From Eledone cirrhosa (taxonomy: Eukaryota), in contig CAXHJY010000461.1 of assembly GCA_964016885.1 (NCBI GenBank), forward strand, positions 1 through 64,000: DNA of 64,000 bases, written 5' to 3'. The notes beneath the pieces were generated by a model. It was not told where the DNA came from. It saw only the letters and a program-made list of their open reading frames with translations, and made no database searches. The translations under genes were made by a program, and so were the position numbers. Of the stretch, positions 1 to 64,000 are shown piece by piece (within the stretch, counting starts at the first letter, position 1; every line of letters begins with the position of its first letter).

Positions 1-620
1 CCCCAAAAATATATACACACTTCAACAGCATTCTAATAACTATTGCCTGTACAGGTAATCAAAGTGTCAATCGAATGTTAGTTTCGTGTTTTAACAGTAC
101 AAATTTACAATACACACATAAAACCAGTGTATATACATACATGAGTGTGTATACACATACATGAATGTGTATATACAATATATATGTATATATATATATA
201 GACACATATATTCACGGTGCAACGGTACATTAAAATATAGATGCGGGAGAGTGGGGTGTATATATAGGGGCGCTGGGGATAAAGGAGTGTAAAGCGTGTG
301 TAATTGATATATTGAAGGAGAGGAGCGTGCAGCGATAGAGTAACAAATATATAGAGAGGGGGAGAGATGGTATTGAAGGGGAGGAGTGCAAAGCGAAAGA
401 GTAAGAGATATATATAGAGACGGAACAGATAGAGAGAAACAGGCGTAAGTAACAGTGGAAGAGATATAGAGAGAGGTACTCTGATTGGTTGAAAATTAGC
501 CAATGACATACGATCAACACCACCACGGCTATCCCCGAAAAATTTTTAAAGAAGCTAGGCATATATGTTAGAACACGAAAAGTGAACATTCTGTTGTTTC
601 ACACTTTTCGTGTTCTAACA

Positions 621-633
621 GATATATACATAC

Positions 634-718
<85 letters not shown>

Positions 719-726
719 CATACATA

Positions 727-758
<32 letters not shown>

Positions 759-763
759 CATAC

Positions 764-796
<33 letters not shown>

Positions 797-988
797 CATA
801 CATATATATATATATACATACATACATATATATATACATACATACATATATATATACATACATACATATATATATACATACATATATATATACATACATA
901 CATATATACATACATACATATATATATACATACATACATATATATATACATACATACATATATACATATATATATATATACATACATA

Positions 989-1029
<41 letters not shown>

Positions 1030-1038
1030 ACATACATA

Positions 1039-1090
<52 letters not shown>

Positions 1091-1440
1091 CATATATATA
1101 TATACATATATATATATACATACATATATATATATACATACATATATATATATACATACATATATATATATACATACATATATATATATACATACATATA
1201 TATATATACATACATATATATATATACATACATATATATATATATACATACATATATATATATATACATACATATATATATATATATACATACATACATA
1301 TATATATATACATACATACATATATATATACATACATATATATATACATACATATATATATATATACATACATACATATATATATACATACATACATATA
1401 TATATACATATATATATATATACATACATATATATATACA
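621..1440. repeat. (TA)n/(TACA)n compound microsatellite
   Basis: Continuous TATA/TACATA array; source of the spurious Y/I/M/C ORFs. Confidence 0.98.
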
Positions 1441-4066
1441 TAATGATGGGGGACTTCAACCTCCCCGGAGTTGACTGGTCCACAAACACCCTGCCACCAG
1501 GTTCTTCTGCCTCAACCTCTGACAGGGAAGCTGTGGAATCGCTTCTTGACTTCATGGATGATTTCTTCCTATCCCAACTAGTGCTCGAACCAACGAGGTG
1601 CCACAAAAACGTCCTAGACTTAATTTTCAGCAATCACACTGACAATATCCACAATATTGCAGTGGAGAAAACTCTACTCTCTGATCATGACATGGTTCTC
1701 TGTGATCTGAGATTCCACCGTCCAATATACAAACCCAATGTCATTTCTCCTGTCCATCCGTTTGACGCTATGGATTTCCACAATGCAAACTGGGAAGCGA
1801 TCAGTCATGATCTTGCACATGTCGACTGGTCCTTCACGCACACTCATACACCCACTAACATCAAAAAGTCCTGGCAGACATTTGTGGACACTGTTACAAA
1901 CATATGTGCTAATCACACCCCATTAAGAACTATAAACAAATCTAAGAGCAGAATCCCTAGAAATAGAAAAACGCTCATCAGAAAAATTAAGAGAACGAAC
2001 AAAAAAATCAACAATCTGAAATACTGTCAGCAGCAACACATCAACTTGACTGCCATTTCATCACTAGAGATTAAAAAACATAACCTCCAAAACAACATAA
2101 TGTCCCTCATCAACAATCAGAGAAGAGCTGAAGAGGCCTGGGCCATTGAGAAGATCAAACTCAATCCCAAAGTGTTCTTTTCATTTGCAAAAAAACACAA
2201 AATCACTGGCTCTACTGTTGGCCCTCTAATTGATGAAAATGGCACTCTTCAAGACAATGCTAAAACCATGGGTGAGATACTGCAGAAACAATACTGCTCT
2301 GTTTTCAGCAATCCTGATATGGCCGATCTGGGCTGTATCGGCGATGTTACTCCCCATTACACCTTATCGGACATAACGTTTGGCGCCCCTGATGTCTTGG
2401 CGGCAATAAAGGAAATCAAGCATAATTCAGCAGTAGGTCCCGATAGGTTCCCTGCTTGTGTCTTGAAGGCGTGTCAACACCAACTTGCTTCTCCTCTTGC
2501 CAATCTGTGGCGGAACTCACTGGATGCTGGATATGTGCCAGAAAACCTTCTATCCCAGTCTGTTGTCCCAGTTTTCAAAAAGGGAAACAAATCCCTTGCC
2601 GTGAATTACCGTCCAATCTCACTCACCTCTCATATCATTAAGGTATTTGAGCGAGTGGTGAGATCGCGAATGACCCACTTCCTTGAGAGTAACAATATGC
2701 TGAACTCCAACCAGCATGGATTCCGTAATGGAAGGGATTGCCTGACGCAACTACTGCATCACTTTGATGACATTTTGAGAGCCTTGGGAGAGGGTTCCAA
2801 CACTGATGTTATCTACCTTGATTTCAGCAAGGCCTTTGACAGGGTTGATCATAACATTCTACTGAGAAAGCTGTCCAATATTGGTGTCACTGGAAAGCTG
2901 CTGCAGTGGATCAAGAGCTTCCTGTCAAACAGAACCCAACATGTTGTAGTTGAGGGAGTCAAATCAAGCCCAGCCAAAGTCAGTAGTGGAGTCCCACAAG
3001 GCACTGTGTTGGGCCCACTTCTCTTCATCATCTATATTAATGACATCACTGACATCATCAAACACAGCAACATTAAAATTTTCGCTGATGATTCCAAGCT
3101 CCAAAAGGTCATCAATGGCGTGGATGACCGGATAAGCCTTCAGTCAGACCTACTGGCTGTTACCCAATGGGCAGAAAAGAACAACATGTTACTGAACGAA
3201 GACAAATTCGAACTGATCCACTTTGGAAAAGAGGATGCTCTGAAACTCCCGTACTCCCTTCCCTCCGGGGAAACTCTCGTGGCATCTAACAACATCAGAG
3301 ACTTGGGAGTAACCGTGGACAGCAACATAAGCTGGACCACGCATATAAGCAGCAAAGTTGACATGGCCCGCAGAATGTGTTCCTGGATCCTCAGAACCTT
3401 CCAGTCGAGAGATTCCCGCACCATTATCCTTCTCTTCTCTACTTTCGCCCGACCACACCTTGAATACTGTTGTCCACTGTGGTCTCCCCACACGAAACAA
3501 AGTATCATGAAACTTGAAGCTCCTCAAAGGGCAATCACGAAAAAGATAGATGGCATGTCAGACCTTGACTACTGGGGTCGATTGGAAAACCTGAAACTTT
3601 ACTCACTCCAACGTCGCCGTGAGCGTTATATTATCTGCATGATGTGGAAAATGTTCCATCATCACTGCCCAAATGATGTTGGCATCGCCTTCAAGATACA
3701 CCCAAGGCTTGGGCCCCGTGCTATCCGTCCCATTCAAAAATCTAAATCGCAACTCATAACAACAATACGGCACAATTATTTCACCTCAATCGGCCCTGCT
3801 CTCTTCAACATCACACCAGGACACGTCAAAACAGAAACTGACCACACAAAATTCAAGAAGTCTTTGGACAAATTCCTCCAAGTAATCCCGGACAAACCAC
3901 CCACACCCGGATATGTCTCCGCAAACAGTAATTCTCTTCTCGAATGGGCCATGGTGCCCAAATCCTGAATTGAAAGACTTCGCCAGGTGGTGCTATTAAG
4001 TTAGACATGGCCTGGGCCAATACTGGCCAAAACATTTCAAAGTTATTCAAAGTTATTCAAAGTTAC
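1441..4066 (+). mobile_element. 5'-truncated CR1-group non-LTR retrotransposon (APE C-terminus plus RT), inserted in microsatellite
   Basis: ORF open 1443-3968 with [50 protein letters not shown]; short 3'UTR ending in (TTCAAAGTTA)x3 at ~4036-4066. Confidence 0.93.
1443..3968 (+). CDS. LINE ORF2 (endonuclease remnant plus reverse transcriptase), uninterrupted
   Basis: Part of ORF 582..3968 downstream of the microsatellite; about 840 codons without a stop, RT motifs intact. Confidence 0.9.
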
Positions 4067-6416
<2,350 letters not shown>

Positions 6417-7024
6417 GGTGGCTGCCAACTCGTTTTCGAGTACGGCCACTACTTTATATCCATGTAGGAGAACCCCTACCGATGCGCTGAACGAGTGTGA
6501 CATTTTAGTCCAGCCAGCGACTTGAAAACTCTGGTACAAACACTACACTTGTGACAATTATTGACACATAGTGCTGGGCCCATGGTTCCATGTGACGACA
6601 AGTGCAGAGAGATCTCCAGATATAAAGCAATGCCTGTGCTGTGAAACTTTTATAGTGAACAAAGGCACTGCACAAAGCCAGTCCCACTCTCTTAACCAAG
6701 ATGATATTTACCAAAAAGAAGAACAAGTCAACATCATTGGATACCGTCAGGGTTGCAGGTGTTATATCAGAGTTTTCCTTCTCCTAGAATTCTGCCTTTA
6801 CAAAGGCTAAGGGGTCATCTCTCCCGGTGATTTTGGATGGCCATTGACTCTTAAGAGCTCCTTTGCCCTTTGACAGGTTTTGTTTTTAGTTCTGCAGGAT
6901 GTCCAAAGTCACCCTCCTCACCAAGAAACCTTGGTGGGGTTGCCAGTTTAGTCGCCAACGACCCGACCATGAGACAGGTTGTACTGGGATACATGTTACC
7001 AGTAGCACCAACTGGTGACCTGAC
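6417..7024 (-). mobile_element. Non-coding ~600-bp RTE-5'UTR-derived short retroelement (copy 1)
   Basis: Highly similar inverted copy at 28306-28828; RTE-5'UTR-like segment GTTTTCCTTCTCCTAG...AAAGGCTAAG; HDV-like fold at its 5' end; inserted in (TA)n. Confidence 0.75.
6939..7024 (-). ncRNA. HDV-like ribozyme remnant (P1 and most of the P2 5' strand missing)
   Basis: Minus strand: gt-CAG-gtcaccag-TTG-gtgctact-GG-taac...gttg-gcga-CTAA-actggcaac, matching the order P3/L3/P3'/P1'/GG/P4/J4-2/P2'. Confidence 0.55.
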
Positions 7025-9729
<2,705 letters not shown>

Positions 9730-12713
9730 CAACATTGTGACGGCTATGACGGATTCCATGGAGGCTATGTGTTCGGTACTAGAAATGAGGAAGGCTCCAG
9801 AATCCTGGAATTCTGTGACGCAAATAACCTAACTATCTCTAACACTAACTTCAAAAAACGAGACAATCACTTGATCACCTTCAGATCAGAGGAACATAAC
9901 AGCCAGGTAGATTATATCCTTACCAGAAGACGTGACAGAGTGTCTGTTGTAAACACTAAATCCCTCCCCCATGAAGAATGCACCTCCCAACAAAGACTGA
10001 TAATTAGCGACCTCATAGTCAGGACTAGACGTACTCGACAGCAGAAGAGGACTATCCTCAGGAGAAAAATATGGAAGCTAAAGGACCCCATAGCCAGAAA
10101 TAAATTTAAAAGCCTATTACTTGATGCTTTCGACAGTAAGGAAGAGCAATTAGAGTCGTATAATATAGAGGAACAGTGGGAATTCCTGAAAGCAAACCTG
10201 CTGACGGCGGCAGACGAAGTCTGTGGCTGGAGCAGGCCTGTAGGTAGGAGGAGAGTAACATGGTGGTGGAACAGTAAGGTGGAGGAGTCAATTAAGGCCA
10301 AAAAGCAGGCTTGGAAAGTATGGCGGGATGGGGGAAGTAGAGAAGACTATCAAGTGGCCAGGAGGGAAGCTAGGAGACAAGTGTACTTCGCAAGAAGGGA
10401 AGCAGAGGAAAGAAAGTTCAAGCATGTTCTACAACGCGAGGACCAAAAACGTGAGGTGTTCAGGATTTCTAGGCAATGTGTCAAGGAAAATCGTGATATT
10501 GTCGGGGAGAAGTGTGTACTTAATGATGATGGCATACTTGCCATCACTGACGCTGATAAGAAGGTAGCTTGGAAGTATCACTACGAAAGGCTTCTAAATG
10601 AGGAGAACAAATGGGAAAAAGACAGTCTCCCCCACATCGACCCAATAGAGGGACCAGCAGTGTTAGTCGAAGCTAGTATAATAGGTAAGGCAATCAAAGA
10701 TATGAAGACGGGTAAGGCGGCTGGGCCTTCGGAAATAGTTGCTGAGATGCTGAAAGCCTCTGGAACTGTGGGACACACCATGGTCACCCGGATAGTAAAC
10801 CAAGTCATACAGAATGGGGTTGTTCCGAAGGACTGGCATAGCAGCATCATCATTAACTGTTACAAGGGTAAAGGAGATGCCCTAGATAGGTGTAACTATA
10901 GAGGCATTAAATTAATCGACCAGGTCATGAAGGTCACGGAAAAAGTAATAGCGCAACTAATCAGAGAGAGAATTGATCTAGATGAAATGCAGTTCGGGTT
11001 TGTGTCAGGAAAAAGTACCACAGACGGTCTTTTCATCGTACGACAACTACAGGAGAAGTACCTAGCTAAAAATAAACCCCTATACTTAGCTTTTGATGAC
11101 TTGGAGAAAGCTTTCGACAGAGTCCCCCGTTCCATTATCTGGTGGGCTCTTAGAAAACTAGGTGTTGACGAATGGCTTGTGAGAGCTATACAAGCCATGT
11201 ATAAAGAAACAGTCAGCAAGGTTAGAATTAACAACGAATATAGTGAAGAGTTTAGCGTAAAAGTTGGTGTCCATCAGGGCTCTGTTCTTAGCCCCCCTAC
11301 TATTTATTATTGCCCTTCAGGCTATAACAGAGGAGTTCAAGACAGGCTGCCCATGGGAACTCCTATACGCAGATGATCTAACGCTCATAGCTGAATCAAT
11401 GACCGAGCTAGAGAAGAAATTCCAAACATGGAAGCACAGCCTAGAATCAAAAGGCCTTAAAATTAACCTGGCTAAGACTAAAGTTCTAGTTTGTAGGAAA
11501 GAAAATAAGGCGCCGGTCCCTTTCGGGAAATGGTCGTGCTCGGTGTGTAGGAAAGGCGTAGGTAGAAACTCCATTTTATGTCCCAAATGCAAAGTATGGG
11601 TGCATAAAAGATGTAGTGGGATCACAGGTAAGCTAACTAAGAACATAGATTTTACATGTGGCCGGTGCTCTGGTGCAATAAATAAGTAGCAGCAAGTGCC
11701 CACAGAATACTAGCTCTTTCAATTGCGCAGAGGGTTCTATAGAAATAGTGGACAGCTTCCGTTACCTGGGTGACAAAATCAGCAGTGGGGGAGGGTGCTC
11801 TGAAAGTACAGTAGCTAGAGTCAGAACTGGATGGAAAAAGTTCAGAGAGCTTATACCACTATTAGCCGCTAAAGGGTTCTCCCTAAAAATGAAAGGCAGG
11901 TTATATGATGCCTGCATATGAACAGCAATGCTGCATGGCAGTGAGACCTGGGCATTGTGTGCAGAGGATATACGCAGACTAGAGAGGAACGAAGCTTGCC
12001 TGCTCCGCTGGATGTGTAATAGTAATATACGTGAACGGCTAAGCATAGACGAACTAAGGAAAAAATTAGAAATAAGAGGGATCAGATGTTGTTTACTCGA
12101 GAGAAGGCTACATTGGTATGGTCACGTGATGTGCATGAAAGTCGATAGCTGTATAACAAAGTGCAGGGCAATAAAGATAGACGGTAGTCACGGAATAGGC
12201 AGACCTAGAAAATCCTGGGACGAGCTGATAAACTCCGACATCACACACTTACACCTCTCCAAGACAATGTCACTGGACCGAGACCTTTGGCGGTACTCAG
12301 TAACAGAGAAGACCCGCCTTACCTAAATATATAGTAAAACCTACTCCAGCCAGTAGGCATCTCTAACAAAATACACCCCGTACCACCACCACCACCCCCA
12401 CCCCATCCACACCACCCCGTTCTATGTAAAGTTATGTTGGTGCCGCGCCATCCAGGCCGAAACAAATGAGATCGTGTAGGTGTCACGACAAAAAACACAC
12501 AGTCCACGCTGTAATGTGGCCGTGTAGGCAACACGGTAAAAACCTCCCAGATCCACACTGTAAATGTGGTTGGTGTTAGGAAGGGCATCCAACTGTAGAA
12601 AACCTGCCAGACAGTCCTGTGCGAGCAAGACAACCACTCTTGCCTCAAGTGGGAAAACCCCCGTCCAAACCCATGCAAGCGTGGAACACGGACGCTAAAC
12701 CCGATGATGATGA
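9730..12713 (+). mobile_element. 5'-truncated RTE-clade LINE (APE C-terminus, RT, PHD-like insert), frameshifted; (GAT)n tail
   Basis: ORFs 9613..11376 ([33 protein letters not shown]), 11264..11689 (LLYADD, Cys cluster) and 11928..12326 (RRLHWYGHV, GRPRKSW); ends ACCCATGCAAGCGTGG...GATGATGAT. Confidence 0.93.
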
Positions 12714-14236
12714 TACACATATATATATACACACATATATATATACACACATATATATACACACACATATATATATACACACACATATATATATACACAC
12801 ACATATATATATATACACACACATATATATATATACACACACATATATATATATATACACACATATATATATACACACACATATATATATATACACACAC
12901 ATATATATATACACACACATATATATATACACACACATATATATATATATACACATATATATATATATACACATATATATATATATACACATATATATAT
13001 ATATACACATATATATATATACACATATATATATATATACACATATATATATATATACACATATATATATATATACACATATATATATACACACATATAT
13101 ATATATATACACACATATATATATATATACACACATATATATATATATACACACATATATATATATATACACACATATATATATATATACACACATATAT
13201 ATATATATACACACATATATATATATATATACACACATATATATATATATATACACACATATATATATATATACACACATATATATATATACACACATAT
13301 ATATATATACACACATATATATATATACACACATATATATATATACACACATATATATATATACACACACATATATATATACACACACATATATATATAC
13401 ACACACATATATATATACACACACATATATATATATTCACACATATATATATATACACACACATATATATATATACACACATATATATATACACACACAT
13501 ATATATATACACACATATATATATACACACACACATATATATATACACACACATATATATACACACACATATATATATATACACATATATATATATACAC
13601 ATATATATATATACACATATATATATATATATATACACATATATATATATATATACACATATATATATACACACATATATATATATATACACATATATAT
13701 ATATACACATATATATATACACACATATATATATACACACATATATATATACACATATATATATATACACATATATATATATACACATATATATATATAT
13801 ACACACATATATATATATACACACATATATATATACACACATATATATATATACACACATATATATATATACACACATATATATATATACACACATATAT
13901 ATATATACACACATATATATATACACACATATATATATACACACATATATATATACACATATATATATATACACACATATATATATACACACATATATAT
14001 ATATACACACACATATATATATATACACACACATATATATATATACACACACATATATACACATATATATATACACATATATATATATATACACATATAT
14101 ATATACACACATATATATATACACATATATATATACACATATATATATATATATATACACATACACATATATATATATATATACACATACACATATATAT
14201 ATATATATACACATACACATATATATATATATACAC
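12714..14236. repeat. (TA)n(CA)n compound microsatellite
   Basis: TATATACACACA-type array. Confidence 0.98.
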
Positions 14237-14293
14237 ATCATAGCCCTAATACTAACCCCACAAGTATCAAAGTTATGTTTAAAACATTTAATC

Positions 14294-14338
14294 GCTGACA
14301 ATTGTTTCTTCCAAACTTAAGCTTGGAGTCCTCGGAGC
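14294..14338 (-). ncRNA. Minimal type-I hammerhead ribozyme (U4C core variant) in left pLTR
   Basis: Minus strand: GCT-CCGAGGA-cTCCAAGCttaaGTTTGGAa-GAAA-CAATTG-TC-AGC. Confidence 0.75.
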
Positions 14339-17300
14339 ATTATTAATGTTTGTACATATAATTAACCTCCTATTCAACTGAAGAATCATACAGATACATA
14401 TATATTGATGTTGTGGACAACAGTTTCATGTTTACAGGGTGGAATGGATGCGACATATATTATACGAGAATTGTACAATAATACAAATTAAGATTAAAAT
14501 TAAAATTAAAAATTAAAAATTAAAAATTAAAAGCAAAGGGTGGAATACATGCGACATAATACAAGAGAATAGTCTAATAATTAAATTAAAGAGATAGTAC
14601 ATGCGTTAGTCATATATAAAGGAATGGAACAAGCAAATATATCATGCATATATGAGTACTGTATGGCGAGGTATTAGATGAAATACAAGCACTATAACTA
14701 CAAGCACCTGACTAGATCCCAGATTGATGTCATACTTTCAGCCCGAAAAACCATAATTACATTTGAAGATCAATTATGGACTCGCAAGGATACGCATAAC
14801 AACTTTGACATAACTATGGGATCTAGTGACTCAGCGCAGGTCACTGGTTTGGTGGGCCTATATCTACTAAATGAAAATCATAAAGACCTACCCTACCTCA
14901 ATGGTGGTTTATACCGCGATGATGCACTACTCCTTATAGACTATAAAAAACTTAATATAGAAAGAACTAGGAAACTATTACATAAAACTTTCAAAAACTT
15001 CAACTTAAGTATCACCATAGACAAAAACACTAAAAATGTTAACTTCCTTGATGCTACCCTTTACCTAGACTCTAAAATATATACACCCTTTCATAAACCT
15101 AACGAAAAACTAATTTATGTAGATACCAAGTCTAACCACCCTAAATCCATATTAAACTCAATCACTAAAGGAATATCTAATAGAATCTCTAATCTATCTT
15201 ATAACAAAACCATATTTAACAATAATTCACAATACTATAATCAGGCATTAGCTAAATCAGGCCATAATAATGGGATTGAATTCCTACCTATAAAATCACA
15301 TAGTTACAACATTATTTCTCACAATATGGCCATGAGGAAAAATAATAATAATAGCCACCCTTGCTCTAATACGAAGGGTAATATCAAACTTAACTCGCAC
15401 CAAAATAGACACCAAAATAATATTATAAACAGAAATACCTCGATATTATAAAAAAACAAAAATAGAAGAACTAATACATTTTTCAATCCCTCTTTCAATC
15501 TAAACGTCCCTACCAACTTGCCTAAGGTTTTCTTCTCAATCCTAGAAAAAACTTCCCATCTGGCCACCATAATCTTATAAATAAAAACACCATTAAAATC
15601 TCTTACTCTACCACACCTAACATAGCATACCATATAGCTAGTAGTAATAAAAGAAAGATTAATACTTATTTTCAACAAATTAAAACACAGCAGGAGGTAA
15701 ACTTTCAGAACAACATAATAACTACAAACCCTAATAGCAATAGTAATAACACTAATGAAATCAATAACATTAAGAACGACAACCATCATAGCCCTAATAC
15801 TAACCCTAGCAACCAGACTTCTACACAACATAATAACCGGCAAGATAACATCCAAAATAAATGCAACTGTAGATCAAATAGAACTTGCCCTTTAGGTAAC
15901 AACTGCTTAATCAAAGACATCATTTACTCCTGCACTGTCAACACTAACAACTCTTCTAAAACATATATAGGCTCTACTTCGAACTGCTTCAAGACGAGAT
16001 ACAACTCGCACCTCCACTCTTTCAAAAAACACAATCTAGCCAACTCCACTTCACTATCTAGCTACATACACTATTTGAAAACTAGGAATAGAACATATAC
16101 ACTTCAATGGGAAGTAGTAGGTAGAGCTGCATTGTATAAACCACCTAATAAATTTTGTAACCTCTGTCTCCTAGAGACCCATACTATAATCTCTTCGAAT
16201 CTTAACCTCCTAAATAAAAAATCTGAAGTGTTTGCATCGTGCCAGCATCGCTTCCAACACTCATTCCATAGCTTTAAACCTAGTATATAACAATGTCAGA
16301 TTTGAACTCATCAGCACCATTAGCACTTCACCTCTAAGACTTGCCTTCCACCGCTGCATCACACTCTTTGATTCACCCTTTCCTCTACACAAATCATTTT
16401 TATCTCTAACATTATACTCTAGAAATATTCTTATAGTCACTATCTTTTAATATAATTACTTTAGATTACTTATAATTATATAGTGATTGAAATATAATAT
16501 AATATATATAAACTTTAAATATTAAATGTAACATTGAATTATATATACATTTATAATTAAATGTATAAATTAATAACATTGTATATAAAGGATAAATTTA
16601 TTAACATAAGGAATGTATCTAACTTAAATGTAATATGGAACAATGAATTATATATATACAATTATAATTAAATGTATAAGTTAATAACATTGTATATAAA
16701 GGATTAATTTATTTACTCAAGGGATGTATCTAATTTATCATGCAAACAGCTATACGTTATTCCATAACTTACCAAATATTGGGTAGACAACAATCTAATG
16801 AAACCTTTAATATATTATGAGAGAGCAGACTGTATTTGAAATTAAATATAAATATATAACATTTTGTATAAGGGATTCAATTGTGGCACTATATAATATT
16901 GGGTAGACAACAATCTAATGAAACCTTTAATATATTATGAGAAATTAAATATAAATACATAACTTTTTTATATAAGGGATTCAATTGAGGATCTATATAA
17001 TGTCTATTAGAGCAAGGAATTTAATGAGCTAGTTACCTCCCCTTGCGGATTAGTTCCCCTTAATTTCATATCCACTTCTGGATATTAAACCGTTGAAAAT
17101 TCTCGCAGAACAACTCTAATCCATAAATATGGATAAAATAACACCAAGTTACAATGCATTACTATAACAAACATTCAATACAGATATAACTTAACATATG
17201 TAATGGATGTGAAATCTGTAAGTTTCATAATCTACACACCTACAAATTTGAACTATACAGAAAATATCATCGCATTGCATCCCCCATAATACACTAACAT

Positions 17301-17660
17301 ATTCGCTTATAGTGCTTGTATTTCATGTAATACCTTGCCATACAGTACTCATATATGCATGATATATTTGCTTGTTCCATTCCTTTATATATGACTAACG
17401 CATGTACTATCTCTTTAATTTAATTATTAGACTATTCTCTTGTATTATCTGTCACATGTATTCCACCCTTTGCTTTTAATTTTAATTTTTTATTTTTAAT
17501 TTTAATCTTAATTTGAATTATTGCACAATTCTCGTATAATATATGTCGCATCCATTCCACCCTGTAAACATGAAACTGTTGTCCACAACATCAATATATA
17601 TGTATCTATATGATTCTTCAGTTAAATAGGAGGTTAATTATATGTACAAACATTAATAAT

Positions 17661-17705
17661 GCTCCGAGGACTCCAAGCCTAAGTTTGGAAGAAACAATTG
17701 TCAGC
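17661..17705 (+). ncRNA. Minimal type-I hammerhead ribozyme (U4C core variant) in right pLTR
   Basis: GCT-CCGAGGA-cTCCAAGCctaaGTTTGGAa-GAAA-CAATTG-TC-AGC; palindromic stem III. Confidence 0.75.
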
Positions 17706-17892
17706 GATTAAATGTTTTAAACATAACTTTGATACTTGTGTAATCTATATTACTGCTCTGTAAAACAACTGATGTTCTTACATTGAGATATTTCTCTTAC
17801 TGGTAATAAGGTAGTAATAATTTACTCACCTTCCCTGTTTATAGTTGTTTATAGTTTAGTATATACATAACTATAAATAGTATCTTTAATAT

Positions 17893-18234
17893 TATCATCA
17901 TCATTTCATTTTACGTCCACTTTTCCCTGCTTGCAAGGGTGTGACGGGAACTGATTCTGGCTTGATTTCTACAGCTGGATGCCCTTCCTAACACCAACCT
18001 CATTTACAGTGAGTGCTGGGTGCTTTTCTTTGCCGTGGCACCTCCACGACCACTTTGCAGTGGAATGATAGAGACCCCCAGTCCCTATCATCTCATTTCT
18101 ACAGCTCAGTAAACTGGAGCAATGTGAAATAAAGTGCCTTGCTCAAGGAAACAACACATCACCCGGTCTGAGAATTGAACTCACAACCTTTCGATTGCAA
18201 GGCCAATGCGCTAACCACTAAGCCATGTGCCCCC
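17893..18234 (-). mobile_element. tRNA-derived SINE family A (CORE-like plus Meta-like domains, RTE-type tail)
   Basis: Minus strand: A box TGGCTTAGTGG, B box GTTCAATTC, CCTTGAGCAAGGCAC, AGGAAGGGCATCCAGC, TGATGA tail; copies at 29778 and 35238. Confidence 0.88.
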
Positions 18235-18401
18235 ATTAATACACACATACAACTATGTATACATACATGTATATGGTGGAAGTGGAGGAGGTTTCGACAT
18301 TTTGGAAAGAAGTCCTTCGGGAAAGTTCGAATAAGGAGAAGAACAGATACATGTAAGAGTAGTTAGAGAAGGAAATTTAAAAATAAAAAAAAGAAATGAA
18401 A

Positions 18402-18522
18402 TAGAAAATATAAATTTAAGTAGATTTATCTTTTTGCTTTGACCGGGAACAATGACTACAATTTGTAGTCATTGTTCCTAATCAAAACAAAAAGATAAAT
18501 CTACTTAAATTTATATTTTCTA
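18402..18522. repeat. Fold-back palindrome, about 120 bp
   Basis: TAGAAAATATAAATTTAAGTAGATTTATCTTTTTG...CAAAAAGATAAATCTACTTAAATTTATATTTTCTA centred on GACTACAATTTGTAGTC. Confidence 0.9.
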
Positions 18523-19100
18523 AAAAATTTGACAAATACTGTCAAAATGAAACGTTTGTTTTCCTATATATGATGAGAGATTCAAGACTGCATAGAATGA
18601 AGAAGTCCCTTTTGACCTGCAGTAGAGGACATAACATAACCTCTCTAGTTTTTATGTCACAATAGAATGCACTCAGTACTCCCAGAAAAGTGGTTGATGA
18701 ATGAACCAAGCCATCATTATATAGAGACGACCTTTGATCTTGTAGAGGATTTCACAACTTCTACAACAGGAGTCTCAAACTCAAGAACTCAAAAGGTCCT
18801 TTATGTCCTGTGGGTGAGATATAATGTGCCAAAAGTGAGATGTAGTGGTGATTTCCACCAGTTATAATGCTAATCAGCAATATATCAAAACGAATACAAA
18901 TATACTAGTAAATGGGTCATGTGAATTAGTAGAAAATGTAGGGGAACAAATTTTCCTTTGTTCTGCCGTGGGCCATAAAAAAGAAGTTTGTAGGTTACAT
19001 GTGATCCATGGGCTTCATGTTTGAGACCCCTGCTCTATGGTATTGCTGTCATGATAAAATGCACCCAATAGTCTGTAAAGTGGTTGGCAATCAATCGAAA

Positions 19101-19291
19101 ATAATTGTTTCTACTATTGGCAAAAGACCAGTAATTACCCCAGTGCATTATTGGTGCTTTAATTTATCGACCCCGGAAGGATGAAAGATAAAGTTAACCT
19201 TGGAGGGATTTGAACTCAGAATATAAAGGGCCATAACTATGCTGTAAAGCATGGTGTCAGACCCTCTACCAATACAGCTAATCCACCACCC
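19101..19291 (-). mobile_element. tRNA-derived SINE family B (Nin/Deu-like domain)
   Basis: Minus strand: GAGTTCAAATCCC, TTTCATCCTTCCGGGGTCGATAAA; homologous to 48364-48569. Confidence 0.8.
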
Positions 19292-19741
19292 TTGAAAATT
19301 ATATAGGGTAGAAAGGACTCTTCCATCTTTCCAAGTACAAAGTACTGGCTTGCCGATAAAATTCACCCAGTACACTCTGTAAAGTGGTTGATGTTAAGAA
19401 GAGCATCTAGCTATAGAAACCATTCCAAAACATGAACCATATAATCAATATGTGGTCATCTAACCCATCTTGTCTGTGACTACAATGACCTGTACAATGA
19501 AGGTCAGGGAAACTAAATAATAAACAGATCAGATGCTCTACTTCACCATATATCTGTTGTGGTGGAAGAGAGGTAGAGAGGTAGAGAGATAAGTCGGTGA
19601 CGAAAAGAGAAACAGAGAGACGATGATAATAAAAATGGGAATGGTGGAGGAAGTTAATAAGAACAGATCAAATGCCATCAAATCAAATAAAACGAGTTCT
19701 ATTGGATATATAATCTTTGACCAGTATCATTTATTTCTGGG

Positions 19742-19949
19742 TTAACCCTTTAGCATCCACATTACTCTATATTTACTATTGTATTTTCGCAAAAAAGACT
19801 TTATCTCACATAATATTGAATCTACGAGATTTTGATATTTATTTTGAGAATAATACAATCAATATGAGCGGCCAATTATGACTGATTTGAACAGAAAGAG
19901 GTGAGAGAATTCTGGCCAAATATGGCCGGTTTTAATGTTAAAGTGTTAA
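19742..19949. mobile_element. piggyBac-like MITE
   Basis: TTAA-CCCTTTAGCA ... TGTTAAAGTG-TTAA; related copy at 34497-34710. Confidence 0.65.
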
Positions 19950-22096
19950 AATGCTTCAGTTTCTTGTGATTAACAGAATTAAATGTATTTGCATCAATGG
20001 TGATGGAACTAATCTGCACCAATTTTCTCCCTACCCCTGCCATACACCATCCCTATCTTAATATTCACCCACCCAGTTAAGTATCTCAACTTAGACCACG
20101 CACCTCCTGCATACTCATTTTCCACATCCCCTAAACCACTGCCTTCCACACCCAGATATGCCTTTCCTGTCCAAACCCATTCTTCTAGTCTTGCTGTCAA
20201 AACAAAATGCACTTACCCTGTATGATGATAGAGCTGGTGCTACAACCAAAGCACCAAGTCTACCCTGCAAGTTGGTCATGCTGGTGACACAATAAAAAAG
20301 CACTCAGGCTACCCAGTAATGTGGTCATGCACCCAGTCCACCCTAATAGATGGTCATTTTGGGTCTATGATAAAAAGCACCTAGTCAAAACTGCAATGTG
20401 GTTTGTGTTAGGAAGGGCATCTAGCTGTAAAAACGAAGCTAAAAATCAGATCCGTATGAGGAAGACAGTCACCTGACCTGGCTTGTCTCATAACATGACA
20501 ACCCATCTAACCCATGCAAGCATGGAAAATAGACATTAAATAATGATGTAAAGAATGTCTATAGTGTTCTAAGATGAATTTAATGTAGATTCCATAGAGT
20601 AGAGTGGATTCTTCAGTCAAGTCAATGACCAACAACCTTTCTGTAAGGAGGTTGGCATTAGAAAGAACAGCCAGCTGTACGAAGCTTCCCAAAGAAAAGG
20701 GTAAAGAGAACTCTTTCATTATATCGAGGACATGGCAACCTCCATGGTGTTGGTGCCATAAAATACACTGGGTACAACCTGTAAAATGTCGAAATTTGTG
20801 ATGCAGCCCCCAGCCCATCTGAAAGATCAAGTAGCTCTAATTAAGTACTGATTTAATCTGTGACAACCTGCCTAACTCTGTAATTTGGATGTTAAATGAT
20901 GGCGATGATAATATCCACAGTTTATAAGCCTTGCAGTGATAACAAATATGAAAAAATATTCTTTTATTTTCTTTGTACACAGAAAAATACAAGATATTAC
21001 CTATACTACAAGATTCATAGCTAGTTGATTGTTCGTTAAAAGGCAAGCACCACTAGCTTTCTGTCAACGAAAAGAACTTAAGAAAATCGCTATTTATATC
21101 TAATACAAACCAGAACCGAAATGAAAGGACAAGTCTTATTTGAATAAAGGCACCAAATGGGCAAGGTTTTGGTATTAAGCGGCGAGATCTGAACCCAGAA
21201 CACACAAAACTTTACCAGCTAGTATGTTATTTATAGACACGGAAAGGGCGAAAGGCAAAAGCTGACCTGGGTAGGATTTGAACTTGCAACACAATGGGGT
21301 TAAATAAAGACTGCAAGGCATTTCATCTGAATAAAAGACAACGCAGTCGCAACTGGAATGACTGACTGTATGCCTGGTCGATCAGAACCCATGGGGTAAA
21401 CTTGACACATTTCATAGACAGGCAGAGTACATGTACTTGTAGATAATATAATTTAGTCATGCATGAGATATATGCGCGCTGTAATTTAGCCCCAGGCCAG
21501 CCCTGATCGAAGAAACCTATGATCAAAGGCATTTCAACCGTGATCGTCGCGTCTTTTTGTATGTATCTAGGACTACATTATGCAAATAAAGGCGTCCTTT
21601 ATTTATGGCTGATGAATGTCATGAAGGAGATTTGGCTGCTATCTCTAGCAGGTCTAGCGATATGGTTAAAGGGTCCCTTGAACTATATATAATGGTATAA
21701 AACTACGAGTTAGTTGTAAATATTTCATAATTTAATTTCTAAAACAACATACATATATATAGTTATACTTTGGGAGGGCCATGCATGACCCTCCTAAAGT
21801 ATAACAATATCTGTTTCAACACAAATTATATATATATATAAGAGAATACATAAAAAGAACATGTTTTTTCATGACAGGGTGTTTGTTCCCACCACTTTTT
21901 TCATTTTATTAATCTGTTTGATTATAATGTTTTTCCTGTACTTTTCGCAGTTTATATGTCTTTCGCATCCTGTAATGAAAAAACATGTTCTTTTCATGTA
22001 TTCTCTCCTATATATTTTGAAGAGTCCGGAAAAATTTCCTTGAGTTCATTATATTACAGGGAACAACGCGGGTCCTTTACTCCGTTACTTCATTTG

Positions 22097-22157
<61 letters not shown>

Positions 22158-22379
22158 CTGTATATATATATATATACACACAGTCTAATATATGTACACA
22201 CACTGTTATATATATATAAAGTTTATTAAGGCTGGTGAAACATGGAAAAGAGATACCAGCTGGTCTGAAAACACTGTACCCACAACAATTGACAATAAAA
22301 AAAAAACTGAAAAAACTCTGGAAAACTAAATCAGAACAACCTGCCATCCCCTGCACATAATCATAGACTGGAATCAAGG

Positions 22380-24394
22380 TACAAATTGTTGTCCTTGAAT
22401 AAGATACATCTTTTTGATTCCTAGGTCAAAAGTATCGACCCTGACTTCATTACAGTCACGGAAACATGGGCACATTCCTTACTCTGTGATGAGGTCTTCA
22501 GCATAACTGGCTACAACTTGTTTCGTAAAGACCGCATTAATCATGGTGGTGGTGGTGTTGGTCTACGTTCAATCAAATTTTTCAGCAATTCCTTGTGTTG
22601 ATTTGAACCAATCGCAGCAAGAAGTATTTTTCTGCGATATACATATGACCATGTCAACACTGCTACTTGGAGTCGTTTACCGTCCCCCAAATTACCATCA
22701 AGACATTCAACTTTGTGATATCCTCAGAGTTTCTGCCAGGAAAACAGCCACTTATGTTTTTATTGCAGGGGACTTCAATCACCCTGATATTGACAGGGAA
22801 ACCTTTCGTTGACTGCAAATGATTTCCTTGAACTAGTGCTGGACTCGAACTGGTCCCAAGTAGTCACCTCCCCAACAAGACGTGACAACACTTTGCACCT
22901 ACTCTTCACCACTACTCGTGAAATGGTTATTAGTGTTCCTACTGAGGAACCTGCCAATCTATCCTTCATGGGCAGTAACAAAAACCACAACCATCTCCTA
23001 ACTGCTCACTTTGACTAGAACAAAGTAGACTGGAACTGTTACTGCACCAAGCTTCTGGAACTCTCAGTCTTATCCGGCCCTCACAATTTGGATTTATCCC
23101 TAACTCCAGTTGCTGTGATCAACTTATCGAGTTTCTTGGAGACATCATCCAGATCACTGGTGGTGGCTCATGGGTGGATGTTGTTTACCTTGACTTTGCT
23201 AAAGCTTTCAATTCTGTGCCACACAAAAGACTTATGGCAGAACTCTCTGCAATGGGTGTAAAGGATAATCTTTTTAACTGGTTGAAGTCCTTCATTCTCA
23301 GTTGACGTGAGGTAGTCACGGTTCTAGGACAGCATTCCTCATCATTATGAGATGTCATCTGGTGTACCACAGGGATCTGTTCTTGGCTCCCCGTTTGTTT
23401 GTGGCATATATTAATGACATAGATGCCAACTTAAAGAATGTCACAGTGCTGAGGTGTGCAGATGACATCGGGCTGTGCCTTGAGATGGAGGGGACAGATC
23501 CTGAGCACTGTGGATTTTCCCTGCAATCTGACCTGGACACAATGCAACAATGGATCTCAGACTGGCAACTCAAGCTAACTGTGGACAAGTGTACCACCAT
23601 GCATTTTGCAAGTAAAAACCCAGCATCCACATACTCCTTCCACAACATTAATATCAAGGAGTCTTCTTGTGAACATGACCTGGGCATTACGGTCAGCAGC
23701 GATTTGCGTTGGACGAAGCACGTCTCTAAAATTATCAAGGGGGCTGAGGGTGTCTTAGCATCACTCAGCAAGACCTTTGTCAGCCATTCTCCAGCTACCT
23801 ATTTAAAGCTGTATATAGCTATGGTGCAGCCACACTTAGTATTTGCATCACCAGTCTGGAACCCCTATCTTGCTCAGAACATTGGCCGCCTGGGAACTGT
23901 TCAGAGACGTGCAACCAAGCAAATACCCTCCATCAGACATCTACCATATTCTGAACACCTTGCCTCCCTGGGCATGGATACATTGAAGCTCCGACGTCTG
24001 GCAACTCACTTGGTAAACACCCACAAAATTATTAACCATTTTGCAAACAACAACCCCGAGTACCTTTTTGATTTACATGTGTGTAACACACAAAGTCAGA
24101 AAACAGCACAACTCCCATGACTTTTGGAAACATTTTTTCATGCTCAGAGTTGCTCAGAGTGGAACAAACTACCTGCATCAGTTGTTAGCTATGGACACAC
24201 TGCATCCTTTGAAACCTCCATGCTTCCTGAGATTCACCAACACTATACCTGATATCCTGCCTCCATACACACATGTATATCATAACTCTACACTATTCAC
24301 TTCCCTGACATTTGTATATTATTCTATGTACTATACATGCACCTTTGATGAGTTGTAGTGGACCTGAGCACTGTACACAATAATTTCATTATTA
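22380..24394 (+). pseudogene. Degraded CR1-group LINE (APE and RT fragments)
   Basis: VTETW, VYRPP, AGDFNHP, LDFAKAF, CADDI, VQRRATK; many stops; (ATT)n tail. Confidence 0.88.
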
Positions 24395-25287
24395 TCTATA
24401 TATATAAAACTGAGGATGTCTGTCTGTGTGTGTGTGTGTGTTTGAATCTCTAAAACTCGAGAAGCACCCAACCGACTGTTTTCAAACTTTACACATGTAA
24501 TACTTATTTTTCAGGGAGTGTTTTGAGCAAAAAAAATTTCAAATTTTCAATGCCCTAGGGACTGCATTAGGCGATTTCTCTCTATAATTCATAGTCTTTC
24601 TCTTTTTAGATAGATACATACATCTAACGTCGCACCCTTATAATATCTGTCTGTATGCCTGGCTGTCTGCATTACGTCACTTCCCTGAGGATGTCTGTGT
24701 ATGTGTGTGAGTTTGAATCCCTAAAACTCGAGAAGTACCCAACCGATTTTTTTCAAACTTTACATGTGTATTACTTATGTTTCAGCTTTTGATCTCCTAG
24801 GGCCTTATGTTTCAACTTTTTGATCTCCTGGGGCTCGCATTAGGTGAAAATCTGCGTTTTTTAGGGGTTTTTTGAGGCGTTACGTCAGACAGAATTCTTT
24901 AAAATTGTAACTATATATTAGTCAGTCTCTTCTTCATACCGTGAGCAAAGAAAATCCTACTTTTTTATGGCCTAGGGGCCCGCATTAGGTGAAAAACTTC
25001 ATTTTTTCAGTTTTTTAGGGCTTTTTGGAGGCGTTACGTCTAGCCGATTTTCCCGAAATTTCAAGGCATATTATGCACATAAAAAAGAATTATATTATGA
25101 TCCCCTAGGTGAAAACCTGCATTTTCCTGCTTCATCAAGGAAAATCTTAAAGATTATCCAGCCATCAGAGTATTCGGTTTATTTTCTTTACATATTGTCC
25201 AGGCATGCAGTTTTTCTATGATTAGGTCTGTTGGCGGCCCGCGTTCCAAAATACCTTATCCCGAGCAACGCCGGGTATCACTGCTAG
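24395..25287 (+). mobile_element. Non-autonomous Helitron
   Basis: A|TCTATATATATAAAA 5' end; subterminal hairpin CCCGagcaacgcCGGG then CTAG|T; 5' segment duplicated internally at ~24686. Confidence 0.8.
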
Positions 25288-25296
25288 TTATGTTTG

Positions 25297-25410
25297 TGTG
25301 GCTGAGTGGTTAGAGAATTGGATTCACAATCTTGAGGTTGTGAGTTCGATTCCTGAACCGGGCGATGCGTTATGTCCTTGAGCAAGACACTTTATTTCAC
25401 GTTGCTCCTA
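25297..25410 (+). mobile_element. SINE family A 5' fragment
   Basis: TGGCTGAGTGG...GAGTTCGATTCC...TCCTTGAGCAAGACAC. Confidence 0.7.
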
Positions 25411-27310
25411 CCTGGAGTTGCGTCCAATAGTACTAGCAACTGTAAAGAGCAACGGAAACATTGTTTCCTCAGTCGGATTTGACGAAAGTCGATCGATCCT
25501 TTTATATATATACATATATACACGCACACACATTATATATACATATACACACACTATATATACATATATACACTATATATACATATACACACACACTATA
25601 TATATACATACACACACACACACTATATATATATACACACACACAATCTATATATACATATACACACACAATATATACAGACACACACACACAATATTTA
25701 CAATACACACACACAATATACACACACACACAAATATAGATATTAGAATATTAGTTTAACACCATAGTAAAGTCATTAAAAAAATATATTTCATTATATA
25801 CTTTTCTATGAAATGTTTTACTAGTTAAGGAACACACACACACAATTTATATATATCTATGTGGCAAGAATGATAAAGGAAATAAAATTCTTTTAACTTA
25901 ATGTTTTTGTGGGTTTGTTAGTTTTTTTAACTTGGCAATAGATAAATAAAATTTAGTAAGAAAAAATTGTATTATAAAAATGTTCAATGGTGAGTAAAGT
26001 AATAGTGTTCTGATTTAGGCACAAGGCCAGCAATGGGGGGATTAAATTGACTACAGTACGTTACTGGTACTTTATTTTATTTTATCGACCCCGAGAGGTT
26101 GAAAGGCAAAGCTAACCTCGGCGGTATTTGAACTCATGACGTAAAAAGTCGTACCTAAATACCGTAAAGTAATATTAACTAGAGTTCGTTAATTAATCAA
26201 TGAGGGGTGGGGATGGCATGATGTCGCTAATTGGAACTTAAAAGAACAAACACTACCAAATATATAAATTAGGAAGGAATGCGATGAAAACCATATTTTA
26301 ATACTCTTTCACACACACACACATTTTGTCTCTTTCCAAACTCTCTGCCGTCCAATTTGCTTTTCATTCTTCTAGGATCGATAAGTACTGATCGAGTATG
26401 AGGGGGGTAGCTGTATATCATACCTCATTATTTGTGGCCTTTAAATATCAAATATTATTTCGGTAAATTGGATTTAACTAAACAAGCGAGACAAGATTTT
26501 TTTTTTGTATATGCGTATTTATTTATTTTTTGTTGTTGCTTAGCTCAAAATGTTCAATCTTATTTTCAGGTAAAATGTCACTGGATCTACATTATACAAT
26601 AGGATCTTCCTTTGATTTATATGCCTGAGGTACGAATTGAGGGAGACGTGACTGCTATTTCTAGTGTGTCGAGACGCGACCTAGAAACTCCTTCGACATG
26701 CTTTATATATCTATATATAAAATGCGTTGTTTATTTGTTATTCTACATGCTCATTATTTAGTGTGTCTTGGTGTGTAAAAATATACATTACAGATAAACG
26801 CTCATTAATTTCAAGGTTAACTTAGCTTTTCATCCTTACGGGGTCGATAAAATAAAGTACCAGTAATGTACTGTTAATTGCTGGCCTTGTGCCAAAAGTA
26901 GAAACAATTAATTTCAATACGACGTCGAAAGAAAAGGAGGAAAGATATAAACAAAACGGCACGTGTTTGAATAAAAACGATATATATTAATAAAACAATA
27001 CAATTAACAGGTATACATTTGTTAATGAGCGAAGTCGTATTTTTTCAATACAGAAATATATATAAATAAACAAATACCCTTATTTATTGTATGATAAATA
27101 TATATATATATATATATATCATACAATATATAAGGGTATTTATTTATTTATATATATTTCCGAAGAAGCTGATGATTAAATAGTCACTACTCGAATTTTC
27201 AAACTTTTTCAAGTTCGTAATAGGTGACAAATATATATACATATCCAAATATATATATATTAATTTCTCTATTTTCATTTATATATATATATATATATAT
27301 TTAGGAAAAT

Positions 27311-27350
27311 GTATGACTCCGACGGCAGAGCTCTGCCGTCGGGGTCATAC
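27311..27350. repeat. GC-rich near-perfect palindrome
   Basis: GTATGACTCCGACGGCAGAG|CTCTGCCGTCGGGGTCATAC. Confidence 0.9.
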
Positions 27351-27436
27351 TTTTCCCTATTTCCCACTCTACAACCCTAAGTATTGAGTACTCTGGTGCG
27401 TTATGGTCCATCTGGTTCCTTACCACAACTCCTTCG

Positions 27437-27478
<42 letters not shown>

Positions 27479-27594
27479 ATGAGATAATAAAAGAGACATA
27501 TATGTGTTTATATGTAGATGAATTATACCGATAAAAATACATATATGTAATCCAAATCGACGCTAAAAGTATTTCTTCACAAGTAACCAATTAC

Positions 27595-27678
27595 CTTGAA
27601 TGATCGGAGAAAATACCTGCCAGTTATGTTGGTGCCATTGACTTTTGACAAAGGGAACATGTACCTTAACGCCATCAT
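27595..27678 (-). CDS. Candidate first coding exon of a host gene (mitochondrial-presequence-like)
   Basis: ATGATGGCG start; MMALRYMFPLSKVNGTNITGRYFLRSFK has no acidic residues; ends AAG|GTAATT; non-repetitive context. Confidence 0.35.
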
Positions 27679-27944
27679 CAGAAAATACCAGCGCACGTAA
27701 CATTAGCCGGTTCCAAATTATTTCACTATAGAGTTATGCACCAGTTATCTCCCTTTATATAGTTTAACACTTTTCCGGTTTTTTTATTACTTGCTCTTTT
27801 GTGACTTTTTATAATACTTTTTGTGTTCTTCATTTATCTTTCTTTTTTATCACTCTTCCTTAATCACCCGGTTTTATCAGCGCATTACTGGTCTTATTTG
27901 ATCATCGTTATACCAGTTATACCAGTCTACAATAAGTCATTCAA

Positions 27945-28247
27945 AATAATTGTTTCTTCTTTTGGCACAAGGCCAGCAATTATTCCAGTGTATTACTGGT
28001 ACTTTATTTTATCGACACCGTAAGGATGAAAGGCAAAGTTAACCTCGGCGGGATTTGAACTCAGAATGACAAGGGCCGTAACTCTATGCTGCAAAGCGTC
28101 CGACCCTCTACCGATACTGCCAATCCACCGCCATTAGTCATTCAAAATAATTGTTTCTACTTTTGGCACAAGGCCACCAATAACCCAGTGCATTACTGGT
28201 ACTTTATTTTATCGACCCCGTAAGGATGAAAGGCAAAGTCAACCTCG
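27945..28247 (-). mobile_element. SINE family B: one full copy plus a tandem partial copy
   Basis: 27945-28134 full (GGCGGTGGATTGGCAG head); 28146-28247 3' half; each preceded on the plus strand by AGTCATTCAAAATAATTG. Confidence 0.85.
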
Positions 28248-28305
28248 GAATACATTTGCGTCAGATACGCAAGCCTATGTAAGTGTGTATGTATATATAT
28301 ATATA

Positions 28306-28828
28306 CCCCACCAAGGTTTCTTGATGAGGAGGGTGACTTTGGACATCCTGCAGGACTAAATACAAAACCTGTCAAAGGGCAAAGGAGCTCTTAAGAGTCA
28401 ATGGCCATCCAAAATCACCGGAAGAGATGACCCCTTAGCCTTTGTCAAGGCAGAATTCTAGGAGAAGGAAAACTCTGATATAACACCTGCAACCCTGATG
28501 GTATCCAATGATGTTGACTTGTTCTTCTTTTTGGTAAATATCATCTTGGTTAAGAGAGTGGGACTGGCTTTGTGCAGTGCCTTTGCTCACTATAAAAGCT
28601 TCACGGCACAGGCATTGCTTTATATCTGGAGATCTCTCTGCACTTGTCGTTACATGGTACCATGGGCCCAGCACTATGTGTCAATAATTGTCACAAGTGT
28701 AGTGTTTGTACCAGAGTTTTCAAGTCACTGGCTGGACTAAAATGTCAGACTCGTTCGGCGCATCGGTGGGGGTTCTCCTACATGGATATAAAGTAGTGGC
28801 CGTACTCTAAAACGAGTTGGCAGTCACC
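28306..28828 (+). mobile_element. RTE-derived short retroelement (copy 2), starting just after the ribozyme
   Basis: Reverse complement of 6417-6938; flanked by (TA)n. Confidence 0.8.
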
Positions 28829-28916
28829 ATATATATATATACACAATATGAATTATATACATATATATATAGCAAAGGTAAAATTAAATATAGTTTTAAA
28901 ACATAATTTTTCCATT

Positions 28917-28964
<48 letters not shown>

Positions 28965-29076
28965 AATATGCAGAGGTTATATTTAATTTGCTGGGATACA
29001 ACAAGCTTTAAAATATTTTTATAACTGATATAAAGCACTCAACAAGTTAGTGGAGTAAATATACAATATATTGTAG

Positions 29077-29430
29077 ATGTCACGACAAAAAACACACAGT
29101 CCACGCTGTAAATGTGGCCGTGTAGGCAACACGGTAAAAACCTCCCAGCCCCACACTGTAAATGTGGTTGGTGTTAGGAAGGGCATCCAGCTGTAGAAAA
29201 CCCGCCAGACAGTCCACGCTGTAATGTGGCCGTGTAGGCAACACGGTAAAAACCTCCCAGCCCCACACTGTAAATGTGGTTGGTGTTAGGAAGGGCATCC
29301 AACTGTAGAAAACCCGCCAGACAGTCCTATGCGAGCAAGACAACCACTCTTGCCTCAAGTGGGAAAACCCCCGTCCAAACCCATGCAAGCGTGGAACACG
29401 GACGCTAAACCTGATGATGATGATGATGAT
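29077..29430 (+). mobile_element. RTE LINE 3'UTR fragment with internal tandem duplication
   Basis: Nearly identical to ~12480-12713, with a ~115-bp block duplicated. Confidence 0.88.
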
Positions 29431-29465
29431 TAACAAATGGAAACTATATTTATAAAACCATATTA

Positions 29466-29530
29466 ATTTTATTATACATATTTCAAGGGCCACCAAGGCA
29501 AATAATGGTGCGCTTTCATCAGATAAAATA
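29466..29530 (-). ncRNA. Type-I hammerhead ribozyme (mirror copy)
   Basis: Reverse complement of 29654-29719 with a few substitutions; core CTGATGA/GAAA intact. Confidence 0.8.
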
Positions 29531-29653
29531 CAATACAGATTAGTTTTATAAATAAATATTGACATACCCTGAAAAAATCCAGGAAGCTCCAACCGTTAAG
29601 GTTGTCTTTTTTCAGGGTATGTCAATATTTATTTATAAAACTAATCTGTATTG

Positions 29654-29719
29654 TATTTTATCTGATGAAAGCGCGCCATAATTTGCCTTGGTGGCCCTTG
29701 AAATATGTATAATAAAATA
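29654..29719 (+). ncRNA. Type-I hammerhead ribozyme
   Basis: TATTTTAT-CTGATGA-AAGCGCGCCA..TGGTGGCCCTT-GAAA-TATGTA-TA-ATAAAATA; 8-bp stem I. Confidence 0.8.
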
Positions 29720-29777
29720 AATATGGTTTTATAAATATAGTTTCCATTTGTTAATATATTGTATATGTATATATATA

Positions 29778-30126
29778 TTCATTTCATTTTCATTTCATTT
29801 CACTTTACGTCCGCTTTTCCCTGCTTGCAAGGGTGGGACGGGAACTGATTCTGGCTTGATTTCTACAGCTGGATGCCCTTCCTAACACCAACCTCATTTA
29901 CAGTGAGTGCTGGGTGCTTTTTTGCCGTGGCGCCTCCACGACCACTTTGCAGTGGAATGATATGGACCCCAGTCCCTATCATCTCATTTCTACAGCTGAT
30001 TAAACTGGAGCAATGTGAAATAAAGTGTCTTGCTCAAGGAAACAACACATCACCTGGTCTGAGAATTGAACTCACAACCTTTTGATTGCAAGGCCAATGC
30101 TCTAACCACTAAGCCATGTGTCTCCA
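29778..30126 (-). mobile_element. SINE family A
   Basis: Near-identical to 17893-18234. Confidence 0.88.
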
Positions 30127-30315
30127 TATATATGCTATATATATTGGAAAAGTAAATAACAACAACAAGGAGTACAGTTACGAAAGGTGTTAAGCATTAG
30201 TATCACGCTTGAGTGATGGAGGGGTGGAGTATGCGCATGTGTGTTGAACGATGAAAACAAAAGGCGAAGATTATTCAGTTCATTGTTTTACAATCGTTTC
30301 AGAAGATTGATCATA

Positions 30316-30498
30316 TGCGAGGATATGCTGAGAAGCACATAGGCTGACTAAGATACTCTCATGGAATTACCAAATTAGGTTTATTTTTTAACATACTCCC
30401 TGGGGAAAAATAATGAAGTTATTAATAATTATGCGATATTTCACAGCTCTAGCATCACTTCTTCATAATCAGCCTATGAAGTTTTCAGTCGAACCTCG

Positions 30499-30500
<2 letters not shown>
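30316..30500. mobile_element. mariner-type MITE
   Basis: TIRs CGAGG..GCTGAGAAG.ACATAGGCTGA / TCAGCCTATGAAGTTTTCAG..AACCTCG; inverted relative at 63104-63302. Confidence 0.7.
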
Positions 30501-30547
<47 letters not shown>

Positions 30548-30552
<5 letters not shown>

Positions 30553-30812
30553 ACATATTACATATATATATGTATGTAATATGTTATATATATATATATA
30601 TATATATATGTAACATATTACATATATATATGTATGTAATATGTTATATATATATATGTAACATATTACATATATATATGTATGTAATATGTTATATATA
30701 TATATATATATGTAACATATTACATATATATATGTATGTAATATGTTATATATATATATGTAACATATTACATATATATATGTATGTAATATGTTATATA
30801 TATATATATATA
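30548..30812. repeat. Minisatellite of self-complementary units (x5)
   Basis: TGTAACATATTACATATATATATGTATGTAATATGTTA(TA)n repeated. Confidence 0.92.
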
Positions 30813-30831
30813 TTCATATATTTCATTTATT

Positions 30832-33450
30832 CTCTTCTTCGCCGTCTTATTCCTGGGAGGGTCGTGGGGGAAGAGTCCCCTAACACTCCCTCTAGCAGGC
30901 CCTGTCAGAAGCAACTATCTCCAACTGATCCAGTTGGATCCCCAAGCGTGACCAGCCAAGCTCAAGGATGTTATCCAACCATCTTGCTCGGTGCTACCCA
31001 TGGGTCTCCTACCTGTTGGTTTCACCTGTAAAATCTGTCCAGCAATACTTTCCTGGGACATTCTAACCACATGTCCATAGTATCGGAGCTGTGATCTATC
31101 AATTTGGAGAAGTAGCAGCTCTTCCTGGAGTGACTCTCTAATCTCCGAGCTACGCACTTTATCGAGTAATGTTACTCCAAAGACTCTTTGAAGGAATCCC
31201 ATTTAGGTCGCGTGTATTTACGATCATATCCTTTCAGTTATAACCCCTCCCTTCTTGTGATTATTGAATGCTGAAGCTGATGCATTACTGCACTAGCTCT
31301 GACAATTCTTGCAATTAATTCACCCTCCTGCCTTCCAGCACTCATGAACACGACCCCGAGATACGTGAACCTCTCTACCTGCTTCAGTGGAACTCTATTC
31401 ACATGTAGAGTGCACTGCACAGGCTTCCATGAGAGGATGAGAGTCTCAGTTTTCACACCACTGATTTTCATTCCAGCCATGCAGCACTCGGCATCAAACA
31501 TATCAAGTGCAAGTTGGAAATCTTCTGTTGAGTTAAGTAACACCATGCCATCTGCAAATTCCAGCTGATTTTACACCCGCCTGTCATGAAACCACTTTGA
31601 ACCTGGCTGCACATGTCAATCCTGTTCATGTAAATAATGAACTGTACAACCTTCCACAGCAGGTCCTAAAGAATATGGTCATATGCCTACTCAAGGTCGA
31701 CAAAACAAAAATATACTTCTTGGTAATACTCCCACGACTTCTTGAATACCAACCGCTATGTAAATATTTATTTGTCTGTGCTGCATCCAGGGCGAAAACC
31801 ACACTGTTCATCAGCTAGCTTGGACTCGACAATCTCCCTGCATCTCTTTGCCAGACACTTAGCATAAACTTTACTGGGGAGGCTTAACAAGGAGATCCCT
31901 CTGTAATTGGAACAATCTCTCTTGTCTCCTTTTTTGAAAATTGGGATTCTCACTCCCGATTGCCATTGCTTAGGTGCCCTTTCAAAGATCCAGACCACTT
32001 AGCACTCACGAGTCAGCCAGAGAAGATCTCTCTATTTAAGGCTTTCAACATCTCGGCTTTGCCACATTTGAGCTCTCTAACTGCTCTTGTGACCTCAGCC
32101 TCTGAGAGATTAGCCACCACTCCCAGATGCACCTCATGTACATCAGATGTTGTGATCAGGTTTACAAGATCAGCAATGTATTCTCTCTACCTTGCAAGGA
32201 TGCACCTCTCTGAAGAGTGGAGAACCCCAGACACTTTCTTGAAGCAGGTGTGGAGGAGGACTTCTTATTATGAAGTTACTGGATGGTCTGCCAGAACACT
32301 TTATTTAATGATCTGAAGTCGGATTCCAACTTAATGCCAAAGTCTCCCAACTTTGGATGCTTTTTCTGTCTCTGCTACAATTTTTCGTGCCTGCTTGTAC
32401 CTTAAGTGCAAGAAGGAGGACATATTTCCAAGCGAAGCTTTGTAAGCCTCCTTCTTTGCTCGTATGACATTTTTGACCTCTTGATTGAACCAAAGAGTCT
32501 TCCTACCATTCGGCGCCACACCAAGCCTCTTTTGCCTGCAGCATTTAACAGCTGAAGCAGAAACTGCTGTGCTGAGCAATCTCCTCTCCGTCTCAATGTC
32601 CTCAGTTTGCTCAGGGAGTTCTCTGAATTTAGATGCAATAGTATCTGCATACCTGGTCCTGACTTCCTTAGCCACCAATGAATGCTTCCCACTTTATCCT
32701 GGTCGCTCTGGACCTGCCAGTTTTGTGGGCTTCTTTGACTTTTGGTAGTCTCAAGTTGCAGATAACTAGAAAGTGATCAGTTGACAGTTCAGCCCCTGTC
32801 TTAACACGTACAGCCAGCACAGAGTCAAAGAGATCAGAGACAATAACAAAATCAATTATTGATCTCTGTCCCTGGTTCCCTTTATACCATGTGTACTTAT
32901 GAATGTCTCTGTGCTGGAAGAAGGTGTTCATAATAGAGAGTCCATTGTTAGAACAGAAGTCCAGGAAGACCTCTCCATTTGTATTTAGATAGGGGTTGCC
33001 ATTCCTTCCAATCACTCCTTTCCATGTCAGGTTGTCAGTGCCAACATATGCATTGAAGTCTCCCATCAGGATATATAACCCAGTCTTAACTACATCTAAC
33101 AGTGCAGTGACTTCATCAAGGAAGGTCCTGTATTCAGACTCCTTGTTTCGTGCATAAACTTGCACCATCCACAGAGGCCTATCCTTCAGCCTAAGCTTCA
33201 AGAGACAAATCCTCCTTCCTGATGGGATCCAGTCCATAACACATTCTGACAGCCAAGGGCTTATAAGTATCCCCCCTCTGGCCTGTGCAGTCATTTCTGG
33301 TGCCACCCCTGAATAGTGGAGTTTCCATCCTCCATCCAAATCTACAGTGTCAGAACCATGGAACTTTGTTGAGGAAACCCTGACTATATTTAGCTGGTAA
33401 CATCTAACCTCCTCCACTAGTTCCTGCTCCTTACCTGTTCTCGGGAGAGC
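30832..33450 (-). pseudogene. Degraded RTE-clade LINE (APE plus RT)
   Basis: ORFs 32668..33498 (MGDFNA, SIIDFV, STDHFLV), 31768..31998 (NYRGISLLS, QCGFRPGC) and 30915..31202 (QLRYYGHV); (GAA)n tail. Confidence 0.9.
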
Positions 33451-33589
33451 TGTTCTGCTAGAGAATGGGTCGCAGGTGGCGGATAGCGATACGGCCACCA
33501 GATATGATGGCTAGTTGTGCCATAAGTGGCCAACTGCCGGATAAATAAAGAACTCCAGACCAATAGTGGTAAACTACTAGGGGAGACAG

Positions 33590-33795
33590 ATTTTATGGGC
33601 AAAACCAATAGACAGGAGACCCAGCGGTAGACCCCTGAGCAAATGGTTGGATAACATCCATGAGATTGTCTGATCCCACTTGGGGATCCAGCCAGATAGT
33701 TGGAGACAGTTGCTTCTGACAGGACAAGCTAGAAGGAGTGTTTCAGAACTCTACCCCCATGACCCTCTCAGGAATAAGTGGCCGAAGAAGAAGAT
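33590..33795 (+). mobile_element. RTE 3' end fragment, same family as the 30832 element, opposite orientation
   Basis: Homologous to the reverse complement of 30832-31035; GAAGAAGA tail. Confidence 0.75.
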
Positions 33796-34281
33796 ATATA
33801 TCATCATCATCATTGTTTTAACATCCTCTTTCCCTGCTAGCAAGGGTTGAATGGGTCTACATAAACCAAGTCAGTTCTGAAGTAGGACTACTGATCTCCC
33901 AGACAAGCCAGTGATCTGCTGCCTCTCTTACGTACGGACTCCTGTCCTACCGAGTGCACAGGAGAGGTTGTCATATTTTTGACACACCTGAAAGATCCTT
34001 GTTTGGCAGCCTTTCTCTGGCTGGTTGCCCTTCCTATCACCAACCAATTTGTATTGGGTGCATTTATTGTGTAGATCACCTAACACTAGGGAGGTTGTCA
34101 TGTCCTTGACACGGCTGAAAGGTACATATAACCCTCTGTTTGGCAAGCCCTCCACAGCTGGATGCCTTTCCCATCACCAGCCACTTCCAAGGAGGCAGTG
34201 GCTAGGAACGAGTGTCGGGATGGGTCATGGGGTGTATGTGGTGTTGAGAATAACTGTTAGTGAGTGGTTGTGGAAAGGGGA

Positions 34282-34389
34282 GAAGTGTCAACTGTATTAC
34301 ATATTTGAGATATCTCCATACAATCGATAAGATTGGAGCCTTAACCATTGTATGGAGTTGTCTCATGTATGTAATACAATTGACACTTC
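34282..34389. repeat. Fold-back palindrome, about 108 bp
   Basis: GAAGTGTCAACTGTATTACATA...CTCCATACAAT / ATTGTATGGAG...TATGTAATACAATTGACACTTC. Confidence 0.85.
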
Positions 34390-34402
34390 AAACAATATCT
34401 GG

Positions 34403-34485
34403 AATCCTGAGGATATGTAGAGTGAAGAACAAATAGCTTGTATACTCTATAGACCCACTGCTCTATACCGAAACATATGTAGAAT
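34403..34485 (+). ncRNA. Probable type-I hammerhead ribozyme (long stem II, weak stem I)
   Basis: aatc-CTGAGGA-TATGTAGAG...CTCTATACC-GAAA-CATATG-TA-gaat, followed by AATAAA. Confidence 0.6.
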
Positions 34486-34496
34486 AAAGATATATT

Positions 34497-34710
34497 TTAA
34501 CCATTATTCTATATATACTATTATATTTTCACAGTAAAGGCTTTACCTCACATAATTATTTCACATAATATTGAATCTATGAGATTTTGATATTATTTAT
34601 TTTGAGAACAATACCTTAACATCAGTATGAGTGACCAGTTATGGCTGGTTTGAACAGAGAGGTGAAAAAATTCTAGCCAGGTATGGCCAGTTTAAATGTT
34701 TATGGGTTAA
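34497..34710. mobile_element. piggyBac-like MITE (copy 2)
   Basis: TTAA-CC...GGG-TTAA; internal similarity to 19742-19949. Confidence 0.6.
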
Positions 34711-34881
34711 GTAAAACTTGGTGGTCTTTTTTCTATTCACTTTGCAATGTGGAACACTTGTAGCGAAATCTGTCCACGCCTTGAACCTTGGGTGACACCT
34801 AAAGGTCAAACTCTAGGTCAACACCCTTTCGGTGCGGACAGGTTCATGCGTGGGCGATCCCTCAAGGTGGGAGACAGAAAG

Positions 34882-34990
34882 CAACACGCAACCTTTTTTC
34901 AACATGGCCAACAGGAAACAACACGCAACCTTTTTTCAACATGGCCAACAGGAAACAACACACAACCTTTTTTCAACATGGCCAACATCA
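34882..34990. repeat. 37-bp tandem repeat, about 3 copies
   Basis: CAACACGCAACCTTTTTTCAACATGGCCAACAGGAAA. Confidence 0.9.
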
Positions 34991-35237
34991 ACAACTTTCT
35001 CAGCAATCTATAATTACCAAGCTTCTCATCTATATGGTACAATATGATAAAACTTCACTTTTTCAAATTATTCACCAAACTTCCATTCTACGGGATATTT
35101 ACAGTGACTTCGCTTTTATGTTTCGATTCATAATCTCCAACAACAACAACAGACAATACTACTAGCTTCCTAGCAAGAAAACGATCACATAAAGAAGAGA
35201 AAACTGAACTATTTTGTAAAGAACAATTATATAAATA

Positions 35238-35577
35238 TCATTTCATCATTTCATTTCATTTTACGTCCGCTATTCCCTGCTTGCAAGGGTGGGACGGGAA
35301 CTGATTCTGGCTTGATTTCTACAGCAGGATGCCTTTCCTAACACCAACATCATTTACAGTGAGTGCTGGGTGCTTTTTTGCCATGGCACCTCCACGACCA
35401 CTTTGCAGTGGAATGATAGGGACCCCAGTCCCTATCATCTCATTTCTACAGCTGAGTAAACTGGAGCAATGTGAAATAAAGTGTCTTGCTCAAGGAAACA
35501 ACACATCACCCGGTCTGAGAATTGAACTCACAACCTTTCGATTGCAAGGCCAATGCTCTAACCACTAAGCTATGCCT
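35238..35577 (-). mobile_element. SINE family A
   Basis: Near-identical to the 17893 and 29778 copies. Confidence 0.88.
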
Positions 35578-36115
35578 ATATATATATATATTTTTTTTTT
35601 TACAGGTTATATATGAACATTCATTTTTATTTTTTTATTTGTTTTACTGTATTATATGCCTGTATGAACATACACGTTTTGCATCAAACACACATCATTT
35701 TCTTTGTCACACACCAATGTTTTTGTCTATGGTATATTCTGGATTCGGTGGGTCCCTGCGAGATCACTTTTCAACCGGTCGAGGTTTGGCAACAACTATT
35801 AAACACATGATAAATGTTCTTTTTATGATAGAAGGTTTCTATAAAAACATAAGCATTTTAAAATAAACAATTTTATATCACAGAACCAGAGCCACTTTCA
35901 GCCAGTTTATCTTTAGGGACAGCATTTGGCAAATATCACCGATAGATCTCAAATGAAGAAAATTAAAATTACTTGTCCAATTCACTGGATTCATTGCGTG
36001 CATACATTGGAATTCCCCCCATCAATTCGTGTGTGTATATATATATATATATAATTGGTGTTGGATGCTTAAAGCATCCGTATGAGCACTCAATGCCCTC
36101 ATAGAGCAGTGTATG

Positions 36116-36339
36116 ATATCACAGGAAAAAGAGAATCAGTGTTGCGACGAAAGGAATTTATTGGACATATTACAATTGTTTCTCGGGCGACCAGCTCGAG
36201 GCACGATCGATGTGGTGATCAAACCTGACTCTGAAATCACCACATCGATCGTGCCTTGAGTTGGTCGCCCGAGAAACAATTGTAATATGTCCAATAAATT
36301 CCTTTCGTCGCAACAATGATTCTCTTTTTTCTGTGATAT
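36116..36339. repeat. Fold-back element, ~104-bp arms, each with a hammerhead 3' half
   Basis: ATATCACAGGAAAAAGAG...GTGGTGAT / ATCACCAC...CTGTGATAT; GAAA-CAATTG-TA at 36273-36284 followed by AATAAA. Confidence 0.9.
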
Positions 36340-36350
36340 ATATATATATA

Positions 36351-36431
36351 TACAGGGTGTCCCAAAAATGTATACATACTTCAACAGCGATATAATCAAA
36401 GTGAGTATACATTTTTTAGGGACACCCTGTA
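36351..36431. mobile_element. Tiny Tc1/mariner-type MITE
   Basis: TA-CAGGGTGTCCCAAAAATGTATAC ... GTATACATTTTTTAGGGACACCCTG-TA; window positions 1-30 resemble the same TIR. Confidence 0.8.
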
Positions 36432-36445
36432 TGTGTATATATATA

Positions 36446-36873
36446 TGTAGCGAAATCTGTCCACGCCTTGAACCTAAAAGTCAAATTCTAGGTCACCATC
36501 CTTTCCGGCGTGGAAGGGTTCATGTGTGGGCGATCCCTCAAGGCGGGAGACAGAAAGCGACAGGTATATAAAGCCTGTATCATCCCACGTCTGACACAGA
36601 GAGATCAGAGCATTACGCTATAGACAAGATATGCAAAGATTCACCGCCACCTTCAGGCCGCAGAGGTCTACAGGCAACCACAGACCATTACTCTCTCTCT
36701 CTCTCTCCTGGTCTCAGACTACACCAGCCTCATGAATACAACAACAAAATAACATCGCCAACCTTCGCGACTCGTGGTAACTTATTTATTGTTCTTTTTG
36801 ACTGAAGTGAAGTAAACCGTTTTATATATAAAGTAAATCAGTTATTCTTGTTATTAAATCTAACAACCACTTC
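36446..36873 (+). mobile_element. Probable solo LTR
   Basis: TG start, internal TATATAAAG, AGTAAA/ATTAAA signals; 5' portion repeated at 34759-34883; 3' end uncertain. Confidence 0.5.
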
Positions 36874-37974
36874 AAACGATAACCATTGTCATTGACACGT
36901 GTAAGCCCGCGCATGAGCAGTGCCTGGGGAATGAATTTGATAAATCGACGGGATATATATTTTTTTCTTCAAACGATAACCATTGTCACTGACACCTTAT
37001 GAAGCACGTGTTCGAACCCACGCGAGGATCCACGGCCACTCGTTATTCTGATTAGTATCAATCTGGAATACCGGGAGGTAATTCTTGTCAAGCACTCTCT
37101 ACAATAGCTTTGTTCTATTGAGTTGTCTCCCTTAGTTTCATAGAAATTCCTTTTCTTTTTTCGAAGCTCATGACCACCTGAACTTCTTATTTAGATAAAT
37201 AAATAAGGAATTTATGCGTCTTCGAAAGGAACAAATAATTAAAATATAAAGGATTTAAGAACTAAAAATCCTTCAATGATTATAGCAAGAAGAAAAAATA
37301 AGCTTTATCACCTGAAAACAACGGTAAAATTTATTTTTAAACAAATCTTAAAAGAAATATATAATCATACGTAATATATTATGCATAATTTACATTCAAA
37401 ATGGGTTTCGCGGAACCCTAGTTTTCTGAAGAAAAAAAAAATTCTGGGATAAGCTGTCTTTTGATAAAAGATTATTTTACGTTAACTTTTATATGAAGAA
37501 ATTGGTCAGAAGTGAAAGTAGAAAAATGTGACGTCGATCTGACATTCGTCAACCTTCGTTTATTTCCGTTGGTGCAAATGTAAAATATATTTTCAAGTTT
37601 TTCAAGTTAAATAAATATATCCGTAATATATTTTCAAGTTAAATAAATATATTTGATTGCGTTGTAGTGCCAATTTATCATATTGATACAGAGAGAATTT
37701 ATCAAATTAGAAAACAAATGAGGTTAAGTTTATAAATAAATATATGTTCATGTTCCAATAATATGTTCAATAATGTTTCAAAAGCATGGATACAGTAAAG
37801 TGAGTACATGTGAAAACAAATCGATTACGCTAAACATACAGAGAATAAAAAAAAAATGGTAAGAGATATAGAACAAAACACCTAAATACAGACTCACACA
37901 TTCCCCACCACCACCTCGTATAAATAAATAATTCAAGGTTTTTCACTTTGAAATCACCACGTTGATGCAAACCT

Positions 37975-38330
37975 AGGTTTTTCACAGATATAATACACTG
38001 ATTTGCAACTTTCCATCGCTACCGCTACTACAGCAGATAGCATTAATTGGCTAAAACAACATGGACTTCTGAAAAGGTCTGCCCTTCATGTGGTGAACGC
38101 ATAATGGAAGTAGTGAAAAGAAATGTGTCAGATGGAATTATCTGGCCATGTAGAAAAATAGTGTCTATTAGAAAAGGAACATTTCTAGAAAATAGTAAAT
38201 TGAAGTGTCAACAAATAATTCACATATTGTATTATTGGGCAAAAGAAGATTTAGCCAAGGGGATTTCACAGGAATCTCGTATCGCGAATGTAGCCGTAAC
38301 AGATTGGCGAAATTTTTGCCGTGAAAAAAA
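37975..38330 (+). pseudogene. Merlin/IS1595(ISXO2)-like transposase N-terminal remnant
   Basis: CPSC...DGIIWPC..VSIRKGTFLENSKL...HILYYW...VTDWRNFCRE. Confidence 0.65.
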
Positions 38331-38639
38331 TCATATAAGGGTTTTGAGATCAAAAAAGAAAAGTTTGAAAACTATTGATAGAAAAAAATGTTTTGCAATA
38401 TTTGTTACGGCCCTTTGTCGTTTATTCTGAGATTTAAAAGTTGGTGTGTATAGATATTTTCTTCGTCTCCCAGTAAATATGTAACGCCACTATTCATTCT
38501 TTTAAACCCATTTTGGGGTTCTAAAAAAGACTCAATTTTATTTTTGTGACTTAAGACCCTCCTCCCTTCTAGGGGGCCAGTCAAACCTTTTTCATTTCTG
38601 CCCTTTAGAGCACAAAAAAGAACATTTATTTAAACAAAG

Positions 38640-41600
38640 TCAAACAACAAAAAACATGGCGCCAAAATATCCTCTTTAGCTCTGTCTTTCTTTTTAAAAA
38701 GCACGTGCTGACTCCGTCGTTGCCACCAACACTCAGCAAGCATATAACAAAAGCAGCAATAACATCACTAATATACCATGTCACCATCACAAAAAAAAAA
38801 ACATTCATATAAATAATATCAACACCATAAACAATATCAGTCACAGGAACATAAACAACGATAGCACTGACAAAAACAACAACGATACAACCAGCAGCAA
38901 CAACAAAACGAACTACGACACAACCGGCACCAGCGTCAATAGCAACAACACAACCTGCAGCAGAAACAGTAACAAAACGAACAACGACACAACCAACACC
39001 AGCGATAGCAACAACAACAAAACGAGCAACGACAGAACCTGCACCAGCGACAGCAGCAACAACAAAACGAACAACGACAGAACCTGCACCAGCGATAGCA
39101 GCAACAACAACAACAAAACGAACAACGACAGAACCTGCACCAGCGATAGCAGCAACAACAACAACAAAACGAACAACGACAGAACCTGCACCAGCGATAG
39201 CAGCAACAACAACAACAAAACGAACAACGACAGAACCTGCACCAGCGATAGCAGCAACAACAACATGTTTGCAGCTAAGAAAAGGCTATGTTTTCACATA
39301 AACCTTTTGTTTTGGCCCAGTCATGGAAGATAACCAAACGCGAAAAATACCGGGTTAACCTAATCGTCCCGGCCAAGGCAATGGAGGCAGTTAAGCGGTG
39401 TGGATCCAGATAATGTCCGCAAAGAAAGAGGCAGGCAATTCGGCTCCCTCTCGGCGCTGTTTAAGTTTGAAGCCCTTACTCTGAAACACTCAGTGACTCC
39501 ATGTAGATCGGAACAAGTGGCAATATATCTGTTCCATGGGCAGAAGGACAGTCAGGTCCGCATTCCAGGTATCCCACCAGAACTGGACGTTTGGTGGCTC
39601 CTGGGATGTGTGAGCGAGGAGGGTACAGATATGTCTCCCATTGAATTCACAAAAACATCTAGAGAGGATCGGTCTGAAGTGGATTTGGAGATCCTTCTCC
39701 AAAGAAAACCAGAAGATATAAAAATATCCTGGATCACATCTGCCTACAAGATGGGTCTGTCATACAAGCAGCCATTGAGGGCAAAAGGCCACTTTGTTTC
39801 ATCTGCAATGAAACCAGACACCTGTGAGCCTTTTGCCCCTAAAATAAAAAGTGCAGAGTGCTGCAAACTTCATTGCTGTCAACACTGGGGTGAAGACAAC
39901 CAATACCAGTCAAACCATCACCAGCAGCAGCAATACCAGTTGAACCATCACCAGCACCAGCAGCAATAACAGTCAAACCATCACTATCAGCAGCAATACC
40001 AGTCCAATCATCACCAGCAGCAATACCAGTCCAACCACCACCACCACCAGCAATACCAGTTGGCTGGATATCAGGTGGAATGCGAACGCATGGTGCGGTT
40101 GGCGTTCATAAATGAATTTCCAGACGACATAGTGGTGAAACTGCAGCAAGTCCCGGGTTACAAAGAAATGGAGATGCGTGCACTGGTGAAGCAAGCCCGC
40201 ATCATAGCAGAAGATGCCAAAAAGAGTGTCGCGGCGATAGCAACTACAGAGGTCCAAGACAGCTGGCAGCGAAATGGTGAAAGGGAGGCAACCACGCCAC
40301 GCGGTTGCCCGCGAATGTTTAGAGGTTGCTGTTTTAGGTGCCAGAGCCCGCACATGGCAAGAGACTGTAGAGAGTCAAGGCTGGAAATAATATGCTACTG
40401 GTGTAAGCGACCAGGGGAACTACTGCGCCGGTAGTTGCCCCTTACGAGTAGAGGCGCTGCCCGTGGTGGAAGTCTTCGTGAGGGGAAAGCCACAGCGAGC
40501 CCTCGTGGACACGGGCTGTACGAGGACACTGGTGACCGCGGGGGTGGCGCAGAGGTGGAGAGGGAAGGGCAGTCGACGGCAGGAAAATTGAATGCCAAGG
40601 TCACAGTGAGGTGGAGATGGCCGTACGGGGAAGGAAATTAAGGCTTTCTGCCATCGTAGTCAACAACGTGGTGGATGGGATCGGCGTGGTTATAGGCATG
40701 GATGCAATTGGCTGTCTAGGAGGCGTCACAGTGAACAACGTCGGTGTGTCGTTTGGTGGCGCTGTGAGTACGCGACAAGGGAACCAGAAGGCCCACGAGG
40801 AGAAATACCCCGCTTACACTGTGCAGAACAAAGACTTCAAGGTCGTGTTCGATGGGTTGTTGAGTGGTATTGGAAGGGAGAACCACCAACACCGAAGACC
40901 AAAGTGGCCTGCTATCAACACACATTAAAGGGAGACATTAGGAGCGAGAGGTAGAGAGATGGATTGAGGAGGGCATACTGTTTCCTTGGAATGAGGAGGT
41001 GAAGTGCGGAGTATTGCCGTTAATGGCGGTGGCGCAATACACGAAGAACACGGTGAGGCCGGTACTGGACTTTCGGGAGCTGAACGAGCACGTGTCATGC
41101 CACACGGGTGGCGAGGTCACGGATGTCTGTGGGGAAACCCTGCGTGAGTGGAGATGCATGACGGGGGGATTCCGCAATCATAGATCTAAAGTCAGCATAC
41201 TTGGAATTGCATATAGATGAGAAGCTCTGGCAGTATTAGCTGGTCGGGTATAAGGGCCGGACATAATGCCTGACCAGGCTCGGTTTCGCTGAGTTCCGCA
41301 CCGAGGTTGAGGAATCGGTGCCACACAGAGCAGTATTCAGATACAAGTGCTGGCACCCGTGCACGCCACCACAACGGCCAGTGGGGAGAGAGAATGCGTT
41401 CGTGCAGGTGAGCGAAGAAGTCTGGGTTAAGCCCCCAGATGCACGTTGCACATCTCAATGGGAAAGAGGAACGGTGACTGCCGTAAATTCCCAGAACAAT
41501 GTGTCCGTGGACGGAGTACCACATCATGTCCTGGATGTCCGTAGAATCACTGTGTCAACGGACTGCGAGGAAGAGGAAACCCAAAGTGCTGCCCCAACAC

Positions 41601-42800
41601 TGGAGATCGCAAAGAAGTCGCAAAGCACCAACCTGGACAGCAGACTTTCATATGCAGAAAGACGAGGGGGAAATTGATCCTTGAGATGGGGGGAAGCTGG
41701 GGAGTGCTCGACCGGAAAGGGCAGCAAGTCGGCCTCTCTCTAGCGGTGATCAGGAACGTGGTGGACGCAAGTTTTGCAGCTCCAGGTTTTTAACGAGTTG
41801 GATTGTACGCACGCAGAAGAGGAGAAACCAGCCATGTGATCTAGCGGCGCCTGTGAAAAGTGGTAAGTGAGGTAGCTTTTTCTAACCACAAAACCATCAC
41901 CATCAGCAATACCACAGTCCAACCATCACCAGCAGCAATACCAGTCAAACCACCACCACCAGCAGCAATACCAGTCCAACAATCACCATCAGCAATACCA
42001 CAGTCCAACCATCACCAGCAGCAATACCAGTCCAACCTATCACCAGCAGTAATACCAGTCCAACCTATCACCAACAGCAATACCAGTCCAACCATCATCA
42101 CCAGCAGCAATACCAGTCAAACCATCACCAGCAGCAATACCAGTCAAACCATCACCAGCAGCAATACCACAGTCCAACCATCACCAACAGCAATACCAGT
42201 CCAACCATCACCAGCAGCAGCCATACCAGTCCAACCATCACCATCAGCAATACCACAGTCCAATCACCACCAGCAACAATACCAGTCCAACCATCATTAC
42301 CAGCAGCAATACCAGTCCAACCATCATCACCAGCAGCAATACCAGTCCAACCATCACCAGCAGCAATACCACAGTCCAACCATCACCAGCAGTAATACCA
42401 GACCAGCCATCACCAGCAGCAGCAATACCAGTCCAACCATCACCAGCAGTAATACCAGTCCAATCACCACCAGCAGCAATACCAGTCCAGCCATCACCTG
42501 CAGCAGCAATACCACAGTCCAACCATCATCACCATCAAAACCAACCAGGGGTAAATGAGGAAAGCTATCCCACTGCCACTCCTGAAACAAATACACACAA
42601 ACAAAATCACATTCCCACTCCCTTCTGACACAGACTCCCCAGACACAAGTCCCACTTCATCCGCAAGTGAGGATGGGGAGAGGGGTAACCCCAGAAACAA
42701 AAGTACATCTTCACACACCTCAACCATCAACAAAAACAACTACAAAAAATAAACAAATATACACAACCACAGACAAAAATGGAAACACGCCACTACGTGT
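38640..42800 (+). mobile_element. Tx1-like LINE copy A (ORF1 only, low-complexity expansions, nested Gypsy remnant)
   Basis: RGRQFGSLSALFKFEALTLKH...RIPGIPPELDVWWLLGC is homologous to ORF1 of copies C and D; boundaries approximate. Confidence 0.65.
40061..41890 (+). mobile_element. Internally deleted Ty3/Gypsy remnant with a single 3' LTR
   Basis: Zn knuckle CFRCQSPHMARDC, protease ALVDTGC, RT RPVLDFRELN and DLKSAY, integrase C-terminus VWVKPP; purine tract GACGAGGGGGAA at ~41661; LTR ~41674-41890 ending CA. Confidence 0.8.
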
Positions 42801-42839
42801 TGTTAAGAAAGCAACATAGTTACGTCCCTTTACAATCTG

Positions 42840-42958
42840 TGTTCAAATCCCGCCGAAGTTAACTTTGCCTTTCATCCTTACAGTGTCGATAAAATAAAGT
42901 ACCAGTAATGTACTGGGTAATTGCTGGCCTTGTGCCTAAAGTAGAGACAATTATTATT
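42840..42958 (+). mobile_element. SINE family B 3' part
   Basis: GTTCAAATCCCGCC...TTTCATCCTT...GGCCTTGTGCCTAAAGTAGAGACAATTATTATT. Confidence 0.85.
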
Positions 42959-45900
42959 GAAGGTGAAGCCACACTTCTCGGCTCCAGTTTTTTTTTCAAC
43001 TATATACATCTATTTCGACCGTTTCTAAACTTCTGTTCAAGTTTTAAACTTGATAAGAGTTTAGAGGAAGTGACCCGCTTAATACAGGGGTTTCACTTGT
43101 TAATAATACGACACCCCATAAAGGGGTGTCGTATTATGTAAAATTTACTTGAAATAATTTTCATTCAAACATGGATACCAGCAAAAAGAGAGAACGCCAT
43201 CAGACAACACAGAGAGAGGAAGAAGTCAACAAGACGGTGTTCGAGCAAAGATGAATACAAAAGAAATATTACGAAAGAAAAGAGAAACAATATCCTTTTT
43301 AATGATGTTTCAGATTTAAAAAAGCCAAATAGTACTGACACAAACAACACCATCAATAACGGCGATAAGGTCGAGAAAGACAATAACAACAGTAACCAGC
43401 AGCAGTATCAATGAAAACAACAATAACAGTAAGAACGATCCTAGCACCAACAACAAGGGGCCACTTCTTTTGCAGGTGTGGCCCGAAATATAGAAACAGT
43501 GCTAGTCACGGAAGAGGAGATAGCAGTCGCAAGGGCCATGGTGACAAGAAATGCCAATCAAGTCTCCCTGAAACCTCCACCCGATTTTTTTCAAGGACCA
43601 GCAGCTACGGACGGTGATTTACCGCACTGTAAGCAAAATATCACATCATGTGGAGAGAGCCATGGTGGCTCAAATTCAAAAGGCCTTGGAGTGCGTCTGG
43701 GCATGCAAAACCCACATCACCCGAAGCAAAAAGTATGCCTAAGTAGACGTACTTTTGCCACCCCCGAAAAGACAAAGTCTCACTCTTTGGTAACCCTAAA
43801 GAGTGAGGAGATAGTCTTGGTGCCCTCCTACTGCGGGCAGAAAATTGTGAGGGTGAAAGTGACCCAGGTCCCGCCCGACGTGCCCATGCCGTGGCTGGCC
43901 ACATCTGTACTTGCTGGAATCGAGGACAGGAAGACCGTGCTGCATGTACATATAATGGGGAGGGAGAACTGGTCAGGTATAGGCATGTAAATCTAATACA
44001 AACTGACCAGGAGTTTATCGAGGCTATCCCGGACATCATAGACCTCGAGGAAGGAGTCCAATTCCCTATAAGTGTGGAAGCAAGGCTCCCAAAGTGCTAG
44101 CTCTGGGTCTAAGGAGCCTTTTGCCCGCAGAAGACTGTGAAGAAGAAGACGTCCCTCCTTCCAACACCTGGTCCGCTGCTACCAAGATCAGGGCAGGCAG
44201 CAGACCCTTCCATGCGGAGTAGGAGAGCAACGTCTGTGACACCCATACCAAGGCCTCGGACAACTAAAACAGTGGCAGCAGTTGAGGCAACACCAATAGC
44301 TACATTTGCAATAGCTGCACCAGCAATAAAATCGCCAGAGAGGGCTATACTACCACCACCAACAGCCATGAAGCACATACCCCTCCCAGATGCCAAGAAA
44401 TCCGACATAGAGTGTGAGGCGGGAGTGAAGTGGCAAGAGGTCTGCCACAAAAAAAAAGGAGCCCTGAGCTTCGCCTCCAAAAGCGAGGACAAACAGAGAG
44501 GGGTAAAGGCTGCAAGGCAACTTTCAGCATCACCGCAAACACAGCAAAGCACACACACCCAACAGCACCCCACCCCCAAACAAAAAAATTTACACAGCCA
44601 TAAACATTGCAAATAAAGAACTTATGGAACATATAAAGCAGCACACATTCATTACAGACAAAAATTACCATACCCCACCAACACCAAGAACATTACTAAA
44701 AAATATAAACATCATTCAAATCAAACTGAAACAATATAAACTTTTGAAACAAAAGAGAATATACACAGACATCCATGACCAGCTGAAGGGATGGTTCTAC
44801 TGTCCCTTCCCCACACGATCAAGGTAAGTGATCCTTTCTCACTTACCCCGTTCCTCACCCGGCATGGCCGTACTCAGAATAGGCAGTGTAAATGTATGTG
44901 GCTTGGGATCATCTTGGAAGCAGGGTCACCTGCTCAACGATCTCAGGTCACTAAACATAAATGTGGTGGCCATCAGCAAGACCAGAATCTCCGAAGCATG
45001 AGCCTTTGCACTGTTCTTCGGCAGCTACGATGTATACACATCTCCCAGCCGTCGGGGAGAGGAGTTGCTGTGCTTTTTCGGAGAGGCTTGGATCTCGCCA
45101 TACGGACCATCTTCCTGGATCCAGAAGGTAAGTCAATGATGCTGGACATGACCGGCAGCGAAGGTAATGCTTTCTGGCTAGAAGCCGTCTAAGCCCCAAT
45201 AGGGGCAAGGACGGCCAAATTTCTTTAGATGTCTAGAGACCTTTCTTGGAATGTTCCGCTCTTTAGTGTTAGTGGGCGACTGGAACGGTATCTTGGATGC
45301 ATGCTGGGATTATGTGGGGCTAGTAGACAGAGGAGGAGGGTGTAAAAGACTCAACAACCTGCTCAGACGGTTTCAACTGTCTGACAGGTAGAGACTGGAT
45401 TATCTAAATGTGGATATGGGCAAACTGCATTGGGTCATCCAGAGTAATTAGAGTAGAATCAATAAGGTTTAACAAAGGAGTAGTAATAGAATAGAATAGA
45501 GGACGAGCTAGAAGAGGCGTTTAGGACAGGCATTGCAACCGATGTGCTTGCGGCAAGATTGGCACTCAACCAATTCTTCAATTCAAAGTACGACGGTTGT
45601 GTTGTCAGAGCTAGAGCTTGTGCTCTGAGACACGGGATGAAAGCCATTCAATGGGCCTGAGTGGTGGAGGCGTGGCGTAGCAACATATCCACAATTCGGT
45701 CTTTGCCTGATCAAAATGGGGGCATGTTGCTTGAAACCCGAGCAGATGTGTGGCTTTTCAACAACACTTTGCTCAATTGTTCGGACTTCAGTGCATACCT
45801 CGACAGACTGTCGCGGCTCTTGACGACCACAGCGCAGTGCTTCGAAAAGCCGATAACAGCAGGTAAAATACGGGAAGCGATGTCTGACTGCATGAGGGGC

Positions 45901-46478
45901 AAATTGCCAGGTTTGGATGGTCTGCCCTACGAGCTTTATGTGTACGTGCCAGACTTGTTCGGCGACCTCTAGGCAGACGTCTACTGTCATGTGTAGGACG
46001 GATCCGGTTATCCACTGAGTCCATTGTGCAGATAGCCCTGCCATCCTCTTTTAAGGAGGAGGAAGGGCAGGCAGTTTTCATCTGCCTGGTGGTCATGGTG
46101 AAAGAGATTGTATAGTGGACAAGGTTGAAAGGATTGAATACGGACACTTTCCTCTTCGGCGAATCCCTGATTAACTTTTTCAAGTTTCACTTGAAGAGGA
46201 AAATCAGGGTGGAGAGACAAGTGCTATCTTCTAGTAAGTTTGTTGAACGGTGGGTGAAAGTGGCAAATCTTGTTCGAGTGAACGGGCCTGTTCTGAGTAT
46301 GCGCCTGTAGACTGAGGGGTGGGAGAACTGAGAGAGGGTGCTTGCCCTGGTGGTCAGGGTGGCCGTGGTCTTGTGTAAACGCCCACTGTCCCAGTCTTTT
46401 GTATTGTCCCGTATATGTCGGCCCTTGTGGCCAATAAATGAAATCATTATTATTACTATTGTTATTATTATTATAATT
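42959..46478 (+). mobile_element. Tx1-like LINE copy B (ORF1, APE, RT largely deleted, 3' end)
   Basis: LRIGSVNV.GL, LVGDWN, PGLDGLPYELY, C-terminal FVERWVKVA; tail GGCCCTTGTGGCCAATAAATGAAATC(ATT)n. Confidence 0.82.
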
Positions 46479-48290
46479 AAAGGTGAATCCATGCTTCATA
46501 TAGCCTCCAGGTATATTTGGACTGTTTACATTTATTCCAAGCGTCTCTAACCCTTCATTTGAGTTTTAAACTTGATAAGAGTTTAGAGCAAGTGACCCAC
46601 TTACCACAGGTGAGTCACTCGTATTAATATGATGCCCCTGTTAAGAGGGTGTCGCCTTAGTTAAATTTCCTCTCAAAAAACTTTTTTGCACCAACATTTT
46701 TAACATGGATACAGTTAGAGAGAGCATTGTAAGACAATACAGAGAGAGGGAGAGAGAGCATTGTATGACAACACAGAGAGAGGGAGACGATGTTGTCAAC
46801 AGTCAGGCAAGTCAACATTCTATCAAAGGTAACTTCACCAAAAAGTATTTTAAAAGAAAATAACTCGTTTTCAATGATATTGTTTTACGATCAAAACAGT
46901 TAAGTGGTTCCAACAGAAACACCAACACAACCAATAACAACAGCAACAATGATAAAAATGTAAACAGCAACGAAAATAACGACAAAATCAAAAAAAGTCA
47001 ATAACAATGAAAACAACAACAACAACAGCAGTATCAACAGAAACAACAACAACCGCACCAACTACAGCGACATATACACTTTTACTGCAGTAGCAGCCAA
47101 AACGAGGCCATTCCTCAGCATGAATCTCAGCAAGAAAAAGGGAAAGTTGGCCAGGCCTGGAAGCTCATCAAACAAGAGCAAACCTGGGCCAACTGAACTG
47201 TCCCAGCAGAAACCATAAAAGCAGTAGAAAGAAGAATGGTGCATTTCAGCCCAGACGAAAAAGCGACAATAATTGCCCAAGCCAAAATTGAAGCTGTACT
47301 GAGGTGCATCAGGGATGACACCATGTACATAGCAAGGGGCAGACAACATGGCACCATTTTGGTGTTGTTTAAGTCAGAAGTTCTCACTATTAAACACGTA
47401 ATGACCCCTTGCAAAACCAGCAAGTTTATTATGTACTCCTCCCACATGGGAAAAAGATCAGTGAAATTCCCCTACGACTAGATATGTGGTGGCTCCTGGG
47501 ATGCGTGATTGTCGAGGAGATGGATACCATCCCGATCGAGGTAATGAGAACTGGTCTGGGGTTGACCTGGAGATACTTCTCCAGATCAGGCCAGAAAAAT
47601 CCCGGACCATATACGCCTCCAAAAAGGGACAGTCCTACACATAATGACTGAAGGCAAAAGGCTGCTTTGTTTCGTTGTGGTAAAGCAACTCACTTGAGAG
47701 CATTCTGCTCTCAGCTCAAAAATGTAAGGGGTCAAAAATCTCCACTGCTGCCAACAGCTAGGACAAAAAACAACAAAGCAAATAGCACCAACAACAACAC
47801 CAGTAGGGACCATTAAAACTACACAAGGCGTCACCCAAACAAGCCCTCCTTCTTCCAAACATATACAGAGTAAACACATTCCCACTCCCCTCTGACACAG
47901 AGTCCCCAGACTTCAATTCCTCCTTATCCCCAAGTGAAGATGGGGAGGGGGGTAACCCCAAAACTAAAAACAAAAATACATCACACACCAACAAGTACTC
48001 AAAACATACCCACAGCTAACACAAACACAACACCTCAACTGTCTACAAAAACCACCAACAACACTGACACAACCACAAAAAATAAACATACACAACCACA
48101 GACAAAAATGAAAACCCGCACCTTTGTGTTGTTAAGAAAGAGCAACAAAGATCTAATGTCTCTTGCAACAGGAAGCCAACACATTGACAAAGAGGGGAGG
48201 TTTTTGGCACCTGCACCTTTAAAGTACCCCAAACACGAAAAAGAATTTGAGAAAGCTTTCCCTATGACATGGGAACCCCTAGTGCACAAT
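46479..48290 (+). mobile_element. Tx1-like LINE copy C (5'UTR and ORF1 only)
   Basis: Same 5'UTR as copies B and E; IARGRQHGTILVLFKSE; followed by a SINE-B-like 3' end at 48290-48363. Confidence 0.72.
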
Positions 48291-48363
48291 CTAATCGACT
48301 TTTACCGCCCTCCAATATTGTTGGCCTTGTGCCTAAATCAGAAACCATTATTATTATTATTAT

Positions 48364-48569
48364 CAGTGGATTGGCAGTATCGGTAGAGGGTCGGACGCTA
48401 TGCTTTGACGTATAGAGTTACGGCCCTTGCCATTCTGAGTTCAAATCCCGCCGAGGTTAATTTTGCTTTTCATCCTTACGGGGTCGATAAAATGAAGTAC
48501 CAGTAATGCTCTGGGTAATTTCTGGCCTTGTGCCAAACGTAGAAACAATTATTATTATTATTATTATTA
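48364..48569 (+). mobile_element. SINE family B, full length
   Basis: A box TGGCAGTATCGG, B box GAGTTCAAATCCC, TTTCATCCTTACGGGGTCGATAAA, (ATT)n tail. Confidence 0.88.
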
Positions 48570-48574
48570 TATAT

Positions 48575-51500
48575 ATATGTTTTCAACCAATTATGATGTC
48601 TTTTTTTTTTGGAGCTCAGCAAAAGTGGTAAATTTTCAGTTTATTTTTGTTTGTAATAATTGTTGCATTTTGTGAAAAGGGTCGTAAGACTTCCATCTTT
48701 GTCCTGTGAAGGGGGACGCTATAATATTTGAGCCTTTTACCCCAATGGTAAGTCTGCTGTCGTGTGACAGAAGCTTAAACATTGAGAGGAGGGATACGGC
48801 GAACACAACATGAACAATGACAGCAGCATCAGTGAGAGCATTAATGTTTCAAAAAGTGACAACAGCAGTAACAGCGACAGCCAAAAGACAAACAACAGAA
48901 ACAACAAAATTAACACCACAAACAAGAACATGAACAGTGACAGTACCAACAGCAACAAAAACAACCACTGTGGCACTGTGGCAAAGATAAAACCAACTGC
49001 AACAGCAATAAGAATGACGACAGCACCACCACCAACAACAACAACGACAACAAAGAGAAAAACTCTTTCGCTGTCGCAGCAGTCAATAAAAGGCCAAGCT
49101 TTAGCATGGACCTGACGAACAAAGAAAAAAAGTTGGCTCAGACATGGAAGCTCATCAAACAGGAACAAACCTGGGCCAGCTTAACTGTCCCGGCAGTGGC
49201 GAGGAGAACTCTAGTCTTTAGATGCATCTCAACTGAGACAAAAAAAGCCACCAACACTCCCCAAGCAGATGTCGAGTCTGCGCTGAGGTGCATCAGAAAC
49301 GATACAGAATACATAGCAAGGGGTAGACAATACGGCACCATCTTGGTGCTGTTTAAGTCAGAAGCCCTCACTTTGAAGCATGCGATGACCCCTTGCAGAA
49401 TCAGCAAGGTTATAATGTACCCCTCCCACATGGGAAAAAGAACTGTTAGAGTCTGCATTCCCAGGATTCCACCAGGACTAGATATGTGATGTGGTGGCTC
49501 TTGGGATGCGTGATTGTGGAGGGGACATGCCGTCCCAATAGAAGTAACAAGAACAGAGAGCACTGGTCCGGGATTGATCTGGAGATACTTCTCCAGATCA
49601 AATCTGAAGAACTAAGGAAAATTCCGGAGAAGATTCGTCTCCAAAACGGGATGGTTCTACAAGTGATGACTGAGGCCACAACGCCGCACTGTTTCGTTTG
49701 CGGTGAAACAACACACTTGCGAGCCTTCTGTCCTCAGGTATTGAAAAATGCAAGGGGTCAAAAGTCTGTGCTGTTGCCGATGTTGGGGCCTCAAAAACAA
49801 CAGCATGAACACCAGCGACCACCAGCAAAACCAACAACAGCTACAGAACCACCACAACCAATAACAAAGGCAAAGACCACTCAGAGGCCACTCCAAAGAA
49901 GCTCTCCTGCCTCCCCTTCTCGAACACACACATACACATTGAAACACTTACATCTGACACAAACACAGCAACCTCTTCATCACTGAGCGAGGATGAGGAA
50001 GAGCACCAACAACTGAAAAAACAAAAAAGAAATCTCACTCAGCAAACAAAGAAGACACTTGCACCAAACACAGACACATACCATAATACCCACCCCTGCA
50101 ACAACACAATACCCACCTCCACCAACAACTAAAACACACACAGCAACAACTCACAACCACGACACCACCTAACTTCTTTTAAAGAGATTCCCAAAGCCCC
50201 CCCAACCAGGCATGGAGGTCAAACCGCCCAACCTCCAACAGCACCCTGGGAGTAAGTAACCCTCTTTTTTTTTTACCAACATGGTCATATTAAGAGTAGG
50301 AAGTTTAAATGTTTGAGGCCTGGGGTTGCCTGCTCAATGACCTCAGGTCTCTAGAAATGGATGTAATTGCTGTCAGCGAGACCAGGATTTCTGACGCGCG
50401 CACTACCCCCCCCATGTTCGACGACTATCAGATCTTCGCATCTATTAGTTGGCTGGGAATGGGAGGTGGGGGTGGCAGTGTTGTTTAGGAAAGGCCTGGA
50501 TCTCAAGGTAAGGTCGATCTTCCGGGACCCGGGATGGTAAGTTGGTGGTCCTGGACGTGAGCAATAGCGAAGGTGACGCTTTTAGACTGATAGCCGTCTA
50601 TGCTCCTGGAGGGCCAAATTTCTTTAAATGCCTGGAAACCTTTCTAGGTAGTCTTGCTCTTTACTGTTAGCAGGGGGACTGGAACGGCATCTTGTGAACC
50701 TGGACCAACCACATAGGGTCATCTAGATTGTATACGGACAGGATTTTCATTAAGGAAATAGATAGAAATAGTATAGACTGTCCACGTTTTAAAACGGTCT
50801 CCTATTCAGATCACAAGTTTGTGATCTGTATGGTCGACCTATATAAGACGCGTAGTTTAGGACCTGGTTACTGGAAGAGGAACATGTCGTTTCCGGCACG
50901 TAAGGCTTATGGGGACCGGATCAACAATTTAGTTAAGCAAAAGTTGACGGGGATGGGGGGATTGTCAACAATAGGTGGTAGTGGGGCTCTCAATAGAGAG
51001 ATTAGAGTAATTTCGATAGGGTTTAGCAAAGAAGTAGTGTTAGAGAAGAATAGAAAGGAGGGGGAGCTGGTAGCTAAGTTAGACAAGGATATTTGTAGTG
51101 GCATTGAAACTGACATGCTAGCGGCGAGAATGGCATTAGACCATTTCTTCAATGAGAAACATGAAGGTTGCATTGTCAGAGCTAAGGCGTGTGTTCTGAG
51201 AAACGAGGGAACCAAAGCTGTTTGATGGGCTCACGTGGCGGAGGCACAGCATGGTAATAAAACCTCAATTCGGTCTTTGGCGGACCAAGACAGGCACGAG
51301 CTGAGCAATTCCAAGCAGATGCGTGAGGCCCTTCGCCAGCACTTTGCTAGGTTGTTCGGGGAAGTGGCGGGTCAGAGACAATAGCGGACTTCAGTCCCTA
51401 CCTCGATGGCTTGCCTCGCCTCTTGACAGCCAATGCTGAACGCTACGAAGGGCCCATTACTTAAGCTGAAATTCCGGGTGCCCTTGTCGGCTGCACGAAG

Positions 51501-53600
51501 CACAAGCCACCTGGTTTGGATGGTCTGCCCTACAAGCTTTACGTAAATATGCCAGGCTTGTTCTCCAATCTCCTTGAAGCGCTCTACTGCAACTGGCAGC
51601 AGAACAAGAGGGACACATTAGATAACTCCAGGCACATAACTCTGCTCAACACAGAGTTTAAGATTTTGGCCAAGGTGTTAGCGAAGAGGTTGCCGCTTGT
51701 CGTTGAGGATTTGGTTGGGGAGGCGCAAACTGGCGCAATCCTGAGACCAGGTCCATACACGACAACCTTCACCTCATGCAATAAATCATAGAGAGGGTAG
51801 GGTGTAAACCTGGCTTCAGTGGGGCTTTGATCAATTTAGATCAATCAAAAGCATTCGATATGGTCGAGGATCGGTACCTGGAGGTTGTTTTCAAGGCAGC
51901 TGGCTTCGGCCCCGTCTTCAGAAGTTGGATCGCTTCAATGCACAGTGGCATCAGCTCAGTGGTCAAAGTTAATGGCCACCTCTTGGAACCGTGTCAGATC
52001 TCCCGATCGGTCCGTCAAGGGTGCCCTCTCTTCTCCCTTCTGTACGTATTGAGTTTCAAGCCTTTACTGCGGAAGCTCGAGCTGTTGCAGGGCATCCTGC
52101 TTGAACCAGGACGTGGAAAGGCTGTGTCGGCTTATGCGAATGACATTACAGTGATGGTGTCGGACACCTCGGAAATCAAGGCGGTCAGCACCTTATTGGA
52201 GGAATATGAAAGGTTGAAGGGAGCGAAACTTAACCCAGAAAGTTGGTGGGCTTCTAGCTCGACACGCGGAGTGTCACGTCCATGCCGTCCAATAGTACCG
52301 GGCGCAAGATGGACAGACCAGTCAAGTTGCTTGAGGTTTGGTTTGGACCAGACCTCCAGGTGGATAATTGGGATGAGGTAGCCAGTCTCACCCAGAAATG
52401 GGCTGCAAGGAAGCTATCACTGAAATGTCGGGCGGAGGTGGAGTTTGCGCGCGTACATCGCGTCTGTCATCTACTGCCACCTGACCATCGTGCCTTGCCC
52501 CCATCCACCTCCCGCCAAGTTGGAATGGCTCCTCTTCAAATTCTTGTGGAGGGGACAGGTTCCGTTGGTCCATCTGCTGCCAGCACCCTCTACATGGGGG
52601 GCTGGGAATGCCATGGCTAATGATGTGTTGAGGCTGTGGCATCTCCAGATATTCTGCCTAAACAGTGAACTGGTGTGGTTGCCGTTTGTCAGATGGGCCT
52701 TTCCATAGCTCATCTCTTTGACTGAGCTGCAGTCCTGGGTCAAGACGAGACCGAGACTGGGTAACTGGCATCTGGAATGTTGCCAGGCACCCACTTCCCT
52801 CTGCCAGGTGGTCTTGAGTTCTATAGAGGATTAGTGATGAGCAATTGCGACGACGCACTTGGAGAGGCTCTGGGCGTCGACAAAGTTGAACTGACTAGTC
52901 TGTTCCAGAGGTCTTTTGAGCTGGGGACGATGGATAATTTCCAGAAATCCCTCACCTTGCACCAGGAGGCAATGCCTGTTTAGGATAAACTCTACAGGCA
53001 CAGAAGTACTGTCAGACAGACCTGTCTGTGATGAGTGCAGAGCAACAAAACAATTCTGCATGCACTCGTCCAGTGACCGTGCATTACTGACTTGTGGAGT
53101 TATGTCGAACAGCTGTTGTCGTGTGTAGAATGGTTCCGGCTATCGGCCAAGTCCATAGTGGAGATCGACTCACCGCCTTCTTTTGGCCAGGAAGGGCAGG
53201 CATTTTTCCTCTGTCTGGTGGACCAGGTTGAAAGGACTAAAGACAGACACTTTTCTCTTCGGCCAATCCCTCATCAACTTCTTCAAGTTTCACCTGGAAA
53301 GAATGGTGAGGGTGGAAGGAGAAGTGCTCCCCCCCCCCCCCCAGTATATTTACTAAAAGATGGGTGAATGTGGTGTGAATGGCCCATGTGAGTAGGCCTA
53401 CTCTGATTATGCGCTGTAGGCTGGTGGATTTGAGGGATTGGGGAATTCTCATTGAAATATTTTTCTTATTATCTTGTTATTGTTATTTATATTTTTTTTA
53501 CACGTTTTATATATTACCCCCACTGTCCCTGTCTATTCTATTCTTCCCTATATGTTGGGCCTTGTGGCCGATAAATGAAACCATTATTATTATCATTATT
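48575..53600 (+). mobile_element. Tx1-like LINE copy D, near full length, degraded
   Basis: ORF1; APE (GDWNG, YSDHKFV); RT (ITLLNTEFKILAK, LDQSKAFD, VRQGCPL, AYAND); tail GGGCCTTGTGGCCGATAAATGAAACC(ATT)n. Confidence 0.88.
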
Positions 53601-55410
53601 GAAATGTTTCATATTGGCTCCAGATTTTTTTCAACTGTGTACATTTATTGGGACTGCTTCTAACCTTTTATTCAAGTTTTAAACTTGATAAGAGTTTAGA
53701 ACAATGGTGCCACTGAAAAAAGGGACCATTTTTTTCGGAATGTAGAGACAGTGATAGTCACAGAGGAGGAGATGGTGGTTGCAAGGGCGATGGTGACTAG
53801 AAAAGAAAATCGAGTCTCCCTGAAAACTCCACCTGATTTTTTCAAAGACCAACAGCTGTGTACAGTGACATATCGTATGATAAGCAAAAAATCACACTGG
53901 GTGGAGGGAGCCACGTAGGCTCAAATTCAAAAGGCCTTGGTGTGTGTGTGGTCATGCAAAACCCACATCACCCGAAGCAAAAAGTATGCCACCATGGACG
54001 AGCTTTTTGCGACCCCCCAAGAGGCGAAGTCTCACTCCTTGGTGACCCTAAAGAGTGAGGAGATGGTATTAGTGCCCTCCTACTGCGGGCAGAAGATTGT
54101 GAGGGTCAAAGAGACTCAGGTCCTGCCCAACGTACCCATACTTTGGCTGGCCGCAGTTGTTCTCACCAGAATCGAGGACAGGATGACCATGCTGCAAATG
54201 CAGAGAATAGGGAGGGAGAACTGGTCAGGTATTGAAATGCAGATGCTAATCCAAACTGACCAGGAGTGTATCGAGGTTATCTCACACGTTATAGACCTCG
54301 AAGAAGGAATTCAACTCCACATAAGCGTGGAAGGAAGCCAGCCAAAGTGCTATCTCTGTGGGTAGAAGGGTCACCTCAGTGCTTTTGCCCACAGAAGTCA
54401 GCAAAGGAGAAGGCTCCCTCCTTCTGAAGGCTGGTCCGCTGCTACCAGGTCCTTCCGCAGTGGGTAGGAGGGCAACATCCATGGTACCCATATCAAGACC
54501 ACAAACAACTAAAACAGTGGCGGCAACACCAACAGTTGCATTGTCGCTGGAGCAGGCTCCATTACCACCACCAACAGCCGTGGAGCTCAAACCCCTTCCA
54601 GACTCCGCACACTCCAACATGGATTGTGAGGCTGGAGTGGAAAAAGGTCTGCCACAAAAAGAAAAGGAAAAACCCCTTAGCTTCGCTTTCCAAAAGTGAG
54701 GGCAGACAAAGAGGAGTAAAGACTGCAAGGCAACTTGCAGCAACACAACCAACAACAACCACTGCATCACCACAAACACCAACATCACAAACACAACAAG
54801 GCATACACTCCCAACAGCAGCAACAAAACCAAATCCCTTCCCAAAAACTTACACAGCCATAAACATTGCAAATAAAGAATTTATGGAACATATAAAGCAG
54901 CACACAGACATTACAGACAAAAATTACTACACTCCACCAACACCAAGAACATTACCAAAAAATATAAACATCATTCAAATCGAACTGAAACAATATAAAC
55001 TTTTGAAACAAAAGTCACTCTCCAAGAGAATATACATAGACATCATCTTGTAGACATCCATGACCAGCTGAAGGGATGGTTCTACTGTCCCTTCCCCACA
55101 TGATCAAGGTAAGTGATCCTTTCTCACTTACTTCGTTCCTCACCCGGCATGGCCGTACTCAGAATAGGCAGTGTAAATGTACGTGGCTTGGGATCATCTT
55201 GGAAGCAGGGTCACCTGCTCAACGACCTCAGGTCACTAAACATAAATGTGGTGGCCATCAGCAAGACCAGAATTTCCAAAGCACGAGCCTTCGCACCAAT
55301 CTTCGGCAGCTACGATCTATACACATCTTCCAGCCGTCCGGGAGAGGAGTTGCTGTGCTTTTTCGGAGAGACTTGGATCTCACCATACGGGCCATCTTCC
55401 TGGACCCAGA
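53601..55410 (+). mobile_element. Tx1-like LINE copy E (5'UTR, ORF1, APE start)
   Basis: Closely similar to copy B; MAVLRIGSVNVRGLG. Confidence 0.82.
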
Positions 55411-56878
55411 AGTTCCACATGACAAAGTAAGACGCGCGAGAAAGTGTGACCTGAAGGTAAATTATGCCATCACACCGACTAAAAATAACTCCTGTTCAGA
55501 CACTTACACCGCTCCCACCACTATAACCAACAACAACAACAAAAGCAGCAGAAAGCAGGCAGGAGCCGCCCAAGTGCAATATCCTTCGCGAAGGCTGCCA
55601 AAAACATAGAAAGAAATCCACGTCAGTGACAGGGAGGTGAGGGAGGTCAAGCTTTTGGTCAAGAAGAGCGGACACAGGGTCAGCCTCACCCATCCACCCG
55701 ATGTTTGTGTTTTGTCTCATACCATAGAACTGGACTCGGATCACACTGATGTTGAGGAAACAGGGGATAGAGCTGATTATCCAGTTGAACTATGAGAGCA
55801 TAGAGGCCATCCTTGTGATTGACCTGGACAAGGGCAGCCATCTACTCATGACTGTTGAAGGTAGAAGGCCGAGGTGTAATGGGTGCAGAGATAAAATGCA
55901 CCTAAACGCCTTCTGCCCAAAACTAACCAGGTGGACACATGTCACCCCTTCTCCCTATACTTGGTGTGGCCAAACCATCTGAGGCTGCAGTAGCAGCAAA
56001 ACTACCAGCACCAGTCACACCAACAATAGAAACACAGTCTCTACCACCAAGACCACTGGAGCGCATACCCCTTCCTGATAAAGCACAATCGGACAAAGTG
56101 TGATGACGCTGTAGGGTGGAAAACTGTCGGAGCGAGATAAAAAAGAGAGAGCTCCCACCCTTCGCCCTCAAAAAAAAAAAGAGGATGAAAAAACAAAAAG
56201 AAGTGAAGACATCAACACCCCCACAACCACCTTCATTATCATCAGCCCCATCGCCACTTCCATCAACACCACAGCAAACACAGAAAGCACCAACATCCCA
56301 ATAGCAGACATAATTCACAGCTATAGACACAGACAACAAAAAGCTTTTAAATTACATACAACTCAACACCAACATCTCAGAAACAAACCCTCAAAATTGC
56401 ACCTCCCATATACATAAAAATAGTCAAAATTTCACAGAAGATATATGCAACTTCAAAGAAAATGTTCTTCAAGGCAATTGTAGACTATTGAGGGACCCTC
56501 ACAAAAAGAATGTACTCTGATATTCCTGTGGAAAAATCCATCACTGGATCGGAGAGATGGATCACCCACCCGCTTCCTAAAAAGCCAAAGGTTAAGTTTT
56601 TATTTTTTTCCCTCTCATTTGTTTTCCTCCTATCTTATTCAACATGGCTTCTCTCAGGATAAGCAGTAAAAACACGTAGCCTGGGTTCGTCTTGGAAGCA
56701 GGGCCACTTGCTCAACCTCAGGTCACTGAACATAGATGTGGTGCCATCAGCAAGACCAGAATCTCCGAGGTATGAGCATTCGCACCCATTTTCAGCGGCT
56801 ACAAGGTGTACACATCTCTAATCCTTCCCAGATCTGGGAGTGGAGTGGCAGTGTTGTTCCAGAGAAGTCTGGATCTCT
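55411..56878 (+). mobile_element. Tx1-like LINE copy F (divergent ORF1, APE start)
   Basis: VEGRRPRCNGCRDKMHLNAFCP knuckle; APE N-terminus at ~56644. Confidence 0.7.
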
Positions 56879-58329
56879 ACCTGTAACCCTTCCAATCATT
56901 GTCACAAACAATGACATTAAAAGAGTTCTTTCTCATTCCTAGATGGACTTCATATATGCCAGAAGATAAAACCAGGTTTAGAAGCTCTGAAAAAGGAAGA
57001 ACCCAGACGAATTGCTGACAGCCGGCGTGGAAGGAGACTTCTTATCACAAAGTCCTTGGATGTCTTAATTTGGATGCCTTTACTGTTTCTACTGCAACTT
57101 TTTGCATCTGCTTGTATCGTGAGTGCAAGAAGGACTTATTTCTGAGCCAAGCTTTGTAAGTTCCCTGCTACCTGGCACCACACAAAGCCACATTCTAAAT
57201 TCAAATTCAACTGGAATTTTTGTGTATCTACATAATATCCTTATTTCTAAGAATTTGCTATTAACTACAGAAAATAACAGTAACAAAAGTCAAACACTAT
57301 AAATAATAGCTAAGAAAATCAGGTAAAATATCCCCAATAGACAGAAAAAAGGGGCCAGCAGCCACTACTGAAAAACAATCTTCATAACTCTTTGAATACT
57401 ATGCAAGTGCATTAACCGTTAGGCTAAAGGACAGCTGACCACCCGTTCCGTCTAAATTAAAGTGTTTTACTCAACAGCTTGTGGCTGATGTCAGAAGTAA
57501 ATCTTATAAATTATTGAAGCACTGGATCATTAGAAATTTGAAAATATGGGAAACCTAAATGCAAAAAATACCTGTAACAGACTTCTTTTTTGCCCAATTA
57601 TTCCTGAGAGGGATATGGGGGCGGAGTCTTCAAACACGCCTTCCAATGGATCCTGTCAAAAGCAACTGTCTCTAACTGATTTGGCTGGATCCCCAAGCAA
57701 GACTAGCCAAGCTCATTGATGTTATCCAGCCATCTTACTCGGGGTCTACTGCCAGTTGGTTTTGCCCGTAAAATAAGTCAAGCATTTCTTTCTTGAGATA
57801 TTCTAACAACATGCCCTGTAACAGTTAATAGCTATAAATAATAACTTGAGGAAATCATAAAATACTCCTGTAGATGGAAAATGTAGGCAGTATCTGTGTG
57901 TGTGTAAATGAGCCTATATCAACTAGTTTTGATACCCCTTCCACCTTGGCAGCACATGTGAATCCTATTCATGAAGATTATGAACAGAAGTGAAAATAAA
58001 AAGGACCTCTGATGGTGTCCAACACGCACATTGAAAGGTTCAATTCAACACCTTTTATCTAGACATAAATTTGTAGAGTTGTCCATTGCCAATGATATCA
58101 AGCAGAGACTCCTCTCCAGCACTCACTGTACACAGCACTCATTCACTTCCTTTTGCTCTAACATTTTTACAATATTCCCTGACTCTCCTTTCATTTTGCC
58201 AACATTGGTAGTGGCAACTCAGTTTTGGAAATCATAGGAAGGGGGATTGTTGTGGAGGGTAGCTGGATTAGTATTGGCTTTCCATTTTGGAAATGAAGAG
58301 TCTGCATGGTAGCCCAGCCATATTTGAAA

Positions 58330-59960
58330 AGATCCCCAAAAATATACCCAAAGGAAGGACCAACTATTGTAGTTGATAGGTTTAGGGTCAAAGACGCAAT
58401 CAAGGACATGAAAAATAGTAAAGCTGCAGGTCCATCAGAAATAGTTGTTGAGATGCTAAAAGCATCAGGAGAGGTAGGACTCAAAATAGTAACCTGCATA
58501 GTAAATCAAGTAATACATGACGGAGTCATACCCAATGACTGGTGCAGCAGTAAACACAGGCATAGGTGATGCTCTAGAAAAGAGCAACTATAGAGGAATG
58601 AAATTAATGGACTAAGTTATGAAAGTGACTGAAAGAGTTATAGCACAGCTAATTATGGAAAAAGTCAAAATAGATGAGATGTAGTTTGGTTTCATGCCTG
58701 GGAAAAGTACTGCAGATGTTCTCTTCTTAGTGAGGTAACTACAGGAGAAGTTCCTAGCAAAAAATAAACCACTATATTTAGCTTTTGTTGATCTAGAGAA
58801 GGCCTTTGACAGAGTACCTCAATCTATTATCTGGTGGTCCTTAAAAAAATTAGGTATAGAAGAATGGCTTGTGAGAGCAGTGCAAGGCATGTATAGAGGA
58901 GCTGTCAGTAAAATGAGAGTTGGAAATGAGTTTAGTGAGGAATTCAAGGTTCAGTTCTTAGCCCACTGCTGTTCATCATAGTTCATCAAGCCATAATAGA
59001 AGAGTTTAAAACGGGCTGACCATAGGAACTTCTCTATGCAATGATTTGGTCCTTAAAGCTGAAACAAATCAAAAGAGAACTAGAAAATAAATTCCAATTA
59101 TGGAAACTGAATTTGGAATCAAAAGGCCTGAAAATAAACTAAAGTTCTAGTGAGTGGGAGAGAAGACAGGGCCTAGATTCCCTCAAGGAAGTGGCCATGC
59201 TCAATATGCAGAAAAAGAGTGGGCATAAACTCCATACAATGTGCTCAATGTAAATCTTGAGTATACAAAAGATGTAGTCGGATATCAAGTAAACTAACAG
59301 GAAGGGAAAACATTGCTTGAAGAAGATGCACAGGAGAAATCGAGAGGAAGACTGCTCATGATATAAAGCTTTTCCAATCACAGGAAGGATCCATAGATGT
59401 GATTGATAGCTTCTGCTATATAGGTGACCTAATTTGCAGTAGAAGAGGGTGCACTGAGAGTATAATAGCTAGAATAAGGATACGATGGAAGAAGTTTAGA
59501 GAACTGCTCCCACTGCTGACAACAAAAGGTTTCTCCCTATACACAAAAGGAAGGCTGTGTGTAGTGCATAATGCTGCATGAAACATGGGCTGTGACTGTA
59601 GAGGACATGCGTAGACGAGAGAAATGAAACAACCATGTTCCATTGCATGTGCAATGTAAATGTAAGAGAAAGGCAGAACTTGGGCAAGCTGAGAGAGAAG
59701 CTGGGCTTAAAGGGAATCAGATAAGACTTGCATTGGTATGGACAATGACCGACGGGTGAAGAAATGCCAGGAAATCCTAGTGGAAGGAAGCCGCAGTAGA
59801 GGACAACCAAGAAAGATCTGTAAGAGTGGATCTTAAATCGCTAAGACTGGCAGAGGAGATGATGAAGGAACATGACAAGTGGAGAGATGCTGTGCTGAGA
59901 AGGACCCACCCAACCCATGCAAGCATGGAAAAGCATACGTAAAAACAATGATGATGATAA
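58330..59960 (+). pseudogene. Degraded RTE LINE related to the 9730 element
   Basis: [24 protein letters not shown], Cys-cluster remnant, (GAT)n tail. Confidence 0.88.
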
Positions 59961-60092
59961 TGATATATGAGGTCATATTGCATAAGTGATACCATTAAAA
60001 TGTGTATAACAGCAATGACATCATTAATATAATGGTGTAAGATACCACAAGAAAAAAAAAATACAAAGTTCTTGATGGAATCAATTCATTAT

Positions 60093-60140
60093 CTTGTAAC
60101 TCTGGAGTTTCGCCTGTTTATCACAGGGTCATCAGACAAG
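60093..60140 (-). ncRNA. Type-I hammerhead ribozyme, with a degenerate mirror copy at 60143-60190 (+)
   Basis: Minus strand: CTTGT-CTGATGA-cCCTGTgataaACAGGc-GAAA-CTCCAGAG-TT-ACAAG. Confidence 0.8.
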
Positions 60141-60248
60141 AATTTGTCTGATGACCCTGTGATAATGAGGCAAAATTGTAGATTAACAAGACTCACTATT
60201 TAGCCTTAATAAAATGAATATATATACACATTTACATATATACATATA

Positions 60249-61552
60249 CAGGGTGTAGACGATATTTGTTCGCAATTTTCAACTGATAATTTTATGCAAA
60301 TTTTTTTTACTTCCGTTGTCACTCTTGTCTTCATAAAAACAGTGACTATATTTCCATTATTTATTTTCAGAATAATTGATTATGAATAATTTTGAACCTC
60401 CAAATTTGTGGAAGAGACACAGAGTTCTTCCAGGAATCCGCGCTGGGAGGACAAATGAGGAAATTTCAGACTTTCTCAGCGTCAGCAGGAGAATGGTAGA
60501 AAAGGTCAGAAAGGAATTGGAAGATTCAGGATTCGACTACGAAGCAACATCAGAGAGGAAAACAAATGATCGACGATCTGACGCCTTCAGAACGCCCGAG
60601 TTCGTCGCTGAAGTTCAGGATATCATCAACAATGAACCTAGCAAGTCGATGCATACCATTGCAAGGGAGAAAGGCGTGGATGAAAAGCTCATTAAGCTGG
60701 TGGTACATGAAGACATTCGCTACGTTTCATACAAGATGAGGAAAGGACAATTTCTGTCAAAGGCGATGCAAGAAAAGCGACTGAAGCACGCAAAGAAGCT
60801 GATCAACAAGTTGAAACACCCACTGGAGCCAGACATACTATAGTTTTTCTCCAACGAGAAAAACTTCTGCCAAGACCAGAAGATCAACTCCCAGAACTCG
60901 TGGCTCGCTGTCTCATCCAAAGACGTGCCCAGAGTCATGAAGAAAAAGTTTCCAGCGACAACATTGGTCTTAGGTGTCGTCAACAGTCAAGGTGACGTCA
61001 TGCCACCTCACTTCTTCCCTGAGGGCCTCAAGCTGAACACCAATGGCTACATTCGCATTCTGAGCGAGGTAGTAAAGCCCTAGATCGACCAGGTAGCTGC
61101 AGGTAGGTCGTACGTGTGGCAGCAAGACTCAATGCCCTGCCATACCAGCCGAAAGACCCAAGCCTGACTGTCAGAGAATTTCGTTGACCACACTTCACCT
61201 GACATCTCGCCTCCCACCTCGCCTGACTGCAACCCCCTCGACTTCTTTGTGTGGGGCGCAGTGGAGCGAGACACCAACAGATCTAGCTGCAATACAAAAG
61301 ATGATCTGAAGACCAGGATCACAAGTGCCTTTAGGGTCCTAAGTTGGAGGACAGTGACGAAGGCCTGTAGCCGGTTCTGAGGCCGCCTTGAGGCCGTCAT
61401 CAAAGCCAATGGCGGGTTTATCGAGTGAGATCGAAAGAACAAGTCATGAAGACAAACTGACCCAAGTTTGATAAATATATCTTAAAAAATAAAACTACTG
61501 TGTTATTTTTTCCTAGACAGTAATCTTGCGAACAAATATCGTCCGCACCCTG
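60249..61552 (+). mobile_element. Tc1/mariner DNA transposon, DD37D (maT-type), TA target duplication
   Basis: TIRs CAGGGTGTAGACGATATTTGTTCGCAA / TTGCGAACAAATATCGTCCGCACCCTG. Confidence 0.93.
60382..61428 (+). pseudogene. DD37D transposase with in-frame stops
   Basis: FFSNEKNF, WQQD-x37-D (SPDCNPLDFFVW); stops at 60841, 61081, 61165 and 61378. Confidence 0.88.
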
Positions 61553-62374
61553 TATATATATATATATATATCTACTATATAAATGACAATTTCTGTCTGT
61601 GTGTAACCAGTTGGCATCTAAACCAGTGATCCAATCCTGATGAAACTTTGCACACGTTAAGCTAATATTCAGAAACAAGACTAGCTAATTGGATTTCAAT
61701 AAAAATCAATAATGGAACTCCTTGGGCCATTAAACCCTCCCTCCCACTACTCCCCTTCCTCCTCCAACAACTCATTCCTCGAAAACGAGGTGACAACTTA
61801 TTTGTTTTTTGTTCTTCATTCTGTAGAGAAAGAGAGAGGATGATAGTGAGAGAAAGAGAGAGAGAGGGGGCATTAGGGAAGAGAGAGAAAGAAAACAGAA
61901 AAATGATAGCATAGTTCGATAACTCACTTTTATTTATTTTTTAAACACTTCTTAACTAACTCCTTTCTTAACATTACTTCTCTTTCTCTCTCTCTCTTTC
62001 ACAAAGTCGTAATGAGACTGTGTGTGTATGTGAGCGTACGAACGCGTGTGTGTCACTGCGTTCTTAAATTAGAGACAAGAGTATGTGTGTGTTTATCACC
62101 GTACTTCAGTTAGAGACATATATATCCCAGTCTACTGTCTCATGTATGTATATATATATGATGCAAAAAGGGAAGGTTGTATGTGACACCTCGATCTACT
62201 AGAAATATTAGCAAAATCCATTTCAAATCACAGCAAACAGTCTTACACACACAAACACACACACATGCATGTGTGTGTCATGGAAGCCACTATAACTGTT
62301 GGTGTACCTAAAAGAAATAGAAAACAAATCTCCCTCCAACAAGACCCTACTGCCATAGAAGTAAAAGTTGGTGA

Positions 62375-62625
62375 AAGCTACAGTGTAAACATTTTAATTA
62401 ACCCAGGCTCTGCCGCACTTTGGGCCAAAGAGCGTAAACCCGCCAAATATCAGTTGCTTTCAGACAGGTTCGTTGTTGAGCCCATAGCAATGGAGATTTC
62501 TGGAGTCCTTGGCTCTAGGGCTACCTCCTAACTCACCACCATTGGCACAGAGTTGGCTACTCGCAGGGGTGAGCCTCGTAAGCTGGAATGGATTTTCCAG
62601 CGCGTCTCCCTCACCATCCTCTATT
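62375..62625 (+). pseudogene. CRE/NeSL-type non-LTR restriction-like-endonuclease C-terminal remnant
   Basis: GSAALWAKERKPAKY..RFVVEPIAMEISGVLG...GEPRKLEWIFQRVSL. Confidence 0.6.
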
Positions 62626-63103
62626 CCGACTGCTGGGCGGCCAGCGCGTGGGCCCCAATTTGCTCATAATAGTGAGTGACGGGGAGATCGGGAGAGATGG
62701 AGGCAGTGACAGTGGGAGGTTGGTTCCTGGTGTATATGTATATATTTACCACACTTACACACATTTAAATAAACTTTCCTGAATTACAGAAATGAGTTAG
62801 TAAAAAAAAAGGATAAAATCTAAATTTATTTTTTGGTCATGCCCTTTTCACTGACAACATCCCTAATGATTCTTCCAAGTGTCAAGCATTATATATGTTG
62901 ACTGTAATAGGGAGCAGTATAAAAAAAATCACCACTGGACAAAACTAATGTTTTTATCTACATGATTTGCTTTAAACAAACGGCAGTAAATATTCTGCTA
63001 TAATTCCTACTTTAGTTAAAATTCAGCAATCATATTTCAATGGTCAAATATTCTAACTTTAACAAAATACCTGGGAATCACCAGATAGCTCAGCTAGTAT
63101 ATA

Positions 63104-63302
63104 TACGAAAGTCGGCTGAAAAGATTATAGGCTGACTATGAAGGATTGATGCTAGAGCTGTGAAATCGTGCATACATTAATTTCAACTCTTATTAATAAC
63201 TGCATTATTTCTTTCCAGGAAATATGTTGAAAAATAAACCTCATTTGGGCATTCCATGAGAGTATCTTGGGCAGCCTATGAACTTTTCAGCCAACCCTTG
63301 TA
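63104..63302. mobile_element. mariner-type MITE
   Basis: TA-CGAAAGTCGGCTGAAAAGATTATAGGCTG / CAGCCTATGAACTTTTCAGCCAACCCTTG-TA. Confidence 0.75.
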
Positions 63303-63328
63303 TGTATGTATGTATATGTATATATATG

Positions 63329-64000
63329 TTATCATCATCGTTTCATGTCTATCTTCCATGCTAGCATGGGTTAGATGGGAGTTATCCCACTTGAGGCACG
63401 ATTGGTTGGGTGTCCATGTCTCGCTCGTATAGGACTATCTGGCAGATTTTCTACGGCTGGATGCCCTTCCTGACACCAACCACATTTACAGTGTGGACTG
63501 GGAGGTTTTTACCATATTACCTACACAACCACATTACAGCGTGGACTGTGTGTTTTTTTGTTGTGACACCTACATGACCTCATTAGTTTGGACTGGATGT
63601 TGTGGTACCAACATAACTTTACAGAGAAAGGGTGGTGTTGGCTGGAGTGGGAGGATGGAGTAGGAGTAGTAGGTTGGGGTGTATGTTTGGTTTGGAGGGG
63701 TCTACTGACTGTAGGTTAACTTTGCACGTAGGGAAGGTGGGTCTTCTGTATTACTGCGTAGCGCCAAAGGTCTTGGTCCAGTGACATTGTCTGAGAGAGG
63801 TGCAAGTGTGCAAGGTTGGAATTTATCATGTCATCCAAGGTTTTTCTGGGTCTACCTACTCCGTAACTTCCATCAATTTTGATCGCCCTGCACTTTTTAT
63901 ACAGCTGTCGTCTTTCATGTGCATCATGTGACTATACCAACGTAGTCTTCTCTCAAGTAAACAGCATCTGATTCCCCTTATTCCTAATTAATCTTCCTTA
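63329..64000 (-). mobile_element. RTE LINE 3' end, same family as 9730-12713, running off the window
   Basis: Reverse complement matches ~12050-12713 (RRLRWYSH, GRPRK). Confidence 0.88.

Follow-up and report, generated by a model that had tools for sequence, protein, structure and literature searches.

Background

Pairs of hammerhead ribozymes on opposite strands have been known since 2014, when Cervera and de la Pena (PMC4209133) described dual minimal hammerheads ~100-700 bp apart, derived from truncated PLEs; these ribozymes cleaved weakly, and in dimers only. An inverted 5'-truncated copy combined with a one-sided tail was described as typical of PLEs by Craig et al. 2021 (PMC8557442), who also list, for the Hydra clade, RW(K/R), DKT and YRDD motifs, a CxCx5C linker, CxxC and CxH motifs, and (TA)n targets. 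Recently, the Poseidon element of Anolis carolinensis has been studied by Frangieh et al. 2024 (PMC11167929): its protein cuts both strands, reverse transcription starts at a pair of internal sites delimiting the tail, and insertion still takes place when the hammerhead is mutated. In D. virilis Penelope, the pLTR holds an internal promoter with a splice donor 46 nt past the start site (Schostak et al. 2008, PMC2377424).

Here we analyse a hairpin in the genome of Eledone cirrhosa, found in a window that comprises positions 1 to 64,000 of contig CAXHJY010000461.1 (assembly GCA_964016885.1). A preliminary description had presented it as a 325-bp hairpin element directly abutting an RTE (GAT)n tail, with two oppositely oriented hammerheads whose cleavage would compete with hairpin formation. 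The hairpin is, with high probability, a head-to-head pair of 5'-truncated pLTR copies of a Hydra-clade PLE lying in a (TA)n target, likely produced in one insertion event, in which the predicted dimer-type hammerheads are passengers. A distinct element or designed switch is not supported: inverted, 5'-truncated pLTR copies of this kind are the usual structure for a PLE.

Results

Structure of the inverted repeat

The inverted repeat is real: two 149-nt arms, 29429-29577 and 29607-29755, are 98% complementary, separated by a spacer of 29 nt and mismatched at three positions only (29675/29509, 29680/29504 and 29719/29465). The entire hairpin folds at -228 kcal/mol and, as first described, contains no ORF. 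The paired arms and two hammerheads of the proposed 325-bp element are thus present, but the insertion is larger, at about 28966-29766, with the left arm resuming at 28966-29072 past an RTE fragment.

Arm positions are given below as q, the coordinate on a natural tandem copy used as reference (L088:766-1300). Mapped to this copy, the right pLTR copy (29577-29766, + strand) covers q37 to about q226 and has the short (S) 3' end. The left copy, on the - strand, is in two parts. Its inner part, delimited by the inverted repeat and by mapping, is q67-215 (29577-29429), and its outer part is q213-316 (29072-28966), a 93% match to L088 that carries the ~90-nt tail leading to the long (L) 3' end; in copies without the interruption these two pieces are continuous. 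The 29-nt 'loop' at 29578-29606 is simply an extra 5' portion of the right arm, and is contiguous with it in family copies. TA runs stand at both outer ends of the insertion, namely a (TA)n microsatellite at 28931-28965 on the left, which would be the target, and a short TA-rich run at 29760-29779 on the right; (TA)n insertion is reported for Hydra PLEs in PMC8557442.

The piece that splits the left arm (29073-29428, + strand) is a 5'-truncated 3' UTR fragment of an RTE LINE with a (GAT)n tail and a 112-nt internal duplication, flanked by ATT on both sides (29070-29072 and 29429-29431). In two other loci (L063 and L064), homologs that are 94-96% identical to it sit downstream of what was read by eye as the end of an RTE-type ORF. 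The tail had been described as abutting the element; the RTE identity of the piece holds, but it is nested within the arm, and a link between the hairpin and the RTE is not supported. Most likely the fragment was inserted later than the PLE ends. We ruled out a SINE identity for this insert: upstream, its homologs lead into the end of an RTE-type ORF, and we found no tRNA head.

A full-length tRNA-headed SINE with a (TGAAA)n tail follows directly after the right arm (29790-30126, - strand); its tRNA-Ala-like head was scored at a relaxed threshold, and both body and tail resemble the RTE 3' UTR at a level of about 80%. Elsewhere in the window, small palindromes at 27066-27147, 18404-18520 and 36338-36444 are matched by generic miRNA models only. 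The first and last of these have TA flanks or a TA centre, and could be scars left by other insertions.

Ribozyme anatomy and folding

Each arm contains a complete minimal type I hammerhead (CUGANGA, GAAA and UH, with stems I and II). Both retain CUGAUGA (29662 on the + strand, 29522 on the - strand), a 31-nt stem II region, GAAA, a 6-nt near-palindrome and an AUA triplet; stem I is 8 bp on the + strand and 7 bp on the - strand. In the right copy (29654-29719, +), recognised from sequence, fold and variant comparison, stem I pairs 29654-29661 with 29712-29719, the core is 29662-29668, the stem II region 29669-29699, GAAA 29700-29703, palindromic stem III 29704-29709 and the AUA triplet 29709-29711. 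The left copy occupies 29465-29530 (-). Cuts are predicted after 29711 on the + strand and after 29473 on the - strand. The two hammerheads of the preliminary description, and the anatomy it gave them, were borne out in both arms, and the sequence anatomy agrees with its predicted cut site after 29711.

Folded by itself, the hammerhead reaches -6.5 kcal/mol with stem III open and -3.6 kcal/mol with stem III closed, a cost of 2.9 kcal/mol for closing it in the monomer. Stem III is palindromic and would allow dimer pairing; the intermolecular stem III duplex of the family is weak (-2.2 kcal/mol), and since the two hammerheads lie on opposite strands, no such dimer can form in cis. The sense-antisense duplex of the two ribozymes, by comparison, is worth -105 kcal/mol versus -6.5 for the hammerhead fold. 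Because the arms are head to head, the antisense copy would be made first in a transcript of either strand, and the sense hammerhead would be buried within a ~150-bp duplex. The original proposal that sense and antisense copies pair in read-through RNA is thus upheld, but geometry and energies point to a block of cleavage rather than a competition with it. Both the opposite orientation and this duplex make it likely that the ribozymes at this locus are inert.

A search of 29400-29800 against Rfam returned no hammerhead family even at E<=10, and gave only generic miRNA-hairpin matches, which we rejected as lying below their cut-offs; over the entire window, no hammerhead was among the matches listed (150 of 192). 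One more hammerhead-like motif of type I was seen at 60143-60090 (-); it belongs to a different family, with a short stem II and an 8-nt stem III region.

Hammerhead conservation in sister families

Covariation was assessed in 11 hand-picked hammerhead variants from sister families against 2000 shuffles; the variants are related, so that the shuffle counts are not probabilities. The base of stem II was paired in 31/33 cells (shuffle mean 24.6, with 0/2000 shuffles reaching 31), and stem III was self-complementary in 33/33 cells with four different 6-mers, a result matched by 38/2000 shuffles. Stem I, at 85/88, was equalled by 1035/2000 shuffles. Of the covarying stems named in the preliminary description, the stem II base is found to covary and stem III to remain self-complementary; stem I does no better than shuffled sequence. 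Stem II opens with A-U, and its 3-bp base is followed by a 1x1 loop, which is C-C in 8/11 variants. Since the core, the base of stem II and the palindrome of stem III are all conserved across sister families, the motif is under selection in this lineage.

The 3-10 kb flanks of loci L010-L091 happened to contain at least eight other hammerhead families. Many of them have the 3-bp stem II base and C-C loop in common, and several an ACTATCC word near their 5' ends.

Copy number and parent element

The arm is a young, high-copy repeat. The related copies anticipated in the preliminary description are abundant, with 12,633 exact genomic matches of the core 17-mer against 0 for the reversed control; together with the fold energy of the hairpin, these counts place the hairpin and its hammerheads far beyond chance. 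A search of the arm against its own genome gave at least 806 first-look candidates, 40 of which were scored and yielded 47 matches at 97-100%. Locus samples were the best-scoring matches, with 30 loci fetched per search, and so over-represent young copies. Among the first 100 core matches listed, a count by eye found 22 in head-to-head pairs, making 11 pairs within 300 bp with core-to-core spacings of 68-290 bp; the other 78 were without a close exact-match partner, and no close tail-to-tail or tandem pairs occurred among these 100.

The parent element was reached by walking upstream through longer arm copies, which run into a single ORF with RT plus, at its C terminus, a GIY-YIG domain. One locus, L138, holds a whole unit of about 3.8 kb, consisting of pLTR, a 743-aa ORF, a ~1.3-kb UTR and a second pLTR. 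Its translation includes RWR39, DKT122, a CxCx5C linker at 602, CxxC694 and CxH721, together with a C-terminal VKNIVY..YVG endonuclease; the YRDD motif is mutated in L138 and intact in L141 and L142. A CCHH motif was not seen in the endonuclease on reading this translation by eye. In L138, L139 and L140, and also in L077, L088, L094, L099, L101 and L102, a partially tandem pLTR precedes the ORF and the pLTR recurs behind it. The ORF starts about 190 nt past the hammerhead cut site. The N-terminal and RT blocks resemble Hydra-1_Obim, as compared by eye with the supplement of PMC8557442. Pfam assigned no family at E<=0.1 to three ORF fragments, so that the clade assignment rests on motifs and by-eye likeness rather than on a profile match or a tree. 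Judged in this way, the parent would be a PLE with a C-terminal EN belonging to the Hydra clade, and we hold the explanation of which this forms part with strong confidence. In L038, the segment between the S and L ends (q189-318 region) is tandemly amplified about seven times.

3' ends and pair geometry

The 3' ends of arms fall at two sites ~90 nt apart, S (about q225) and L (about q316). Among 131 arm ends at >=85% identity, a set that includes duplicated loci, 89 lie exactly at q229 (37) or q318 (52), and 14 others are ORF read-throughs. Each site is closely followed by one unit of an imperfect twin repeat that lies before the ORF start. These units fold only weakly (about -4 kcal/mol in 4/4 folds), so that a hairpin at this place was not shown for the family.

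The first samples, after four duplicate loci were dropped, held 23 close back-to-back pairs. Eighteen of these, the locus under study included, were S+L, four were L+ORF and one was unclassifiable; neither S+S nor L+L occurred among the 23. All 18 pairs with two classifiable pLTR ends were therefore S+L (p=8e-6). In a second sample, anchored on L arms and comprising 26 loci after removal of 4 duplicates, the partner was S in 13/13 classifiable cases, 2 partners were unclassifiable, and 11/26 arms had no partner. Overall, 31/31 classifiable pairs were S+L, each an inverted 5'-truncated copy with the tail at one end only, as is typical of PLEs.

The central junctions differ among the 23 pairs. 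They show 0-7 nt of microhomology or a few filler bases, some having no overlap at all, and many fall on short palindromic or microhomologous words. The S arm reaches further 5' than the L arm in several pairs, with the reverse in others. Across 21 pairs, 43% of minor alleles were common to the two arms of a pair versus 9% for random arms; at the locus under study, 0/3 minor alleles are common to both arms. A rare G at 29675, present in 4/101 arms, occurs on one arm of the pair only, both here and in L002; either a CpG-related change or an A-to-G edit that became fixed could account for it.

5' ends and a putative intron

The 5' ends of arms are concentrated at q30-41, which accounts for 16/29 arms; the hazard of a 5' end in this interval is 16/23 versus 9/65 in neighbouring 12-nt bins (p=1.4e-6). 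In the second sample, 11/26 arms have their 5' end at q33-40. Genome-wide, the 17-mer at q38-54 has 1,720 exact matches and that at q8-24 has 257, counts that are confounded by subfamily differences, since the q38-54 word is itself outnumbered 7 times by the core 17-mer, which lies another 80 nt along. In 28 loci holding both regions, q38-54 was exact in 20 and q8-24 in 27, the second figure being inflated by anchoring. The hotspot falls on a word, with its A at q34, that we take to be initiator-like; this A would correspond to 29574 and is missing from the copy at the locus under study. A second cluster of 5' ends, at q271-280, was seen in inverted L-type stumps (L012, L016, L020, L027, L028, L042, L099 and L102).

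A splice-donor-like GTATGT (29617-29622, +), the start of a putative 5' UTR intron, lies 43 nt downstream of the hotspot. Several diverged sister copies keep it at a similar distance from the hammerhead although their upstream sequence differs. On the 3' side of the putative intron, sister families lack the branch-like word, and L072 and L021 no longer have the acceptor-like AG. When the genome was searched for spliced copies, 4 matches were returned versus 8 for the reversed control, none of the 4 being element-derived, which is compatible with intron retention or with no intron. Contigs of four runs of unknown kind were also compared with L088:766-1300, and none of the joints listed (15 of 16) matches the putative intron; contig depth in these runs cannot rank the parts, and the contigs were not used as evidence. 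Nor did we use a search of RNA runs probed with an ORF-internal stretch of L102 (not the pLTR), for which no run was listed. Given the weak acceptor side and the failure to find a spliced genomic copy, we treat both the promoter and the intron as hypotheses.

Discussion

From what was observed, namely the family of the arms and its abundance, the pattern of arm ends and the nesting of the RTE fragment, a pathway for the formation of the hairpin can be proposed. The GIY-YIG domain would cut both strands of a TA run, and the RT would prime a cDNA from each of the two target strands, starting at S of the pLTR RNA for one and at L for the other. This two-primer step is inferred from the end geometry, by analogy with the Anolis PLE. 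Both cDNAs would stop early, often at the likely transcript start (the RNA 5' end), and would then be joined back to back through microhomology or filler bases; the RTE fragment would likely have inserted afterwards. The S+L pairing and the clustering of 5' ends suggest run-off at the transcript start by two cDNAs primed at two internal sites. A more specific version of this pathway, which we put forward tentatively and consider somewhat doubtful, is that the hairpins are frozen 'strong-stop' PLE products, opposite-strand cDNAs from two start sites in the leader that ran off at the transcription start, with the hammerhead inside a spliceosomal intron of that leader. Splicing would then take the hammerhead out of the mRNA, and unspliced RNA alone would be the template. 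In a search that covered titles and the starts of abstracts, with few subscription papers among them, no paper on twin priming or strong-stop in Penelope was found.

The closest competitor to two-strand priming, though an unlikely one, is fold-back self-priming of a single cDNA or antisense template, as for rotifer Penelope; self-priming has been proposed for head-to-head PLE junctions (Arkhipova 2013, PMC3846280), and both the palindromic or microhomologous words at many junctions and the minor alleles common to paired arms would be in keeping with it. A simple fold-back, however, would end both arms at one site or at random, and instead one S and one L end were observed in every classifiable pair. 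Further, the arm that reaches further 5' is S in some pairs and L in others, and some junctions have no overlap or have filler bases. Another reading makes the hairpin an element in its own right, a non-autonomous MITE-like or fold-back retrozyme whose antisense arm regulates the ribozyme and which moves as a unit, perhaps by means of the RTE. Pairs are indeed common among the core matches, and the RTE tail touches the hairpin; yet with the junction changing across the 23 pairs and core spacing from 68 to 290 bp, no fixed unit is copied. In addition, 78 of the first 100 core matches listed stand without a close exact-match partner, the arms are PLE pLTR sequence, and the left arm is interrupted by the RTE piece, with a 3-nt repeat. 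This idea is already largely refuted, and we give it very little credence. A MITE or fold-back DNA element was likewise rejected as a class, both junctions and arm lengths varying among pairs.

A further reading gives a role to the ribozyme itself, in which the hammerhead cuts element RNA in cells and the cut defines the start of the short copies. Conservation of the motif across sister families and the weak in vitro cleavage of dimeric PLE hammerheads (PMC4209133) would fit such a role. Nevertheless, both arms at the locus hold a whole, uncut ribozyme. In the sample anchored 3' of the cut, 0/26 arms begin within 10 nt of it (q171/172), the nearest being at q158 and q159, and a single partner arm of 15 begins near it (q168, 83% match). 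For the Anolis PLE, moreover, uncut RNA is the main insertion substrate (PMC11167929). We therefore regard this role as improbable.

As a single feature, the locus is of little importance. It is one of roughly a thousand or more pairs, a rough figure obtained by scaling 11 per 100 core matches to 12,633. As a natural experiment on how PLEs integrate, the family is of modest value: the S+L rule and the sharp 5'-end hotspot lead to testable predictions for two-strand priming and for promoter position. If the run-off reading is true, the hotspot would locate, from DNA alone, the promoter of a PLE clade that is unstudied, and strong-stop products would account for the many-fold excess of pLTR stumps over ORF copies. 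Additionally, double-stranded RNA could arise in this genome from the numerous near-perfect hairpins.

Comparison with known systems

The hammerheads here share with the minimal hammerheads of PMC4209133 their type I topology, a long helix II, a short palindromic helix III predicted to be dimeric, a location in pLTRs, and their occurrence mostly as single dispersed copies. They differ in stem I, which is 8 bp here versus 4-5 there, and in stem II, which opens with A-U and has a 3-bp base and 1x1 loop, whereas G10.1-C11.1 is usual in the 2014 set.

The coding motifs listed above, the (TA)n targets, the inverted truncated copy, the tail at one end and a hammerhead in the 3' region are all held in common with the Hydra clade, for example Hydra-1_Obim, as described in PMC8557442. 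The hammerhead motif, however, is different from that of Hydra-1_oBim, which makes this a separate family, and the 13-nt core string of the hammerhead was not found in the excerpts of the supplement consulted. The unit is also longer, at about 3.8 kb with a ~1.3-kb 3' UTR versus <3 kb in that paper, as is the tail (about 90 nt versus 30-40 bp).

Poseidon resembles the present system in its AT-rich targets and its two internal RT start sites, the latter inferred here. The ORF begins inside the hammerhead in Poseidon, and about 190 nt past the cut site in the Eledone family; the strict S+L rule and the 5'-end hotspot found here are not described for Poseidon in the parts of PMC11167929 consulted. 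With D. virilis Penelope (PMC2377424) the likeness concerns spacing, the donor-like site lying 43 nt past the 5'-end hotspot here versus 46 nt past the start in Penelope. The Penelope intron ends at hammerhead helix I, whereas in the present family the putative intron would enclose the entire hammerhead.

Finally, the animal non-LTR retrozymes (bioRxiv 10.64898/2026.07.22.740005) are, like this hairpin, non-coding, PLE-derived and equipped with a type I hammerhead. Membership in this group was ruled out by the head-to-head pairing and by the lack of close same-strand neighbours among the first 100 core matches listed: retrozymes consist of units in head-to-tail tandem, every one with its own ribozyme, whereas the structure here is a head-to-head pair.
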